Positions 1-64,000 are shown, counted from the first letter of the stretch. The stretch is DNA of 64,000 bases from Armatimonadota bacterium (GCA_043754515.1 JAYUUO010000150.1:1-64000), one strand, 5' to 3'. The notes: generated by a model not told the origin, from the sequence alone. Program-made: numbers and translations.

Positions 1-1
1 G

Positions 2-409
2 TTGATGCTCGCCGCGCGGGCGGGGCACGAGAATGTCGTCCGCCTCCTGCTCGAAGCGGGCGCGGCGGTGAATCTTCAGGCGACCTACTACGGGTGGACG
101 GCGATAACGCTCGCGGCGCAAGCGGGTCACACCGGGGTGGTACGCGCCCTGCTCGAACACGGTGCCGACCAGAGCGCGAAAGCCGAGCGCGGGAAAACGG
201 CGTTGGTACTCGCCGCCGACCGGGGACACACGGAAGTAGTCACCGTCCTGCTCCAGAGCGGGGCCGACTCGAATCCCGCGCCCGACCGTCGCTGGACGCC
301 GCTGGGCCGGGCGGCATATCATGGTCACACCGAGGTCATGCGACTGCTGCGAGAGGCTGGCGCTTCAGAACTAGAGCAGCCGGGGACGCCCGCGTCAACC
401 GCGCCTTAG
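2..409 (+). CDS. Ankyrin-repeat protein, C-terminal part (runs off the window start)
   Basis: Repeated T(A/P)LxxAAxxGHxxVVxxLLxxGA motifs (about 4 copies). Confidence 0.9.
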   Translation: MMLAARAGHENVVRLLLEAGAAVNLQATYYGWTAITLAAQAGHTGVVRALLEHGADQSAKAERGKTALVLAADRGHTEVVTVLLQSGADSNPAPDRRWTPLGRAAYHGHTEVMRLLREAGASELEQPGTPASTAP

Positions 410-441
410 TAAACCGCCCCCACCCGGCGATACTGCCTCAT

Positions 442-1785
442 ATGAATCTAAAGGACGAATGCCGGGACACCGGCGACGGTTACTACACGCTCGAAACGGG
501 CGTTTCTATTCCGACCCGTATCTTCTTCAGCGGGAAGCTGTACGGCCAGTCGGAGGAGGGTCTGTTCAGCCAGATCCGCAACGCGACCGAGTATCCGGGA
601 GTACTCGATGTTTGTGTCACGCCCGACGCCCACATCGGCTCGACCGTGCCGGTCGGCTCCGTGATCGCGACGGACGGCACGCTGCTACACTCGCCGGTCG
701 GCTACGACATCGGGTGCGGGGTGCTCTGCTTCCGCTCCGATGTGCCGGTCGCCAAAGGCCGCGACGAGAAGTTGAAGCGCAAGTGGAGCGAGGAAGTGAT
801 GAAGCGGGTCGGGATCGGGGTGGGGGAAAGCGGTCATAGCACGGTCACGCGCAAAGGGTTCGCCGAGATCATACGGCGCGGCGCGGACGCCCTGGCGTAC
901 CGGGATCAGCAGACGGAACGCCCGTTCCTGCCGGTGGACGACGCCTGGACCCCGCCCGCGAAGGCGGCGGAAAAGGGCGCGGGGCAACTCGGCTCGCTGG
1001 GGGGCGGCAACCACTTCATCGAACTGCAACACGACGCGGACGGCTTTCTGTGGGGCATGATCCACACCGGCAGTCGGGGCTTCGGCTACCAACTCGCGGC
1101 GCACTACATCGCGCTCTCCCGCGCCGAAATGAAGGCGCGGGGCAACAAGACCAACTCGGACGCGACCTATTTCCTGCCCGACTCGCCGCACTGGGACGGC
1201 TACCGCAACGCGGTCGCGGCGGGCGGAAACTTCGCCACCGCGAACCGCCTGATGATCTGGGAACAGGTCGCGACCGCGTTCCGCCGCGTTTTCGGCTCCG
1301 ACCCCGAACTGTTCTACGAAATCTCGCACAACCTGGCGCAGGAGGAAACCCTCCCAGACGGGCGCGCGGCGTGGGTGCATCGCAAAGGCGCGACGCGGGC
1401 GTTCCCGGCGGGCCACCCCGCGCTGGTCGGCACGAAGTGGGAGGCGACGGGGCACCCGGTGCTGATCCCCGGCTCTATGGGCGACTCGTCTTACGTTCTG
1501 TTCCCGCGAGCGGGCGCGGCGAAGTCTTTATATTCGGTCAACCACGGCTGCGGGCGGCTCCACTCCCGGAGCGAGGCGCGGCAACGGTTCTCGCAGAGCG
1601 GCGTGAATAAGCAGATGAAAACGCTGGGCGTGATGGTGAACGGCGGCGGGGTGGACGTTCCGGTTGACGAGTCGCCAGGCGTCTACAAGGCGAGTAAGGA
1701 CGTGCTAGCGGCGGTGGTCGCGGCGAACCTCGCGGAGGTTTACGTCACGCTCACGCCGCTCGCGACGATCAAAGGGAGCGACTGA
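442..1785 (+). CDS. rtcB: RtcB-family RNA 3'-phosphate/5'-OH ligase
   Basis: Motifs PDAH, GYDIGCG, GSLGGGNHF, HTGSRG, SHN, HRKGAT, PGSMG, NHGCGR, DESPGVYK. Start placed at ATG 442 (MNLKDEC), 7 nt after GATACT; the ORF-track extension overlaps the ankyrin gene. Confidence 0.93.
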   Translation: MNLKDECRDTGDGYYTLETGVSIPTRIFFSGKLYGQSEEGLFSQIRNATEYPGVLDVCVTPDAHIGSTVPVGSVIATDGTLLHSPVGYDIGCGVLCFRSDVPVAKGRDEKLKRKWSEEVMKRVGIGVGESGHSTVTRKGFAEIIRRGADALAYRDQQTERPFLPVDDAWTPPAKAAEKGAGQLGSLGGGNHFIELQHDADGFLWGMIHTGSRGFGYQLAAHYIALSRAEMKARGNKTNSDATYFLPDSPHWDGYRNAVAAGGNFATANRLMIWEQVATAFRRVFGSDPELFYEISHNLAQEETLPDGRAAWVHRKGATRAFPAGHPALVGTKWEATGHPVLIPGSMGDSSYVLFPRAGAAKSLYSVNHGCGRLHSRSEARQRFSQSGVNKQMKTLGVMVNGGGVDVPVDESPGVYKASKDVLAAVVAANLAEVYVTLTPLATIKGSD

Positions 1786-2348
1786 GGCTTGGGGAGTCGG
1801 GGGAGCGGGCGGTGAGCCGTAGGGGCGCGGGGAAGCGGGCGATGACTTGTCCCGGTCGGGTTGTGCGGACAATGAATTGTTCCCGTTTGCGGCTCGCAAA
1901 CAGGAAGCCTCCGGCACAGGTTTTTTCGTGGCGAAAAAGACCGAGTAGACGCTTCGCGTCGCGCTTGCTCGTGGAGAACGGCCCGCCGCGCGGCTGGGAG
2001 GCTCGGGGCGTCCTGACAAGCGTGACATACCATTAACCGCACCTGCCCGCGCCTGACAAGGCGTTGCCCTACTCCCTCCCGAAACCCGGTATCGCAAGTC
2101 TCCTCACGCACCGCTCGATACAGCACACTGTCAAACTCATCGGGGAGGACGGTGAGAGCATCGGTGTACAGGGCGATTTGCCCACTGCCTCCATCAAATC
2201 TTGAATCGGGGACGGCTTCAAGAGACTCCTGTCAGCAATCGAGCGTGCGTCACAAACGGGTAACTCGCCATCACTATTCATCAAGATCCGCGATATAGTT
2301 ACGTCACGCGTGATATTCTTGATCATCCTGAGAATCGCGATGATACCA

Positions 2349-3245
2349 ATGCCATATCCCTTCATTGCTGACTCTCTTTACCGTCGCCGAGATGTCTACC
2401 GTATGATTGGGATTTCAGAGGACACTAGAGGTGGGAATTGGGACACAGGCTACGCCTCCTACAAGGGAGACTGGTTTATCTTTGTCAACGTCGGAGTCGC
2501 CGGTAGGACAGGCCACGACTACGACAACCAATGGGTCGGTGAGGACCTTCTGTGGCGTGGGAAGACCCGTTCTAGACTTGATAACCCATCCATTCAACAC
2601 ATGCTTTCGGGGAAGGGCACTGTCTACATTTTCGCGCGTTGTGATGATTCGGCTCCGTTCGTCTTCGTCGGTTGTGGTCGCCCGCATGCCACTGAGGATA
2701 CTGTTCCGGTGACAGTGCTGTGGAAGTTGGAGCCGCCTTCGACAAGTCCTGCTCCTCACATCGCAGCCCCTATGGCACAGGTGTTTGCTGACTACGGCGA
2801 TATACAGAAAATCATTCGGGAGCTACGTGACGTGTATAACCCATTAAGCGACACCGATGGTAGGCAACGTATCACCTCGTCCATTGTGCGGCGTCAAGGT
2901 CAGCCAGGATTTCGATACACGATGCTCTCGGCCTACGAGGGCAAGTGCGGTGTGACACGGACCGATGTCCCGCAAGTTTTAGAGGCAGCACATATTCGGC
3001 CCTATCGCGGGCAAGAAACAAACCATCCGGCGAATGGTTTACTACTTCGCGCTGACATTCATACCCTGTTCGACCTCGGATTGTTAGCGATCAAGTCGGA
3101 GGATATGTCTATTCGCCTTAATATTAACCTGACGGGTACCGTCTACGGCGGACTTGCCGGAAGTAAACTCCATACCCCTCGCTCCACTGTACTGCGACCG
3201 AGTAAAGAGGCATTAGATTTGCACAGGGCCGGAGCCGGACTGTGA
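2349..3245 (+). CDS. PUA/SRA-like (DUF3427-like) N-terminal domain fused to an HNH endonuclease; putative type IV modification-dependent restriction enzyme
   Basis: C-terminal RRQGQPGFR..AYEGKCGVT..LEAAHIRP..NGLLLRADIHTLFD is HNH_2-like. N-terminal FIFV..HDYDNQW..LLW.G..VYIFAR..FVFVG resembles DUF3427/SRA-type readers. Visibly lower GC than flanks. Start uncertain (2310/2340/2349). Confidence 0.78.
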   Translation: MPYPFIADSLYRRRDVYRMIGISEDTRGGNWDTGYASYKGDWFIFVNVGVAGRTGHDYDNQWVGEDLLWRGKTRSRLDNPSIQHMLSGKGTVYIFARCDDSAPFVFVGCGRPHATEDTVPVTVLWKLEPPSTSPAPHIAAPMAQVFADYGDIQKIIRELRDVYNPLSDTDGRQRITSSIVRRQGQPGFRYTMLSAYEGKCGVTRTDVPQVLEAAHIRPYRGQETNHPANGLLLRADIHTLFDLGLLAIKSEDMSIRLNINLTGTVYGGLAGSKLHTPRSTVLRPSKEALDLHRAGAGL

Positions 3246-3327
3246 CCATCTCTGCGCACTAGAGCCTGAATGCGAACCGAAAAATGACTTCGCCGAGTTT
3301 TCCGTCAACGCGTTCTGGAAAATTCAG

Positions 3328-3365
3328 TAGGCGTTGTCGTCGCTGAAGAAAGATGACAACGCCTA
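3328..3365. terminator. Stem-loop between the convergent HNH gene and ilvD; probable terminator
   Basis: TAGGCGTTGTCGTC (3328-3341) pairs with GATGACAACGCCTA (3352-3365) with one G-T pair; an outer GAGTTTTCC/GGAAAACTC inverted repeat flanks it. Confidence 0.55.
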
Positions 3366-3397
3366 TGTAAATCGGGAAAACTCAATAGATGTCACGT

Positions 3398-5083
3398 TCA
3401 CGACAAGTTCAAGTCGGTGACCGCGCCTAGCGACGACGTGCTCACGAGCCGTGCGTACTTCGCCAGCACGCCCCGCGTGTAGCGCGGCGGTTTGGGCACC
3501 CACGCGGCGCGACGCTCGGCAATAACTGCGTCGTCCACGTTCAGCGAAAGGGTGAGCGTTTCGGCGTCAATCGTGATCGAATCGTTCTCGTGAACCAGTG
3601 CGATGGTGCCGCCGACCGCCGCTTCCGGCGCGACGTGCCCGACGACCAGCCCGTATGTCCCGCCGCTAAACCGTCCGTCCGTGATCAGCCCGACCGAGTC
3701 GCCCAGACCCGCCCCGATGATCGCGGACGTCGGGGACAGCATCTCGCGCATCCCCGGCCCGCCCTTCGGCCCTTCGTACCGAATCACGAGAACGTCTCCC
3801 GCTTTGATGGAACCGGCAAGAACCGCGCTCATGCACTCTTCTTCGCTCTCGAAGACGCGGGCGGGTCCGGTAATCTTCGGCGACTTGACCCCGGTGATTT
3901 TGGCGACCGCGCCTTCGGGCGATAGGTTACCCTTCAGGATCGCCAGGTGACCCTGCGCGTACATCGGGCGATCCCACGGCCGGATGACATCCTGATCGGC
4001 GCGGGGCGTCTCAGGAATATCGGCTAAGACTTCGGCAATAGTCTGCCCCGTGATCGTCACGCAGTCGCCGTGCAAAAGACCATGCGCGAGCAGCATTTTC
4101 ATCACCTGCGGGATCCCGCCCGCGTCGTGCAGGTCGGTAGCGACGTACTTGCCGCTCGGCTTCAGGTCGCACAGCACCGGCACCTTTAACCGGATCGTCT
4201 CGAAATCGTCAATCGTGAGTGGGACTCCGGCAGAGTGCGCGATGGCGAGGAAGTGCAACACGGCGTTCGTGGAGCCACCGATCGCAATCGTGACGGTGAT
4301 CGCGTTCTCGATGGACTTGCGCGTGATGATGTCGCGCGGGCACCGATTACTCTTGACAGCCGCCATCAGAACACGCCCGGACTGCGCCGCCGACTCTGCT
4401 TTCTCCGCGTCTTCCGCCGCCATCGTGGACGAATAGATAAGGCTCATGCCCATTGCCTCGAACGCCGACGACATCGTGTTCGCGGTGTACATCCCGCCGC
4501 AACCGCCCGCGCCGGGGCAGGAGTGCTTCTCGACGCCCTGGAACTCCTCTTCGTCCATCTTGCCGTGCGTGAACGCGCCGACCGCCTCGAACGAGGAAAC
4601 AATGGTCAGATCCTTGCCGCGATATTTGCCCGGCTTGATGGTTCCGCCGTACACGAAGATCGCGGGGATGTTCATGCGGGCGATAGCGATCATCGCGCCG
4701 GGCATGTTTTTGTCGCAACCCCCGGTACATAAAACGCCGTCCATGCTGTTCGCCTGCACCGCAGTCTCGATGGAGTCGGCGATGACATCGCGGGAGACGA
4801 GCGAGTATTTCATGCCCTCGGTCCCCATGGCGATGCCGTCGGTGACGGTGATTGTGCCGAACAGTTGGGGTACCCCGCCGGCTTCCCGGATGGCGGACTC
4901 CGCGCAGTCGGTCAGCGGGCGGATGCCCATGTTGCACGGGCCGACGGTCGAGTAGGTGGACGCGACGCCGATGATCGGCTTCACGAAGTCGGCGTCGGCG
5001 AAGCCGACGGCGCGGAGCATGGCGCGGTTGGGCGAGCGTTGCACGCCTTCGGTGATGTTGCGGGAGCGGGTGTTCAGGGACAT
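3398..5083 (-). CDS. ilvD: Dihydroxy-acid dehydratase
   Basis: [73 protein letters not shown]. Confidence 0.97.
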
Positions 5084-5313
5084 GTGTCTATTGTAGACGC
5101 TTCCCGCCCGCGAATCAAGCCGGACTTACGAGATCGGAGTGAGAACCGTCGTCGCTCGTCCACGATGCTTTCACGTGTGTCCGCGACTCCGCCTCCGATG
5201 GCTAGCCGTGAGCCGCCCCGGACCGGCGGTCTCGCGATGGCACCCCCGCTCGGTTGTAACCCGGTGGGAACGCGAGGTACAAACTCGGGGCATTTCGCCG
5301 TATGATAACCGCG

Positions 5314-5883
5314 ATGCAAGAAGACACGCTCCCCCGTAATATTGTCCTGATCGGGTTCATGGGTAGCGGCAAATCCACGGTGGGTAGGGCACTCGCGGCT
5401 CGGCTCGGGAGCGGCTGGCGGTATGTGGACTCCGACGCCCGTCTTTCCGAAGTTGCCGGATGCGACATACCCGCGCTGTTTCGCGCCGAAGGCGAGTCAG
5501 GGTTCCGGGCGCGGGAGACACAGATACTGACCGGTCTGTGCGCGGGAGAGCGGTTGGTGATCGCGACCGGCGGCGGCGCGGTGCAACTCCCCGAAAACAC
5601 CCCACTACTGCGCTCGGCGGGCATGGTGGTTTGGCTCACCGCGCGGCCCGACGTCGTGGTCGCCCGGATCGAGCGGCGCGAAGCCGACCGACCGCTCCTG
5701 GCGAATCGGGGCGATAAAAATCTGTTGGCCTATGTGCTGACGCTCCTCGGGGAGCGGGCACCCCGCTACCAGAAGGCGGCACACGTCACCGTAGACACGT
5801 CGGACCGCAACCCGGACAGCATCGCGGCCGAGATCGAGCGGAAGGCACGTGTCTGGCGGGACGCTGCCGACCCGCGTTCGTGA
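5314..5883 (+). CDS. aroK: Shikimate kinase
   Basis: NIVLIGFMGSGKSTVG, EGESGFRARE, VIATGGG, RPLL; ATG 5314 lies 7 nt after TATGAT. Confidence 0.93.
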   Translation: MQEDTLPRNIVLIGFMGSGKSTVGRALAARLGSGWRYVDSDARLSEVAGCDIPALFRAEGESGFRARETQILTGLCAGERLVIATGGGAVQLPENTPLLRSAGMVVWLTARPDVVVARIERREADRPLLANRGDKNLLAYVLTLLGERAPRYQKAAHVTVDTSDRNPDSIAAEIERKARVWRDAADPRS

Positions 5884-6127
5884 ACCGACCCCGATGCGTT
5901 CCCAGGGGCGGCTCGCGTGGTAAACGGATTGCGAGGTGGCAACGAACTGCGGGACTGCACGCTCTTTGAAGCGTGGCACGCCGGGTCGGCCGGCGTCCGC
6001 CCCCGTGGCACCCGCCAAAACGCCGACCTGAGAAAAAACGGCGACGATGGCCGCGTCCGGCGTGTCTTATTCGGGAAGCGGTCTATCCCCGCCCCGGCGA
6101 CAGGCGCGTGCCGAAGAAAATCAAACC

Positions 6128-6931
6128 ATGTTGGAACCGTCAGTCCTTATCGTAGTCCCGACCTACAACGAAATCACGAACCTCGAAACGCTTCTGGCGG
6201 GGATTCACGCCGCCGTCCCCGCCGCGCATGTACTGATCGTGGACGACAACTCGCCGGACGGCACCGGCGTTCGCGCGGGCGAAATCGCCTTGAAGGATAC
6301 CCGTGTCCACGTCCTGCACCGGCCGGACAAGCAGGGGCTGGGGCGGGCGTACGTGGCGGGCCTGTCCTGGGGCGTGGGACGTGGGTACGAGCGGATCGCG
6401 CAGATGGACGCCGATCTGTCACACGACCCCGCCGCGCTCCCGTCGCTCCTCGTCGCGTCCGAGACGTTCGACCTAGTGCTCGGGTCGCGCTATGTCCCCG
6501 GCGGCGGCACACGTAACTGGGGTCTGGCGCGGCGGGTCCTGTCGCGGGGCGGCTCCCTGTACGCGCGGCTGATCCTGGGTCTGCCGCAGAACGACCTTAC
6601 GGGCGGCTTTAAGTGCTGGCACCGCGCGACCTTGGAAGCGATCCAGCTGGACACGGTGCGCTCGGACGGGTATTCGTTTCAGATCGAGATGACCTACCGC
6701 GCCGTGCTGGGCGGCTTCTCCGTGACCGAGGTGCCGATATGGTTCGCCGACCGGGTGGACGGCGTGTCCAAAATGAGCAAGCGTATCGTGGTCGAGGCGG
6801 TCGGCATGGTCTGGCGGTTGCGGGCGAGCCGCGCCACATTCCTGGCGTCCCTATGTCCGGGCGCGGCGGAAGGAGCGCGGCGCGGCAGGGTGGACGCCCC
6901 CGGCGAGACCCGCGCCGTGACGCCGCCATGA
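6128..6931 (+). CDS. GT2 polyprenol-phosphate mannosyltransferase (Ppm1/DPM1-like)
   Basis: VPTYNE, VDDNSPDGTG, GLGRAY, QMDADLSHDP, GSRYVPGG, DLTGGFK, GYSFQIE. Confidence 0.9.
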   Translation: MLEPSVLIVVPTYNEITNLETLLAGIHAAVPAAHVLIVDDNSPDGTGVRAGEIALKDTRVHVLHRPDKQGLGRAYVAGLSWGVGRGYERIAQMDADLSHDPAALPSLLVASETFDLVLGSRYVPGGGTRNWGLARRVLSRGGSLYARLILGLPQNDLTGGFKCWHRATLEAIQLDTVRSDGYSFQIEMTYRAVLGGFSVTEVPIWFADRVDGVSKMSKRIVVEAVGMVWRLRASRATFLASLCPGAAEGARRGRVDAPGETRAVTPP

Positions 6932-7018
6932 CGCGTTCCGGGGCGGTTGTATCATTGCTATGTTTGTTCAAATCTGTGTTCTACTTGACTACGCCCGTCG
7001 TGTGATCCCCTGATGTCA

Positions 7019-8050
7019 CTAACTCTTGACGCGTCTCCCCCTTCGTGTTGCCGCCAACGAAGCGACGCCTACCAATAACAGGGCGAGTGACACCGGTTCT
7101 GGTACGGCGGTCGGGAGGGCGACGGGGAACGGCACATACGCCCCGTTTACCGCGTCCGGCGTGACATTATCCCAGGTCGGGGAGGGTGACCCGGTAGAGC
7201 CTGAGATGAGCGACACGCCCAGCGTGGAGCACCGCGCCCCCCAGACGCCCGCCAACTGCGCATCCACATCCGCGATCATCGCCAACATACCCCCCGAGAG
7301 GGACAGACCTCCGTCGAACGTGATTTGCTGCCCCACCGGGACCCCTGTCAATGTCAATGTCTGCATTTGCAGGTCGGGGTCGTCACTGAGAAGCCCCGAG
7401 GATGTGATCTTGTCACCATCAGGCGAAAGGCCGAACTTTCCGCCCGCGCGGATGCCCGTGCCATCCGTGTAGTGAGCGACGAATGATGCTTCGCCCCCGA
7501 TACCGACTGATGACGTAAAGCGGATGGGGAAACTCCGGACGCGGATATGTCGTTGCGTACCTACCATGAACTTGAACTCTACGTCCACGGGTGTCCCTAT
7601 CGGCACGGTATCGGACGTGAGGGAAAGCCTCTCGGAAAAATCCGAGAAAGAAAAAAAACTCGAATACCCCAACGGGCCGGGGGGATAGATTGGTTCGGAA
7701 CAGGCGTGGCCGGTCACGCCGAACGTCCCCGCAGATAGGTTGATGCTGGCCGCCGCCTGTCCCAGATCGCCGATTTCATTCACGAAGGCGTTTTGAGCGT
7801 GTGCGCTATCCAGCGTATGCGTTTCGTCTTCCCCGTCTTGTCCGGCGACTTGAGCACGGGTGTGTACATGTCCCTGTGCGTGCGCTACCACGCTATTGAG
7901 CAGTAAACAGGACATGAGTGCTACCGCAGTCAGGGCCGCGCCCGTCCGCACTGACCACGCGGCGTGTGAATTGACCGGAAGGGCAGGTTGTATTCCTGGC
8001 ATTTTAGACCCCGAGGTGAGGTTGGGTCGAGTGAAACGTGAGTTGTACAT
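7019..8050 (-). CDS. Secreted PEP-CTERM protein
   Basis: C-terminal VPEP + hydrophobic helix + RRGRR; N-terminal signal-like segment ending AHA-Q; AAAGGT SD before ATG 8050 (alternative start 8002). Confidence 0.85.
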   Translation of the reverse strand: MYNSRFTRPNLTSGSKMPGIQPALPVNSHAAWSVRTGAALTAVALMSCLLLNSVVAHAQGHVHTRAQVAGQDGEDETHTLDSAHAQNAFVNEIGDLGQAAASINLSAGTFGVTGHACSEPIYPPGPLGYSSFFSFSDFSERLSLTSDTVPIGTPVDVEFKFMVGTQRHIRVRSFPIRFTSSVGIGGEASFVAHYTDGTGIRAGGKFGLSPDGDKITSSGLLSDDPDLQMQTLTLTGVPVGQQITFDGGLSLSGGMLAMIADVDAQLAGVWGARCSTLGVSLISGSTGSPSPTWDNVTPDAVNGAYVPFPVALPTAVPEPVSLALLLVGVASLAATRRGRRVKS

Positions 8051-8149
8051 GAGAATTACCTTTCTGATCACTATTCTTCCATGGGTGTGTGGACGCAATC
8101 ATGGACGAGCAGGAGGAAACATCGTGGACGGCGGATAAAATAGCCGCAA

Positions 8150-11146
8150 ATGCCGTTGACTCTACGACTATTTGGTCGGTTCTCCTGCCGGATCGGCGAA
8201 GGGGATCTATCCCCCCTGCGTTCGCGGCGCGGCTATCTGCTTTTCGCTCTACTGATACTACGTGGCGGGCGGAAGGTCTCGCGGGAAGAGATCATCGCGC
8301 TCCTATGGCCGGAAAGTAGCTTCAAAGGCGGGCAGGAGAACCTGCGCAGGACGCTTACCGATTTACGCCGCGCCCTCGGTCTGGAAGCGTTTCGGGTCGT
8401 TTCGGATGGACACCAGAGCCTTTCTTTTCTGGTTGACTCCGCTGTATTTGCCGATGTGCTTCGCTTCGATGCCCTCGCCGCTCGATGGGATATCACGGGA
8501 AACGACGATTCGGCGACGGAAGCCGTGGAACTACATCGCGGCCCTCTACTGGAGGAATGGGATGTAGAGGGAGTAGCGGTTGAGCGCGACATCCGGAGCG
8601 AACAATGCCGCGCAATGCTCGAGTCGCTTGCCCGTACCGCGCTTCTCGACAACAATACGAACCAGGCCCTCGCTCTCGCTCGCCGCGCGGAACGCCTCGC
8701 GCCCCTTAGCTCGCCAATACAGTGCCTCCTCTTTGAGGCGATTCTCGCGAGTGGGGAATCAACTGGCGCGGAGATCGCGTACCGCCGTTTCCGTGACCGC
8801 CTCCATCGCGAGGCGAATCAGCAGCCGGATTCGCGAACGCAGGCGGAAATCGAGCGGCTACGTCAACGGTACCTGCATTCCAAGCCCAGTCCCTCGACCA
8901 CTGGTAGGAGCGATAATCGGCCCGGTCTGCCCCACTTCCTGACATCCTTCATCGGGCGAGTCGAAGACATCCAATCTGTAAGGAACCGGTTGCTCGAAGC
9001 GAATACCCGCCTCGTGACGCTAATGGGAGTGGGAGGAATAGGCAAAACTCGCCTCGCTGTCGAAGTCGCGAGCAGAATGGGCGAATCGGTGTATGTAGAT
9101 CTGTCTGTATTAACGACCGGTGCTTCGGGCGAGATTATATGGGGCAGTGTCCTCGCGGCGTTGGGTGGGAAAGCGACGGATGGTTCAGCGAGAGAGTCTG
9201 TCGCGTTACTCCTGAACCGTCCTATTTTGCTGGTTTTCGATAACGCGGAGCATCTGCTACCCGCGGTCAGTCGTGTCATCTGCGAGATACTGAACGACGC
9301 CCACTCCTGTCAGATTCTGGCGACGAGCCGACGTTCACTCAGAGTGCCGGGCGAGGTTTGCTGGCGGCTTAGTCCGCACGACGATCCGATTTCCCTCTTC
9401 GCCGCCCGTGCCCGCGCTGTTCGCCCCGAATTCACTCTCACCGAGGAAAACCAAGCCTCCATAACCGAACTATGTCGCCGCCTCGATGATCTGCCTCTCG
9501 CTATTGAATTGGCTGCCGCGCGATTACGCCTCCTACCGATACAAAAAATTGCCGAACGTCTATCGAATCGGTTCGATCTGCTCGCGAGCGACATCCTCCT
9601 CATTTCACCTCGCCAACGTACCTTGCGTAGCACGATAGCGTGGAGCTACGAACTTCTCGATTCGGATGAGAAGGACTTGCTCGCCGCGCTTTCGGTATTT
9701 ATGGGCGGTGCGAGTCTAGAAGCCGTCGAAGCCGTCGCGCCCGCCTTCGCGTCGCGGTCGTCGCCACTGGATATTCTTTCCAGGTTGGTTGATTCGTCAC
9801 TTGTGGTTCCCGGGGAGCGGTACCGCCTTCTGGAAACGGTGCGTGACTACGCGGCGGAGTGTCTCAAGGCTTCTGGCAAGGCAGACGAGTTGTCAATGCG
9901 ACATTATGAGTACTTGCTATCTCTCGCGCGAGATGGGGACAAGCATGCCTGGGGGGATGACAGCGCGTACTATTTCGATCTGCTCGAAAGTGAACGGGAG
10001 AACTTTCGGGCAGCGATATTAAACGTGCCAGGGGAAAACGCACTCATCCTCACTCTCTGCCTGTCGCACTTCTGGAACCAGCGCGGATACTTTCGCGATG
10101 GCGTCATCCTCTTCCGTCTCGCGTTCGATAGATGCTCGAACACGGAGGAGCCGATACTGGCGATACTTCTGGCTCAGGCGCGGGGGTGGCAGGGGCGGTT
10201 CCAGCGTGCGTTGGGACAGAAACAGGATGCGGAAGGTGTTTTCCGGGAGGCAATCTCCCTTTGTCGGGTGGGAGGAGATCTGCCGTTGCTGACGGATATG
10301 CTCAATTGCCTCGGCAGTCTTCTCCATGAACAGGGTAATCTTCTGGGGGCGTGGGAGTGCTATCAGGAGGGCTTGATGATCTGTCATGATACGGGGGATC
10401 ATCGCCGCACGGCGATCTTAAGACGTGAGACCGGGATTCTGTTGCAGATCGAGGGTAACTACGTGGCGTCAAGAAAGCGGCTCCAAGAAGCGCTGGCGAT
10501 GTTCCGGGCGGAGAACGCGCGATGGGACGAGATGGTATGCCTCTGGTGGCTGGGTTTCGTATGCGAGGCGCAGGGCGACTTCCAAACGGCGATGGCTCGG
10601 CTTGATGAATCGCTAATTTACGCGCTTGAACTCCGTAGTCCGGCGGCGGAACTGATGGTGAGACAAAGTCAGGCGGATGTTCTTCGGGATCAAGGCGACT
10701 TCGCTCTGGCCCGTGAGTGTTATGAAGCGACCATGCCTCTGGCGCGTGAGGTAGGCGATTGGTACAAGGAGGCGGTTGCATGGCGCGGTATGAGCGAGGC
10801 ATCACGCGGTCTCGGCGACGGGGAAGGCGCGGCGGACTATATCCGACGCGCGGTTACGTTAGCCTCTCGCTCCCATGCCCCCCTACTTTGCGCCCTGGAG
10901 CTGTTGAGCGAAGCCGCCGCTGTCGCTACCTTTATGGGACTCGTTAACGACGCGGTCAGTCTCTATGCCTTTGTAGAATACTCCCGCGCCAGTCGTAAAA
11001 TCCCTAATCCCGCTACGGTCCGTGATCGTCATTCTCGCGATATAGCCGCGCTGAACTTCTCTCTGGGGGAGTCTAACTTCGCTCAACTATGGCAGCAAGG
11101 TAAGAACATGCCCATTGAGAACGCTTTCGCGTTGGTGCGAATCTAG
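8150..11146 (+). CDS. SARP-family (wHTH-BTAD) regulator with NB-ARC/STAND ATPase and TPRs (AfsR-like)
   Basis: LRLFGRF..SREEIIALLWPE..LRRTLTDLRRALG (wHTH), ELHRGPLL (BTAD), SFIGR, GVGGIGKTRLA (Walker A), LLVFDNAEH (Walker B), LDDLPLAIELAAAR, C-terminal TPR-like helices. Confidence 0.92.
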   Translation: MPLTLRLFGRFSCRIGEGDLSPLRSRRGYLLFALLILRGGRKVSREEIIALLWPESSFKGGQENLRRTLTDLRRALGLEAFRVVSDGHQSLSFLVDSAVFADVLRFDALAARWDITGNDDSATEAVELHRGPLLEEWDVEGVAVERDIRSEQCRAMLESLARTALLDNNTNQALALARRAERLAPLSSPIQCLLFEAILASGESTGAEIAYRRFRDRLHREANQQPDSRTQAEIERLRQRYLHSKPSPSTTGRSDNRPGLPHFLTSFIGRVEDIQSVRNRLLEANTRLVTLMGVGGIGKTRLAVEVASRMGESVYVDLSVLTTGASGEIIWGSVLAALGGKATDGSARESVALLLNRPILLVFDNAEHLLPAVSRVICEILNDAHSCQILATSRRSLRVPGEVCWRLSPHDDPISLFAARARAVRPEFTLTEENQASITELCRRLDDLPLAIELAAARLRLLPIQKIAERLSNRFDLLASDILLISPRQRTLRSTIAWSYELLDSDEKDLLAALSVFMGGASLEAVEAVAPAFASRSSPLDILSRLVDSSLVVPGERYRLLETVRDYAAECLKASGKADELSMRHYEYLLSLARDGDKHAWGDDSAYYFDLLESERENFRAAILNVPGENALILTLCLSHFWNQRGYFRDGVILFRLAFDRCSNTEEPILAILLAQARGWQGRFQRALGQKQDAEGVFREAISLCRVGGDLPLLTDMLNCLGSLLHEQGNLLGAWECYQEGLMICHDTGDHRRTAILRRETGILLQIEGNYVASRKRLQEALAMFRAENARWDEMVCLWWLGFVCEAQGDFQTAMARLDESLIYALELRSPAAELMVRQSQADVLRDQGDFALARECYEATMPLAREVGDWYKEAVAWRGMSEASRGLGDGEGAADYIRRAVTLASRSHAPLLCALELLSEAAAVATFMGLVNDAVSLYAFVEYSRASRKIPNPATVRDRHSRDIAALNFSLGESNFAQLWQQGKNMPIENAFALVRI

Positions 11147-11305
11147 GGGGGGACACGTACGGGAGCGAAACCCTATACGTCATGATTAATTAGTTCCCAC
11201 CCCGGAAGGAGGCATACCCGCCGCCCGGCCAGGATGCCTTAGTCAAGATGCATCTGACAAGCGAACCCCGGAGAATCCCGTCTGATACAATCAGCGTCAA
11301 TAGTA

Positions 11306-13507
11306 ATGAACAGCGAAAATATAACGAACGGCGATAAGACCGCCGACACACACGAAGAGGTCACCCAATTTTCCGACGCCGAGGAGTTCCCCCTCATCAA
11401 GGGAGACCGGAGCCTGTATATCAACCGTGAGCTTTCCTGGCTAGCGTTCAACCGGCGCGTGCTCGAAGAAGCGCAGGACGAGCGGCACCCGCTCCTCGAA
11501 CGGGTCAAGTTCCTGGCGATCTTCGGCTCGAACCTGGACGAGTTCTTTATGATCCGCATTTCGGGCCTCCAGGCGCAACGCACCGCCGAGGTCGCCGACG
11601 TCGCGCTCGACGGGCTGACGCCTACCCAGGCTCTAGATCAGATCGCGGCGACGGTGAAGGAACTACTCGCGGAGGCGGAGGAGTGCCGCAAGACTCTGAT
11701 GATGGGTCTGCGACGCGAGCAGATCGAGGTCTGCCATTTCAGCGACCTATCGTCCGACGAAAAGGTGCACCTCGCGACCTATTTTCAGGATGAGATCTTC
11801 CCGATCCTGACGCCGCTCGCCGTGGACCCCGCGCACCCGTTCCCGCACATCTCTAACCTGTCGCTGAACCTTGCCGTGATCGTGCGCGATCCGGGGTTCG
11901 GGGAGCGGTTCGCGCGTATGAAACTGCCGGGGACGATCCCCCGGTTCGTGCCGCTACCGCCGCATCTCGCCCCCCCGCTTCCCGCGAACGGCAGGAATGG
12001 CGACGCGGGGCGCGTCCGGTTCGTGTACATCGAGGACGTCGTCGCGCACTTCGCTGGGTCGCTGTTCCCCGGCCTCCAGCCCGTCGCTGCCTACCCGTTC
12101 CGTATCACGCGCAACGCCGACTTCGAGATCCAGGAGGACGAAGCCGAGGATCTGCTCCGCACCATTGAGGAAAGCATACGCGAGCGACATTTCGGCTTCG
12201 TGACGCGTCTCGAAGTCACCGCCGCGATGCCGCAACGGGTGTGCGAATCTGTGATCGAGGGTCTGGAAATGGACCCGCGCAACATGGTCACGCTCCCGGT
12301 CGAGGTGATGAGCCTGTCAGCCTTGATGGAACTCACCCGCGTGGACCGGCCCGACCTGAAGTTCCCGCCGTATGTGCCGCGCATGCCGCCCGCGCTCAAG
12401 ACGAACGAGGATCTGTTCACTGTCATCGGGCAACGCGACGTGTTGCTACACCACCCGTACGAGTCGTTCGCGCCGGTCACCGGCATGATTGAAGCCGCCG
12501 CGCGCGACCAGGACGTGCGCGCCATCAAACAGACGTTGTACCGGCTGGGCCCTAACTCGCCGTTGCCCCCCGCGCTGATCCAGGCGCGGGACGCCGACAC
12601 GCAGGTCGCGGTGCTGGTGGAGCTAAAGGCGCGCTTCGACGAGGAGAATAACATCACGTGGGCGCGGCAACTCGAAGCGGCGGGCGTACACGTGGTCTAC
12701 GGCCTGGTCGGTCTGAAAACGCACTGCAAGGTGCTCCTGATCGTTCGTAAGGAGCCGGGCGGAAGGATACGTCGCTACTGCCACTTCGGGACGGGCAACT
12801 ACAATGCCACGACGGCACGCTTTTACACCGATTTCGGGTTACTCACCACCGACCCGCAACTCGCCGCGGACGCGACCGACCTGTTCAACTACCTGACAGG
12901 CTACTCGCGCCAGCGGGTGTTCCGCAAAATCCTGGTCGCGCCGATAAACTTGCGCGAGCGGTTCGCGGAGATGATCGAGCGCGAGACCCGCCACGCCCAA
13001 GAAGGGCGTCCGGCGCGGCTCCTGTTCCAAATGAACTCGCTCGCCGACCCGCACATGGTGGAGCTACTGTATCGCGCGTCGCGGGCGGGCGTCAAAGTGG
13101 ATCTGATCGTGCGCGGCGTCTGCTGTTTGCGCCCCGGCGTGCCCGGCATTTCCGACAACGTTTCTGTGATTAGCATCGTCGGGCGGTTCCTGGAACACTC
13201 GCGGTGCTACTACTTCGAGAACGACGGGAACCCCGCGCTGTACCTCGGCTCGGCGGATCTGATGACGCGCAACCTGGACCGCCGCGTCGAGGTGATGTTC
13301 CCGATCGAAAAGCCGGAACTGCGCGATTACGTGGTCAAGTCGGTGCTGGAAACGATGCTTTCGGACAATACGCAGGCGCGCCGCTTGCGGCCGGACGGCA
13401 CCTGGGAGCGCGTGCGGCCCGAAGCCCGCAAAAAGCGGGTTGACTCGCAGGCTGTTTTCATCCGAAGCTCGTCCACGCCGGAAACGAAAAGCCGAAAAGC
13501 GCGGTGA
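11306..13507 (+). CDS. ppk1: Polyphosphate kinase 1
   Basis: YINRELSWLAFNRRVL, SNLDEFFMIR, HPFPHISN, LLHHPYESF, ELKARFDEENN, LKTHCK, GRFLEHSR, RNLDRRVE. Confidence 0.97.
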   Translation: MNSENITNGDKTADTHEEVTQFSDAEEFPLIKGDRSLYINRELSWLAFNRRVLEEAQDERHPLLERVKFLAIFGSNLDEFFMIRISGLQAQRTAEVADVALDGLTPTQALDQIAATVKELLAEAEECRKTLMMGLRREQIEVCHFSDLSSDEKVHLATYFQDEIFPILTPLAVDPAHPFPHISNLSLNLAVIVRDPGFGERFARMKLPGTIPRFVPLPPHLAPPLPANGRNGDAGRVRFVYIEDVVAHFAGSLFPGLQPVAAYPFRITRNADFEIQEDEAEDLLRTIEESIRERHFGFVTRLEVTAAMPQRVCESVIEGLEMDPRNMVTLPVEVMSLSALMELTRVDRPDLKFPPYVPRMPPALKTNEDLFTVIGQRDVLLHHPYESFAPVTGMIEAAARDQDVRAIKQTLYRLGPNSPLPPALIQARDADTQVAVLVELKARFDEENNITWARQLEAAGVHVVYGLVGLKTHCKVLLIVRKEPGGRIRRYCHFGTGNYNATTARFYTDFGLLTTDPQLAADATDLFNYLTGYSRQRVFRKILVAPINLRERFAEMIERETRHAQEGRPARLLFQMNSLADPHMVELLYRASRAGVKVDLIVRGVCCLRPGVPGISDNVSVISIVGRFLEHSRCYYFENDGNPALYLGSADLMTRNLDRRVEVMFPIEKPELRDYVVKSVLETMLSDNTQARRLRPDGTWERVRPEARKKRVDSQAVFIRSSSTPETKSRKAR

Positions 13508-13513
13508 GGAGGA

Positions 13514-13562
13514 GTAATTGTACAGGGTTGTCGAAACTTTTACGCTTGCTCCTTCGTAGGTG
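13514..13562 (+). repeat. Degenerate copy of the left end of the 15358-15548 MITE-like element
   Basis: 40/49 nt identical to 15358-15406 (by-eye alignment). Confidence 0.7.
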
Positions 13563-13648
13563 AAATATGCGGAATCCGCGTAGTCGGTACTCGGCGCGGC
13601 TGTTCCTTTTCGCCCGGTTTCGGTACGATGACCGCGTTTCGGGCGGTG

Positions 13649-14183
13649 CTAGCCCTGTGGTTCCGTGCCGGTTCCGCTCGCCGCCTCGCTCCGCCCGCCT
13701 ATGAGTTTTTTCAAGGCGAGCAGTTCCATAATATGGAGTTGGTCTTTCGGCCGGTTGGCAGCGCGCTTCATGGCGATCAGGTCGTCAAGGGAAGCCACCG
13801 GCACTACGAAGCCGCCTAAGTCCATCGGCACGGCGCGCGCCCGCAAATCGTCGAAGGATTCCACGCCGCCGATTTCGCGCATGACATCCACCGGGGCGAG
13901 GTCGGTGAATAGGTTCAAAAAGCGCACCTTCCACAACGTATCCGTGGTGATAAAAAAGTTGTCGTTCGCGGGGCGACCGAGGACGCGCGCGTGGATCGTC
14001 GGCAGAAACGCCGCGAGGCGCTCGAGATTTTCGCCGTCGTCCTTCGTGTACGCTAGATCAACGTGTACGCTAGATCAACTACGCTAGATCAACGTCGCGC
14101 GTAATGTAGCTCGACCCGTGGGCGATCATGGCAAGACCGCCGATAAGGACGAACTCGATCCCGGCTTCGTGAAAACGGCGCAC
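13649..14183 (-). pseudogene. Pol-beta-like nucleotidyltransferase (toxin-antitoxin type) interrupted by a 31-bp tandem duplication
   Basis: IEFVLIGGLAMIAHGSSYITRDVDLA ends at a TAG inside the duplication. Removing 31 bp restores one frame through LDDLIAMKRAANRPKD. Start codon uncertain. Confidence 0.85.
14045..14092 (+). repeat. Tandem repeat (17+17+14 nt) with core TACGCTAGATCAA
   Basis: CGTGTACGCTAGATCAA twice, followed by CTACGCTAGATCAA. Confidence 0.95.
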
Positions 14184-14422
14184 CGTCGTTTTAAGCTGGT
14201 CTTATGAGCTGCCTGGTTTCGTTCACGGGCTTCTTCTATTTCCAGCAATCCCACGAGGGATATCCAGTGGTACCGCAGTCGCTCGGCGGGGGTAAGTTTC
14301 AAGTTCTCGCGCAGATGACCGAGGTCAATCCCGTTTTCGTCTTGGTCGCCCCAGTAGTCGGGGTTCTCTTGCTGGAACCGGATGATCTCTTCCTCCGTTG
14401 CGCGCTGTTCTTCGGGAGTCAT
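14126..14422 (-). CDS. Small protein upstream of the nucleotidyltransferase (putative antitoxin/partner)
   Basis: GIDLGHLRENLKLTPAERL resembles small proteins I recall preceding this NTase family; TACAAT lies 6 nt before ATG 14422. Confidence 0.65.
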   Translation of the reverse strand: MTPEEQRATEEEIIRFQQENPDYWGDQDENGIDLGHLRENLKLTPAERLRYHWISLVGLLEIEEARERNQAAHKTSLKRRCAVFTKPGSSSSLSAVLP

Positions 14423-14539
14423 GCCCCCATTGTAGTACGGCGCGGTCAAAACGAGTAGGTTCGGCGCGCGGCGCGGATATGGCTTGCCGCCCGGTTCCGG
14501 CCTATCATAGGAGCGAAACCTCAGGAGAGTAATTTACCG

Positions 14540-15325
14540 ATGAACCGTGTCACCCCCGAAACCCCGCTACCCAACGTTTTAGGACTGCTCGCCCGCGACG
14601 GCTATGTGCTGATGGAAGACGCCCTGACCGCCCCGCAGGTGGCGAGCCTGCGCGCCGCCTTCGACGAGCAGTTCGCCCTCCACCCGCCCAAGCCAAACGC
14701 GACCCGCGCCGAGGTACCGCGCCTTCTGGAGCGTGACGAACGCTTCGAGATGCTGATGGACCTGCCCTCTACTTTCGATGTCGCGCGCGGCGTTATCGGT
14801 GCCGACATCGAACTCGCGGCGGGCGGCGAACTCGACTACAAACTGCCGCGCACCCCGGCGTATATCGCGTGGCATAACGACTTCGCCTGGATGGTCAACG
14901 TCCCGTACCCGCGCCAGAACTTCTGGGTGCGCTGCACGTTCTTCATCGGCGACGTAAACGAGGACACCGGGCCGTTCACGCTCCTGCCCGGCACGCATCT
15001 CAAAGACCACGGTCCGACGGCGGATATGACGGAGGCGAACGGTCAGCCGCGCGTGATGCCGGGGCAGATCGGCGTCACGGGCAAGGCGGGTTCGTGCCTC
15101 ATCAACAACACCGAGATCTGGCACACGAATACCCCGCTGACTGGCGACGAGCCGCGCCGTTTGATCATGCTCCTCTACAAGCACGCTTGGATGAAGCAGT
15201 GGCAAGAAGGGTATGAAATATCGCCGGAGTTCGCCGCGCGCCAGACCGATCCGGTGCGCCGCCAGCTCACCGGCGGGTTCGCGTGGCACTACGGTGCCGG
15301 GCATTTCCCGGCGGGAAAGGTATAG
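14540..15325 (+). CDS. Phytanoyl-CoA dioxygenase (PhyH) family Fe/2OG oxygenase
   Basis: RDGYVL, WHND (HxD), GPFTLLPGTH, KAGSCLI..WH..R; AGGAG SD. Confidence 0.88.
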   Translation: MNRVTPETPLPNVLGLLARDGYVLMEDALTAPQVASLRAAFDEQFALHPPKPNATRAEVPRLLERDERFEMLMDLPSTFDVARGVIGADIELAAGGELDYKLPRTPAYIAWHNDFAWMVNVPYPRQNFWVRCTFFIGDVNEDTGPFTLLPGTHLKDHGPTADMTEANGQPRVMPGQIGVTGKAGSCLINNTEIWHTNTPLTGDEPRRLIMLLYKHAWMKQWQEGYEISPEFAARQTDPVRRQLTGGFAWHYGAGHFPAGKV

Positions 15326-15357
15326 CATTCCTGGCACCGATTGATGACTTCGGCAAG

Positions 15358-15548
15358 GTAACTGTTCAGGGTTGTCGGGACTTTTTCGTGCGCTCCTTCG
15401 TGGGTGGTCTATAACGACCCGCTCCGTTCGCGACGTGGCAGTCGCGGGCCGGGGAGGGTTTGTCGGACTGACGGCGGATGCCAGCACGGCGGGGGGCAGG
15501 TTGCCGCGCCCGCCCGAACTTTATGCTTCGATGACCCTGAACAGTTGC
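15358..15548. mobile_element. MITE-like element with IS66-type (GTAAC..TCAG) terminal inverted repeats
   Basis: GTAACTGTTCAGGGT (15358-15372) versus ACCCTGAACAGTTGC (15534-15548), 14/15 inverted match; no transposase; no clear target duplication. Confidence 0.62.
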
Positions 15549-15563
15549 GAGTAATATTCGGGC

Positions 15564-15592
15564 TTGCACGCCGCCGCGCCCCGTGTTACAAT
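15564..15592 (+). promoter_or_regulatory. Sigma70-type promoter of tRNA-Ser
   Basis: TTGCAC-17 nt-TACAAT with extended TG, 18 nt upstream of the tRNA. Confidence 0.75.
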
Positions 15593-15610
15593 TGCGCGAG
15601 ACCATAACCC

Positions 15611-15699
15611 GGAGTGGTGGCTGAGTGGTCGAAAGCGACGGTTTGCTAAACCGTTGTAGGCTTTAACCCCTACCTCGGGTTCGAATCCCGACCACTCCG
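15611..15699 (+). tRNA. tRNA-Ser (anticodon GCT), CCA not encoded
   Basis: Acceptor GGAGTGG/CCACTCC, anticodon stem ACGGT-TTGCTAA-ACCGT, long variable arm GTAGG..CCTAC, T-arm GGTTCGAATCC. Confidence 0.97.
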
Positions 15700-15782
15700 T
15701 TTTTTTGTCGCCGATCTGCCGCGTCGGGATCCGCCCCCGGCAGATCGGCGCGCGTCTTGCCCCGGAAGGATCGCCCGCCATC

Positions 15783-16925
15783 GTGCAACGCCTCTCAATC
15801 CCGCCCCGATTCGTCGCACTCGCACTCCTCGGTGCCGCGTCGCTTTGCGCGCCCCCCCCCACCCAGGCGCGTACAGACGGTGGCGTATCCCCAGCCACGG
15901 TCCAGTACCTCGCCCTGCGCCGCGCGAATATGCCCGAGATGGGCTTGACGCTGGGCACGCTCGCCCAAAACCCCCAGGCTCACGCCGGGAAAACCATCGA
16001 GATAGACGGCAGGCTCGTCGGTAGTTGCTCGGCGGAGGACGGCCTGACGCGGCTGATGCTCCAGACCGATGGCTCCGGCACCCTGTCGCTCACCATGAGC
16101 AAAGTCCCTTCATGGGTCCGCTCTGGCGACCGCCTCCGCGTCCTCGTGATCGTCACGCCCTCAGAGAACATGGACACGGTCGAGATGGGCGTGCCCGAAA
16201 TGGAGGTGGTCGCGGTCACTTCCGCCTGGGACTTACGCGCCATGGAAGAGCGCGAGCGTAGTGGCAAAGCGGCGCAACTTGCCTATGCGAAGGCGTTGGT
16301 AGCGGGGCGGCGTCGCGCCATGCGACGCTCCCCTCGCCCTCTCGCGTCGCGCTCCGGAATGGGTACCCCTACCCCCGTACCCCGCGAACCCGTCCCGGTC
16401 GGCGGACTGTCGCGCGTCGCGCGGTCGGTTTTTCCCGCCTATCGTGCCTTCATCCAGGGGCGCAACCCGCGCCTCTCGGACGGCCAGGCGAGCGCGATCA
16501 CCTGGGCCGTGCTCCGCTACTCCGAGGCACTGGACACCGATCCCCGGCTAGTAGTCGCCCTGATCATCGCCGAATCGGACTTCGATCCGAACAGCACCTC
16601 ACACTCCGGCGCGATGGGCTTGGGGCAACTGATGCCCGACACCGTGCGGGAGATCGCGGGCAAGACTGGCCTCTCCAACCCCTACGACCCGGTGCAGAAT
16701 ATCGCCGGTTCCATCTGGCTCCTGCGCTCGCACTTGGACAAATACAGCGGCGGTAAAAATATGAACAACCTCGCCGGTAGCGACATCTCGCTCGCGCTGG
16801 CGGCGTATAACGCGGGGCCGGGCGCGGTGAAAAAGTACGGTGGCATCCCGCCGTACCGCGAAACACAAAACTACGTCCGCAAGATCAACGCCATCTACCG
16901 CCAGTTGTGTGGCGGGCACGGTTAG
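15783..16925 (+). CDS. Secreted lytic transglycosylase (SLT domain)
   Basis: LVVALIIAESDF, SHSGAMGLGQLMP, YDPVQNI, ALAAYNAGPGAV, PPYRETQNYV; N-terminal signal peptide; start uncertain. Confidence 0.9.
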   Translation: MQRLSIPPRFVALALLGAASLCAPPPTQARTDGGVSPATVQYLALRRANMPEMGLTLGTLAQNPQAHAGKTIEIDGRLVGSCSAEDGLTRLMLQTDGSGTLSLTMSKVPSWVRSGDRLRVLVIVTPSENMDTVEMGVPEMEVVAVTSAWDLRAMEERERSGKAAQLAYAKALVAGRRRAMRRSPRPLASRSGMGTPTPVPREPVPVGGLSRVARSVFPAYRAFIQGRNPRLSDGQASAITWAVLRYSEALDTDPRLVVALIIAESDFDPNSTSHSGAMGLGQLMPDTVREIAGKTGLSNPYDPVQNIAGSIWLLRSHLDKYSGGKNMNNLAGSDISLALAAYNAGPGAVKKYGGIPPYRETQNYVRKINAIYRQLCGGHG

Positions 16926-16931
16926 TCCGGC

Positions 16932-17342
16932 ATGATCTGCGCGGTCCACGCCGTGATCGGCGCGGCACTCGGGAGGGCTTCGGGCGGCCCGCCCCAGGCG
17001 TTCGTCGCCGGGGTTGCGTCCCACCTCATCGGCGACCTGACGCCGCATAAAGACTTTCCCGCGAGAGTCGAGTTACCACTCCTCGCGATCACGATCAGCC
17101 TGATAGCCCTGATCTTCGGCATCAAATCGCCCGAGTTCTGGGGCGCGGTGGGCGGGTTCGCGCCCGATTTCGAGAACGCCGCCTGGATGGCGGGCTTGAT
17201 CAAACAGGAAGGCTGTCGGTTCCCGACACACGTACACGGCGGCAAGTACCACGCGCCCGCCCTCCGCACCGCGCTCCCGCAGGCGGCACTCGTCCTCGGT
17301 TGCCTTTACTACCTTCTGCGAACCGCGCCCCCGCGAAAGTAA
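16932..17342 (+). CDS. Small membrane protein, possibly metal-binding (H..SHLIGD..PH..PD)
   Basis: Hydrophobic segments with spaced His/Asp; 6 nt after the SLT stop. Confidence 0.6.
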   Translation: MICAVHAVIGAALGRASGGPPQAFVAGVASHLIGDLTPHKDFPARVELPLLAITISLIALIFGIKSPEFWGAVGGFAPDFENAAWMAGLIKQEGCRFPTHVHGGKYHAPALRTALPQAALVLGCLYYLLRTAPPRK

Positions 17343-17399
17343 TTGCAGGGATTTCGCCGCGTGTTGCCGAACAAGCGCGTGATACCTTAAACCGTTCCC

Positions 17400-18347
17400 A
17401 TGAAGGCGCGTCGCCGTGCCAGAAACCCACCCGTGTCCCCATCACTTACCCTAGAGCCGCCCGACACTGATAGACTACTCGCGCTGACGCGCGGGTGGTC
17501 CGTCGCCGGGGTGCGCGACGCCCTGCGTTCCGGCGACCCAGCCGCCATCGAGCGCGAGACCGCGCCGCTATGGAAAGGCACCATCGGGCATCTGACACGG
17601 TTCGCCGACGCCCTCATCCGCAGGGGGGCGGCGCGCGGAATAGGCATGGCGAAGGAGGACGAGGACATCGCCATTGAGGCACTGGACAAAGTGTTCGGGC
17701 TACTAGTTAGCGAGAATGGGGACCGGGTGCGCGACGAGTTACACCTGTTACGCGTCCTTTTCCGCGCGGCGCGGTGCGCCTTCGTGGACTCCATGCGCCT
17801 CGCGGACAACCGCCTCAGTAGCCCCCGCGAAAGCGTTCCCGCCTCCACGGCGGGGCGCGACGCGGGGACTACCGCCGACATGGTGCTCTTCGGCTCGGGT
17901 AAATCAGCCTTCGCCGTTCTTCATCTGCTCTTCACCGATGGCGAGCGGTTCGGACGTCTCCTGCGTAAGAGCCGGTCGGGGGTGCGTCACTCCCGCCAAT
18001 ACCAGGCATTGACTCTGTACGAACTGGGTGAGAGATTGCGGGATGACCTCCAAGACGGGAGCGCGGCGGGGCGGTCGGCGGCCACGCGCTTCTGGCGTCG
18101 GGTGGCACGGAGCGAAATCGGGATAGCGGAAGTGACGTGGGGTACCGTGGAATCGGCCGCCTGTAGTAGCGTCGGCGATTCGCCGGACGCGGCGACGCAG
18201 TTGTACGAGACGATCCGCGTCGCGGTCCTAGATACCACGGGCGCGGACGTGCAGAACCGGAATAAGCGGTATGTGATGCGCCACGAAATGACCCGGTTTC
18301 TCACGAAGTGCCGGTTCGATCTGGAAAAGGCAGGGAGTCTGCAATGA
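17400..18347 (+). CDS. Divergent ECF-type sigma-factor-like protein
   Basis: HLTRFA..EDEDIAIEALDKV..LFRAARCAFVDSMR follows the sigma2 pattern (DAEDLxQExF..LxxIARNxxxDxxR); VARSEIGIAEVTWGTVES resembles a sigma4 HTH. Confidence 0.62.
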   Translation: MKARRRARNPPVSPSLTLEPPDTDRLLALTRGWSVAGVRDALRSGDPAAIERETAPLWKGTIGHLTRFADALIRRGAARGIGMAKEDEDIAIEALDKVFGLLVSENGDRVRDELHLLRVLFRAARCAFVDSMRLADNRLSSPRESVPASTAGRDAGTTADMVLFGSGKSAFAVLHLLFTDGERFGRLLRKSRSGVRHSRQYQALTLYELGERLRDDLQDGSAAGRSAATRFWRRVARSEIGIAEVTWGTVESAACSSVGDSPDAATQLYETIRVAVLDTTGADVQNRNKRYVMRHEMTRFLTKCRFDLEKAGSLQ

Positions 18348-19051
18348 AAAAACGAGTCGAAGGAGTTGCCCAGGGAATCGCGGTCGAAGACGCTGGGAAC
18401 GGCACCTACGATGACTTTTCCTCGCGGGATATTTTGAGCGTCGTGTCGGGGCTGGCGGATCGTCAGGCGGCGCGGCATCTACTGGCACGGGCCGTTTCGG
18501 ATCACGTTCTACGCGAGCGGATCGCTCTGTCATTACCCCCCGAGGACGAAGAAACGGAGATCGCGGACGCGGTCAGCGAGCCGTCCGCTGTGTCCGACCG
18601 GATGAGTACGCGGGTGCGTCTGATGACGAGTCGGTACGCCACGGCAAGGGCGGATGTTGCCGCCGCGAACTCGCTCCTCGCGCGCATCCTGACCGTGCTG
18701 GACGGGTTGCTGACGTTGCCTGTCTTCGCACCGGCTTTCGCCGCCCCCGATAGTTTCGGTGACTTCTCCCTGCGGACCCAGACCCTGACCACGGCGGAAG
18801 GGGTTCGGGTCGAGTTCCATCAGTTCCCGTCCGATTCGGGGCCGCAACCTACGCTCCGCGTCATCGTGGATGCCTCCGTATTGGGTGCGTCCCATCGGTC
18901 GGCGGTGGTGACGATCTCCGGGCAGGACGAACCGTCGTTCTTGCTGATCGTGGTGTTAAATCCGGGCGGGAGCGGGTTTACTGATGTGACGGATCTGCCG
19001 CCATCGAGGTCGGCTCGGTGGCTGTCGGGGGTGACTCTCTCGCCGGGGTGA
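18344..19051 (+). CDS. Putative anti-sigma / protease-substrate protein
   Basis: ATGA overlap with the sigma-like gene and AGGGAG SD. N-terminal SRDILSVVSGLADRQAARHLL resembles an anti-sigma helical domain lacking Zn cysteines; PAFAA linker; beta-rich C-terminus. Confidence 0.5.
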   Translation: MKKRVEGVAQGIAVEDAGNGTYDDFSSRDILSVVSGLADRQAARHLLARAVSDHVLRERIALSLPPEDEETEIADAVSEPSAVSDRMSTRVRLMTSRYATARADVAAANSLLARILTVLDGLLTLPVFAPAFAAPDSFGDFSLRTQTLTTAEGVRVEFHQFPSDSGPQPTLRVIVDASVLGASHRSAVVTISGQDEPSFLLIVVLNPGGSGFTDVTDLPPSRSARWLSGVTLSPG

Positions 19052-22000
19052 TGATGGATCCGCGCCCGTACCCCTCCGACGACGAAGCGAGGCTGGTCTA
19101 TGCCGCGCTGGAGCGGCTTCTGGACGCGGCACGCGACGCGGTAGGTTCCGCGTCGCGCAACCCGCTTCTCCTGCTAGCGCGGCACTGTCTGGAACACCCC
19201 GCTCTGCGACCGTTCCGCGACGATCCTCTCCGCACATTGGGCGGCCGCTTTCTCAGCCTCGACGCGCGGGTGGCGACGCTCCGAAACGTGCTCGCGGCTG
19301 GGGGGATGCCGGTCGCCACCGTCGGCTCGGTCGGAGCAACGCTTTACATGCCGTGGGATGAACGGGTCGTGGTCTGCCGCGTGCTGGTAGCCGTCCTTTC
19401 ATCACATCCGCTCGACCGCTGGGAACGCCCGGTGCCGGTTCAGCCGATGTCCCCCGATCTGGAAGCGTCAGCAAACCGCGCGTTCGACGCGGTGCTTCAC
19501 ACGCTTCTGTTCGTCAGCCCGGACGGGAATCCCCCGACACCCCGCGTGGTGTATTGGAGCGTGGACGGCGCGGAAGCGGGGGGGCTCGCGGCGACCTCCG
19601 GCGATTCGCTGGAATTACCCCTTGCCCTCGCCTTCCTTTCCGCGCTGACCGGAATCCCCGTACCTACCGTCGTGGGGGCGACCGGCGCGATCCGCGACCC
19701 GGATCGGGTCGCGCCGGTCGGGTTTGTCGCGGCGAAGCGAAACGCCTACTTCGCGGCGGTCGGGGTGACCGCGCGGTTCCTCACCTCGGAGGACGGGAGG
19801 AGCATCGCGGAGTTCGCCGCCGGGCTGGATGACACTTGGGCGGCGCGATTCGCGCGAACTAGTCCCGAAGCCCTGACAACGCTCGCGCCTGGCGAACACG
19901 GCACGTTCCTGTGGGCGGAGATCGGGAACGTGCCGGCGCTATGGGAGACCCACGCGGCGGAGCTACGGGAGTTATTGCCGCGCTTCGAGACGCTATTCGA
20001 GGCGGCCGTGCGCGGCGCGGGCGGGCAACGATTCGGGCGTCGCCCCGACACCGGCGAGGGAACCGGCGCGGTATTCCGTGACCCAGGAGACGCGGTACGG
20101 GCGGCGACGATGTTGTTGCTTTCGGTACGCGCCTCGCCGCGCGGCCCCGCGGCGGGGGAAGCATCGCCGCCGCGCGTCGGCATCGCTCGCGGCGCGGGCG
20201 AGCCGATAGGGGATACGTGGCGCGGCACCGGCCCCGCGCAAGCGCGGCGCGTCGCCGATGCCGCGTCCGCCGGGCAGATCCTGGCGACCGATTCCGTCCA
20301 CCGGGCGATGGCACCGCTGGACTGGGTCGCCTGGGGGGCGCACCGATTACGGGATTCGCCCGGCACGGTCACGCTGTGGCAGGTCGTCGCGCCGGGCCTA
20401 CCCCGCGTGGATGTTCCGCCGGAGTCGCTGGACACCCGGCCGCACGATCTGCCCGTTTATGCGTCCGAACTGATCGGGAGAAGCGCGGAAATGGCGGCGG
20501 TATCGGCGGCGATCATCGCAGAAAGGATCGTCACGCTCACCGGTACGGGCGGCGTCGGAAAGTCGCGGCTCGCGGCGGCGGCGGCGGCGGACGCCCTGCT
20601 GAATCCATGCCTCGGGGATCTTCTGACGGATGGCGCGTTCTATGTCCCGCTCGACGCTCGCGTGGGTGCCGACGCAGCGAATATTCTCGGTGCCATCCGC
20701 GCGGCGATCGGTATCGGGGAGGCGGGGCGACTCGCCGCGAAGAAATGTCTTCTGCTCTTGGACAACGCCGAGGGCGTGCTCGGCGTGCTCGCGCCGCTCG
20801 TCAACACGCTCCTGACCGCCGCTCCGGGCATCCGCTTCCTGATCACGTCGCGTATCCCGCTCCGTCTGCGCGGCGAGAAGCGAATAACGGTCGCGCCGCT
20901 TCGGGTCCCGAGGCGCGATTCCTCTCCGGAGGAATGGGAGGGCACGCCTTCGGTGCGACTGTTCCGCGAGCGTGCTCGTGCCGCTGTGGGGGACTCCGTC
21001 GCACCCGTCGGCGGCGATCGGGAGGCTTTGACGCGCCTGCTCTGGCGTCTGGACGGCATCCCTCTCGCAATAGAGCTGGCGGCGGCGCGCACACGCTACC
21101 TACCCGTCCCCGAGATAGAGGCGCGACTCTCGGGTTCGCTACGCCTACTGTCCACCCGCGAGGGGAATGTGCCGGAGCGGCACCGAACATTGCTCGGCAC
21201 CCTGCAATGGTCCTACGATCTGTTGGGTGATGCGGAGAAGACTCTGCTCCTGCGTGTGACTGCGTTCGCGGGCGGGTTCGACCCGCGAGCCGTGGAGGGC
21301 GTCAGCGGCGACGCGCCCGGCACGTTCGACTCGCTGACGTCGCTTGAGGAACAGTCACTCCTGTACTGCCCTCGCTCCGACAAAGGCGAACCGCCGCGCT
21401 TCCACCTGCTCCAGACGGTGTCGGACTTCGCCCTCGAGAAATTGAGTGAGATGCCCGGCGGCGTAGACGCGGCGGCGCAAGCCCACGCGCGCTATTTTTT
21501 CGATCTTGCCGCGCGTAACGGCGACGAACGGGTAACCCGCACGGACCGCGAGGCCGAAGCGTTCGACGCGCTGGATCGCGAGATGGGAAACTTACGCGCC
21601 GCCTGGCTCACCCTGCGCGAATTGGGCGACGCGGGGCGGATCGCGACCTTCGCCGCGAACTTATCTCCCTTCCTGCGCCGCCGGGGTCACGCCCGCGAGC
21701 GCGCCGATTGGCTCGAAGCAGCGCTCCGGGTCGCGCCGACGGGTGCGCTCCGGCAACGACTCCGGCTCGCGTGGGCACTCGCCGCGGCGGAAACGGGGCG
21801 GGCGGAGGATGCGGCGGAGGTCGCGCGGCTGTTCTCCGACGCGGCGATCCGAACCAGGAACGTCGGCGAACAGGCCGACGCGGAGCGGCTGTTCGCGACG
21901 CTCGCTGGTCGCGCCGGACATTTCGACGTCGCGGAAGGCCACTTCGACCGCTCCGAGGCGTTGTATCGGGAGGCGGGTGACCGGCGCGGACTCGCAACTG

Positions 22001-22482
22001 TGTACAACAACCGCGCGGTGAACGCGATCGGTACAGGCGATGACGCGCGGGCGAGGCACTGGTGCGAGTCGGCGTTGACCCTCTGCCGCGAAACAGGCGA
22101 CGAGCGCGGCGAAGCCTACGCGAGCAACAATCTGGGCTATTTGCTGAGCGAAAGCGGCGACCACGACGAGGCACTACCCCATTTCCGCCGCCAGATGCGC
22201 CACTGCCAGGCTCAGCGCGACACGCTGGGTTGCGCCGTTTCGCTGTTCAATATAGGCGACGCATGGCTAAACCAGGGCCGAGCCGATGGGCTACCACTTC
22301 TGGTCGCCGCCACGGAGCTGTTCGCCCGCCTCGGACACCCGAACGCATCTACCGCTCTTTCCCGTGCCGACGAGTGGCTGACTCGAACAGACACGGCGCA
22401 AGGTGCGTTACACACCTTGCGCCGCGCCGCGAGCCGCCGCACCCTCGCCGAGTTACGGGAAACCCCTACCGAATCGCACTGA
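19048..22482 (+). CDS. Fusion of Lon-type Ser-Lys protease, degenerate class III cyclase, STAND (NB-ARC) NTPase and TPRs
   Basis: SGDSLELPLALAFLSALTG..ATGAI..VAPVGFVAAK with Ser (19606) and Lys (19735) 43 residues apart; cyclase-like TFLWAEI..GGQRF..TGEG..AGQIL; GTGGVGKS, LLLLDNAE, LDGIPLAIELAAAR; TPRs; GTGA overlap with the previous stop. Confidence 0.85.
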   Translation: MMMDPRPYPSDDEARLVYAALERLLDAARDAVGSASRNPLLLLARHCLEHPALRPFRDDPLRTLGGRFLSLDARVATLRNVLAAGGMPVATVGSVGATLYMPWDERVVVCRVLVAVLSSHPLDRWERPVPVQPMSPDLEASANRAFDAVLHTLLFVSPDGNPPTPRVVYWSVDGAEAGGLAATSGDSLELPLALAFLSALTGIPVPTVVGATGAIRDPDRVAPVGFVAAKRNAYFAAVGVTARFLTSEDGRSIAEFAAGLDDTWAARFARTSPEALTTLAPGEHGTFLWAEIGNVPALWETHAAELRELLPRFETLFEAAVRGAGGQRFGRRPDTGEGTGAVFRDPGDAVRAATMLLLSVRASPRGPAAGEASPPRVGIARGAGEPIGDTWRGTGPAQARRVADAASAGQILATDSVHRAMAPLDWVAWGAHRLRDSPGTVTLWQVVAPGLPRVDVPPESLDTRPHDLPVYASELIGRSAEMAAVSAAIIAERIVTLTGTGGVGKSRLAAAAAADALLNPCLGDLLTDGAFYVPLDARVGADAANILGAIRAAIGIGEAGRLAAKKCLLLLDNAEGVLGVLAPLVNTLLTAAPGIRFLITSRIPLRLRGEKRITVAPLRVPRRDSSPEEWEGTPSVRLFRERARAAVGDSVAPVGGDREALTRLLWRLDGIPLAIELAAARTRYLPVPEIEARLSGSLRLLSTREGNVPERHRTLLGTLQWSYDLLGDAEKTLLLRVTAFAGGFDPRAVEGVSGDAPGTFDSLTSLEEQSLLYCPRSDKGEPPRFHLLQTVSDFALEKLSEMPGGVDAAAQAHARYFFDLAARNGDERVTRTDREAEAFDALDREMGNLRAAWLTLRELGDAGRIATFAANLSPFLRRRGHARERADWLEAALRVAPTGALRQRLRLAWALAAAETGRAEDAAEVARLFSDAAIRTRNVGEQADAERLFATLAGRAGHFDVAEGHFDRSEALYREAGDRRGLATVYNNRAVNAIGTGDDARARHWCESALTLCRETGDERGEAYASNNLGYLLSESGDHDEALPHFRRQMRHCQAQRDTLGCAVSLFNIGDAWLNQGRADGLPLLVAATELFARLGHPNASTALSRADEWLTRTDTAQGALHTLRRAASRRTLAELRETPTESH

Positions 22483-24334
22483 ACGTACCGTCCTCAGAAC
22501 CGACATAAACAGTGTTGTCTGGTCCCACCGTCGGGGTCGTGTAAATCCGGTCGGGGAAGGGTACCAACCACTGCTGGAAGCCGTCCGGATTGAGCGCGTA
22601 CAGGTTGCCGTTTTGCGAGCCGACATATATCAGGCCGCTCGGACCGACCGCGACCGACGAATCCACGTCGGAGAACAGGTAGCCGCTCACGAACGGTATC
22701 TGGAACGGCCAGCCCGGTTTGATCGCGCCCGACCCGCTGTCCAGGGCGAACACCTGCCCGCCGACGCCATTACCCGTGGTCACCCCCCACGTCCCCACAT
22801 ACACCGTGCCGTCTGGCCCCACGACCGGCGCACCCGACACGAGCGTCGCGCTAGGCAACACCTTGCTCCAGGCGATCTTGCCGTCGGCGGTATTTATCCC
22901 GTACACCTTCACCTCGCCCACCGCGTTCAGCGCGGTCGCCGCGTACACCACCTTGCCTCCGGAGCCGAGCGCGGTGCCGACCGCGACGGTGCCATCGAGT
23001 ACCACCGGCAGGTACGAGAGCGTGCCGTCCGGCTTGAGGGCGTGGAACTGTGCCTGTGGCCCCGACAGGGTAAACGAGGTCGCGTAGATGTTTCCGCTGG
23101 CGGTGTCAACCGTGGGGGTGTTCACCACGCTGTCCACCCCGGCCACGGGGAGTGTGGTCTGAGTCAGTGGGGGGCCGAGCGTTGTCTTGACGATGCCGCC
23201 GGTCAGTGTCCCGAAGTAGAGTGTTGTGTCACCGACCAGGACCGGCGACCCTATCGCGCGGCTCGAACTAATGCCGGTAATCTCCGCGTAGCCCGCCGCC
23301 GTCCCCTGCTTCGTTAGCACGCCGGAAGTCGTGTTAAAGGCGAGCACGTTCCCGGCGTTGTCGAGCACATACCCCGTCGCGCCGTCGCTACTGATCGCGG
23401 GGCGGCTCACCGCCTGCCGCGTCGCGTTCACGGTGACCGGGAAGTTCGGTAGTGGTTTCCCGTTGGGGTCGAGGCCGTACAGACTCCCGAACTCGCCGCC
23501 TACGTAGACGTTGCCCGACGCGGAAACGGCCGCCCCCGAATGGGACGGGCTGTCAAGTGGCGGTACCGTGGACCAGACCACCACGCCCGCCCGCGCGACG
23601 TTCACGTCCACCGTGACCGAAAGCCCCGTCTCGGCGTCGGTCACCATCAGGGTTGTGGTCCCCAGTGCCCGCGCGGTCAGCGTGGTGATCCCGCTAACCG
23701 GGTCGGTAGCGACGGTCGCCATCGTCGGATCGGCTATCACGTAGCTCAACGAAGCGACTGGTACCATGTTACCGCCGCTCGCGGCGTCGTAGCCCGAGGC
23801 GTTGATCTTCGCGGTGCCGCCGGGGCCGGTGGTCGTGAGCGTGATCGGATTCGGCGTAACGCCAAGACGAACTATTGTAGTGGACAGATCCAGGGTCGCC
23901 GATTTATTATTGTCCGTCAGCGTGAAGGCGACCGTGGTCGAAGCCTTCGCCAGTGCCACCCCGGTGCCGTCCGTGCTCGCGAATGCGGTCGCTGTAAGCA
24001 CGTAGTCGGTCTTGATCGGTAGGTTACTGAACGTGACTGGCGTTGGCGCGCCGTTCGCCGGTCGCGCCACGGTCTGGGTCTGGGTTCCGCCCGCGCCGGT
24101 GATCGTCAGCGTGATACTCCGCGCGGCGAGTGGTATTTTGCGGGTGCCGTCGGGGCGGGGCCACTTGATCGTCATGGTCACCGACCCGGCTTTGCGGCTC
24201 GCCGCGGGTTGCGCGGTGTCCTTGTTGCCGCCGCCACAGCCCGCCGACAGCAGGGATAGTGACGCGGCGCAAGAGAAGGCGGTCAGCAAGGCGGCGGCGG
24301 GTAGGACCCGCGCGAAATGATTGGAATGTTTCAT
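22466..24334 (-). CDS. Lipoprotein with Ig-like domains and a PQQ/BamB-like beta-propeller
   Basis: Lipobox LSAGC; repeated P(V/T)VGPDxTVYVG / LYAL motifs in the C-terminal half. Confidence 0.8.
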   Translation of the reverse strand: MKHSNHFARVLPAAALLTAFSCAASLSLLSAGCGGGNKDTAQPAASRKAGSVTMTIKWPRPDGTRKIPLAARSITLTITGAGGTQTQTVARPANGAPTPVTFSNLPIKTDYVLTATAFASTDGTGVALAKASTTVAFTLTDNNKSATLDLSTTIVRLGVTPNPITLTTTGPGGTAKINASGYDAASGGNMVPVASLSYVIADPTMATVATDPVSGITTLTARALGTTTLMVTDAETGLSVTVDVNVARAGVVVWSTVPPLDSPSHSGAAVSASGNVYVGGEFGSLYGLDPNGKPLPNFPVTVNATRQAVSRPAISSDGATGYVLDNAGNVLAFNTTSGVLTKQGTAAGYAEITGISSSRAIGSPVLVGDTTLYFGTLTGGIVKTTLGPPLTQTTLPVAGVDSVVNTPTVDTASGNIYATSFTLSGPQAQFHALKPDGTLSYLPVVLDGTVAVGTALGSGGKVVYAATALNAVGEVKVYGINTADGKIAWSKVLPSATLVSGAPVVGPDGTVYVGTWGVTTGNGVGGQVFALDSGSGAIKPGWPFQIPFVSGYLFSDVDSSVAVGPSGLIYVGSQNGNLYALNPDGFQQWLVPFPDRIYTTPTVGPDNTVYVGSEDGTFSAIR

Positions 24335-24354
24335 ACGTGTTTCGGTACCCTCTC

Positions 24355-25722
24355 CTATTGCACCCCGACGCCGATTGTTCCGGCTCGGACATCAACGTCA
24401 ACGAAGTCGCTCTTGCGCGTATCGTACAAACTCGTCGCCACGACGCGGTACGAACCGGCGACATTGGGGGCGGTATAAACGCCGCCGCTGTCAATCGTGC
24501 CGAACCCCGTGACGGGCTTCCCTGTCGCTTTATCTACGACCTGCCAGCTGACGGCGGTCTGGCTCAGCGGGCCGTCCGGGTCGGAAACAACCGCGGTCAG
24601 GGGCAGTTTGTCCCCGATGCCGACGATCGCGCCCGCCTTATTCTGGATAGCGACCGTGACTTTCGAGGCGACCGTGACCGGAATGCGCACCACCTTCGCC
24701 GGGTCGGGGTCATAGTTGCTGGTGCCGGTGACCGTGAAACTCGCCTCGGTACGTCCGACCGTCAGCACCCCCGATGGCGTCAGGCTGACATCGCTCGGCG
24801 CGCCGACCAGTGCCCACGTGATGGTTGAGTCCGTAACGTTCGCGCCGGTCACGACCGCGCTGAAACTAAACGTCTTCTCGATAGACAGGGTCAGGGCCGA
24901 TGTATTAGGCGTGATAATCGCGTCCGAGGACACGAACACCGGCGTCGCCGCCGAGGTCGCCTGGTCAATGCTGACCACGACGGACGCGTCGCGCGGCTTG
25001 ATCCCGCGCAAGTTATCGCCGTCCACGGCGAGGCGGTCGGAGCCGGAGACCACAGTCACCCGCGCCGAGCCGGGGCGCACCATGATCCGCGTCCTGCCGT
25101 CGGCGTCGAGGCCCGAGTACTGGAGCGGCGTGCTTTGTCCCTGCATCACGGTCTGGTTCGGAACCACGACCACGGAGCGGATCCGCCCGTACGTCGCGAT
25201 GGTGGCGTCAATCGAGCCGTCCAGCTTTACGGTAGCACTCGCCTGCGCGGTGCCCACGACGTCGCCGGTCTCGCGGACATCGGCGAAGAATGTGACGGTG
25301 AGCGGGAAAGGGCGGCCCGTGACGGCGTTATCGGAAGAAACATATTCGACCGACGGGGCGCCGATCACGGCGGGGCGTTCGGCGGTGAACACAAGGTCCC
25401 CGCCGCCGTCCTTCGCGCCGACGAGGACGATCCGCGCGGACAGTGCCGACGACAGACCCGCGACACGACTGCGATCCCCCCACGCGATTGTGAGGCGTGC
25501 GCGGGCGGGCGTCGAGGGAGGCGTCGGGGTCGCCGTGGCCATCGGTGACGGCGTAACTAAGGGTGACGCGGACACCGTCGGGGACGGGCCGACCGACGGA
25601 GACACCGAGGGCTTGGGCGGATCCGAACTACCACCGCCGCAACCGGATAAACCGTACGTGATCAGACCGAGACAGGACATAACACCGAGCGAGCGGACTG
25701 CCCGGCGAGCGTGAAAGCGCAT
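24355..25722 (-). CDS. Lipoprotein with a Pro/Ser/Thr linker and tandem Ig-like domains
   Basis: AGGAG SD before ATG 25722; lipobox LSGC; PSVSPSVGPSPT linker; GTIDSGGVYTAP Ig-like motif. Confidence 0.78.
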   Translation of the reverse strand: MRFHARRAVRSLGVMSCLGLITYGLSGCGGGSSDPPKPSVSPSVGPSPTVSASPLVTPSPMATATPTPPSTPARARLTIAWGDRSRVAGLSSALSARIVLVGAKDGGGDLVFTAERPAVIGAPSVEYVSSDNAVTGRPFPLTVTFFADVRETGDVVGTAQASATVKLDGSIDATIATYGRIRSVVVVPNQTVMQGQSTPLQYSGLDADGRTRIMVRPGSARVTVVSGSDRLAVDGDNLRGIKPRDASVVVSIDQATSAATPVFVSSDAIITPNTSALTLSIEKTFSFSAVVTGANVTDSTITWALVGAPSDVSLTPSGVLTVGRTEASFTVTGTSNYDPDPAKVVRIPVTVASKVTVAIQNKAGAIVGIGDKLPLTAVVSDPDGPLSQTAVSWQVVDKATGKPVTGFGTIDSGGVYTAPNVAGSYRVVATSLYDTRKSDFVDVDVRAGTIGVGVQ

Positions 25723-25831
25723 ACCTGCTTTTCTCCTACATAGAAATGGGGCTATGAACGACTTTCGGCAGAAGGGCGGTAAAATCCTTCCCGCCCGAAA
25801 AATAGTTGCGACGACCGCTGTTTCCCGTTCC

Positions 25832-26443
25832 CTAGCCGGGAGGAGCAACCGCCGCCCATAATTCGGCCAACGAGAGGGGTATGGCGTCGGGGGTGAACGC
25901 GGACAGGGCACACCGGATCACCTCGCCGTTCATCAGGAGGCGCACGCGGGCATCCACCTCCGGCGGCAACGAGAGCGTGTTCGCCCCGCGCAGGAGCGCG
26001 ATAGCGGAGGCGATGAACCCTTCCTCGAAACCCAGATAGCCGACGAACCGCGCGGTACCGGCGCCGAGCACAGGCAGTTCTCCGCGGGCGACCTGGGCGT
26101 ACAGTTCGGCCTCGCGCGCGGTCTGCTTCACGACCACCACGCGCGCCCCGTTGTTCGTCGCCACGATCCGCCCCAGCCGCTTCGGCTCTATCTGCCCGCA
26201 GTCAATCCACAGGATCGGTGCCCCGGTGAGCGGGTCAGACGTCAGCAGGTCAGGCCGGTGGCGTTGCCCGATGTCGCCCGGCTCGATCCGCGGGGGTAGC
26301 CCGCCGCTCCGATCCCGGAACAACAGATAGGCAAAGATCTTCAGCACGATGTGACGCGGCGACTCGCTACTGCGACTCTCCAGCACGATCTTCTCGCGGG
26401 CATCTGCTTCGCCCTCTTTGAGCAACGTAAACGTGTACTTCAC
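25832..26443 (-). CDS. YaeQ-like protein (PD-(D/E)xK fold)
   Basis: SESPRHIVLKIFAYLLF, RPDL, LWIDCGQ. Confidence 0.7.
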   Translation of the reverse strand: MKYTFTLLKEGEADAREKIVLESRSSESPRHIVLKIFAYLLFRDRSGGLPPRIEPGDIGQRHRPDLLTSDPLTGAPILWIDCGQIEPKRLGRIVATNNGARVVVVKQTAREAELYAQVARGELPVLGAGTARFVGYLGFEEGFIASAIALLRGANTLSLPPEVDARVRLLMNGEVIRCALSAFTPDAIPLSLAELWAAVAPPG

Positions 26444-26617
26444 GGCGAACTATACCCGCCGAACAAGCCGGATTTCAATGCCAATGACGCGAAATAGTGC
26501 TTCCATGGTGTAACGATCTATTGTCACTGCCCGCCGACGCCATCCGCCACAAGAAGGACGACTCGCGCCGCCCACGGGCGCAAAGGATTATCAGTCGCCG
26601 ATAGAGAAAAAAGGGGC

Positions 26618-28795
26618 ATGGCAATTCAGAACAGGGTACCGGCGGACTACGCGGAGCGGGTCTACGCGGGCGTGTTAGGCAAGATCATCGGGGTTTATTT
26701 GGGGCGACCGTTCGAGAGCTGGCCGAACGAGCGCATCGAGCGCGAACTCGGAGAGATCTGGTACTACGTCAATGACAAACTTAATGAGTTGCTGATCGTC
26801 GCGGACGATGACATCTCAGGCACGTTCACGTTCCTTCGGGCACTGCCCGATCACGGCGTAACCGCCGATCTGAGTGCCGAGAAGATCGGCAATACGTGGC
26901 TCAACTATCTAATCGAGGGGCGCACCGTACTCTGGTGGGGCGGTGTCGGTCTCAGCACCGAACACACGGCGTACCTGCGCCTCAAATCGGGAGTATCTGC
27001 GCCGGAGTCCGGGAGCATGGCGCGGAACGGGCAGGTCGTCGCCGAACAGATCGGGGCACAGATATTTATTGACGGGTGGGGGATGGTCTGCCCGAACGAT
27101 CCCGAAACGGCGGTACTACTCGCGGGTCGCGCCGCGTCCGTGTCGCACGACGGGGAGGCGGTCTACGCCGCGCAGGTGATCGCTGCGATGGAGGCAATGG
27201 CGTTCGGCGAGAGCCGCCTCCCGGTGCTCCTGCGCAATGCCCAGACCTACATTCCGCCCGGCTCCCTCATCTACCAGATAATCGAGGACCTCGTGGCATG
27301 GAACACGGAGAACGGGCAGGACTGGCGGTGGTGTCTGCGCAAGATCGAGGCTAAGTACGGCTACGACACCTACGGGGGCAACTGCCACGTGGTACCGAAC
27401 TTCGCGGTGATCATCCTGGGACTTCTGTACGGCGACAACGATTTCCAGAAGGCGCAGATGGTGACCAACACCGCCGGTTGGGACACGGACTGCAACGCGG
27501 CTAATGTCGGCTGCCTGATGGCGATCAAAAACGGCCTCGCCAGCATCAATGCGCGGGTGGACTTCCGGGGGCCGGTCGCCGACCGCATGTATCTGCCGAC
27601 TGCGGATGGCGGGCGGTGCGTCACCGACGCGGTGCAGGAAGCCTACCGGGTCGTGAACATCGGGCGGGCACTGCGCGGCCAGCCGCCGATCCAGTCGGCG
27701 GGCGGGGCGCGGTTCCACTTCGAACTGCCGGGTTCCGTGCAGGGTTTCTTGCCGCTGGACTTGCCCGGTGAGCGCGGGGTCGCTACGGTAGGCAATGAGC
27801 AGGTTAAGCGGGTCGGGGAGAAGGGGGAGGCACTCGCGGAGCACGCGCTCGCGATCCATTATCACCACGTCGGTACCGGGCGAGCCGCCCGCGTCTACAC
27901 CCCGACTTTCTTGCCGCCGGAGGCGATGACGGGCGGAAGCTACGGTATGCAGTGTTCGCCGACGCTCTACTCGGGACAGACACTCCGCGCTCGGATCGTC
28001 ACGCTCGACACCAACGACAACTTCGCCGACATCACGCTCGCGATGCGGGTGTACGGCGACAAAGACGTGGTGGAGACGATCCCGCTCGCGACGCAAAGTT
28101 TCACGCCGGGCGACACGCACCATTTCCACGTCACGGTGCCGGACACGGGCGGCAGACCGATCTGCGCGGTCGGCATCGAGATCGCCGGGGACGCGGGGAG
28201 CGGGACAGCGTACCTGGACTGGCTCTCCTGGGATGCCACGCCGACCGTGAACTTCCGCAGGCCGGACGGCGAGCCGGGAAAGGCGTGGCGCACGGCGTGG
28301 GTGAACGCGGCGAGTGACTTCGCCGACTGGGGCTTGTGGGAGGACAACCAGTTCAAACTGATCCAGAACACAGCGGAGGACGGGTTCGCGCTGATGGGGT
28401 GCCGCGAGTGGCAACAGTACACGCTGGAGACCGAGGTTTACCCGCACATGGCGGATCGCATCGGAGTGATCGTTTGCGGGCGGGGTTTGCGCCGCTATGT
28501 CGCGCTCACCTTATCGCCGGACGGCTTCGCGCGGCTCGTGGAGCGATACGACGACGAGGTCACGGTGCTCGACGAGGTGCCGATGGAGTGGGTGCTTGAT
28601 CTGCACTACTGCGTTTCGGTAACTACCAAGCGCGACGGCACGATAACGGCCACGGTCGAGCCGCCGGACCCGACGCGCGATCCGGTGCCGCTCGCGGCGA
28701 AGATCGCGCCGGAGCGGGCGCACGGCAATATTGGCCTCCTCGTCGCGGCGGGGCACGGGCAGTTCGGGGCGGTGCGCGTCAGCCCGGCGGCGTAA
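26618..28795 (+). CDS. ADP-ribosylglycohydrolase family protein with C-terminal beta domains
   Basis: YAGVLGKIIGVYLGRPFE, DDDISG, EQIGAQIFID, SHDGEA, GWDTDCNAANVG. Confidence 0.85.
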   Translation: MAIQNRVPADYAERVYAGVLGKIIGVYLGRPFESWPNERIERELGEIWYYVNDKLNELLIVADDDISGTFTFLRALPDHGVTADLSAEKIGNTWLNYLIEGRTVLWWGGVGLSTEHTAYLRLKSGVSAPESGSMARNGQVVAEQIGAQIFIDGWGMVCPNDPETAVLLAGRAASVSHDGEAVYAAQVIAAMEAMAFGESRLPVLLRNAQTYIPPGSLIYQIIEDLVAWNTENGQDWRWCLRKIEAKYGYDTYGGNCHVVPNFAVIILGLLYGDNDFQKAQMVTNTAGWDTDCNAANVGCLMAIKNGLASINARVDFRGPVADRMYLPTADGGRCVTDAVQEAYRVVNIGRALRGQPPIQSAGGARFHFELPGSVQGFLPLDLPGERGVATVGNEQVKRVGEKGEALAEHALAIHYHHVGTGRAARVYTPTFLPPEAMTGGSYGMQCSPTLYSGQTLRARIVTLDTNDNFADITLAMRVYGDKDVVETIPLATQSFTPGDTHHFHVTVPDTGGRPICAVGIEIAGDAGSGTAYLDWLSWDATPTVNFRRPDGEPGKAWRTAWVNAASDFADWGLWEDNQFKLIQNTAEDGFALMGCREWQQYTLETEVYPHMADRIGVIVCGRGLRRYVALTLSPDGFARLVERYDDEVTVLDEVPMEWVLDLHYCVSVTTKRDGTITATVEPPDPTRDPVPLAAKIAPERAHGNIGLLVAAGHGQFGAVRVSPAA

Positions 28796-28933
28796 GGGAA
28801 AATACGGTGATAGGGACGTCACTGCGTGAAGCGCGGTGATGCCCCAGTCGTATTCGCTGGTTCTCGTCGCCGCGTGGGAGCTACATCCGGTCCGCGCGGG
28901 ATCACGCTTGAACACTACGACGCATCGAGTGCT

Positions 28934-29483
28934 CTACAAGGGCGTGAACTCGAGAACTTGTACACCTCCCGCGCCGTCGTAATACCCGGGCGTGGTTATC
29001 TCGGTGTAGGCTGAATCAGGGATGCCGGTTTGAGGGTTGTACTTGACTTGAAGCGTCCTCGGTTGACCCACGTCCAGCGACTCAGGGTTCGCGGCGTTGA
29101 ACAAAATCTCCACCGTAGCCTCTTTACTTCGCGTAGGAAAGTCCGTAGTACGCGTTGGCCACCGGGTCGGCATAAACAGGTTCGTTCTCCCCGCGCCTTA
29201 TATCCCCCTCTTCGACGACGCCGTTTCTGACGGTGCTTGTTATTGTAATGCTGAGAAAACTATCGCGGATCCGCAATCGGTAGCTGGTGATCCCGGAGTC
29301 CTGCCACTTCTTCTTGTTGGCCTTGAATTGCTCCAGGGCGGCGGCGCGATTCTCAGCGGCGGTGGCCACCGGCGAAGGATCGTTCGACGAGGAGCCACAC
29401 GAAGACAGCATAGTTGCCATCACAAGAGCGGGAGCGATCAAGAGCATGATACGGAGTTTCGCCTGATATCGTTTACACATCAA
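28934..29483 (-). pseudogene. Frameshifted lipoprotein (DUF6174-like)
   Basis: Lipobox LSSC and KKKWQDSGITSY..TVRNGVV in one frame (stop at 29124); TVEILF..VKYNPQTGIP..VLEFTPL continues in another frame. Confidence 0.6.
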
Positions 29484-30770
29484 TAGTTTCCTTCACACAT
29501 CACTGTAACCTTTTTGACAGAAACGGTTGTCTTGGAGGCTGGCGTCCACCAAACACGATACTCTAAACGGTGACGGTAGGAGTTCAGCAGGAATGAGAGA
29601 TCGTAGTTCGCGTAGGGGGCACCCAAAATCTCATACAAAGCGGCTAAGTACTCGGTCAGTATGTCTGATTTACGTATCATCCGAGATGCAAGCACAGTGC
29701 CCGTCGTGGCGTCGTTAACGTCGACAGTGAGCATCTAATCCCCGTGTAACCGACGCGAGTGTTCACCGCTCCATACCAGACCACCCTGAACTCGATCTCA
29801 TGGCTCCGGTTTGCATCTAGCATCACGAAGGGGACGGCGAACGTGGAATAAGACGCCGCGCATTCGGACTTGTGTAAAATTCTGTGTGCCAGGGTGGTCG
29901 TCGTCGTGTAATCTTGGACTTGCAGATCGCACACGATCGAGTCGCCTGAGGTTGCGTTATCGGCGGCGACCTCGAAGAAAGGTACCTGCTCCCCGACATC
30001 AACTTGTTTCGTGAATGGCCCCCACCATATTAGCCAGAACGCGGGGTCTACACCGCACGTTGCTTGCCATCCAGACCCATCGCTCGCTACTCGACCGATT
30101 TGATGCCGGGTTCCATCGTCGTCCTTATTCCAGAAGCAGGTCGGATAAGGTAAGCCATACGTCGCGAGGGTGCCCTGAATATCGTAAGCCGTCATCGGCT
30201 CATCCGTCAGCGATATGCGAATCTTACTATTGTTGGAATCATCAATAGCATATTAGGAGTTACGCGGTTGGTGCGTTCCTCCTCCCGTATTCGCCCGTCC
30301 CACCCGCGAGCGGGTACCCGACGTCCGGCGCGGAGCGCGTCTAGACAGGCAATCGTCAAAACAAGTTTTGACTGTACTTGTTTCGCCGATGGCGTGGGTT
30401 TTAACCCGTGTTCCTTGACGAACCGCGTAACTCCTAGCATATATCACCGGGTGCGAGAAATTACTATCGCTAGCCCATAGGGTCGCGGGACGGATCGGTA
30501 CGGCGGTAGAGTCAGCGGGGCGATTGTTACAAGACGGAGGAGGAGAAGGTGGAGAGCGAAGGCGGGGCGGAGTGCGTTTGACTTGTGAAGGCGGGCGGGG
30601 GTGCTTTTGAAGCCAGGCTTCGGGGCGAGGGTGTTGCGTTCCGAACCTGTCGCGGGGAACCAACGCCATGCCCGGTCAGGGCACCCGATGCGTAAGCGGT
30701 CCAAGTGCCCAGGAGCACGAGAAGCGCGGCGACAACACTGTAGGAGGCGAGAGGCCTCTTGACAACACCA
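29480..30770 (-). pseudogene. Decayed secreted protein with repeated beta-sandwich modules, interrupted by a MITE
   Basis: Excising the MITE rejoins HPVIYA with IDDSNNSKIRISLTDEPMTAYD in frame; two homologous modules lie in different frames; signal-like VVAALLVLLGTWTAYA upstream in another frame; 5' limit approximate. Confidence 0.6.
30254..30436. mobile_element. 183-bp MITE with perfect 16-bp TIRs and a 6-bp target-site duplication
   Basis: TAGGAGTTACGCGGTT (30254-30269) / AACCGCGTAACTCCTA (30421-30436); GCATAT at 30248-30253 and 30437-30442. Confidence 0.92.
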
Positions 30771-30970
30771 GAAACATTGCCATCGCAGGAGACGCCAGAC
30801 ATTTGAGGGGGAATCCTTTCGCTCGCAAACACTGAACAGTAATCGTCCCCATGGGAAGTAGCAACCCACACGCCGAAGTTAGGCGGCTTTCGTCATTGTA
30901 AACGGAGTTGCGCACGCTGTCAACAGGTGCTGGTGCCGCGAATCGGTCGGCGCGGGGTATAATTGCTGTC

Positions 30971-32371
30971 ATGCGTATCCGCTTCGTTTGCTCTGCCGCC
31001 CTGACCATCTTGCTCGCCGGGGGGAGTGCCGCCTCTGCCGCCCCGCCCGCCGCGAAAACCGCCTCCCCACTCCCCGCGCTCGCGTTCCGCGACCGAACCT
31101 TGCCGAACGGCTTGCGGGTGCTGACCTCTGAGAATCACCGGACACCTACGGTCGCCGTTTACGTGTTCTACCGGGTCGGGTCCAAGGACGATCCGGCGGG
31201 CCGCTCCGGGTTCGCGCACCTGTTCGAGCACCTGATGTTCAAGTCCACGCGCAACATGAAGGCCGAACAATTTGACCGGTTGACCGAGGATGTAGGCGGG
31301 CAGAACAACGCCTACACGCAGGATGACATGACGGTCTACACGGAGACGGTACCGTCAAACCATTTAGAGCGGATCCTGTGGGCCGAAGCCGACCGGATGA
31401 GCAACCTGAACGTGGACGAGGCGAACTTCAAGAGCGAACGCGCGGTGGTTGAGGAAGAGTTCCGCCAGAGCTACGCCGCGAACCCGTACGGCGTTCTGGA
31501 ACTGCAAACCACAATGCAGGGGTTCGCAGCGCACCCGTACAAACGTCCCACCATCGGTAACATCGCCGAGTTAGACTCCGCGACGCTACCCGACGTGCGG
31601 GCGTTCCACGACACGTACTACCGGTCCGACAACGCCGTGCTGGTGGTGGTCGGTGATTTCGACCCGTCGCAACTCGACGGATGGGTGGACAAATACTTCG
31701 CCGCCGTCGCGAAGCCTTCGGGCACGGTTCCGCGCGTCACGATCAAGGAGCCGCTACGTACGGCAGAGAAGCGCGTCGCATTCGCGGAGCCGGACGTGCC
31801 GCTCCCCGCGTTCACGGTGACCTATCTCACGCCGGGCGTCGCCGACAAGGATGCGCCCGCGCTCGACGTGCTGGCGAATATATTGGGGAGCGGACAATCG
31901 TCGCGGCTGTATCACTCGCTGGTATACACGAAGCAGATCGCCTCTGACGCCTCGACCGGTACCGACTCGCGGCAGGATGCGGGCCTGTTTACTCTGCAAG
32001 TGACAGCGGCCGGGGGGAAATCACTGCCCGCCGTGGAAGCCGCCGCGCTCGCCGAACTGGACGTCGTTCGCGCCGCGTCCGTGACCCCCGCCGAACTGGC
32101 GAAGGCCAAGAACAACCTGATCGCCGGTATAGTCCGCTCCCGCGAGACCGTGAACGGCACCGCGAACTACCTCGGCTCGGCGGCTGTGTTATATGGCGAC
32201 CCGAACCGCATCAACACCGAACTGGACGCGATCAACGCGGTCACCGTGCAGGACGTGCGGCGGGTGGCGAATCAGTACCTCGCCCCGAGTAACCGCACGC
32301 TGATCAGCTACACTGCGAAAGTCGTCGCGACCCCAAAAGATGCTACGACCCCGAAAGGCGGCACCCGATGA
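30971..32371 (+). CDS. M16 family zinc peptidase, catalytic subunit (secreted)
   Basis: GFAHLFEHLMFK (HxxEH), TLPNGLRV, NAYT, ERAVVEEE; TATAAT 7 nt before ATG. Confidence 0.93.
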   Translation: MRIRFVCSAALTILLAGGSAASAAPPAAKTASPLPALAFRDRTLPNGLRVLTSENHRTPTVAVYVFYRVGSKDDPAGRSGFAHLFEHLMFKSTRNMKAEQFDRLTEDVGGQNNAYTQDDMTVYTETVPSNHLERILWAEADRMSNLNVDEANFKSERAVVEEEFRQSYAANPYGVLELQTTMQGFAAHPYKRPTIGNIAELDSATLPDVRAFHDTYYRSDNAVLVVVGDFDPSQLDGWVDKYFAAVAKPSGTVPRVTIKEPLRTAEKRVAFAEPDVPLPAFTVTYLTPGVADKDAPALDVLANILGSGQSSRLYHSLVYTKQIASDASTGTDSRQDAGLFTLQVTAAGGKSLPAVEAAALAELDVVRAASVTPAELAKAKNNLIAGIVRSRETVNGTANYLGSAAVLYGDPNRINTELDAINAVTVQDVRRVANQYLAPSNRTLISYTAKVVATPKDATTPKGGTR

Positions 32372-33864
32372 AACAAACTCTTTACGCGTTCTTGATGGGC
32401 CTGACCTTAGCCAGCGCGGCTTTCGCGCAAAACCCAGCCACGAACACCCCGCTCGCGCCCAACCCATACCCGACGCCGCCCGCGCCCTCCGCGCCACGAA
32501 TCGTCTCCGTGCCGACGCCGGTCGAGTCGAAACTCGCGAACGGTTTGCGGGTGATCGCCGTACCGCGCCCCGGTTCGGGTCTCGTCTCCGTGCAACTACT
32601 CCTGCCCTATGGCGAGGCGACTCAGCCAGGTGACAAAAATGGCACCGCGGTAACGGTCGCCGAACTGCTGACGAAGGGGACCACGACCCGCACGGCGACG
32701 CAGATCGCGGGCCAGGTGGAGCAACTCGGCGCGTCGCTCGGCGCGAGTGCCGGGTACGACAGCACCGTGGTTTCGCTCGGGGTCCTCAAATCGCGCCTGA
32801 ACGAGGCGATGCCGCTACTCGCGGACGTGTTACAGAACCCGACCTTCCCCGCCGAGGAGTTGACACGCTATCGCACCCAGACCACGGATGATCTCACGGT
32901 CGCGTACCGCGCGCCGGGGACTCTCGCGCGGCTAGTCGCGGCGCGCGTCCTGTACGGCGACAGTCGCTACGGTAACCCGGCGACCGGAACTCCCGATAGT
33001 CTGAAAGTGATCACGCGCGATGACCTCATGGGCGCGTATCGGAGTCAGTACCAGATCGGGTACGCGGTGCTGGTCATCTCCGGCGACATCACGCCCGAGG
33101 CGGCGCGGGTACTGGCGCAAACCTACTTCGGCGCGTGGCGCAACCCGAAGGCGGGGTACATCACTGGCAACGGTCTGACTGCCCTCCCGCCTCCGGAGAA
33201 GCGGCATATCGTGGTTATTGACCGACCGGACGCGGGACAAGCCGCCGTACAAATCACGCGCTTCGGCGTGAAGCAGAGCGAGCTGAATCTGGAGATCGCC
33301 CAACTCACCAACGATATCCTAGGCGGCGGCTATTCGTCGCGCCTCAACCGGGAGGTGCGCGTCAAACGTGGGCTTTCCTACGGCGCGAACAGCTCGCTCG
33401 CGGCCCGCGCCGAAACAGGGCCGCTGTCCCTATACGCGCAGACCAAGAACGAATCGGCGGGCGAGACCGCGCAGGTTCTCGTCGAGGAATTGGGCAAGCT
33501 GGGCACTTCCGCGCCGACGCCCGATGAGTTCGCCGCCCGCAAGTCCGCCCTGTCCGGCGACTTCGCACGCGCCCTGGAGACGGGGGGCGGGATCGCGGGA
33601 TTGGTCGGCCAACTCGCGCTGTATCATCGCCCGCTATCCGAGTTGCAGACGTATCTGTCGCGGGTGCAAGCCGTGACGCCGGATCAGGTGCGAACGTTCG
33701 CCGATCAGCGGTTCGGGGCGGCCACGGCGAGCGTCGTGATCGTCGGCAACGCGGCGAAGTTCCTGCCCGACCTTAAGACGCGCTTCCCAAGCGACGCGGT
33801 GACCGTGATCCCGTTCGCTGCCCTGGATCTGAACTCCGCGACGCTCGTGAAAGACGGGAAGTAG
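32368..33864 (+). CDS. M16 family peptidase, non-catalytic partner subunit
   Basis: KLANGLRV, no HxxEH, LGGGYSSRLNREVRVKRGLSYG; ATGA overlap. Confidence 0.9.
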   Translation: MKQTLYAFLMGLTLASAAFAQNPATNTPLAPNPYPTPPAPSAPRIVSVPTPVESKLANGLRVIAVPRPGSGLVSVQLLLPYGEATQPGDKNGTAVTVAELLTKGTTTRTATQIAGQVEQLGASLGASAGYDSTVVSLGVLKSRLNEAMPLLADVLQNPTFPAEELTRYRTQTTDDLTVAYRAPGTLARLVAARVLYGDSRYGNPATGTPDSLKVITRDDLMGAYRSQYQIGYAVLVISGDITPEAARVLAQTYFGAWRNPKAGYITGNGLTALPPPEKRHIVVIDRPDAGQAAVQITRFGVKQSELNLEIAQLTNDILGGGYSSRLNREVRVKRGLSYGANSSLAARAETGPLSLYAQTKNESAGETAQVLVEELGKLGTSAPTPDEFAARKSALSGDFARALETGGGIAGLVGQLALYHRPLSELQTYLSRVQAVTPDQVRTFADQRFGAATASVVIVGNAAKFLPDLKTRFPSDAVTVIPFAALDLNSATLVKDGK

Positions 33865-33866
33865 CG

Positions 33867-34484
33867 GTGGCGACGTTCGACCTGTCCGCTTTATCCGGCG
33901 GCGAGGCGTACCGCGTGCTTTCCTCGCTCGTCGTGCCGCGCCCGATAGCCTGGGTGATGACGCGGGACGTGGAGAGCGGTGTGGTCAATGTCGCGCCGTT
34001 CTCGTTCTTCAATCTGGTCGGGTCCGACCCGCCGACGGTCGCGCTGGGTGTTAGCCCCGCGAAGCGGAGTGGCGAGCCGAAAGATACCGGGCGGAACCTG
34101 TCGCGGGTCGGGGCAGGATTCGTAGTACATATGGTAGACGAGGCGCACGCGGACGCGATGAACCGCACGGCGTCGGAACTCCCGGCGGACGCGAGTGAGG
34201 TTCACGCGGCGGATCTAGTGCTCGCCGAGACTGTGAAGATCGCGCCGGTGCCGCGCGTCGCGTCCGCGCCCGCCGCCCTAGAGTGTCGCGTCGCCGAGAT
34301 TGCCGTGGTAGGTAACAACCGGATTGTGCTGGGCGAGGTGGTTTATTTACACCTGCGTGATGATTTATGGGACGCCGGAAGTCGGCGTGTCCTCACGGAG
34401 GAGGCCCACATGATCGGGCGGATGCACGGCGGTGGCTGGTATCTGCGCACCACAGATCTTTTTTCGCTGGATCGCCCGCTCTAG
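33867..34484 (+). CDS. Flavin reductase-like FMN-binding protein
   Basis: VVPRPIAWV, NVAPFSFFN, KDTGRN, ALECR, IGRMHG. Confidence 0.9.
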   Translation: MATFDLSALSGGEAYRVLSSLVVPRPIAWVMTRDVESGVVNVAPFSFFNLVGSDPPTVALGVSPAKRSGEPKDTGRNLSRVGAGFVVHMVDEAHADAMNRTASELPADASEVHAADLVLAETVKIAPVPRVASAPAALECRVAEIAVVGNNRIVLGEVVYLHLRDDLWDAGSRRVLTEEAHMIGRMHGGGWYLRTTDLFSLDRPL

Positions 34485-34526
34485 CGGCAGAACACAGATA
34501 TTTTATTCATGGGCGTCCCGTAGTCA

Positions 34527-34575
34527 TTGACAACGCGCCAGATTTGGGGTAAATTGTGCTCACCGAACGTTCGGT
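34527..34575 (+). promoter_or_regulatory. Promoter and LacI-type operator of the lacI-family gene
   Basis: TTGACA-17 nt-TAAATT followed by the palindrome ACCGAACGTTCGGT (34562-34575). Confidence 0.8.
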
Positions 34576-34615
34576 AAGACACTGACAGAGTGGAAGCGGC
34601 CGGGGATGCGACGTC

Positions 34616-35665
34616 ATGAAAACAACCCTACGAGAGATAGCACGCCATGCGCGCGTGCATCAGAGCACCGCCTCCTATGTCCTGAACGGTAGCGGGGGAA
34701 GTACGCGCGTCTCCTCGGAGACGCGGGATCGTGTCCTACTGGCTGCGAAGCAACTCGGGTACAGTGCTAATCGCGCCGCGCAACAACTGCGTACAAGTCG
34801 GAGCATGGTGGTCGGGTTGCTCACGGGTGACGTGGAAAACCCGTTCTTTGCCCGCCTAGTCTCGCTCTGCACGGCGGAACTGGAGCGGGCGGGGTATGAG
34901 TCGGTGCTAGCTATGCGGCGGCAGGGCGAGGTGAGCGATTTTCACCTTCTGGAAACGCTGGCTTCGAGACAGGTGGACGGACTACTCATTTGGAGTGAGT
35001 CGGCGTCCGAAATACGCACTTGGCTCGAGAAGAACCCGCGTTCGACTAATGTAGTGGTTCTCGGGTACCGGATCGAGCAGTGCGATAGTGTCGAGGCGGC
35101 CTTAGGGCAGGGGGTGCGGGATGCTCTGTCGCATTTCCAGGATCAAGGATCGAAGCGAATAGGGTATCTCGCGCCGCTCTCCTCGCTCATGACGACCGGA
35201 GACCCGCGCGTGGGCATCTATCGCGAGTTTGTCGCGGCGCGGGAAAGTGAGCCGCTGGTTTACACTTACGATGGCTCCGCGAACGACCCGAAGGCCGCGC
35301 GGATCCGCGCGGAGGAGATCGCGTGCTCGCGCCCGACCGAGCGACCAGATGCTCTACTGTGCTTTAACGACATGACCGCGTTCGGTGCTTTGATGGGATT
35401 ACGTCGGCGCGGGCTACGTGTCCCTAACGACATCGCGATAATCGGTTGCGACGACATCCCGCTCGTGTCGCAACTAGATGTCCCATTAACGAGCATTGCG
35501 TATCCGATCGTGGAGTTGTGTCGTAGCGCGGTGGAGATGTTAATCGGACGGATCGAGTTCAAGGCTGAGGGCGACTCGATAGACCCCCCGCGAAAGTACA
35601 AGATCATACCGGCTCCACTCAGCGTCCGAGAGTCCAGCATTGTTTCGCAGTACGGCATCAAGTAG
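34616..35665 (+). CDS. LacI-family transcriptional regulator
   Basis: TLREIARHARVHQSTASYVLNG, VSSETRDRV, NPFF, DALLCFND, VPNDIAIIGCDD. Confidence 0.95.
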   Translation: MKTTLREIARHARVHQSTASYVLNGSGGSTRVSSETRDRVLLAAKQLGYSANRAAQQLRTSRSMVVGLLTGDVENPFFARLVSLCTAELERAGYESVLAMRRQGEVSDFHLLETLASRQVDGLLIWSESASEIRTWLEKNPRSTNVVVLGYRIEQCDSVEAALGQGVRDALSHFQDQGSKRIGYLAPLSSLMTTGDPRVGIYREFVAARESEPLVYTYDGSANDPKAARIRAEEIACSRPTERPDALLCFNDMTAFGALMGLRRRGLRVPNDIAIIGCDDIPLVSQLDVPLTSIAYPIVELCRSAVEMLIGRIEFKAEGDSIDPPRKYKIIPAPLSVRESSIVSQYGIK

Positions 35666-35694
35666 TTAATCGGATCGAATTGATGGGTAATTCG

Positions 35695-35712
35695 GTACCG
35701 AACGTTCGGTAC
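35695..35712. promoter_or_regulatory. Second LacI-type operator, upstream of the lipoprotein-DUF1559-ABC-GH43 operon
   Basis: Perfect 18-bp palindrome GTACCGAACGTTCGGTAC with the same 14-bp core as 34562-34575. Confidence 0.82.
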
Positions 35713-35760
35713 AGGGCACGAGCCGCTCTATATTACACTGCGGAAAAGGATTAGAACTAA

Positions 35761-36033
35761 ATGGCGGAGCCACTAAACATCATGATTGAAAAAAGAACCG
35801 GAAATACTCCGAGCAAACCGCTCATCGTGGCGATGTTCGCCGCGCTCGCGGTGACGGCAGTTTCCCTCGCGGGATGCGGCGACAAAACAGGGGCCGCGGC
35901 GTCCGGGGGGGGGGGGCCTACGTCCGCGAAGGTGCCCGCGGCGTCCGCGCCCGCGAGCAAGACTCAGTCGGTACCGCCTGAATATCAGGACAAAATGAAA
36001 GCGAACCCCGGAGTTGTACCAGGCGCGCGATAA
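35761..36033 (+). CDS. Small lipoprotein
   Basis: Lipobox LAGC after a hydrophobic stretch; AAAGGA SD. Confidence 0.7.
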   Translation: MAEPLNIMIEKRTGNTPSKPLIVAMFAALAVTAVSLAGCGDKTGAAASGGGGPTSAKVPAASAPASKTQSVPPEYQDKMKANPGVVPGAR

Positions 36034-36155
36034 GCGGGCGGGGAACACCCGCGAGCCCTGAACAATATACCTGATTCTTAACACCGCGTGCCGTGACTAA
36101 CACGGCACGCTCTCAGACGCAACGGAAGCGTCACTGATCGAAAGGAAGTTCTTTA

Positions 36156-37058
36156 ATGTCCACTCGTTTATCACAGAAAGCCGTCCGTAGCGGCTTCACT
36201 CTTATCGAACTGCTCGTGGTCATCGCTATCATTGCGATCCTCGCCGCGATCCTGTTCCCCGTGTTCGCCCAGGCGCGAGAGAAGGCGCGACAGACCTCCT
36301 GTATGAGCAACATGAAGCAGTTGGGACAGGCGGTGGCCATGTTCACCCAGGACCATGAGGAACTGCTACCGAAAGCGTTCTTCAACGATCAGGGTGACTC
36401 CGCTTCCCCGTGGGGTTTCCCCTGGTTCACGGGATGGGACGCGGTCATATACAACTACGTTAAAAGCACACAGGTGTATCAGTGCCCGTCCGACGTTGAC
36501 GCGCGCACCTATAACCTCAACCCTGTTATTATTCCGGGCAATCTCATCATGCCGACTTCGTATCGCTACAATGTGAGTAATCAGGAGAACGGCGCGTTCA
36601 ACGCCTTGCAGCTCTCGAAGTTAGATAGCCCCTCCGACTCGATCGTGATCGCGGAGTCCAGCACCGGGGTGGATGAGGCGAACTACAATCAGCTCGCTTC
36701 CTGGGAAACCGAAGACCGGGGATATGTCTGTATTGACTGGCCCAACAACACAGCGATGGATCGGCATGTAAGCCATGTGCCCGGTCGCGGACCCGCGACC
36801 TGGAAGCAGCATAATCCCGAGTCTATTGACAAGGGTGCGCGAAATAAGGGATTGTCGAACTACGTCTTCGCCGATGGGCACGCCAAAGCGATGAACTGGG
36901 CACAGACATGGCGGCGGATCGGGCCGGATAAGCGCGCGGCGGACGGCACGATGATCACGCCTACCCCGTGGCGGCAGAACTTTGGCATCAGCGACGACCG
37001 CTCGGATAACCCGTCCCGCACCGACCGGTGCCAGTATAAGGATGGCGACACCCGGTAA
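36156..37058 (+). CDS. Prepilin-type N-terminal methylation / DUF1559 / H-X9-DG protein
   Basis: [61 protein letters not shown]. Confidence 0.93.
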
Positions 37059-37125
37059 TCGGGTACCTCTAGGTGGCGGCACGCGCCCCGTGCCGCCGCC
37101 TTCGTGAGATTGATCCGCGAAAACT

Positions 37126-38436
37126 ATGTCACGCCTTATCAGCCGCCGCCGCCTTCTGCAAGTCGGTCTCACTCTTTCTCCCGCGCTACTGGGCGGGATT
37201 GGATGTGTTTCTCGCGGGCGCGGCGTCGTCCCAACAACGCGGGACGAGCGTGGGCGCGTGGTGCTCCGGTTCTGGAACGGCTTCACCGGCCCCGACGGCA
37301 AGACGATGGAGCGGATGATCGCGGGATTCCGCCGCGATAACCCGGACATCGCCGTGCGGATGCAGATCATCCCCTGGGGCACGTATTACGACAAGTTGAC
37401 CCTTTCGCTCGCGTACGGTGGCGCGCCCGACCTGTTTGTGATTCACGCCGGGCGGCTTCCCGAGTTCGCCTCGTTCGGCGTCCTGCGTTCGCTCCGTGAC
37501 CTGTACATGGGCGCGGGCGTGGACTTTGACGAGTCGCGGTTCGCGCCCGTGCCGTGGAAAGCGACGTTCTATAACGACACGCAGTACGCGTTGCCACTCG
37601 ATGTCCATCCCCAGGGCCTGTACTACAACACCGACCTGTTCGAGCGTGCCGGGATCGTGGACGCGCGGGGCAAGGCGAAGCCTCCGACCACCGGGGCGGA
37701 GTTCCTCGATGCCGCGCGGGCGTTGACCCGAGGAGCGGACGGCGGTGGAGCGGGCGAACAGTGGGGCTTCGTTCTGACCTGGCAACGCACCAACTTCATG
37801 ACGGTGATGGGGCAGTTCGGGGGCGGGGTGTTAACGGATGACCTGAAGCACGGCGCGATGAGTTCGCCCGCCGGGATCGCGGCGGTCGAGTGGATGCGCG
37901 ACCTGGTTTTCAAACACAAAGTTGCCCCGCGCCCCGAGGGGCTTGACGCATGGATGACGTTCCGGCAGGGGAAAGCCGCGATGGCGTTCGAGGGGATTTA
38001 TATGCTGTCCTCGCTGGAAGAGCAGAAGGGGCTTGCGTACGCCGGGGCACCCGTCCCGCTGATTGGCACCCGGCCCTCCGTGTGGGGTGGCTCACACTTG
38101 CTCGCGCAACCCGCCGCCGCTAGCGATGAGGCGGCGGCGGCCTCTTGGCGGCTGATGCGCTACCTTTCCGAACACAGCATCGAGTGGGCGAAGGGGGGGC
38201 AGGTACCCGCGCGCAACACGGTGCGGGAGTCGGCGGAGTTCGCGTCGCTCCCGGTCCAGTCCGCGTTCGGGTCGCAGATAACTGACGTGCGGTACGAGCC
38301 GCTCAGCCCACGTACGAACGCCCTATTTCCGTTCATTGACCCGGCGATAGAAGCGGTGCTTTTGAACTTGCAATCGCCGCGCGCCGCGATGGCGGATGCC
38401 GACCGGCGAATCAACCAGGTGCTGGAGCGACCATGA
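37126..38436 (+). CDS. Carbohydrate ABC transporter substrate-binding protein
   Basis: SRRRLL Tat-like signal with Cys, FWNGFTGPDG, APDLF, YALPLD, LYYNTDLF. Confidence 0.9.
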   Translation: MSRLISRRRLLQVGLTLSPALLGGIGCVSRGRGVVPTTRDERGRVVLRFWNGFTGPDGKTMERMIAGFRRDNPDIAVRMQIIPWGTYYDKLTLSLAYGGAPDLFVIHAGRLPEFASFGVLRSLRDLYMGAGVDFDESRFAPVPWKATFYNDTQYALPLDVHPQGLYYNTDLFERAGIVDARGKAKPPTTGAEFLDAARALTRGADGGGAGEQWGFVLTWQRTNFMTVMGQFGGGVLTDDLKHGAMSSPAGIAAVEWMRDLVFKHKVAPRPEGLDAWMTFRQGKAAMAFEGIYMLSSLEEQKGLAYAGAPVPLIGTRPSVWGGSHLLAQPAAASDEAAAASWRLMRYLSEHSIEWAKGGQVPARNTVRESAEFASLPVQSAFGSQITDVRYEPLSPRTNALFPFIDPAIEAVLLNLQSPRAAMADADRRINQVLERP

Positions 38437-39356
38437 GACGGTCCCGCTCTCTAACCGGCTGGCTTTTCGCGATGCCGCATCTCGTGCTGTTCACCGTGTT
38501 CCTGCTCGTGCCAGTCGTGTACGGCTTCTGGATTTCGTTGCACCAGTGGCACATCCTGGCGCGGACGCATCCGTTCGTGGGCTTCGGCAACTACTGGGCC
38601 GCCCTGACCGACGACATCTTCTGGGTCGCGGCGCGGAACACCGCCTACTTCGGGCTGATGATCGTGCCGCTCGGAAACGCCGTTTCGCTCGCGTTCGCGC
38701 TGGGCATTCACGCCCTGAAGCGGGGCCAGGCGTTCTATCGGGTCATCGTCTACCTGCCGGGTGTTATCTCCATTGCCGTAGTCGCCGTTTTATGGAGGTG
38801 GTTGTATGACACGCAGAACGGGCTGATGAACCTGAGCATCGGCGGCGTGGTCAACGCCCTGCGCGGTGTTCACGTCCCGCTCGGCGCGTTCCTTCCGATT
38901 CCATGGCTCTCCGACCCGCGCATCGTGATGCCCGCCATCGTGCTGATGACGATCTGGTGGACGACGGGCGGAAACATGGTGCTGTATCTGGCGGGTCTCG
39001 GCGGGATCCCGGAGGAGTACTACGAGGCGGCCCGCATTGACGGCGCGTCCACCTGGGGGCAGTTTCGGCACGTCACCCTGCCGCTGCTCGCACCGACGAT
39101 CCTGTTCTGCCTCGTGATCTCCGTGCTCGGCGCGTTCCAGATCTTCGGGCAGTCCTATGTGCTGTTCGCGCCCGGCTCGGGACCGGTGCGCTCGGGCCTG
39201 ACGCTGTCGCTGTACATGTATCAGCAGGGCTTTAACCAGTACGAGATCGGGTACGGTGCCGCCATCGCCTACTTGCTGTTCGCCGCCGTCGCGATCATGA
39301 CGCTGATCCAGTTCCGGTTGCTGAGCGGAAGAAAGTCAAAGGAGGAAACGTCCTGA
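38433..39356 (+). CDS. Carbohydrate ABC transporter permease
   Basis: FVGFGNY, YEAARIDGASTWGQFRHVTLPLL (EAA motif). Confidence 0.93.
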   Translation: MRRSRSLTGWLFAMPHLVLFTVFLLVPVVYGFWISLHQWHILARTHPFVGFGNYWAALTDDIFWVAARNTAYFGLMIVPLGNAVSLAFALGIHALKRGQAFYRVIVYLPGVISIAVVAVLWRWLYDTQNGLMNLSIGGVVNALRGVHVPLGAFLPIPWLSDPRIVMPAIVLMTIWWTTGGNMVLYLAGLGGIPEEYYEAARIDGASTWGQFRHVTLPLLAPTILFCLVISVLGAFQIFGQSYVLFAPGSGPVRSGLTLSLYMYQQGFNQYEIGYGAAIAYLLFAAVAIMTLIQFRLLSGRKSKEETS

Positions 39357-40216
39357 TGAATCGCCAACGAATCGCCACCCGAAGTCGTAACTGGCAGCCT
39401 GGTCTCCACCTGGCTTTGCTGGCGGGCGTGTTCCTGTTTCTGGCTCCCGTGCTGTGGATGTTGTCCACCGCGCTGAAGTCGCCGGACGCCATCATCAAGG
39501 ATCTGGCGTCCCTGCGCTGGCTCCCGCACCCCGCGACCACGCAGAACTTCCGGTATATTCTGGCGAAGGTCGAGGAGTTCCCCGTGTGGCGATGGACGTC
39601 GAACAGCGTGTTTGTCTCGCTGGCGACCACCGCGCTGATACTTATTGTTGACGGACTCGCCGCGTTCGCCTACGCCCGCCTGAAGTGGACCGGGCGCGAC
39701 AAGGTGTTCGGGGTGCTACTCGCGACGATGCTGGTGCCGGGTCAGGCACTCCTGATCCCGTCGTACCTGCTGATCCGATCGCTTGGCTGGTTCGACACAT
39801 ATGTCGCGCTGATCGTCCCGGCGGCGGCGGGGACGTTCGGGGTCTTCCTGTTGCGCCAGTTCTTCGCCGCGATTCCGGTCGAACTGGAGGAGGCGGCGCG
39901 CATAGACGGCTGTAGCCCGATGGGGATCCTGCTCAACGTGATCGTGCCGCTATCCCTGCCCGCGTTCGCCGCGCTCGGGATCTTCACGTTTATCGCCACC
40001 TGGAACGCGTTTGAGGCACCGCTCCTTTTTACGGACAGCCTGGAGATGCGGACGCTCCCGATCGGAATCACCATATTCCAGGGTCACTACAGCACCGAGT
40101 ACGGCCCGATGATGGCGGCGGCTAGCCTCGCGGCGGTGCCGGTCATTATCGCTTTCCTCCTGTTACAGCGACATATCATCCGGGGGATCTCGCTCACGGG
40201 GATAGCTGGCAGATAA
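39356..40216 (+). CDS. Carbohydrate ABC transporter permease
   Basis: FLLRQFF, ELEEAARIDG, WNAF. Confidence 0.93.
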   Translation: MNRQRIATRSRNWQPGLHLALLAGVFLFLAPVLWMLSTALKSPDAIIKDLASLRWLPHPATTQNFRYILAKVEEFPVWRWTSNSVFVSLATTALILIVDGLAAFAYARLKWTGRDKVFGVLLATMLVPGQALLIPSYLLIRSLGWFDTYVALIVPAAAGTFGVFLLRQFFAAIPVELEEAARIDGCSPMGILLNVIVPLSLPAFAALGIFTFIATWNAFEAPLLFTDSLEMRTLPIGITIFQGHYSTEYGPMMAAASLAAVPVIIAFLLLQRHIIRGISLTGIAGR

Positions 40217-40226
40217 CCAACCGACC

Positions 40227-42065
40227 ATGACACGAAAAATACCTCCTCTCGCCGTCCGTCTGAGTCTCTCAAATGTCGCGCGGTTCGTCAAGAAACGCGG
40301 GTTGAAACCCACGTCTGTAGGCACTCCGTGCCGAACGTCCTCTGGACGGGGATGGCTTCACTTGCCCCTGGTGGGCGACCACGCGACTTTAGCGATCCCT
40401 TTATTTTTGCTCCTGCTTCTCTCGCTGTCGGCCTGCCGTACCGAAGGGCAGGTCGTCGCGCCTCGCCCGGACGCTACCACGCGGTGGCCACTTCCGAAGG
40501 CGGCGGGCAAGTCGCGCCGGGTTCCCGCTGCCGTCCGGGAAGCCGTGCCCGCGCTTCGGACGTTCACCAACCCCATCGTCACCTCGCGCGACGCCGCCGA
40601 CCCGTGGCTCGCCTACCGGAACGGCTATTACTACTTCACCTTCACCGTCGGCAAGAGCGTTGAGGTTTGGAAGTCTCCTTCCTTGACCGCGCTAGACAAA
40701 GGCACGAAGGTCACGGTCTGGCGGGCACCGGACAAGGGGCCGAACGCCGAGGATGTCTGGGCTCCGGAGATCCACTTCCTGGACGGCAGATGGTACATCT
40801 ACTACACCGCGTCGGATGGGAACGACTTGCACCGCCGCCAGTTCGTTCTGGAGTCTGTTACGGACGATCCGCAGGGGGCGTACACCGAGAAGGGGCGGAT
40901 AGTGGTTCCCGGCACCGACGTTTACGCGATTGACGGCACCGTGGCCCAACTACCGGGGGGCGGCCTGTACTTCTTCTGGTCGGGACGCGCTCAGGACGCG
41001 CCGGGAACGCAGAATATCTATGTCGCGCCGATGAAGAACCCGTGGACGCTTTCCGGGAACCGCGTCCTGCTGTCCGAGCCGACGTTCGACTGGGAGCGGC
41101 GCGGCTGGCCCGTGAACGAAGGGCCGGAAGTCCTCACGCGCGGCGGGAAGACGTTCATGATCTACTCCGCGAGCGGCGGCACGACGCCGGACTACTGTCT
41201 GGGGATGTTGACCAACACGGACGGGAACCTGCTCCGCCCCGAGTCCTGGAGCAAGTCCACCGTGCCGGTTTTCCGCAAGTATAGCGGCCGCGACGGCGTG
41301 GTCTACACGCCGGGCCATAACGGCTTCTGTCTGTCGCCGGACCGTACACAGAACTGGATCGTGTACCACGGCAAAGAGGGGATTGACAACACCTGGCGTG
41401 GGAGGACGGCGCGTGCGCAACAGTTCGTCTGGAACAGCGAGGGCGTGCCGTACTTCGGACACCCGGTTCCCGCCGGGGTGCCGCTCGCGGTTCCTTCGGA
41501 CGACGGCGCGGGTGGGCGCGCACCCCGCGCTATTCAGGGGACGGGCTTGACCGGCGAGTATTTCGCGGGGGGCGCGCCGGGGGAAGGGATGCCGCGGAGA
41601 ACGCGCCTGGACCCGGTTATCGGGTTCCAGTGGGGCGGGGCGACTGACGCGGCGACGCCTGGTACGTCGGTGCGCTGGCACGGCGCGGTGGTGCCCCGAT
41701 TCGATGACACCTATACGTTGCAGACTTACTCGGAGGGTGGCGTCCGCGTGTGGGTAAACGGCAAGATGCTGATTGATGACTGGGACGAGCATCCATTGAC
41801 TGCCGACGAGGGAACGGTGTCGCTGGCCGCGAACAAGCCGCATGACCTGCGTGTGGAGTACCGCGCCGGGAAGAACGCTTCCAATATCATGCTCGCGTGG
41901 TCCAGTCCGCGCCAGCCCTTCGAGATCATCCCGGCGCGGGCACTGTTCCCCGCAACGCGGACAGCGGGGCGCGGCGTACCCGGCGGCGTAACGGTGGTCT
42001 CGCGCTCACGCTGGGTCCGCGGCGCGGGCCGGCGCGTGGTAAACGTAAAGGCGGCCGATAAGTGA
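40227..42065 (+). CDS. GH43 glycoside hydrolase with C-terminal PA14 domain (probable lipoprotein)
   Basis: NPIV..ADPW, WAPEIH, AIDG, VNEGP, PGHNGF; GLTGEYF..SVRWHG..GVRVWVNGKMLIDDW (PA14); lipobox LSAC; true start may be downstream of 40227. Confidence 0.88.
   Translation: MTRKIPPLAVRLSLSNVARFVKKRGLKPTSVGTPCRTSSGRGWLHLPLVGDHATLAIPLFLLLLLSLSACRTEGQVVAPRPDATTRWPLPKAAGKSRRVPAAVREAVPALRTFTNPIVTSRDAADPWLAYRNGYYYFTFTVGKSVEVWKSPSLTALDKGTKVTVWRAPDKGPNAEDVWAPEIHFLDGRWYIYYTASDGNDLHRRQFVLESVTDDPQGAYTEKGRIVVPGTDVYAIDGTVAQLPGGGLYFFWSGRAQDAPGTQNIYVAPMKNPWTLSGNRVLLSEPTFDWERRGWPVNEGPEVLTRGGKTFMIYSASGGTTPDYCLGMLTNTDGNLLRPESWSKSTVPVFRKYSGRDGVVYTPGHNGFCLSPDRTQNWIVYHGKEGIDNTWRGRTARAQQFVWNSEGVPYFGHPVPAGVPLAVPSDDGAGGRAPRAIQGTGLTGEYFAGGAPGEGMPRRTRLDPVIGFQWGGATDAATPGTSVRWHGAVVPRFDDTYTLQTYSEGGVRVWVNGKMLIDDWDEHPLTADEGTVSLAANKPHDLRVEYRAGKNASNIMLAWSSPRQPFEIIPARALFPATRTAGRGVPGGVTVVSRSRWVRGAGRRVVNVKAADK
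40279..40313 (+). repeat. REP-like palindromic repeat shared with the 30254-30436 MITE
   Basis: 32/35 nt identical to the reverse complement of 30393-30427. Confidence 0.8.
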
Positions 42066-43051
42066 CGTTAAGTTATACGAACCCCGTTTGGGACGGGTAC
42101 ATGGCGGACCCATTCGTGCTAACAACGCGGGGCGGGTACTATGCGTACGGCACAGGCGATGTGTCCCGCGATGGCCGCCGGTTCCCGGTGCTCTTTTCGC
42201 GCGATCTGGCGAACTGGGAGTCGGTCGGCGGCGCGCTGGAGCCGTCGGTGCACCTGCCTGATGACGCGGATTATTGGGCACCCGCCGCCGCCGAGCGCGA
42301 TGGGCAGTTTTTGCTTTACTACTCGGCGGCACCGGCGGGAGAATTTATACGGCAGCGGTTGCGGGTCGCGACCGCGTCGCGGCCCGACGGCCCGTTCCGT
42401 GATCTGGGCTATGAGATGCTACCGGAGGATGGGTTTTCGATAGACGCGCACCCGTTCACCGACCCGCGCGACGGCGGCCATTACCTTTTCTTCGCCCGTG
42501 ATTACCTTGATGGGGAACGGCCTGGCACGGGCCTCGCCGTCGCGCGTCTCGCGGACGACTTGATGACCGTTATCGGCGATTCGCGTCCGATCCTGCGCCC
42601 GTACGCCGACTGGCAGATATTCGAGCGGGAGCGGGACCTGTATGGACACCGATGGGCGGCGTGGCACACGCTGGAAGGGCCTTGCGTGATCGAGCGCGGC
42701 GGGCTTTATTACTGCTTCTTTTCGGGCGGCTGTTGGGAGGGCGCGGGGTACCGTGTCTCCTACGCCGTGTCGGAGCATCCCCTCGGCCCCTGGATTCCGG
42801 CACCGACATCCGGTAGTGAGACCGATCGGGGCACGCTACTGCGAACCGAGCCGGAGGGGGTGCTTATCGGCCCCGGCCATAACACGGTGGCGACCGCGCC
42901 CGACGGCGAGACCCAGTTCATCGTATACCACGCCTGGGATAGCGACCGAACTGCCCGCCGGATGTGTCTTGACGTACTCCATTGGGAGAACGGTGTGCCG
43001 CGTTGCAACGGGCCGACGCATGAACCGCGACGAGTGCCACTCCGCGACTGA
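42062..43051 (+). CDS. GH43 glycoside hydrolase (no signal peptide)
   Basis: YTNPV..ADPFV, YWAP, SIDAHPF, TLEGP, GPGHN, YHAW. Confidence 0.9.
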   Translation: MTLSYTNPVWDGYMADPFVLTTRGGYYAYGTGDVSRDGRRFPVLFSRDLANWESVGGALEPSVHLPDDADYWAPAAAERDGQFLLYYSAAPAGEFIRQRLRVATASRPDGPFRDLGYEMLPEDGFSIDAHPFTDPRDGGHYLFFARDYLDGERPGTGLAVARLADDLMTVIGDSRPILRPYADWQIFERERDLYGHRWAAWHTLEGPCVIERGGLYYCFFSGGCWEGAGYRVSYAVSEHPLGPWIPAPTSGSETDRGTLLRTEPEGVLIGPGHNTVATAPDGETQFIVYHAWDSDRTARRMCLDVLHWENGVPRCNGPTHEPRRVPLRD

Positions 43052-43123
43052 CCTGGTGCCAGGTGTTACCACGGGCGAACTGCGGTTTGGCGCGTACGCC
43101 ATGGGCGCGGTATTGTGAGAGCC

Positions 43124-43927
43124 ATGACGGAAACTGTAAGCGGTATCAAGCATCCGGCGTTCCGGGACGCCCTCGCGCTGACCCGGCAGGGCGGGCGCGA
43201 GGCGACCGGGCGATATTTAGTCGAGGACGCGGATCAGGTCGCGCAGGCACTGCGTTCGTCCTGTGATGTTCACGCCGTGTTCTGCGCCCCGGAGTCGGTC
43301 GGTGCGCTTACGCCGCTCTGTGAGGCCCGAGGGGTGCCGATATACGCGTTGGGCGGGGGGCTCATCACCAAACTGCTCGGCACCGCCTATGCGACGGCGA
43401 CAACGGCGGTCGCCGCCGTGTCCAAGCGCGTAATGACGCTTGAGGCGGTGCTGGAAGCCCGCCCCGACGCCCTGCTCCTCGTCGCGGAGCGGATCCAGGA
43501 CCCGCGCAACGTCGGCGTGCTGGTACGCACGGCGGAAGCGGCGGGTTGCGCCGCGCTGGTGCTGTCGTCCGATTCGGCGGAGCCGTGGTCGCGGCAGGCG
43601 GTGCGCTCCACGACCGGCTCGATACTGCGTCTCCCGCTGGTGATCGCGGACAAACTGTCGGCGACGCTTTCGTCATACCGGCACGGCGGGTTACGTATCA
43701 TCGCCACATCCGCGAAGGCCCCCGATCTCGCCTACGCCGCCGACTTGTCCGTCCGCCCGCTCGCGCTCGCGGTCGGCAATGAAAGCGACGGCATCAGCGA
43801 TGCGCTCCGCGCGGTCGCGTCGGACTTCGTCCGGCTCCCGATGGCACCCGGCGGCGCGTCATCGCTCAATGTCACGGTCGCGGCGGGCGTGCTGGTGTAC
43901 GAGGCGGTGCGGCAGGGAATGCATTAG
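43124..43927 (+). CDS. TrmH/SpoU family RNA methyltransferase
   Basis: IQDPRNVGVLVRTAEAAG, VGNESDG, SLNVTVAAGV. Confidence 0.92.
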   Translation: MTETVSGIKHPAFRDALALTRQGGREATGRYLVEDADQVAQALRSSCDVHAVFCAPESVGALTPLCEARGVPIYALGGGLITKLLGTAYATATTAVAAVSKRVMTLEAVLEARPDALLLVAERIQDPRNVGVLVRTAEAAGCAALVLSSDSAEPWSRQAVRSTTGSILRLPLVIADKLSATLSSYRHGGLRIIATSAKAPDLAYAADLSVRPLALAVGNESDGISDALRAVASDFVRLPMAPGGASSLNVTVAAGVLVYEAVRQGMH

Positions 43928-43945
43928 ACGATGTCCCACAACCGA

Positions 43946-44527
43946 TCACGCTTTGCCCGTGGAACCGGGACGATGGACGGGAATCGCCGCCAGCCACTCC
44001 GGCACCACGTCAGGCGCGAAGGACTCCACCTGTAGCGAAAGCAGGGCGACGACGGGCACGTCCCCAAAAGTCACCGCGCCGCCCGAGCGATCCACGAGTA
44101 AGCCTACCGCGCACAGTATCGCGCCTCGCCTCTTGACTAGCTCGATGCACTCGCGCACCGAACCGCCTGTGGTTAACACGTCGTCTACCACCGCGACCCG
44201 CGCCCCCGGCGCGATATGCTCCGGGCGGCGCAGGAACCGATTGCCGTCCGCGCCCTTCTCGCCGTACGCGGCGGGAACGCCGAGATGCTTCGCCGTCTCG
44301 TAAGCCAATAAAACCCCGAGGGTGGTAGGGCCGAGCACCACGTCGGGGCGGAAGGGCGCGAGACGGGCGGCGAGTTCGCGGCACAGCGTTTCCACATGAC
44401 GCGGCTGATTGAGCACATGAAACTTCTCGAAGTAGCGGGAAGAGTGGTTGCCGCTGGTGAGGACGAAGTGCCCGGTGAGCAAAGCCCCGGACTGCTCGAA
44501 AATCTGGAGGACGTCGGTATCGGTCAT
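43946..44527 (-). CDS. pyrE: Orotate phosphoribosyltransferase
   Basis: ALLTGHFVLTSGNHS..YFEK, VVDDVLTTGGS, VDRSGG, PGS C-terminus. Confidence 0.93.
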   Translation of the reverse strand: MTDTDVLQIFEQSGALLTGHFVLTSGNHSSRYFEKFHVLNQPRHVETLCRELAARLAPFRPDVVLGPTTLGVLLAYETAKHLGVPAAYGEKGADGNRFLRRPEHIAPGARVAVVDDVLTTGGSVRECIELVKRRGAILCAVGLLVDRSGGAVTFGDVPVVALLSLQVESFAPDVVPEWLAAIPVHRPGSTGKA

Positions 44528-44635
44528 GCCCTGCGTTATACCACCGCCCTCCGTGTTCATGCCTGTTCCTTCTTCCGCCGAAGCGGTCACACGCAATCGC
44601 GCCCACGTCCTCAAAACGAAAGAGCGGCGAGGCGG

Positions 44636-45082
44636 TCATTGTGTGAAAGAGATGATCGCCTTCGGCGCGTGATACTTCGCGGGCCAATCCTCGTACTCCA
44701 CGTCAGTCACCCACGCGGCTTTGTCTACTAGTTTCCACTTCCCATGTATCTTGTGAAACAGGGCGGTTATCGAGTTCGAGTTGCCCTCGGGGTTGAGACC
44801 CGCCTTCGCGAAGTCGAGTGGCTTTCCGCCTGGTTGTAGCGCGACGACGTCCACGAACGCCCAATCCTTTATAATGTTGAACCCGGTGACCTTGAAAATC
44901 ACTTTCTGGTGCGCCTCCTTCTCGACGCCGGGTCGCAACAGATTGAGAATGGTCTTCCGCAAAGGATCGCCGACCTTCGCAGTGATCGGGCCATCCTGCG
45001 CCGCCGCGCCGCGACACAACAGGAGCAAGACGCAGACAGTCGGCACTGTTACGGCGGTTCCCCGAATCGAGTAGTTGTTCAT
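44636..45082 (-). CDS. Secreted hypothetical protein
   Basis: Signal peptide ending AAA-Q; GDPLRKTILNLLR..DWAFV; TACAGT 5 nt before ATG. Confidence 0.7.
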   Translation of the reverse strand: MNNYSIRGTAVTVPTVCVLLLLCRGAAAQDGPITAKVGDPLRKTILNLLRPGVEKEAHQKVIFKVTGFNIIKDWAFVDVVALQPGGKPLDFAKAGLNPEGNSNSITALFHKIHGKWKLVDKAAWVTDVEYEDWPAKYHAPKAIISFTQ

Positions 45083-45139
45083 GGCTCACTGTACCCTATA
45101 GCGTGGGGCGTCACTCTCAAAAACGTCAACTGTGCCCTG

Positions 45140-45775
45140 TCACCGGTCGGCGTTATTCCGCAGCGGCTGGACATTTCGCTCCTCGGGCGGGATCGCAGTC
45201 CACCACCGGGTAGCGGGCAGGACGGACGCGCCGTTCACAAAGGCGGGGACGGGAACCGGAACAGCCGCGAACCGCGCCCGCGCCGCTTCGAGGAGCGACA
45301 GCGCCTCCGCGACAGGAATCCCGATGTCATTCTGCCCCACGATACAGGGAGTGCCGTGAACCGGGACGCTCCCCGCTAGCAAGGCGCGTTTGGCTTTCGG
45401 GAGGCGGTCCAAATAGGCGAGCGGGTCATGGAGATGAATCAGCAACGCTGGTTGACCGCTCACAGTCGCCTCCGCGAAGCCAGAAATCTCATGCCAGTGG
45501 ACGAGGCCACCATGCGCGGTCCCGGTGGCATCCGTTATTCCTTCCGCGTCCCCGAGTAGCGCGGGCACCGTCCAGGTCGCTACCCAGTTAGAAAGGCTGA
45601 ACAGGAAAACTAACAGGCAAGGAATTGCTAATATAAGGTAGGGGGGAGAAGCCCAACTGCTAACGAAAAGGAAAAAGATCACCGCCAGTTGAAGAGCGGC
45701 ATTGAACAGTACGCTACCGATGTTAGCGGGGATGCGAACTACTCCTCCTTCGTCCATGGGGGTGTCACCTGTCAT
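45140..45775 (-). CDS. Membrane protein (STM3941-like), tandem paralog 1
   Basis: Two TM helices, then PALL..EGITDATG..WHEI; ends WWTAIPPEER. Confidence 0.7.
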   Translation of the reverse strand: MTGDTPMDEGGVVRIPANIGSVLFNAALQLAVIFFLFVSSWASPPYLILAIPCLLVFLFSLSNWVATWTVPALLGDAEGITDATGTAHGGLVHWHEISGFAEATVSGQPALLIHLHDPLAYLDRLPKAKRALLAGSVPVHGTPCIVGQNDIGIPVAEALSLLEAARARFAAVPVPVPAFVNGASVLPATRWWTAIPPEERNVQPLRNNADR

Positions 45776-45816
45776 AATGGAAATATTGTACCACCGGCAC
45801 CGTTAAAAACCGTCGG

Positions 45817-46440
45817 CTACCGGTCGCGTCGAACCGCGACCACGGCGCGTTCTTCGGGCGGAACCGCCGTCCACCAGTGGCGGGTCGTACCCGCGTCAGG
45901 TGACACGCACCCCGCCTCCCGCGACGCACGCCATGTCGCCTCGACGAGTGCTCGTACCTCGTTCAACGGGATGGCCAGCTCCTCCTCCGACACCAGGAAC
46001 GGCGACCCGAACATGGTGACGTTCGCGGACAGGAGCGACCGCTTCCAGAGGGGCAGTCGGGCGAGGTACGCCGCGTCGTCGGTCAGTTCGATGGCGAGTG
46101 ATGTGTGTCCGCGTATCCGTACCTGCGACACCGACCATATCTCGCTCCAGCGCGCCATGCCGCCCGTGACGATGCCGGTCGCGTCCGTGATTCCCTCGTC
46201 CGTCAGCAGAAGGGCAGGGGTGGTGTTAGCGCGGCACCACTTGGCTAGATCCATCGCGCCCGCGACGATGCCATAAGAACCCAGTGCCCCGATGAAGAGA
46301 GCCGCTACCAAAATCGCCCCGCCAGGCTTCCCGCTCGCGAGCAACAGCCCCACGTCGGCAAGCGAAATCGCCCCGAGGAGGAGCATGGAGATACCGGCTC
46401 GGTACAGGGCGGAGTTGGCGGGGATCAGGATAGGTTTCAC
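45817..46440 (-). CDS. Membrane protein (STM3941-like), tandem paralog 2
   Basis: Two TM helices, then PALLLTDEGITDATG..WSEI; ends WWTAVPPEER. Confidence 0.7.
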   Translation of the reverse strand: MKPILIPANSALYRAGISMLLLGAISLADVGLLLASGKPGGAILVAALFIGALGSYGIVAGAMDLAKWCRANTTPALLLTDEGITDATGIVTGGMARWSEIWSVSQVRIRGHTSLAIELTDDAAYLARLPLWKRSLLSANVTMFGSPFLVSEEELAIPLNEVRALVEATWRASREAGCVSPDAGTTRHWWTAVPPEERAVVAVRRDR

Positions 46441-46586
46441 AAGTGGCCTCTCATGTCAACGCTCGCGCGGCGCGGGCGTTTGTACGATTATACAACGTGC
46501 CGACCGGCTAAAAGTCACCGACGATGGATAGTTTTCCGCGGTGCCGAAGCCGCATGGGGTGACAGATAGGGTGCTATAATCAGAGC

Positions 46587-47618
46587 GTGATTCATGCCCC
46601 CGAAAAAAACCGCGTGGCCGATGACGTACTGCTCGCCGTCGGCAGACGCACCCTGACCGAGGCCGCCGACGCGCTCCACCAGATAAGTGGCCGCCTCGGC
46701 GCGGACTTCGCCCGCGCCGCCCGACTTATGCTCGCCTGCGACGGGCGCGTTGTCGTCACCGGAATGGGCAAGTCCGGGCTGATCGGGCGCAAGATCGCGG
46801 CGACGCTTGCGTCAACGGGCACCCCCGCGCTCTTCTTGCACCCCGCCGAGGCGTTGCATGGCGACCTCGGCATGATCGCGCCGGGTCGGGATGTGGCCCT
46901 CGCGCTGTCCTATTCGGGCGAGACCGACGAACTGCGGGCGATATTGCCCGCCCTGAAACGCCGCGCCACCGCCCTGATAGCGGTCACCGGCAATGTGAGA
47001 TCGTCGCTCGCCCGTGCCGCCGATGTCGCGCTCGATGCACGGGTGCCGAAAGAGGCATGCCCACATAACCTCGCGCCGACCACCTCGACTACCGCCATGC
47101 TCGCGCTCGGCGACGCGCTGGCCCTCGCGGTGATGGAGGCGCGGAACTTCTCCCAAAGTGACTACGCTCTTTTGCATCCCGCCGGGTCGCTGGGACGCCG
47201 CCTCCTCCTGCATGTCGGTGATGTGATGCGTACCGGCGATTCGCTCGCCGTGATTGGGGAGGAGGCCTTGCTCGCCGATGCCCTGTTCGCGATCACGAAG
47301 GCGGGTGCCGGTGCCGCCTGCGTGTCGGACGGGCGTGGCAAACTTTCTGGCATTCTGACCGACGGGGATATACGCCGCTTCCTGCTCCGCGTCGGTGACG
47401 GGGCGTTGAAGCGTTCCGTCGCCGACGCGATGAGTCGGAACCCACGCGTCACATCCCCGGACAGGCTCGCGGTCGAGGCTATGGATCAGTTCGAGAACGA
47501 ATCGGTGCGTCCCGGCGATCTACCGGTCGTGTCGGAGGATGGTCGCCCGGTCGGGATGCTAATGCTCAAAGATCTGGTTCGCGCTGGGATTGTCCTGCCC
47601 GACGGCGGTATGTCGTGA
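46587..47618 (+). CDS. kdsD: Arabinose-5-phosphate isomerase (KpsF/GutQ; SIS + CBS)
   Basis: GMGKSGLIGRKIAATLASTGTP, HPAEALHGDLG, SYSGET, LAPTTST, HPAGSLG, TDGDIRR. Confidence 0.93.
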   Translation: MIHAPEKNRVADDVLLAVGRRTLTEAADALHQISGRLGADFARAARLMLACDGRVVVTGMGKSGLIGRKIAATLASTGTPALFLHPAEALHGDLGMIAPGRDVALALSYSGETDELRAILPALKRRATALIAVTGNVRSSLARAADVALDARVPKEACPHNLAPTTSTTAMLALGDALALAVMEARNFSQSDYALLHPAGSLGRRLLLHVGDVMRTGDSLAVIGEEALLADALFAITKAGAGAACVSDGRGKLSGILTDGDIRRFLLRVGDGALKRSVADAMSRNPRVTSPDRLAVEAMDQFENESVRPGDLPVVSEDGRPVGMLMLKDLVRAGIVLPDGGMS

Positions 47619-48196
47619 CGCAGGCCATCGAAGCGGCGTCCCCGAGCGTGACCGAACGCCTCGCCCGTGTCCGGCTCCTCGCGCTCGACGTGGACGGCAC
47701 ACTGACCGACGGCGCGGTGACTTTCACCGACGACGGGCGCGAACTCAAAACCTTCCATATCCGCGATGGCCTGGGGATCGTGATGGCGTCGCTGGTCGGT
47801 CTGCAGACGGCGTGGATTACCGGACGGATGTCGCCCATCGTGGAGCGTCGCGCCCGCGAACTGGGGGTGTTGCATCTGCGGCAGGGGGTGCGCGATAAGG
47901 CCGGAGAACTGGCGCGGCTCGCGGCGCAACTCGGCGTCGCGCCGGACGCCGTGGCGTATATGGGCGATGACTGGAACGATCTGCCCGCATTCAGGGTCGC
48001 CGGGGTGTGTATTGCGCCCGCCGATGCCGATCCGCTCCTCCTCGCCGCTGCGCACTATGTCACCCTTCGGAACGGCGGGCGGGGGGCGGTGCGCGACGCG
48101 ATCACGGCAATCCTCGAAGCCCGGAACGAATATGCCATTGCGCAAACCCTTTACCTGGCGTCGCTCGCGGCTCCGGCGGCGGGGAGCGGCCAGTAA
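47615..48196 (+). CDS. kdsC: KDO 8-phosphate phosphatase
   Basis: LDVDGTLTDG, FHIRDGLG, ITGR, YMGDDWND, GGRGAVR. Confidence 0.93.
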   Translation: MTQAIEAASPSVTERLARVRLLALDVDGTLTDGAVTFTDDGRELKTFHIRDGLGIVMASLVGLQTAWITGRMSPIVERRARELGVLHLRQGVRDKAGELARLAAQLGVAPDAVAYMGDDWNDLPAFRVAGVCIAPADADPLLLAAAHYVTLRNGGRGAVRDAITAILEARNEYAIAQTLYLASLAAPAAGSGQ

Positions 48197-48287
48197 AGTC
48201 GCGACCCTGAGTGACGCCCATTCAAGCGCATCAGAATAGCCTGCCTTTTTTGCATCCCGCCCCCGCGCGGCGATACAGTTTACAATC

Positions 48288-49628
48288 ATGGAACGGATCA
48301 TACTCTCCTACCCGCCGACCGCCGTCCTGATGCTGGTCGGCCCGTCCGGCTCGGGCAAGTCCACGTTCGCCCGCACGCATTTCCTGCCGACCGAAGTCCT
48401 CGCCTCCGACGAGTGCCGCGCCCGCGTTGCCGACGACCCCGCCGCGCAACAGGTCACGGAAGACGCGTTCGCGCTCTTGCACTTCACGCTGGATTTGAGA
48501 TTGAAGCACCTCCGGTTTACTGTGGTGGACTCGACCGCGCTCAAACCGTCCGCCCGCGCCCAGATCCGCGAAACCGCCGCGAAACGGCACGTCCCCGTCT
48601 ACGCGCTGATTCTGGACGTGCCGCTCGACGAGTGCATCCGCCGCGACGAGAACCGCGCCGACCGCTCCGTGGGGGCGAAGGTGATCACGCGTCAGTATGC
48701 GACGTTCGAGCAGGCGCGGCGTGAGCTTCCGAAGGACACGTCGCTCGCCGGGGTGGAAACACTGACGCCGGAGACGGTATATGGGGTTCAGATCACGCGC
48801 GGTGCGTCCGCCGTGTCGGGGAGCCGCTTTGACGTCATCGGCGACATCCACGGATGCTACGGCGAATTGTGTGACCTGCTTGCCGAGTTGCGGTATGAGT
48901 GGGGCGCGAAGGACGGCCTGCCGCGCCACCCGGATGGCCGCGTTCCTGTCTTCGTCGGCGACCTCGCCGATCGGGGGCCGGACTCGCCCGCCGTGCTCAA
49001 ACTCGCCTGCCACCTCGTCGCGACCGGGCTTGCTCTGTTCGCGCCCGGCAACCACGACGACAAACTGTTCCGCTTCCTGAAAGGCGCCAATGTCACGCGT
49101 ACGCACGGCCTAGATCTGACTATCGCGCAGTGGGACGCGCTCCCGCTCGCCGAGCGGGACGCGCTGACGACGGATATTCTGACCTACCTCGCGCCCGCGC
49201 CGACGCACTTGGTGCTCGATAATGGACACTTGATCGTCGCGCACGCCGGGATCCGCGAAGAGTGGGTCGGCCAGCACCACGCGTCCGTGAAGTCGTTCAC
49301 GCTCTACGGCGATGTGCGCGGGTTCGAGCCGGGCACGAACAAGCCCATTCGGCATGACTGGGCGGGGGAGTATGTCGGCGCGGCGTTCATCGCGTACGGG
49401 CACACGCCGCGTCCCGACCTCGACTGGCAGACAGACCCCGAAACGGGTCGGCGGTTCGTTGCCGTGCCGGTCGTCAACAACACGGTGAACCTGGACACCG
49501 GTTGCGTTTTCGGCGGGGCGTTGACTGCGCTTCGCTACCCGGAGCGCGACCTGTACTCGGTCCCGGCACGTGCGGCGTACGCGGAACACGAGAACCTGCC
49601 ATATTCGCGGGAGACAGCGGCGGGCTAG
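48288..49628 (+). CDS. Polynucleotide kinase-phosphatase (Pnkp healing module) lacking the ligase domain
   Basis: GPSGSGKSTFA, SDECR (kinase); GDIHG, GDLADRG, GNHD, HAG, YGHTP, LDTGCVFGG (metallophosphoesterase); stop follows directly. Confidence 0.88.
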   Translation: MERIILSYPPTAVLMLVGPSGSGKSTFARTHFLPTEVLASDECRARVADDPAAQQVTEDAFALLHFTLDLRLKHLRFTVVDSTALKPSARAQIRETAAKRHVPVYALILDVPLDECIRRDENRADRSVGAKVITRQYATFEQARRELPKDTSLAGVETLTPETVYGVQITRGASAVSGSRFDVIGDIHGCYGELCDLLAELRYEWGAKDGLPRHPDGRVPVFVGDLADRGPDSPAVLKLACHLVATGLALFAPGNHDDKLFRFLKGANVTRTHGLDLTIAQWDALPLAERDALTTDILTYLAPAPTHLVLDNGHLIVAHAGIREEWVGQHHASVKSFTLYGDVRGFEPGTNKPIRHDWAGEYVGAAFIAYGHTPRPDLDWQTDPETGRRFVAVPVVNNTVNLDTGCVFGGALTALRYPERDLYSVPARAAYAEHENLPYSRETAAG

Positions 49629-49660
49629 GCGCGCCTGCGAACAGGGCCTGACGAAAAACA

Positions 49661-49693
49661 AAGACGCCCCGCCGAACTCCGGCGGGGCGTCTT
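49661..49693 (-). terminator. Intrinsic terminator of the tonB operon (possibly bidirectional)
   Basis: Perfect 14-bp stem AAGACGCCCCGCCG/CGGCGGGGCGTCTT followed on the minus strand by TGTTTTT. Confidence 0.85.
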
Positions 49694-49709
49694 CCACAGG
49701 CATCAGCCT

Positions 49710-51836
49710 TTAATCCTTCGGGTCGAAGGTGATGCGCTGCTTGGACTCGATAGGCTTATCGCCGCGAGTCGCCGGTTTCCAACGCCACGACTGGCAGGCG
49801 CGTAGCACCGCCGCGTCTACTTCCTCGTTCCCCGAGGATTTGATAATCTTAATCGTGGACGAGCCGTTCGCGCTGATCGAGAACTGAACCTCGACCGATT
49901 TCGGATCGGTCGCCTTCATGTCATCGGTAATCGCCGGATTGCGCCGCGAGGTGGCCCTCGCTTCCGTCAGTGCCTCCACCGCGACCGGATCGACATCCTT
50001 GGAAATTTCGCCGCCCTCGACGTCACCTTTCCTACGATCACCAGTCTTACCCGATCCGCTACGAACCTGGATAGGCCCGTTGTTACTGCCCTCTTTAGTA
50101 CCAATCTTGGTGGTTTTGATATCGGCTCCGCTGTCGCCGCCGCCGACCTTGATGTCGGAGCGTTTCGCCTTGCCCGCGGAGCCGGTGCCGTCACTGTTTA
50201 GATCAGGTCCTTTCCCTGCCCCGCCCTTGACACCGAATGAGCCTGGCGAGCCGCTCCCGCTTCCGACGCCGACCCCGGCACCGCCGCGAACGGGGCCACC
50301 GCCGCCACCTCCAGGGCCGTCGCCCGGCCCGCCGGAGCGACCGTCCCCGACATCGCTGGGAGTACCGCCCTGCTTCCCGCCGCGCACCCCGCCACTGACT
50401 CCCGCGCCGCCCGCCGCGCCGCCAAGCCCGGAAGTGCGGGGCGCGCCGCTACCGGGTGCTCCCTTACCACCGGCGACACCCGCCGCGCTGACACCGCCCT
50501 GTTCGCCGCCCGCGACTCCTGCCGCGTCGCCGCCCGCACCGGCACGCGGACCCGCGCCGACTCGAAGCCCGACCGGGCCACCCCCGCCGCCCCCGCCCAC
50601 GGAAAGTCGCGGGGCACCGAGGCTGTCCCCTCCGTTGCCAACCTGATTACCCCCGCCGCCCGAGACGCGGGACGATAACGTGGCGTTACTGTTCGCGCCC
50701 GGCGCGCCGCCCGCCTGGGTCCCACTCATTCTCGCCACGATGGATCCCGGCCTGAGTCCGCTACCTTTGGCGACCGTGAAGTCGCCCTTGTTCGAGCCAG
50801 TACCGCCCGCATCTGCTTGTGTCAGTATGTTATTGCGCAGGCCAGACTTGCCGCCTAGCACGCCCATCGTCGGCCCGGACGAAGCACTGAGCGAAGGCCC
50901 AGAGATCGCGCCGGCGGAAGCACCGGAAATCCCAACCGATCCGCGCGCCGCTCCGGCGATACCGGCGGGGCCGGAGGAAGTGGCACCGCTCTGGCTGCCG
51001 AGCCGTAGGGACGGCGCGCCCGTCGCGCGATTATTAGACGAACGCGCGGAGGTAAACTGGCCCGCTTCCAGAACGGCGGACGCACCGGCCACCCCTTCCG
51101 CCACGTTAGCGGCAGAGCGACTGCCCCTAGCAAGCGAAGCCGAACCACCACCCGCAGGACCGCTGTTCGGCAGTGAAGGAGCGGTGATATTCGGATCAAC
51201 GGATTGGACGCCGCCGCGGGCACTCGGTGCCGCGGTGACGGCGGTCGTCGCCATCGCCGCGTTCGTGGAGCGGTTCGCCGCCTGCGTAGGGGCCGTTCGC
51301 CCGACCGTGCTCGTTTGTACCGGCTCGGTTCTATCCTGCGTCGTCGTGGTCACTTCCTGTTCCACCGGTTTGGGCGGGGGAGGGGTTTGCGCTGGTTCCG
51401 GGGGCGTCTCGTCGGGCGGCGTTTCCCGTGTCACCGTTTTGGGTTCCGGTGTGGCTTGTACCGCTTCGTTCGGCTTCGGCTTCGGTGGGGGAGGAGTTTG
51501 CACCGGTTCCAGCTCACGTGGCGTCGGCGTCTTCTCCGGCTGTACCTTGGCGACGTTCTTGGGGGCGGGTGTCGGCACTGGCTTCGGTTCATTTGCCTTG
51601 GGTGTTTCCACCGGCGCGGGGGTGATCGAAGGCATCTCGATGATAAGCGGTGGCGTTTCTGCGGCCAGTGAGAGTTGTCTCTCCTCCATACCGCGCGCGG
51701 CCCCGATGAGGAACAGCAAGTTGACTGCGAGGGACGTCGAGAAGCCAATCAGAACCCGCTGGCTCTGCTTGCGCTCTACCTCGGGGGCGATAAGTGCCCC
51801 CGAGGAAGGGGATGTATTCTGAGTGTTATCTGCCAT
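49710..51836 (-). CDS. tonB: TonB-family energy transducer with Pro-rich and very long Gly/Ala/Ser-rich linkers
   Basis: N-terminal TM SLAVNL, Pro-rich region, C-terminal VEVQFSISANG..IIKSSGNEEVDAAVLRACQSWRWKPA. Confidence 0.85.
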   Translation of the reverse strand: MADNTQNTSPSSGALIAPEVERKQSQRVLIGFSTSLAVNLLFLIGAARGMEERQLSLAAETPPLIIEMPSITPAPVETPKANEPKPVPTPAPKNVAKVQPEKTPTPRELEPVQTPPPPKPKPNEAVQATPEPKTVTRETPPDETPPEPAQTPPPPKPVEQEVTTTTQDRTEPVQTSTVGRTAPTQAANRSTNAAMATTAVTAAPSARGGVQSVDPNITAPSLPNSGPAGGGSASLARGSRSAANVAEGVAGASAVLEAGQFTSARSSNNRATGAPSLRLGSQSGATSSGPAGIAGAARGSVGISGASAGAISGPSLSASSGPTMGVLGGKSGLRNNILTQADAGGTGSNKGDFTVAKGSGLRPGSIVARMSGTQAGGAPGANSNATLSSRVSGGGGNQVGNGGDSLGAPRLSVGGGGGGGPVGLRVGAGPRAGAGGDAAGVAGGEQGGVSAAGVAGGKGAPGSGAPRTSGLGGAAGGAGVSGGVRGGKQGGTPSDVGDGRSGGPGDGPGGGGGGPVRGGAGVGVGSGSGSPGSFGVKGGAGKGPDLNSDGTGSAGKAKRSDIKVGGGDSGADIKTTKIGTKEGSNNGPIQVRSGSGKTGDRRKGDVEGGEISKDVDPVAVEALTEARATSRRNPAITDDMKATDPKSVEVQFSISANGSSTIKIIKSSGNEEVDAAVLRACQSWRWKPATRGDKPIESKQRITFDPKD

Positions 51837-51986
51837 GTTGTTATTGAACTCCGTTCACGGTCGCGCCGTTCCCCGCTAAATATCAAAGAGCGGCGGGCGT
51901 GGTATCGGAAAGCCGATTTTCATCCGCTGTCCGTCGCGCTGTTGGACACCGCACGCCGCTCTCTGCTTCAAATCATGCTTGTAAAA

Positions 51987-52496
51987 CTATTTGGCTGGTT
52001 GCACGGGCGCGGGTTGCAAGGTTTGCGGGATGATACGCCGGTCCACCGAGATCGCGAAGCGCTGGATGCCCTTCTGGCGCGCCGAGTCAATGCAAGTGAC
52101 CACCAGCCCATGAGTTACCCCGGTTTCGGCATTGATAACCACGCTCATGGTCGAGATGGCCTTCTTGGAGAGCACTGCGGTCGGTTTCTTCTGTTTGATC
52201 CGCTCCTGAGCAGTCGCCGCGTCGAGCACCGATTGGCCCACTTTATCAATGGTGACGGGGTTGTTGTTGACGAACACGCCGCCGTCGCGCTTTATCTCGA
52301 CCGTTAGTTGCGTATCAACCTTGTTGATCTTCGGCTGAGTCGTGGAGTCTTCCTTCGGCAGGTTCATGCCGATGGACTCGAGATTGATGATGCTCAGTGC
52401 GGAGAGCAGGAAGAAGACGAGCAGGAAAAACATCGTGTCGATCATCGGGATGATCTCGATCTTGGTACGCTTCGTCTCTCGGGACCGTCGTTTCAT
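51987..52496 (-). CDS. exbD: ExbD/TolR family protein
   Basis: IEIIPMIDTMFFLLVFF, VVINAE..HGLVV..IDSAR. Confidence 0.92.
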   Translation of the reverse strand: MKRRSRETKRTKIEIIPMIDTMFFLLVFFLLSALSIINLESIGMNLPKEDSTTQPKINKVDTQLTVEIKRDGGVFVNNNPVTIDKVGQSVLDAATAQERIKQKKPTAVLSKKAISTMSVVINAETGVTHGLVVTCIDSARQKGIQRFAISVDRRIIPQTLQPAPVQPAK

Positions 52497-52509
52497 AAAA
52501 GTTGCTCCT

Positions 52510-52995
52510 TCACTGCTTTCCGGCCGTTTCCTGCTCGACAGTGTTCCTGCCCTTGGCGGCGATCCCGAACTTGACGAACCCCTTCGCCCGCGCCGAGTCA
52601 ATCGCCTTCACGACCGCCGCGTTATCCGTCTCATAATCCGCGTTGATGACCACGATCAGGCTCTTCACCTTCTTACTGAGCAGAGTCGCGTCGGCGGTGT
52701 TCGGCAACAGGTTCGACTTCTGCGCGGAACGGATCAACGCGTCGCCGACATCCGCTGGCGCGAACGTCGTGTTGTCTATCTGCGTGGAGCCGTCGGGGCG
52801 CACCGTGACCGTAAGGTCCGCCTTTCTCTGCGGCTTGGTCGCGGTCATCGCTTTCGGCAGTCGCACCTTGGACCCGGAGAGGCTGATGATGTTGAGCGAC
52901 GAGAGCAAGAAGAAGACGAGCAGGAAGAACATCGTATCGATCATCGGGATGATCTCGATCTTGGTCTCTTTGATGTGTGATTTGCGTTTTTTCAT
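52510..52995 (-). CDS. exbD: ExbD/TolR family protein
   Basis: IEIIPMIDTMFFLLVFF, VRLPKA, VVINAD..VVKAIDSAR. Confidence 0.92.
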   Translation of the reverse strand: MKKRKSHIKETKIEIIPMIDTMFFLLVFFLLSSLNIISLSGSKVRLPKAMTATKPQRKADLTVTVRPDGSTQIDNTTFAPADVGDALIRSAQKSNLLPNTADATLLSKKVKSLIVVINADYETDNAAVVKAIDSARAKGFVKFGIAAKGRNTVEQETAGKQ

Positions 52996-53094
52996 GGGTT
53001 CAGTGGCCGTGGCAACGAGCACCATCGTATGGGGAACTTTCGCCGCCGCCCGATTCCGGGCGGCGGATGCGACAACACCCCGTACCCCGCCTAT

Positions 53095-53895
53095 CTAGCG
53101 AGGCGGCGCGATTTTGCGCTGTGCTTCCTCAAGCGCGGTTATAGTACGCGTGGCTGCTTGTTCCGTCTCCCCGAGCGCGTTGCGGCGGCGCGAAGTGAAG
53201 TAGTTGTAGAACCCGAAGCAGATCAGCGCGATGAAGATGCCGGACGCGGTCGCGTACAGCGACTCGCCGACCCCGCCCAGTACCGACGCCTTCGCGGCTT
53301 CCGACTGGCCCGCTCCCTGGAACTTTTGGAAGACGCGTACCATGCCGATGATAGTCCCGAGCAGACCCAGTAGCGGCGAGAGGGTGGTCGCGGAGTCCAG
53401 CAGCCACATGAATTTCTCTAGCTTCAACTCGTAAGCGACGACTACTTCCTCTGCTCGCGATTCGAGCAGATCCTTCGTATCGTTGCGGTTCTGAATCAGG
53501 GTGGTTAGAACATCGGCGACGGGACCCTGCTGTTGCCCCGCAAGCCCAAGTGCCCCCTGAAAATCACCGCCGCGCAACTTCTGGATCACGCTCGGCACCA
53601 GACCGGGCGCGGTGTTCGCTAGCGTCCTATACGCCATGAACCGCTCCACGATGACCGTGATCGCGGTTAAGGAGAGCGCGAGCAGTGGCCACATAACGAA
53701 GCCGCCGGCGTTGAAAAACTCAACCGGCCCCATCGTTTTTGCTTCCGGGGCGGCGGCGGTGTCCTGTGCCCAAACGGCACCGGATGCCGCGACGAGCGTA
53801 GCAAACGTGGCGGCCCCCGTGACCCAGCTACGTAGTGTGCGCGATTTTTTGACGGCGACATGTGCCGCGCTATTAATGGTGGCTTGAAGATTCAT
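53095..53895 (-). CDS. exbB: MotA/TolQ/ExbB proton channel
   Basis: GGFVMWPL, VERF, SPLLGLLGTIIGMVRVF, ESLYATASG. Confidence 0.93.
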   Translation of the reverse strand: MNLQATINSAAHVAVKKSRTLRSWVTGAATFATLVAASGAVWAQDTAAAPEAKTMGPVEFFNAGGFVMWPLLALSLTAITVIVERFMAYRTLANTAPGLVPSVIQKLRGGDFQGALGLAGQQQGPVADVLTTLIQNRNDTKDLLESRAEEVVVAYELKLEKFMWLLDSATTLSPLLGLLGTIIGMVRVFQKFQGAGQSEAAKASVLGGVGESLYATASGIFIALICFGFYNYFTSRRRNALGETEQAATRTITALEEAQRKIAPPR

Positions 53896-54303
53896 GGTTC
53901 TCCAGTCTTCTCCCGACACGGCTTGATCTGATCGTTGCCGCTCGGGCTCGGTATACCTTAGAAAAGCGTTTGGGTATAGTTACGCTTCCAGCAAGGCGCG
54001 GCGCGGATGAGTTATAGTCCATCCGGACGGCTATAGTTTATAAATATCCGCGACCGCTGTCTCGCGGCACGGAGCGATTGTACCCGCAAATCGTGCCCGT
54101 TCAACAGACATGCAACACGTTTCTCACCGTCACGCTAAAATAATTAGCGACAAGGCGGCTCTCACGCGTGGCGCCGCAAGCCCCCGTCACGCCGGTAATG
54201 GGTGCGGCATCGAGCCGGGTGGCGTGGTGCCCCCGAATCTCCATGGTTTATCCGCGACACAGGCAGGTTCTTGTGACCCGTGCCACATATAGACGATCTT
54301 TTT

Positions 54304-57258
54304 TTAGAACCGCGTGTAAACCGACGTCAGAAGGCGGCGCCCGATCTGAACACGACTCGCCTCGTACGCGTTGTACGAGTTGTACCGGTTCCGCTGGTCG
54401 AACGCGTTCTCCACGGATATGTCGAGGCCGAACAGCCGCCGAAAGAAGCGCGGGCTACTCGCCAGGTGAAGGTTCACCTCCGCGATCCCCTGGCGGCTGT
54501 TACTATTCGGCAGGCGCGAGCCGTACAGCCCGCTCCCGAGGTAGGCGCTAAGCCCTACCATATAGCTCGCGCGGAGCCGGTAAGACGCGCCGAAGTTCAG
54601 CGTCTGCTCCTGATCCAGATCCGGGCGGCGGCGCTGCACCTGCCGTCCCAGCGAGTCGAAAGTATAGCCCAGATTTTGGAACTTCACCCCGCCGTTCGTG
54701 TAAGTCGCGAAGGCGGTGAGCGGGTTACCATTCCGAAAGGTCGGATTGTAGTTGTAGGAGATTTCAATCCCTTCGGAGATCGCCCTCGGGTAATTCACCA
54801 AGACTAGCGCCCCCGTACTAAACTGCGCCCCCGGGAAAAGTCCCTCCACGTCCAGGTAGTTCTGGAACTGGATCGTGTAGAAGGTGCCTTTAACGACCTG
54901 ATTCGCGCCCAGCTGTTTCTCCAGCCCCAATTCGTAGGAGTCGCCGGTCTGCGGGCGGATCGCGGAGGCTCCGAAGTAGGTGCCCTGCGACAGCGGGGGC
55001 CTTTGGAAAAGGCGGTCGTACGAAGCGCGTAGCACCGCGCGGCGGGTGCCGACCCCGCCCAGGAAGCCTAGCGGCCCCCGGCGCGGCAGTTGCAGGGCGA
55101 AGTTCAGGCGCGGTGAAATCTCGCCACGATCCGAGCTTGGGCTACCCGCCACGCCCGTCGCGGCGTTGCCGCTCACCCGGTTCAGGCTGAACCCGTCGTA
55201 TCGAATCCCGCTGTTAAGCGTGAGTGCCTGATTGAACGACCATGTGTCCTGTATATAGAGTGCGGAGTAAGTGCCGTCGCGGCGTATCCGAAGCGACGGT
55301 GATTCGGCGGGTAGGCCGGTTTGATAAGCGACGACTCGGTTCCCGAAACCGTCCCGAATTCCGGAAGGGTCCGCCGTCACGCTGGGGGGCAACAGGGAGG
55401 GGCTTCGGGCGTACAGGGCGTCCAGCGCGACCTGACTACCCGGCTCGAACCGGTACCGCTCGTTCAACTGGTAGCTGTTGTACAGTACGCCGCCTTTTAT
55501 GATGTGATTTCTACGCGCCGCCACGACATCCGCTTGTATCTGGATCTGGCTGTAGTCGCGGCGTACAGTCGGATTGTACTCCACCGAACTGTTGCGCCGG
55601 TAGAGAGGACTGTTCGGGTTGGTGAGGTCGCGGGGGTCGAAGTTGCGGTTCGTGTTCTCGAGCCGCACCTGGTTGTCCATGCTACCGATGGTCAGAGTCA
55701 CGGTCGAGTCGGGGTTGGTGACGATGTCCTTCGGGCGGAGCGTCCGGCGGAGCGTGATCAGGGCGAGGTTGTTGTTCTCCTTCTGGTGTTGGCTCTGATA
55801 CTCTTCGTCCTGGGACGGCAACGTCGCGGGGCTCTGCTGGAAGGCACCCGTGTTCTCGACATACCCGAGATAGCCCACGCCCCCGGCGCGGTCCCTGTTC
55901 GCGATGCCGCTCCGCGCCCCGTTGATGTTGATCAGCCCCTCGATCTGTAGCTTAGGGCTGGGCACGAGCTCGAACTTGCCGAACAACGAATTGTTGTAGC
56001 CAGCGTTGTTCAGCGTCGCCTTTTTCTGCGCCGCCTCCGCGATCGCGCTGGTGTTTCGCTGGCTGACGTGGAGTAGATAACCGACGCCCGGCTTCGTCAC
56101 CGTCTCCGCGCCCGGCGCGACGAACGCTCCGCCGATGACCGATTTTCGCGGCTTCGCCCGATCCAGTACCGCCTGCTGGCGCGCGGCGGCGGCGGCGAAG
56201 CGGCCGCCGAGCGGGAATCGCTGGCCGACCGTGATGTATGCCTCGGCACCGTTATAATCGCCGGTGGTTAGCAGTCCCTCGATGGTCGGCGTGGCCCCCG
56301 CCGAGCGGGTCGTTAGATCTACCGCGACGCCCACGTCGCCGCCGTACTCAGCGGACAGGCCGCCGGTTCGTATGTCGTAGCGTGCGATCATCTCCTGCGG
56401 CAGAAAGCCCTGGAGTTCCCCGGCGGGGAGCGACGGCAGAAGAAACCCATCCAAGTACGTCGCTATCCCGAATCGCTGGCCACGCGGATGCACCTGATTG
56501 AGCGAGTTGCGTACGAAGCCGGGCGCGCTAGCAAGGACGTCGTTGATCTCCTGTCGGCTGCTGACGGCGACCGGGATTTCACGGACGAACTGCTGTGAAC
56601 GCCGGACGGTGTTCGTGGTTTCGCGGGTAGACAGCAACGTGAATGGCTCGATCCGCTCGCGAAACCGCAGGTAGACCGTGACCTGTGTGATGCGGTCGGG
56701 GAGCACATCCACCACGGCGCGGCCCGTCTCGTAGCCGTCCTTGAGGACAACTACCACCCATCGGTGGGTGGTGAGTGGGTCGGATATGACGAACCCCGGA
56801 CCGCCGAGAGGACGATTACTCTCGTCGCGCCGCGTGGAGTCGCCGACATAATAGGGAACGGATCGTAGATCGGTCAGGGTCGGGTCGTCGAAGAAGATCG
56901 CCGCGTCGCTCAGGAATTCCTTCGAGATCGCGTCGCGCACGAAAACCCGGACTCTGCCTCGGGGCAACGTGGCCGGCGAGGGGGGGGGCGCGATCGTGGG
57001 CAGGGGGGTCGCTTGCGCGGGCACCGCCGGGGCGTTGGGAGTCTGTGCCAGAGCGGGCGCGGAAGATAGGGCGGCGACCAGAATCGTCAAGGGGAGCGAC
57101 GACAAAGGGCACCGCCCGGCGGACGTTCCCCTTGACGGCACCACGGCCGTTAAACTCACCGAGCGTGACCCCTTATTGCTCCGGTGAGCGGTGGTCGCGG
57201 CGAGTAGTTCGCCCCATGTGGGTAAACCGTGTGTTTCCCCGACGTTCCGAACTCGCAT
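54304..57258 (-). CDS. TonB-dependent receptor-like outer-membrane protein
   Basis: AGGAGG SD before ATG 57258; plug-like APGF..QVHPRG..YLDG..TGGLSAEYG; barrel motifs YIQDTW..LNSGIRYD, ISPRL, SYELG, VENAFD; terminal Phe; upstream of exbBDD-tonB. Confidence 0.85.
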   Translation of the reverse strand: MRVRNVGETHGLPTWGELLAATTAHRSNKGSRSVSLTAVVPSRGTSAGRCPLSSLPLTILVAALSSAPALAQTPNAPAVPAQATPLPTIAPPPSPATLPRGRVRVFVRDAISKEFLSDAAIFFDDPTLTDLRSVPYYVGDSTRRDESNRPLGGPGFVISDPLTTHRWVVVVLKDGYETGRAVVDVLPDRITQVTVYLRFRERIEPFTLLSTRETTNTVRRSQQFVREIPVAVSSRQEINDVLASAPGFVRNSLNQVHPRGQRFGIATYLDGFLLPSLPAGELQGFLPQEMIARYDIRTGGLSAEYGGDVGVAVDLTTRSAGATPTIEGLLTTGDYNGAEAYITVGQRFPLGGRFAAAAARQQAVLDRAKPRKSVIGGAFVAPGAETVTKPGVGYLLHVSQRNTSAIAEAAQKKATLNNAGYNNSLFGKFELVPSPKLQIEGLININGARSGIANRDRAGGVGYLGYVENTGAFQQSPATLPSQDEEYQSQHQKENNNLALITLRRTLRPKDIVTNPDSTVTLTIGSMDNQVRLENTNRNFDPRDLTNPNSPLYRRNSSVEYNPTVRRDYSQIQIQADVVAARRNHIIKGGVLYNSYQLNERYRFEPGSQVALDALYARSPSLLPPSVTADPSGIRDGFGNRVVAYQTGLPAESPSLRIRRDGTYSALYIQDTWSFNQALTLNSGIRYDGFSLNRVSGNAATGVAGSPSSDRGEISPRLNFALQLPRRGPLGFLGGVGTRRAVLRASYDRLFQRPPLSQGTYFGASAIRPQTGDSYELGLEKQLGANQVVKGTFYTIQFQNYLDVEGLFPGAQFSTGALVLVNYPRAISEGIEISYNYNPTFRNGNPLTAFATYTNGGVKFQNLGYTFDSLGRQVQRRRPDLDQEQTLNFGASYRLRASYMVGLSAYLGSGLYGSRLPNSNSRQGIAEVNLHLASSPRFFRRLFGLDISVENAFDQRNRYNSYNAYEASRVQIGRRLLTSVYTRF

Positions 57259-57524
57259 TGGCAATCCTCCTGAGTATTTTCCGCGGTAACCACTTTCGCG
57301 GTCGGCGGCGTCAATTTTATACATGGCGGGGATGAGCATGCAATCCCCGCGCCGACTTCGGCGAACCTATCACCCGTTTGCCGTCATCACTCGGCCTACT
57401 CCCCGCCACGCGACAACCGCGCGGCTCTCGCGATGAGACAACGGCGGTGAGGGAAGCGTTGCTTGGGCGAACCCGAGTCATCACGCGCGGCGAGTAGTCA
57501 TGTGTTCCTTCGTCGCGCGTGCCA

Positions 57525-57554
57525 AGTATACGGTCGCGAGGCGAACCCTGTCAA
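57525..57554 (-). promoter_or_regulatory. Near-consensus sigma70 promoter upstream of the TBDR operon leader
   Basis: Minus strand TTGACA (57554-57549)-18 nt-TATACT (57530-57525). Confidence 0.75.
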
Positions 57555-57734
57555 GCATCGCCCCTACGCGGCCATCCCGTGTTCGGTGAGGACAGCAGAA
57601 CGCGGGAACCGCGTTCGGGGACGCGCGTTGAAGACTTCGGCACACGATACCACGCTTCGGGGCATTTCAAACGTTAATTGTTCCGTCCCTGGGCGCGTAT
57701 CGTGACGTCTGCCACTAGAAAAATATCCAAATCC

Positions 57735-58493
57735 ATGAGCGAAATAATCTACTCCGGCGGCGTCACCCTCGCCGATAAAACGATCCTGATCGCCGGTGCC
57801 ACCGGCGGCATCGGGAGCGTCGCCGCGCTACGACTCGCCCGTCTGGGCGCACGCCTCTTCCTGTCCGGCAGGAGCGAAGCCAAATTGCGCGCCCTGGTCG
57901 GCGAAATCGAGTACGCCACGGGTGCCGAACCCGGCTCCTCGCCAGCCGATCTCGGCGACGCCGAGCAGGTGACACGCCTGATGGGGGAGGCGAGTGCCGC
58001 GTTCGGAGCCGCCCCCGATGTCGTGATCAACGCCGCTGGCGTCGGCGCGATTCGCCCCATCGAGAGTCTAACCCCGGAAGACTTTCAGACGCTGATCGCG
58101 ACGAACCTGCTCGGCGCGATGTATCTGTCGCAGGCGGCGGTACGCGTCATGGCTCCGAGGAAGAGCGGGCACATCCTGCACGTCGTCGGCATCCTGGGCA
58201 AAGCACCGATGGCGAACGCGACGGCATACTGCGCGAGCAAATACGGGCTGACTGGCTTCCTCGCCGCGCTCCGTGCCGAAGTGTCGCGTCGCCATAACAT
58301 CAAAGTAACCGGCCTCTACCTCGGCGGGGTGGACACGCCATTTTATGACAACCCGGCGGTCGAGATGAAAGTGCAACGCGACAAGATGTTGTCCGCGGAC
58401 GACGCGACGAACGCCGTTTTGTACGCCCTCGCCCAACCCGCCCATCTGGTGATGGGCGAAATGACTCTGCAACCCGAGAGTCACCAGTTATAG
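57735..58493 (+). CDS. Short-chain dehydrogenase/reductase
   Basis: GATGGIG, INAAG, NLLG, YCASK. Confidence 0.92.
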   Translation: MSEIIYSGGVTLADKTILIAGATGGIGSVAALRLARLGARLFLSGRSEAKLRALVGEIEYATGAEPGSSPADLGDAEQVTRLMGEASAAFGAAPDVVINAAGVGAIRPIESLTPEDFQTLIATNLLGAMYLSQAAVRVMAPRKSGHILHVVGILGKAPMANATAYCASKYGLTGFLAALRAEVSRRHNIKVTGLYLGGVDTPFYDNPAVEMKVQRDKMLSADDATNAVLYALAQPAHLVMGEMTLQPESHQL

Positions 58494-58537
58494 GAGATGC
58501 GACGGACCGGTGTCGGTGCCCCGACCAGCGTGCTCGG

Positions 58538-59536
58538 TCAGGGCGTACAGCCGTAGGCGGGCTCGAGACACGGCGACCACCACTGCGAATACCCGGCCGG
58601 GCGGCGCGGGTCTTCTGCCTGCCCCGGAACATGGTAAAAACTGGCTGTGGAGGCGGACTTCGCGTGCCCGTCACCCCACAGCACGACGGCTCTGCCCCCA
58701 TGCCGCGCGAGCGGCGCGCCGTACTCCGGCAGATTGATGCCCGGCACCGCGCCCGCGTGGGTGAGGAGGTAGCCGGTGCGCCCCGCCGTGTCTGGCTGAC
58801 CGGGCGCGGGGCTTGATGCCTGTTTCCGGTACCACTTCTCCGGGGCGATGCCCAGTACAGGTGCCGACACGCCGTCGGTTATCATCACCGTCTCGGCTGG
58901 CTTCGCGGTCTGGGGCAGATTACTGCCACCTACAGTGCCGGTGCCGGGAAAAAAAAAGTTGTAGGCGTAAGTGACGGGGTAGCGGACGGCGGGGGTGTCC
59001 CCGGTGCCCGGGGTGTTGCCGAGGTCAGCCGACTCCGACGGGCAACGGAAGATCGCGTTGCTTTTCACGTACGGTTGCAATAGCCGTGCCCAACTGTGCG
59101 TGGTATTTGTCGCGGGTGCCGCCGGGGTGACGCGGTAAAACGCGAGTATGTAAGTCTCGTCGTAATCCTGGCTGTACTGGAGCATCGCAAGCCCGATCTG
59201 CTTCATGTTACTGACGCATGTCGCCTGCCTCGCCTTCTCGCGGGCTTGCGCGAACACCGGAAATAATATCGCGGCGAGGATCGAAATGATCGCGATTACG
59301 ACGAGCAGTTCGATCAGCGTGAATGCGGCTGCCGCATTCGTGAACGCGGAGCGTTTGACGCGGGTAAAACCGCCTCCTCGACAAACGTGGCTTTTATCTG
59401 TCGCGGATTGTGCCCGCGTGAGACCGCACGGGGCGGTATGTACCGGGGTATAGGTCGGCGCGGTGAGCGGGCGTGCCCGCGGCGCGTGGGCTTCGGTTCC
59501 TGGTCTTACGAGCGGCCTGATAAAGTTTGTTCGCAT
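58538..59536 (-). CDS. Prepilin-type / DUF1559 / H-X9-DG protein
   Basis: [62 protein letters not shown]; start uncertain. Confidence 0.9.
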
Positions 59537-59633
59537 GGGTTGCTGTCGTTTCTATCCGGTTGTCGCGCGGTGGGACGCCGCGCGGGAATATCTGGTCATA
59601 ATATCAGACGCGCCGCCCCCGTCTCGGAACTCC

Positions 59634-60179
59634 TCAGTGTCGCCGACCGCGCCGGAACGGGTTCGCCTTGCGCAGGCCGGTTTGGAGCGCGTCCGCGCCG
59701 ACGTGCATCCCCGTGCCGAGAACCAGACCGACAACCGCCGCGTCGAACAAGCGCGGCTGACGCTTCGGAAAGTCGACCAGCGCGGCGAACGCGGAATCGG
59801 TCATGGCGTTGCGGTTCATCGGTGCCACGAACGCTGCTACCCATGTCCCCGCGCGGAACACGATGTAAGCGATAGCCAGGAAGTAGATCACCCGCAGGAG
59901 CGGTGCCAGCAAAAGCGAATGCGAGAGGAACGAGCGGTGCGGGATCAGTTTCTGGTAGGGCCACCATAGGAAGCGGAGCAAGCCCCAGCGGTGATAGATG
60001 GAGGAGTCGAGGTCCAGATCCGGCGACAGCATCAGCCCGGAAAACAGCGTCGAGACGACGAGAACGGCGCAGGCGGCGTAATCGCCCCGCCAGGCGGGTG
60101 GTGCCATTAGAAGCCACGCGGGCACGCTCAGGGCGGCACCGAAGAGGGTTAATCGGTCGTGTGTTTTGCCGTCCGGCAT
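59634..60179 (-). CDS. DUF2227-family putative metal-binding membrane protein
   Basis: MPDGKTHD, LSPDLD, RWG..WWPY..HRSFLSH, HVGAD. Confidence 0.85.
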   Translation of the reverse strand: MPDGKTHDRLTLFGAALSVPAWLLMAPPAWRGDYAACAVLVVSTLFSGLMLSPDLDLDSSIYHRWGLLRFLWWPYQKLIPHRSFLSHSLLLAPLLRVIYFLAIAYIVFRAGTWVAAFVAPMNRNAMTDSAFAALVDFPKRQPRLFDAAVVGLVLGTGMHVGADALQTGLRKANPFRRGRRH

Positions 60180-60185
60180 GGTGAA

Positions 60186-60689
60186 CTATAGTTTATCATG
60201 GCTTGGGGGGATGTCCGCCACGCGCGGGCGGACGAGGAGCCGGGTCATCAGCGCACCTACACCCGCGCCCAGCAACAGTCCGCCGAATACGTCCCCCGTC
60301 TCGTGGTAACGCAGATACACCAGAGCAAACATCATAAGCGCGGTAGCGGGGACGGCTAGCAGGAGCCATGGTTTGCCGCGGTACGCCACGATGACCGCGG
60401 ACGCGGACGCGGCGAAGGTAGTGTGCCCGGAAGGGAACCCGGAATGCCCCTGCCAAACAACATACCTCTTACCTACTTCGGCGAATACCACGGGTACCGC
60501 GATAGCGACGCAACCGACCGCGCAGAGCCATAGGGCGCGGCGGAGCGAGGCCGCGCGGGTCGCGGGCGTCGCCGATGACAGTGCCGACAGTACCCCCATC
60601 AATATTACGACAAACAACACCGGGTTGATCCCGTTCACCAGCATGTCCATGACACCATGTATGGTCTGAACGTCCAGCAGATTGATCAC
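60186..60689 (-). CDS. PAP2-family phosphatase
   Basis: GFPSGHT, VYLRYHETGDVFGG. Confidence 0.82.
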   Translation of the reverse strand: MINLLDVQTIHGVMDMLVNGINPVLFVVILMGVLSALSSATPATRAASLRRALWLCAVGCVAIAVPVVFAEVGKRYVVWQGHSGFPSGHTTFAASASAVIVAYRGKPWLLLAVPATALMMFALVYLRYHETGDVFGGLLLGAGVGALMTRLLVRPRVADIPPSHDKL

Positions 60690-61213
60690 GCGCCAACCAC
60701 TTTCGGGCGTTCGCGAAATCCGTGCCGCTCGTAGAGCACGACGGCGGTAATTCGTCCCGACGAGGTGATGAGAAACGTCTCCTGGTGGCCGAGGTCGCGC
60801 AGGCGATGCAGGGAGTGCAGAAACAGTGCTTTACCGATGCCGCGGCCCTGGTACGCGGGTAGCACCGCCAGCCAGTGGACGCGCCCCCACCCCGCGAGCG
60901 CGGGGTGGCCTTTGCTCGGTGTCTCCTCGCTCCAAGCCGTCACTGTACCGACCGTGGTGCCCGTCGCCTCGTCCACGGCGAAGTACACCCGCGCGGCCAG
61001 CAGTGCCTCGTCATTACCGAGCGAGTCGCGGAACACGGAGTCGGCGATCTCGTCGAACGGCTCGGCTTCGCGCCAAATGTGCGTCCAAACAGATTCGTCG
61101 CCGGTCTGGTATGCGCTTAAGGCGACGCCGACCGGAAGACCGGCGGGCGGTAGGCCGTTCAGATCGGGGCGTTCCAGTACCAGGGAGCGGTTCGCGGGAT
61201 TTTCGGGGGCCAT
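60686..61213 (-). CDS. GNAT-family acetyltransferase
   Basis: VHWLAVLPAYQGRGIGKAL, AVVLYERHGF. Confidence 0.9.
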   Translation of the reverse strand: MAPENPANRSLVLERPDLNGLPPAGLPVGVALSAYQTGDESVWTHIWREAEPFDEIADSVFRDSLGNDEALLAARVYFAVDEATGTTVGTVTAWSEETPSKGHPALAGWGRVHWLAVLPAYQGRGIGKALFLHSLHRLRDLGHQETFLITSSGRITAVVLYERHGFRERPKVVGA

Positions 61214-61275
61214 ATGTTGTGGTTACGTGCTCACCGGGCGGGCGGTTCCGTAGCCGCCCGCCCCGGCCACCCCGG

Positions 61276-62772
61276 CTAGCCGTAGATCGCCCGGAACTTA
61301 GTGTTCAGATAGCGCAGGTACGAGCGCGACTGCGCGGGTTCCCCGCAGACCCGCTCGACCAGTTCGGCGGGGAAGTAGCGGCGGCCCGGCGCGTGGACGT
61401 TCTCGCGGAGCCAGAGGAGGAGCGAGTCGAACTCGCCCCGCTCCAGGTCGGTCGCGATGTTCGGGTGATCACCGGTCGCCTTATCGTACAGTTGCGACGA
61501 GAGCATAGTACCCAGCGCGTAGGTCGGGAAGTAGCCGAACAGAGCCGCCGACCAGTGGACGTCCTGCAAACAGCCGTTCGCGTCCGAATCCGGCGCGATC
61601 CCGAGATACTCCTCCATCAGTGTGTTCCACGCGCCGGGAACGTCCTTAACCGCGAGTTCCCCCGCGACCATCCGCTTCTCGATCTCGAAGCGTAGCATGA
61701 TGTGTAAACAGTAGGTAGCCTCATCCGCTTCGACCCGTATATAGGACGGCTCCACCTTGTTGATCGCGCGATAAAATGCGTCCACGGAAACGTCGTCCAG
61801 CGTGCCGGGGAACGCCTTCCGCAGGTCGCCGTAGTAGACGTCCCAGAACACGCGGGAGCGGCCAACCAAATTTTCCCAGAGCCGGGATTGTGACTCGTGG
61901 ATGCCGAGCGACGCCGGGCCGGAAAGCGGGGTGAAGTCGTCCTTCATCTGGAAGCCCTGTTCGTAGAGCGCGTGCCCGGTCTCGTGGATCGTGCCCATCA
62001 GCGCGGCGGGTAGCCAGTCGGCCTCGAAGCGTGTCGTGATGCGCACGTCATCTTTGCCGAACGAGGTGCAGAACGGGTGTACAGCCTTGTCCTGCCGCCC
62101 GCGCCTGAAGTCGAACCCCATCTTTTTGATGATCGCCTCGCCGAAGGCGAGTTGACCGGCTTCGGGGAAGCCGCGTCGGAGGGGGGAGTCGTCCTGTTGT
62201 GGGCAGCTCTTGATGTGACGTACCAACTCGACAAGTCCCGCGCGCAGTTCGCCGAAGACACGGTCTACCTCCGCCGTGGTCATCCCCGGCTCGTATTGAT
62301 CCAGCAGGGCGTCGTACGGGTGGGTGACGTAGCCCAGATAATCCGCCTTGCGCCGCGAAAGTTCGAGTAGTTTCTCCAGGGTCGGGGCGAAATGGGCGAA
62401 GTCATTTTCGGCTCGCGCCTTCACCCACACCTCATGCCCCAGCGTCTCGGCTTTGGCTAGTTCGGCGACGAGGCTGGACGGGATTTTCACGGCGAGATCG
62501 TAGTCGCGGCGCACCGCGCGGAGCGTGAGACGCTCGTCAGAGTCCGTGCCTAGGTCCCTCGCTTCCGCCTCGGCGGCGGCAAGCAGAGTGCCGGTTTCGG
62601 TCGCGGTGAATCGCTCGTGCGCAATGGTGCCTAGGACGGCGAGTTGCTCGGCCCGTTCCGCCGTGCCCCCGGTGGGCATGTAGCACTGCTGATCCCACCC
62701 GAGGACGGCGGCGGCACTGGCGATGTGGCCAATCTCTTTGCAACGGGCCATCAATTTATCGTAGTTTTCCAT
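61276..62772 (-). CDS. Carboxypeptidase M32 (Taq-type)
   Basis: WDQQCYMP, HPFC, DVRITTR, HETGHALYEQ, HESQS, IRVEADE, GCLQDVHW, GYFPTY. Confidence 0.96.
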   Translation of the reverse strand: MENYDKLMARCKEIGHIASAAAVLGWDQQCYMPTGGTAERAEQLAVLGTIAHERFTATETGTLLAAAEAEARDLGTDSDERLTLRAVRRDYDLAVKIPSSLVAELAKAETLGHEVWVKARAENDFAHFAPTLEKLLELSRRKADYLGYVTHPYDALLDQYEPGMTTAEVDRVFGELRAGLVELVRHIKSCPQQDDSPLRRGFPEAGQLAFGEAIIKKMGFDFRRGRQDKAVHPFCTSFGKDDVRITTRFEADWLPAALMGTIHETGHALYEQGFQMKDDFTPLSGPASLGIHESQSRLWENLVGRSRVFWDVYYGDLRKAFPGTLDDVSVDAFYRAINKVEPSYIRVEADEATYCLHIMLRFEIEKRMVAGELAVKDVPGAWNTLMEEYLGIAPDSDANGCLQDVHWSAALFGYFPTYALGTMLSSQLYDKATGDHPNIATDLERGEFDSLLLWLRENVHAPGRRYFPAELVERVCGEPAQSRSYLRYLNTKFRAIYG

Positions 62773-63040
62773 GTGGCTATGGTATCATCGGGGGGCGGAA
62801 AAAAGCGTCGCGTGTTGCCAGTTAAAGATAATCAACCGATCCGACCGATCCGAGGTTTGATAAAGAGACGATGCGGGCAATAACATCTGTAAATGCCTCG
62901 ATTAGAAGGCAACGCGCCTGACGAATCCTCTTTCCCCGTGCTTACCTACGACCGACTGTAAATGTTTAGATAAAGGATGGCAGTGCTTGTCAGCACCAAT
63001 CGCTCGAACTAGCGACACCGCCGACGGCGGTGGCGGTTTC

Positions 63041-64000
63041 ATGTCCGGCGCGCCCGATAGTATCGGATCCCCCGCGCCGGGCGACATAGGCAGTGCTCTG
63101 CTAAACTGGCTCAGTGAGCCGGACGGCCCGTCCCGCTGGCGCGGTCTGTGGGGCGAATGGCGACCAGCGGATGGTGACGAGGAGGCCGTCGCGCTCGCGG
63201 CGGAGGGATCGGCACGCCACGAATTGCTCGACGTCCTGACCGCGATTACCGCCGAGTCCGACCAGCGGCTCGCCCTCGCCCTCTGGTACATCCGCGCCCG
63301 CGCCGGTTGGAACATGATGAACCTCCAAACGGGGTACGAGGCGAACGCGGGCTTCTGGAACCTCCCGGCGATCTATGGGCTGTCCGCGCTTTCTACCCTG
63401 ATCGGTTCCATCGAGCCGTTGCTCCCCACGGCGTTCCGAAACATCACGCAGGACTTATGGGCGCAAGCCACGGTGCAGGCGGTGACGCCGGAGCAGATCG
63501 CTCCCCAGGAGTCGGACGAACTCGCGACCGCGCTACCGGTCGGCACCAACTTCGGCGTGCATGGCGAGAATGACGCCCTGCGCGACCGGCTCCAGCAGTT
63601 GCGGCAACTGCTTAACGAACGCGACCGCGAACGTTCCCTGCTCGCGGCGGAGGTTGGCGCGACCGTGGTCGCCGACGCTACGGAAGCTGCCCGCCAGAAG
63701 TTGCGCCGCCTCAACAGCCGCGTTGCGGAGCAGGCCCGCGAGATCGCCCAGTTGCGCATGGAGCGCGACGAGATTGTCGGGCATCTGCCCGGACGCGAAC
63801 CGGCGACCGACGCCGCCGAGAAGATACGCGCCCTGACTCAATCGGTGCGGCAGCTCGAAGGCAGACTCGCTGTGCGGGAGTCGGACCGCCGCTCTTTCGA
63901 GAAAGAACTCGGCACCTCCAGCGCGGAGGACATACTAGCCTACGTTCAGGAGTTGCAGAGTAAGGAGGCGAAACTACGGAACCGCGTTTCCTTGCTACAA
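63041..64000 (+). CDS. Hypothetical coiled-coil protein, truncated by the window end (absent from the ORF track)
   Basis: Open frame MSGAPDSIG..LALALWYIRARAGWNMMNLQ..DALRDRLQQLRQLL..ELGTSSAEDILAYVQEL with no stop; possible TTG start at 62987. Confidence 0.75.
   Translation, partial: MSGAPDSIGSPAPGDIGSALLNWLSEPDGPSRWRGLWGEWRPADGDEEAVALAAEGSARHELLDVLTAITAESDQRLALALWYIRARAGWNMMNLQTGYEANAGFWNLPAIYGLSALSTLIGSIEPLLPTAFRNITQDLWAQATVQAVTPEQIAPQESDELATALPVGTNFGVHGENDALRDRLQQLRQLLNERDRERSLLAAEVGATVVADATEAARQKLRRLNSRVAEQAREIAQLRMERDEIVGHLPGREPATDAAEKIRALTQSVRQLEGRLAVRESDRRSFEKELGTSSAEDILAYVQELQSKEAKLRNRVSLLQ

What the first reader, a model, noticed from the sequence alone, without database searches (positions are those of the whole stretch)
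17400..22482. Candidate new system: ECF-like sigma, anti-sigma-like protein and an NLR-type (STAND-TPR) gated Lon protease
Seen: three genes coupled by ATGA (18344-18347) and GTGA (19048-19051) overlaps. Gene 1 has sigma2-like and sigma4-like motifs. Gene 2 has an anti-sigma-like helical N-terminus, an Ala-rich linker and a beta-rich C-terminus. Gene 3 fuses a Lon-type protease with intact Ser-Lys dyad, a cyclase-like domain, an NB-ARC NTPase and TPRs. Known: in type III CRISPR CalpL/CalpT/CalpS, a Lon protease cleaves an anti-sigma to release an ECF sigma, and Craspase Csx29/Csx30/CASP-sigma uses similar logic. STAND-TPR proteins (Avs, MalT, AfsR) oligomerise on ligand binding to activate an N-terminal effector. 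Inference: a CRISPR-independent cascade in which TPR sensing and STAND oligomerisation activate the protease, which cuts the anti-sigma and frees the sigma. No cas genes or arrays are in the window. I do not know of a description of this architecture but cannot search to confirm novelty.
Basis: partly seen in the sequence, partly recalled or inferred. Interest (0 to 1): 0.92.

Follow-up and report, generated by a model that had tools for sequence, protein, structure and literature searches.

The report
Sensor-gated Lon protease sigma switch
A three-gene operon kept together in one family of Armatimonadota encodes a divergent sigma factor, its predicted inhibitor and a large NLR-like sensor with a Lon-type protease at its front end; it probably turns an unknown signal into new transcription by cutting the inhibitor, a switch so far known only beside CRISPR systems.

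Summary
Three co-directional genes overlap by ATGA (18344-18347) and GTGA (19048-19051).

- **Gene 1** is a divergent ECF-like sigma. Its sigma-2 domain is supported by profile and fold; sigma-4 is unproven.
- **Gene 2** is a soluble protein of no known family. It has a helical N-half predicted to sit between the two domains of gene 1 (ipSAE 0.84, best control 0.01), an invariant Ala-rich linker (LPxLAPAxAA) and a beta-sandwich C-domain.
- **Gene 3** has four parts: a Lon S16 domain with an invariant Ser197/Lys240 dyad, a cyclase domain that has lost its catalytic residues, an AfsR-type STAND NTPase, and TPRs.

The triad is adjacent in 13 other Armatimonadaceae genomes. It was found nowhere else in the 287 other Armatimonadota genomes searched. 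It lies among housekeeping genes, not in a defence island, and the window holds no cas genes or arrays.

The best reading (about 0.55) is that ligand-driven STAND oligomerisation activates the protease, which cuts gene 2 and frees the sigma. Cleavage, ligand and regulon are all inferred.

It works like CalpL/CalpT/CalpS but is not a member: there is no SAVED domain, no MazF/DUF2080 and no CRISPR. Six literature searches found no description. Earlier notes of this scan record analogous Lon-NLR/sigma cassettes on other DNA.

The parts
17400..18347 (+). Gene 1: divergent ECF-like sigma factor (315 aa). The start may be GTG 17433, as in the closest orthologue.
   Evidence: ORF. 6 of 15 orthologues give weak Sigma70_r2 hits (best E 0.0026) and 2 of 15 give Sigma70_ECF. 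Profile A1 against PDB hits SigE at E 0.014. hhalign against 9 of this genome's own ECF sigmas gives prob 93.7%, E 1.9e-7.
17469..17822 (+). Gene 1 sigma-2-like domain (residues about 24-141)
   Evidence: AF2 model has pLDDT 84. In VIA-align against 48,161 chains, most of the 33 best rows (Z 6.0-8.8) are sigma factors by title: SigW 5wuq_A Z 8.8, rmsd 3.4, 92 aligned; BldN 6dxo_A Z 8.6, rmsd 2.4, 78 aligned; AlgU 8z6g_B Z 8.1, rmsd 2.7, 85 aligned.
17889..18344 (+). Gene 1 C-terminal helical domain (residues about 164-315); candidate divergent sigma-4 with an insertion. Unproven.
   Evidence: The model shows seven helices at high pLDDT. hhalign against own ECF sigmas is not significant (E 0.46). 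It is not among this genome's 40 PF08281 matches. The nearest named ESM Atlas clusters are Sigma70_r4/r4_2/GerE at 0.77-0.81, a lead only. Residues 164-239 contact gene 2 in the predicted complex.
18344..19051 (+). Gene 2: soluble anti-sigma-like protein (235 aa from ATG 18344), no known family
   Evidence: No Pfam family at E<=0.001 in 13 of 13 orthologues; the seven matches at E<=1 were each in one member only and unrelated. No PDB sequence match. No conserved hydrophobic segment: 8 of 13 orthologues have a Kyte-Doolittle 19-residue maximum below 1.6.
18422..18652 (+). Gene 2 helical N-half (residues 27-103): predicted sigma-binding domain
   Evidence: Interface residues 27-103 touch gene 1 residues 20-133 and 164-239. 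The conserved pattern is I.AVV.G.AD..T.RRVLAAAL.D..VR.RL, with no conserved His/Cys.
18716..18745 (+). Gene 2 invariant Ala-rich linker LPVFAPAFAA (residues 125-134; family consensus LPxLAPAxAA): candidate cleavage site and degron
   Evidence: L125, A129, A131 and A133 are invariant and P130 nearly so in 13 sequences. Coordinates. The motif lies outside the predicted sigma interface. CalpT is cut in LAAA, which exposes an LAA degron (passages of 10.1101/2024.05.08.593097).
18773..19042 (+). Gene 2 C-terminal beta-sandwich (residues about 144-233): candidate docking or sensor domain
   Evidence: pLDDT is 85-95. Best VIA rows are MATH/TRAF-like: USP7 2f1x_A Z 6.6, rmsd 4.0, 105 aligned; TRAF6 6myd_C Z 6.3. 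These are below the level at which fold identity is safe.
19018..22482 (+). Gene 3: Lon-(pseudo)cyclase-STAND-TPR protein (1154 aa from GTG 19018; residue numbers count from there)
   Evidence: ORF. The family profile against PDB recovers all four domains. 26 cluster representatives at E<1e-30 among 1.84 billion proteins; of the 25 family members scanned, 24 show STAND and/or TPR families (TPR in 22; P0036 gave none).
19405..19797 (+). Lon S16 protease core (residues about 130-260). Ser197 codon 19606-19608; Lys240 codon 19735-19737.
   Evidence: Profile A4 against PDB: Lon 7p6u E 4.1e-9, LonC-type TTC1975 4fwg E 1.1e-8, CalpL 7qda E 0.011. Lon_C matches 6 of 10 orthologues, best E 4.5e-6. Dyad invariant 11 of 11. 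The Ser-Lys spacing is 43, as in E. coli Lon S679/K722 (those numbers recalled).
19885..20427 (+). Degenerate class III cyclase-homology domain (residues about 290-470)
   Evidence: Ma1120 cyclase E 4.7e-5 for the window copy alone and 2e-23 for the family profile. Both metal Asp positions and the Asn are replaced in the gene 3 orthologues but kept in 3 Lon-less paralogues. The domain is missing in L019 and in P0016, P0030, P0032 and P0035.
20455..21714 (+). AfsR-type STAND NTPase (NOD plus arm, residues about 480-900). Walker A K515 codon 20560-20562; Walker B D582 codon 20761-20763.
   Evidence: AfsR 8k60_I E 1.8e-40 over chain residues 275-897. NB-ARC matches 18 of 25 family representatives at E<=0.01. 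G509, G512, G514, K515 and D582 are invariant.
21715..22347 (+). TPR sensor region (residues about 905-1110)
   Evidence: TPR_12 E 5.5e-17. This is the least conserved part: mean pairwise identity 0.23, against 0.47 for the NOD and 0.40 for Lon, in 9 orthologues.

Best explanation
The three genes form a self-contained, CRISPR-independent proteolytic switch for transcription. It is vertically inherited in Armatimonadaceae.

At rest, the helical N-half of gene 2 holds the ECF-like sigma (gene 1) between its two domains. This step is predicted, not shown. Gene 3 rests as an ADP-bound, autoinhibited AfsR/MalT-type STAND monomer.

An unknown ligand bound by the fast-diverging TPR region would trigger nucleotide exchange and oligomerisation. 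That would bring the N-terminal Lon-type Ser197/Lys240 domains together and activate them. This is inferred from how STANDs work and from CalpL, whose Lon domain cuts in trans within a filament.

The protease would then cut gene 2 in its invariant Ala-rich linker (residues 125-134). The beta-sandwich C-domain probably serves as the docking piece, as CalpT's C-fragment docks on CalpL. The new Ala-rich C-terminus would mark the N-fragment for housekeeping proteases, and the sigma would be freed to redirect RNA polymerase.

The catalytically dead cyclase domain is an optional spacer or dimerisation module. The signal and the regulon are unknown. The genomic context favours a lineage-specific regulatory or stress role over a mobile anti-phage system.
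For: Anatomy: all parts are supported.
- Sigma-2 by profile and fold.
- Lon core with an invariant dyad in 11 of 11 orthologues.
- AfsR-type NOD-TPR E 1.8e-40.

Linkage:
- The three genes are adjacent in the same order in 13 other genomes of the family: G001, G002, G005, G008, G009, G011, G012, G014, G015, G016, G018, G021, G023.
- Gaps are -17 to +73 nt, except one locus with an N run.
- No sigma-70-type promoter or terminator pattern lies inside the operon.
- Genes 2 and 3 are present or absent together. In the g5 genus, 5 of 5 genomes keep a gene 1-like protein. Gene 2 was found in 0 of 5. No N-domain of gene 3 was found in the 2 genomes searched with the profile. One such locus, read in full, has neither.

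Binding:
- Complex prediction of gene 1 with gene 2 scored 0.84. The best of 3 controls scored 0.01.
- That mark was reached by 116 of 157 solved complexes and 2 of 215 mismatched pairs. These counts hold only roughly because my own alignments were used.
- The runs agree in at least 85% of contacts, and the partner's pLDDT is at least 71.
- The interface uses gene 2 residues 27-103 and both domains of gene 1. It leaves the linker and the beta-sandwich free.

Analogy (abstract and passages of 10.1101/2024.05.08.593097):
- CalpL cuts CalpT in an Ala-rich LAAA site, exposing an LAA degron.
- CalpT's C-fragment docks on CalpL's N-domain.
- Activation is by oligomerisation.

Gene 2's most conserved stretch is an Ala-rich linker.
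Against: - No evidence of any kind shows that gene 3 touches or cuts gene 2.
- The sigma-4 domain is not demonstrated, so promoter recognition by gene 1 is unproven.
- Sigma/anti-sigma complexes are solved, so the high complex score may partly reflect likeness to them.
- The window copy's own Lon signal is weak (Pfam E 0.18); the case rests on the family profile.
- Gene 2 matches no anti-sigma family and lacks the zinc motif.
- A gene 1-like protein persists alone in one genus, so the sigma can exist without the other two.
- No target promoter was identified.
Confidence: 0.55

Rival explanations
1. Output, not input. The sigma/anti-sigma pair responds to some other cue, perhaps through gene 2's beta-sandwich, and simply drives expression of gene 3. 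Gene 3 would be an independent STAND-activated protease acting on other cellular or foreign proteins.
For: ECF operons often carry their own regulon members downstream (established knowledge). Nothing here shows a gene 2-gene 3 contact. Gene 2's C-domain resembles peptide-binding MATH/TRAF folds, though only weakly (Z 6.6).
Against: Genes 2 and 3 are gained or lost together while gene 1 can stand alone. The stop/start overlaps suggest stoichiometric co-production. The best-conserved stretch of gene 2 is an exposed Ala-rich linker like the CalpT cut site.
Confidence: 0.15
2. Partner switch without cleavage. Activated gene 3 binds gene 2 and pulls it off the sigma. The Lon-like domain would serve as a binding or self-processing module rather than cutting gene 2.
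For: Partner switching is an established way to control soluble anti-sigmas (PMC8999054, passages). No cleavage data exist.
Against: The Ser-Lys dyad and the surrounding GDSLGLPLALA...ATGA...K motif are invariant in 11 of 11 orthologues over about 30-50% overall identity. That argues for retained catalysis.
Confidence: 0.12
3. Anti-phage immune receptor. The module is an Avs/NLR-like defence system whose TPR domain recognises a phage protein and whose output is a defensive transcription programme.
For: STAND-TPR proteins with N-terminal effectors include phage sensors, and bacterial Apaf-1-like STANDs with N-terminal caspase-like proteases are described (PMC13581612, passages). The known protease/anti-sigma/sigma trios are CRISPR-linked. 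The TPR region diverges fastest.
Against: - Single copy, and confined to one family among those searched.
- Ancestral synteny with GATase, J-domain and PfkB genes, and housekeeping flanks such as HisRS, CCA-adding enzyme and 5'-3' exonuclease.
- The window is ordinary chromosome.
- PADLOC gave only a generic TPR hit.
- No match in the scan's notes by sequence.
Confidence: 0.2
4. Gene 1 is not a working sigma factor. It would be a sigma-2-fold protein with another role, for example an RNA polymerase-binding decoy or a scaffold, and the trio would do something other than redirect transcription.
For: Sigma-4 is not detectable by profile. The C-domain is about twice the size of a normal sigma-4. 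No Pfam sigma model reaches its cut-off.
Against: - The sigma-2 motifs that contact the polymerase and the -10 element are kept: EDLAxEAW and the invariant Asp in RFLDxLxR.
- The C-terminal HTH-like stretch lines up with sigma-4.2, though without statistical support.
- The nearest Atlas clusters are sigma-4/GerE HTH clusters.
- The predicted sandwich complex is the classic sigma/anti-sigma geometry.
Confidence: 0.08

Closest known systems
CalpL / CalpT / CalpS (type III CRISPR SAVED-Lon protease, anti-sigma, ECF-like sigma)
   Same: A three-gene unit. An ATPase-less Lon-type Ser-Lys protease is fused to a sensor that activates it by oligomerisation. A soluble middle protein binds an ECF-like sigma through its N-part and carries an Ala-rich linker before a small C-domain. 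The family profile reaches CalpL itself only weakly (7qda E 0.011).
   Different: The sensor is an AfsR-type STAND NTPase plus TPR (with a dead cyclase domain), not SAVED. There is no cA4 logic and no CRISPR-Cas nearby. Gene 2 is helical plus beta-sandwich and matches neither MazF nor DUF2080. The protease sits at the N-terminus.
Craspase: Cas7-11 / Csx29 (TPR-CHAT) / Csx30 / CASP-sigma (RpoE)
   Same: A sensor-activated protease cuts a sigma-binding protein to release a sigma factor (abstract listing of PMC10028731; passages).
   Different: That protease is a caspase-like CHAT domain activated by an RNA-guided complex. Here it is a Lon S16 domain on a STAND NTPase.
AfsR and the cyclase-STAND-TPR proteins expanded in this order
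   Same: The NOD-arm-TPR backbone matches AfsR at E 1.8e-40. Lon-less paralogues with Guanylate_cyc + STAND + TPR are abundant: 39 of 41 related genomes have matches, up to 27 per genome.
   Different: AfsR's effector is a SARP DNA-binding domain, and the paralogues' effector is an intact cyclase. Gene 3 adds a Lon protease head and has lost the cyclase catalytic residues.
RseA/sigma-E regulated proteolysis (DegS, RseP, then ClpXP)
   Same: Site-specific cleavage of an anti-sigma exposes an Ala-Ala-type C-degron (VAA) that hands the fragment to housekeeping proteases (as summarised in 10.1101/2024.05.08.593097).
   Different: RseA is a membrane protein cut by envelope and intramembrane proteases. 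Here every part is predicted to be cytoplasmic and the protease is dedicated.
LonC-type ATP-independent Lon proteases (TTC1975 peptidase)
   Same: The active-site motif GDS(A/L)GL and the core fold match at E 1.1e-8.
   Different: LonC carries a degenerate AAA-like module and forms constitutive rings. Gene 3 replaces that with a STAND switch.
Antiviral STANDs (Avs, bNACHT, bacterial Apaf-1-like proteins with caspase-like heads)
   Same: The architecture is N-terminal effector, then NOD, then repeat sensor, and protease heads do exist (PMC13581612, passages).
   Different: No Lon head and no sigma/anti-sigma output is mentioned in the passages seen. This locus is not in a defence context.

Membership tests
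CalpL-CalpT-CalpS system | Lon-type S16 protease domain with a Ser-Lys dyad and no AAA+ module | tested here: met
CalpL-CalpT-CalpS system | SAVED sensor domain that binds cA4 | tested here: not met
   No SAVED family in Pfam or NCBIfam scans. The C-terminal part is cyclase-like + AfsR-type NOD + TPR.
CalpL-CalpT-CalpS system | Substrate built of a MazF-like domain plus DUF2080 (as described in 10.1101/2024.05.08.593097) | tested here: not met
   0 of 13 gene 2 orthologues match either family at E<=1. The model is helical plus beta-sandwich.
CalpL-CalpT-CalpS system | The substrate binds an ECF-like sigma | tested here: met
   By prediction only: score 0.84, best of 3 controls 0.01; mark reached by 116 of 157 solved complexes and 2 of 215 mismatched pairs; runs agree in at least 85% of contacts; partner pLDDT at least 71.
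CalpL-CalpT-CalpS system | Association with a type III CRISPR-Cas locus | tested here: not met
   No Cas families in 55 window ORFs, no array, and housekeeping flanks in the related loci.
ECF (group 4) sigma factor | Sigma-2 domain | tested here: met
   hhalign prob 93.7%, E 1.9e-7. VIA Z 8.8, rmsd 3.4, 92 aligned to SigW. Weak Pfam hits in 6 of 15 orthologues.
ECF (group 4) sigma factor | Sigma-4 domain (HTH that reads the -35 element) | tested here: inconclusive
   hhalign E 0.46. Not among the 40 PF08281 matches in the genome. Atlas lead at 0.77-0.81. The C-domain was not folded or searched on its own.
Class I anti-sigma domain (ASD/ZAS) | Helical N-domain held between sigma-2 and sigma-4 | tested here: met
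   By prediction only: score 0.84, best of 3 controls 0.01 (mark reached by 116 of 157 solved complexes and 2 of 215 mismatched pairs; counts rough). Gene 2 residues 27-103 touch gene 1 residues 20-133 and 164-239.
Class I anti-sigma domain (ASD/ZAS) | HxxxCxxC zinc motif, or a match to an anti-sigma family model | tested here: not met
   No conserved His/Cys in alignment A2. No anti-sigma Pfam family in 13 of 13.
Lon protease family S16 (LonA/LonB) | AAA+ unfoldase module fused to the protease | tested here: not met
   The protease is N-terminal and is followed by cyclase-like and STAND domains.
STAND NTPase, AfsR/NB-ARC type | Walker A and B motifs, NOD-arm homology, C-terminal repeat sensor | tested here: met
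   GxGGxGK(S/T) and the LLxLD Asp (D582) are invariant. AfsR E 1.8e-40. NB-ARC in 18 of 25 representatives. TPR_12 E 5.5e-17.
Class III nucleotidyl cyclase | Cyclase-homology fold | tested here: met
   Ma1120 E 2e-23 with the family profile and E 4.7e-5 with the window copy.
Class III nucleotidyl cyclase | Two metal-binding Asp residues and the transition-state Asn | tested here: not met
   The first Asp is replaced in 3 of 4 gene 3 orthologues aligned. The second Asp is Glu in 4 of 4. The Asn is lost in 4 of 4. All three are kept in 3 of 3 paralogues and in Ma1120.
Anti-phage STAND (Avs-like) system | Match to a known defence model, or a defence-island context | tested here: not met
   PADLOC gave only a generic TPR model at E 1.4e-5. 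Flanks are housekeeping.

The most novel reading that the evidence does not exclude
This would be a bacterial NLR-like (STAND) receptor whose output is neither cell death nor DNA binding. Instead it would make one site-specific cut in a dedicated anti-sigma, so that sensing by a TPR domain is converted straight into a new transcription programme. On this reading the CalpL-type Lon/anti-sigma/sigma switch is a general signalling device that exists apart from CRISPR and has been recruited by different sensor types.
Probability: 0.5. Interest if true: 0.8.

Novelty: new variant of a known kind. Interest (0 to 1): 0.7.

Why it matters
Protease-released sigma factors with a dedicated cytoplasmic sensor-protease are so far documented only as accessories of type III CRISPR systems (CalpL, Craspase). 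A 2022 review of non-canonical ECF sigmas lists only three ways to control soluble anti-sigmas: conformational change, partner switching and a mechanosensing complex (PMC8999054, passages).

A STAND-gated Lon protease with its own anti-sigma and sigma would add a fourth, ligand-gated proteolytic route. It would give a new effector type for bacterial NLR-like proteins. It would also offer a compact three-gene sensor-to-transcription module for study and engineering.

Public records name these proteins only 'predicted ATPase', 'cyclase domain-containing protein' or 'hypothetical protein'.

Tried and rejected
- **Foldseek on whole models.** Neither the gene 1 nor the gene 2 model gave a match at E<=0.001. 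Only the representative-wide VIA search was informative.
- **Single-sequence searches.** Genes 1 and 2 gave nothing in Pfam, NCBIfam or PDB. The gene 2 profile against PDB also gave nothing.
- **Sigma-4.** hhalign of the C-half of gene 1 against this genome's own ECF sigmas was not significant.
- **PADLOC.** No defence model beyond a generic TPR.
- **Genome-contig scan.** It used one narrow pattern and returned only 6 loci, all Armatimonadota, so it says little about distant relatives.
- **Word-indexed searches.** Genes 1 and 2 and the N-domain of gene 3 found only close relatives.
- **Promoter upstream of gene 1.** A TGTCAGAAT-like box recurs in most loci. It overlaps coding sequence in some and is poorly kept in the window copy, so I do not claim a promoter or a regulon. 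The consensus promoter and terminator scan found none.
- **Gene 2 with the gene 3 N-terminus.** This could not be modelled: structure prediction (2 of 2) and complex prediction (1 of 1) were already spent.
- **Membrane anchor in gene 2.** Considered and rejected. The window copy has one borderline hydrophobic stretch, but it is not conserved.
- **Literature.** Six searches and term look-ups in PMC13581612 and PMC8195603 found no Lon-STAND/anti-sigma/sigma description. Supplements were not opened and might list such architectures.
- **Scan notes.** Nothing by place or by sequence.

Full report
**What is there**

The window carries three co-directional ORFs:
- 17400-18347 (315 aa)
- 18308-19051, with the likely start at ATG 18344 behind a GGGAG (235 aa)
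- 19018-22482 (1154 aa)

Read directly, the stop of gene 1 overlaps the start of gene 2 in ATGA at 18344-18347. The stop of gene 2 overlaps a GTG in GTGATGATG at 19048-19056. Gene 3 may therefore start at 19048, 19051 or 19054; the public protein cluster has 1143 aa, which fits 19051. A consensus scan found no sigma-70-type promoter and no terminator-like hairpin between 16800 and 22800, which fits a single transcript.

The record titles of related loci place the organism in Armatimonadota, family Armatimonadaceae.

**Gene 3**

On its own the window protein gives only TPR_12 (E 5.5e-17), a weak AAA_16 and a sub-threshold Lon_C (E 0.18), plus weak PDB hits to an archaeal Lon protease domain and to the cyclase Ma1120.

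With orthologues the picture is clear:
- A profile of the first about 285 residues (A4) hits Lon proteases at E 4.1e-9, the LonC-type TTC1975 peptidase at 1.1e-8 and CalpL at 0.011. Lon_C matches 6 of 10 members, best E 4.5e-6.
- The whole-protein profile (A3) hits AfsR at E 1.8e-40 over its NOD-arm-TPR part, Ma1120 at 2e-23 and Lon at 7e-10.
- Ser197 (codon 19606) and Lys240 (codon 19735) are invariant in 11 of 11 aligned orthologues, inside GDSLGLPLALAFLSALT...ATGA...VG.V..K. Their spacing of 43 equals that of E. coli Lon S679/K722 (recalled numbers).
- Walker A (K515, codon 20560) and Walker B (D582) are invariant.

The cyclase-homology domain is degenerate. Against Ma1120, and against three Lon-less paralogues that keep TFLFTDIEGST, GDAF and PLNRxAR, the gene 3 orthologues have the following changes:
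- Glu or Ala at the first metal Asp in 3 of 4
- Glu at the second metal Asp in 4 of 4
- no Asn in 4 of 4

The domain is also dispensable. One orthologue (L019) and four cluster representatives (P0016, P0030, P0032, P0035) go straight from Lon to the NTPase.

The TPR region is the least conserved part. Mean pairwise identity in 9 orthologues is 0.23, against 0.47 for the NOD and 0.40 for Lon; the truncated L017 and the N-containing L015 were left out.

**Gene 1**

The window copy matches no family. Across 15 orthologues, 6 give weak Sigma70_r2 hits (best E 0.0026) and 2 give Sigma70_ECF. The family profile hits mycobacterial SigE at E 0.014.

Profile-profile comparison with nine canonical ECF sigmas of the same genome gives probability 93.7% and E 1.9e-7 over region 2.

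An AlphaFold model built on the alignment (pLDDT 84) has two helical domains joined by a disordered linker at residues 136-162. A Foldseek-independent search of 48,161 chains returns sigma factors or holoenzyme entries in most of the 33 best rows for residues 24-141:
- SigW 5wuq_A: Z 8.8, rmsd 3.4, 92 aligned
- BldN 6dxo_A: Z 8.6, rmsd 2.4, 78 aligned
- AlgU 8z6g_B: Z 8.1, rmsd 2.7, 85 aligned

These Z values are modest for helical proteins. The consistency of the list and the sequence-profile result together make the sigma-2 assignment sound.

The C-terminal domain (residues about 164-315) is about twice the size of sigma-4:
- It is not significant against the ECF alignment (E 0.46).
- It is not among the genome's 40 Sigma70_r4_2 matches.
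- Its nearest named ESM Atlas clusters are sigma-4/GerE HTH clusters at 0.77-0.81, a lead only.

Sigma-4 therefore remains open.

**Gene 2**

No family matches at E<=0.001 in 13 of 13 orthologues (the few matches at E<=1 are scattered, one member each), and nothing in PDB by sequence. The alignment and model (pLDDT 74.6) show three parts:
- a helical N-half with a conserved pattern and no conserved His/Cys
- an invariant Ala-rich linker, LPVFAPAFAA at residues 125-134 (window 18716-18745; family consensus LPxLAPAxAA)
- a confident beta-sandwich at residues 144-233. Its best structural neighbours are MATH/TRAF-like domains at Z 6.0-6.6, too low to name the fold.

There is no conserved membrane segment.

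**Do genes 1 and 2 bind?**

Complex prediction with both alignments scored 0.84, 0.85 and 0.84 in three runs. The best of three controls scored 0.01.
- The mark was reached by 116 of 157 solved complexes and 2 of 215 mismatched pairs. These counts hold only roughly because my own alignments were used.
- The runs agree in at least 85% of contacts, and the partner's pLDDT is at least 71.
- Gene 2 residues 27-103 lie against both gene 1 residues 20-133 and residues 164-239. This is the classic sandwich of an anti-sigma domain between sigma-2 and sigma-4.
- The linker and the beta-sandwich stay free.

Sigma/anti-sigma complexes are solved, so the pass may partly reflect likeness. It supports binding but does not show it.

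**Conservation**

Among 40 relatives plus the window's own genome:
- Gene 1 matches 18 of 24 genomes of the same family and 0 of 16 of the sister family.
- Gene 2 matches 12 of 24 and 0 of 16.

The three genes are adjacent in the same order in 13 other genomes: G001, G002, G005, G008, G009, G011, G012, G014, G015, G016, G018, G021 and G023. In two of these gene 3 is cut by a contig end.

Junctions range from -17 to +73 nt, apart from one locus with an N run.

A profile search of 300 further Armatimonadota genomes gave the following:
- The whole N-domain occurs in 9 of 14 genomes of this family, counting the window's own.
- It occurs in none of the 287 others searched. Their matches cover only the Lon core in ORFs of about 800-870 aa, the size of housekeeping Lon.

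In 1.84 billion representative proteins the full N-domain occurs in 26 clusters at E<1e-30. Of the 25 family members scanned, 24 show STAND and/or TPR families (TPR in 22; one, P0036, gave none). NB-ARC matches 18 of the 25 at E<=0.01.

In one genus with small genomes, 5 of 5 genomes keep a gene 1-like protein. One such locus read in full has a long basic tail on that protein and neither gene 2 nor gene 3. It sits next to the same CCA-adding-enzyme gene that follows the triad elsewhere. Genes 2 and 3 therefore come and go together.

**Context**

Flanks are housekeeping and partly syntenic:
- A GATase, a J-domain-like protein and a PfkB kinase lie upstream in several genera.
- HisRS, the CCA-adding enzyme, a 5'-3' exonuclease or an SPFH protein lie downstream.

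The 64-kb window is ordinary chromosome: RtcB, IlvD, shikimate kinase, polyphosphate kinase, sugar ABC transport, GH43 and TonB genes. It has no Cas families and no arrays. PADLOC gave only a generic TPR hit.

This is the pattern of a vertically inherited regulatory module, not of a mobile defence island.

Lon-less cyclase-STAND-TPR paralogues are very abundant in the order: 39 of 41 genomes have matches, up to 27 per genome. Gene 3 looks like one of these that acquired a protease head and let its cyclase decay.

**How it most likely works**

What is shown or predicted:
- the domain anatomy
- the intact dyad
- the strict linkage of the three genes
- the predicted gene 1-gene 2 sandwich

What is inferred:
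- The STAND module oligomerises on ligand binding and thereby activates the Lon heads.
- These cut gene 2 in the exposed Ala-rich linker, with the beta-sandwich docking on the protease's N-terminal region.
- The Ala-rich new C-terminus is a degron, and the sigma is released.

Each inferred step has a precedent in CalpL/CalpT/CalpS (abstract and passages of 10.1101/2024.05.08.593097):
- filament-dependent cleavage in trans
- a cut in LAAA that exposes LAA
- docking of CalpT's C-fragment on CalpL's N-domain
- release of CalpS only after further degradation

I put this reading at about 0.55. The main rivals are:
- Gene 3 is an output of the sigma rather than its input (0.15).
- Control is by binding without cleavage (0.12).
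- Gene 1 is not a working sigma (0.08).

Whether the biological role is anti-phage is a separate question. Context argues against it, and I put it at about 0.2.

**Comparison and novelty**

It works like CalpL/T/S but fails that family's defining features:
- no SAVED domain
- no MazF/DUF2080 substrate
- no CRISPR

It is also not a LonA/B (no AAA+ module), not a ZAS anti-sigma (no zinc motif) and not an active cyclase. Its STAND module is a genuine AfsR-type NOD-TPR.

Six full-text searches and term look-ups in a 2026 survey of prokaryotic STANDs (PMC13581612, passages only) and in the 2021 Death/TRADD-N analysis (PMC8195603; 'Lon' occurs 0 times) found no description of a Lon-headed STAND with a sigma/anti-sigma pair. 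Supplements were not read.

Earlier notes of this scan describe analogous Lon-NLR or Lon-TPR cassettes with sigma and partner genes in other phyla. None is similar in sequence to this one. They are unchecked AI notes. I did not test them, and they suggest only that the theme recurs.

I therefore rate this a new variant of a known kind. It is well supported as anatomy and untested as mechanism.

Noticed in passing
window:8150-11146 (+): A 998-aa AfsR-like regulator (BTAD plus MalT-like TPR region) lies 6 kb upstream of the triad. It is a second STAND-type protein in the window, with a DNA-binding head instead of a protease.
   Followed up: no
G000 and relatives, e.g. L043:844-3843(-), L044:1447-4140(-), L045:1512-4418(-): Cyclase-STAND-TPR proteins with intact cyclase motifs are massively expanded in this order. 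39 of 41 genomes have matches, up to 27 per genome, and 150 matches are listed with 349 more unlisted. Their function is unknown.
   Followed up: partly
upstream of gene 1: window 17420-17440; L011, L012, L014, L016-L022: A TGTCAGAAT-like box, often followed 17-18 nt later by CGTT, recurs just upstream of or across the start of gene 1 in most loci. It is poorly kept in the window copy (TGCCAGAAA). It could be an autoregulated ECF-type promoter, or it could be coding conservation.
   Followed up: partly
L024:1804-2895 (+), L023:2231-3301 (+): In one genus with small genomes, a gene 1-like protein stands alone. It has a long basic Pro/Gln/Arg-rich C-terminal tail and lacks genes 2 and 3.
   Followed up: partly
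L014:398-2630, L016:502-2698, L015:1518-2180, L022:1197-1841: A conserved upstream block of a class-II glutamine amidotransferase-like gene, a small protein with a weak J-domain match (40-78% identical between genera) and a PfkB kinase precedes the triad in several genera. It is replaced in the window by an SLT transglycosylase and a 136-aa hydrophobic ORF.
   Followed up: partly
window:26618-28795 (+): A 725-aa protein whose first about 310 residues are an ADP-ribosylglycohydrolase (E 2e-50). The remaining about 400 residues match nothing.
   Followed up: no
window:94-1785 (+) and window:2310-3245 (+): An RtcB RNA ligase with an N-terminal extension of about 160 aa lies beside an HNH_2/DUF3427 protein. 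These are the only defence-flavoured genes seen in the window, 14 kb from the triad.
   Followed up: no
public records of P0006, P0013: Close homologues carry conflicting source labels: one source names Fibrella or Akkermansiaceae, another Armatimonadota. They are annotated only as hypothetical protein, cyclase domain-containing protein or predicted ATPase, and the Lon domain is not recognised.
   Followed up: no
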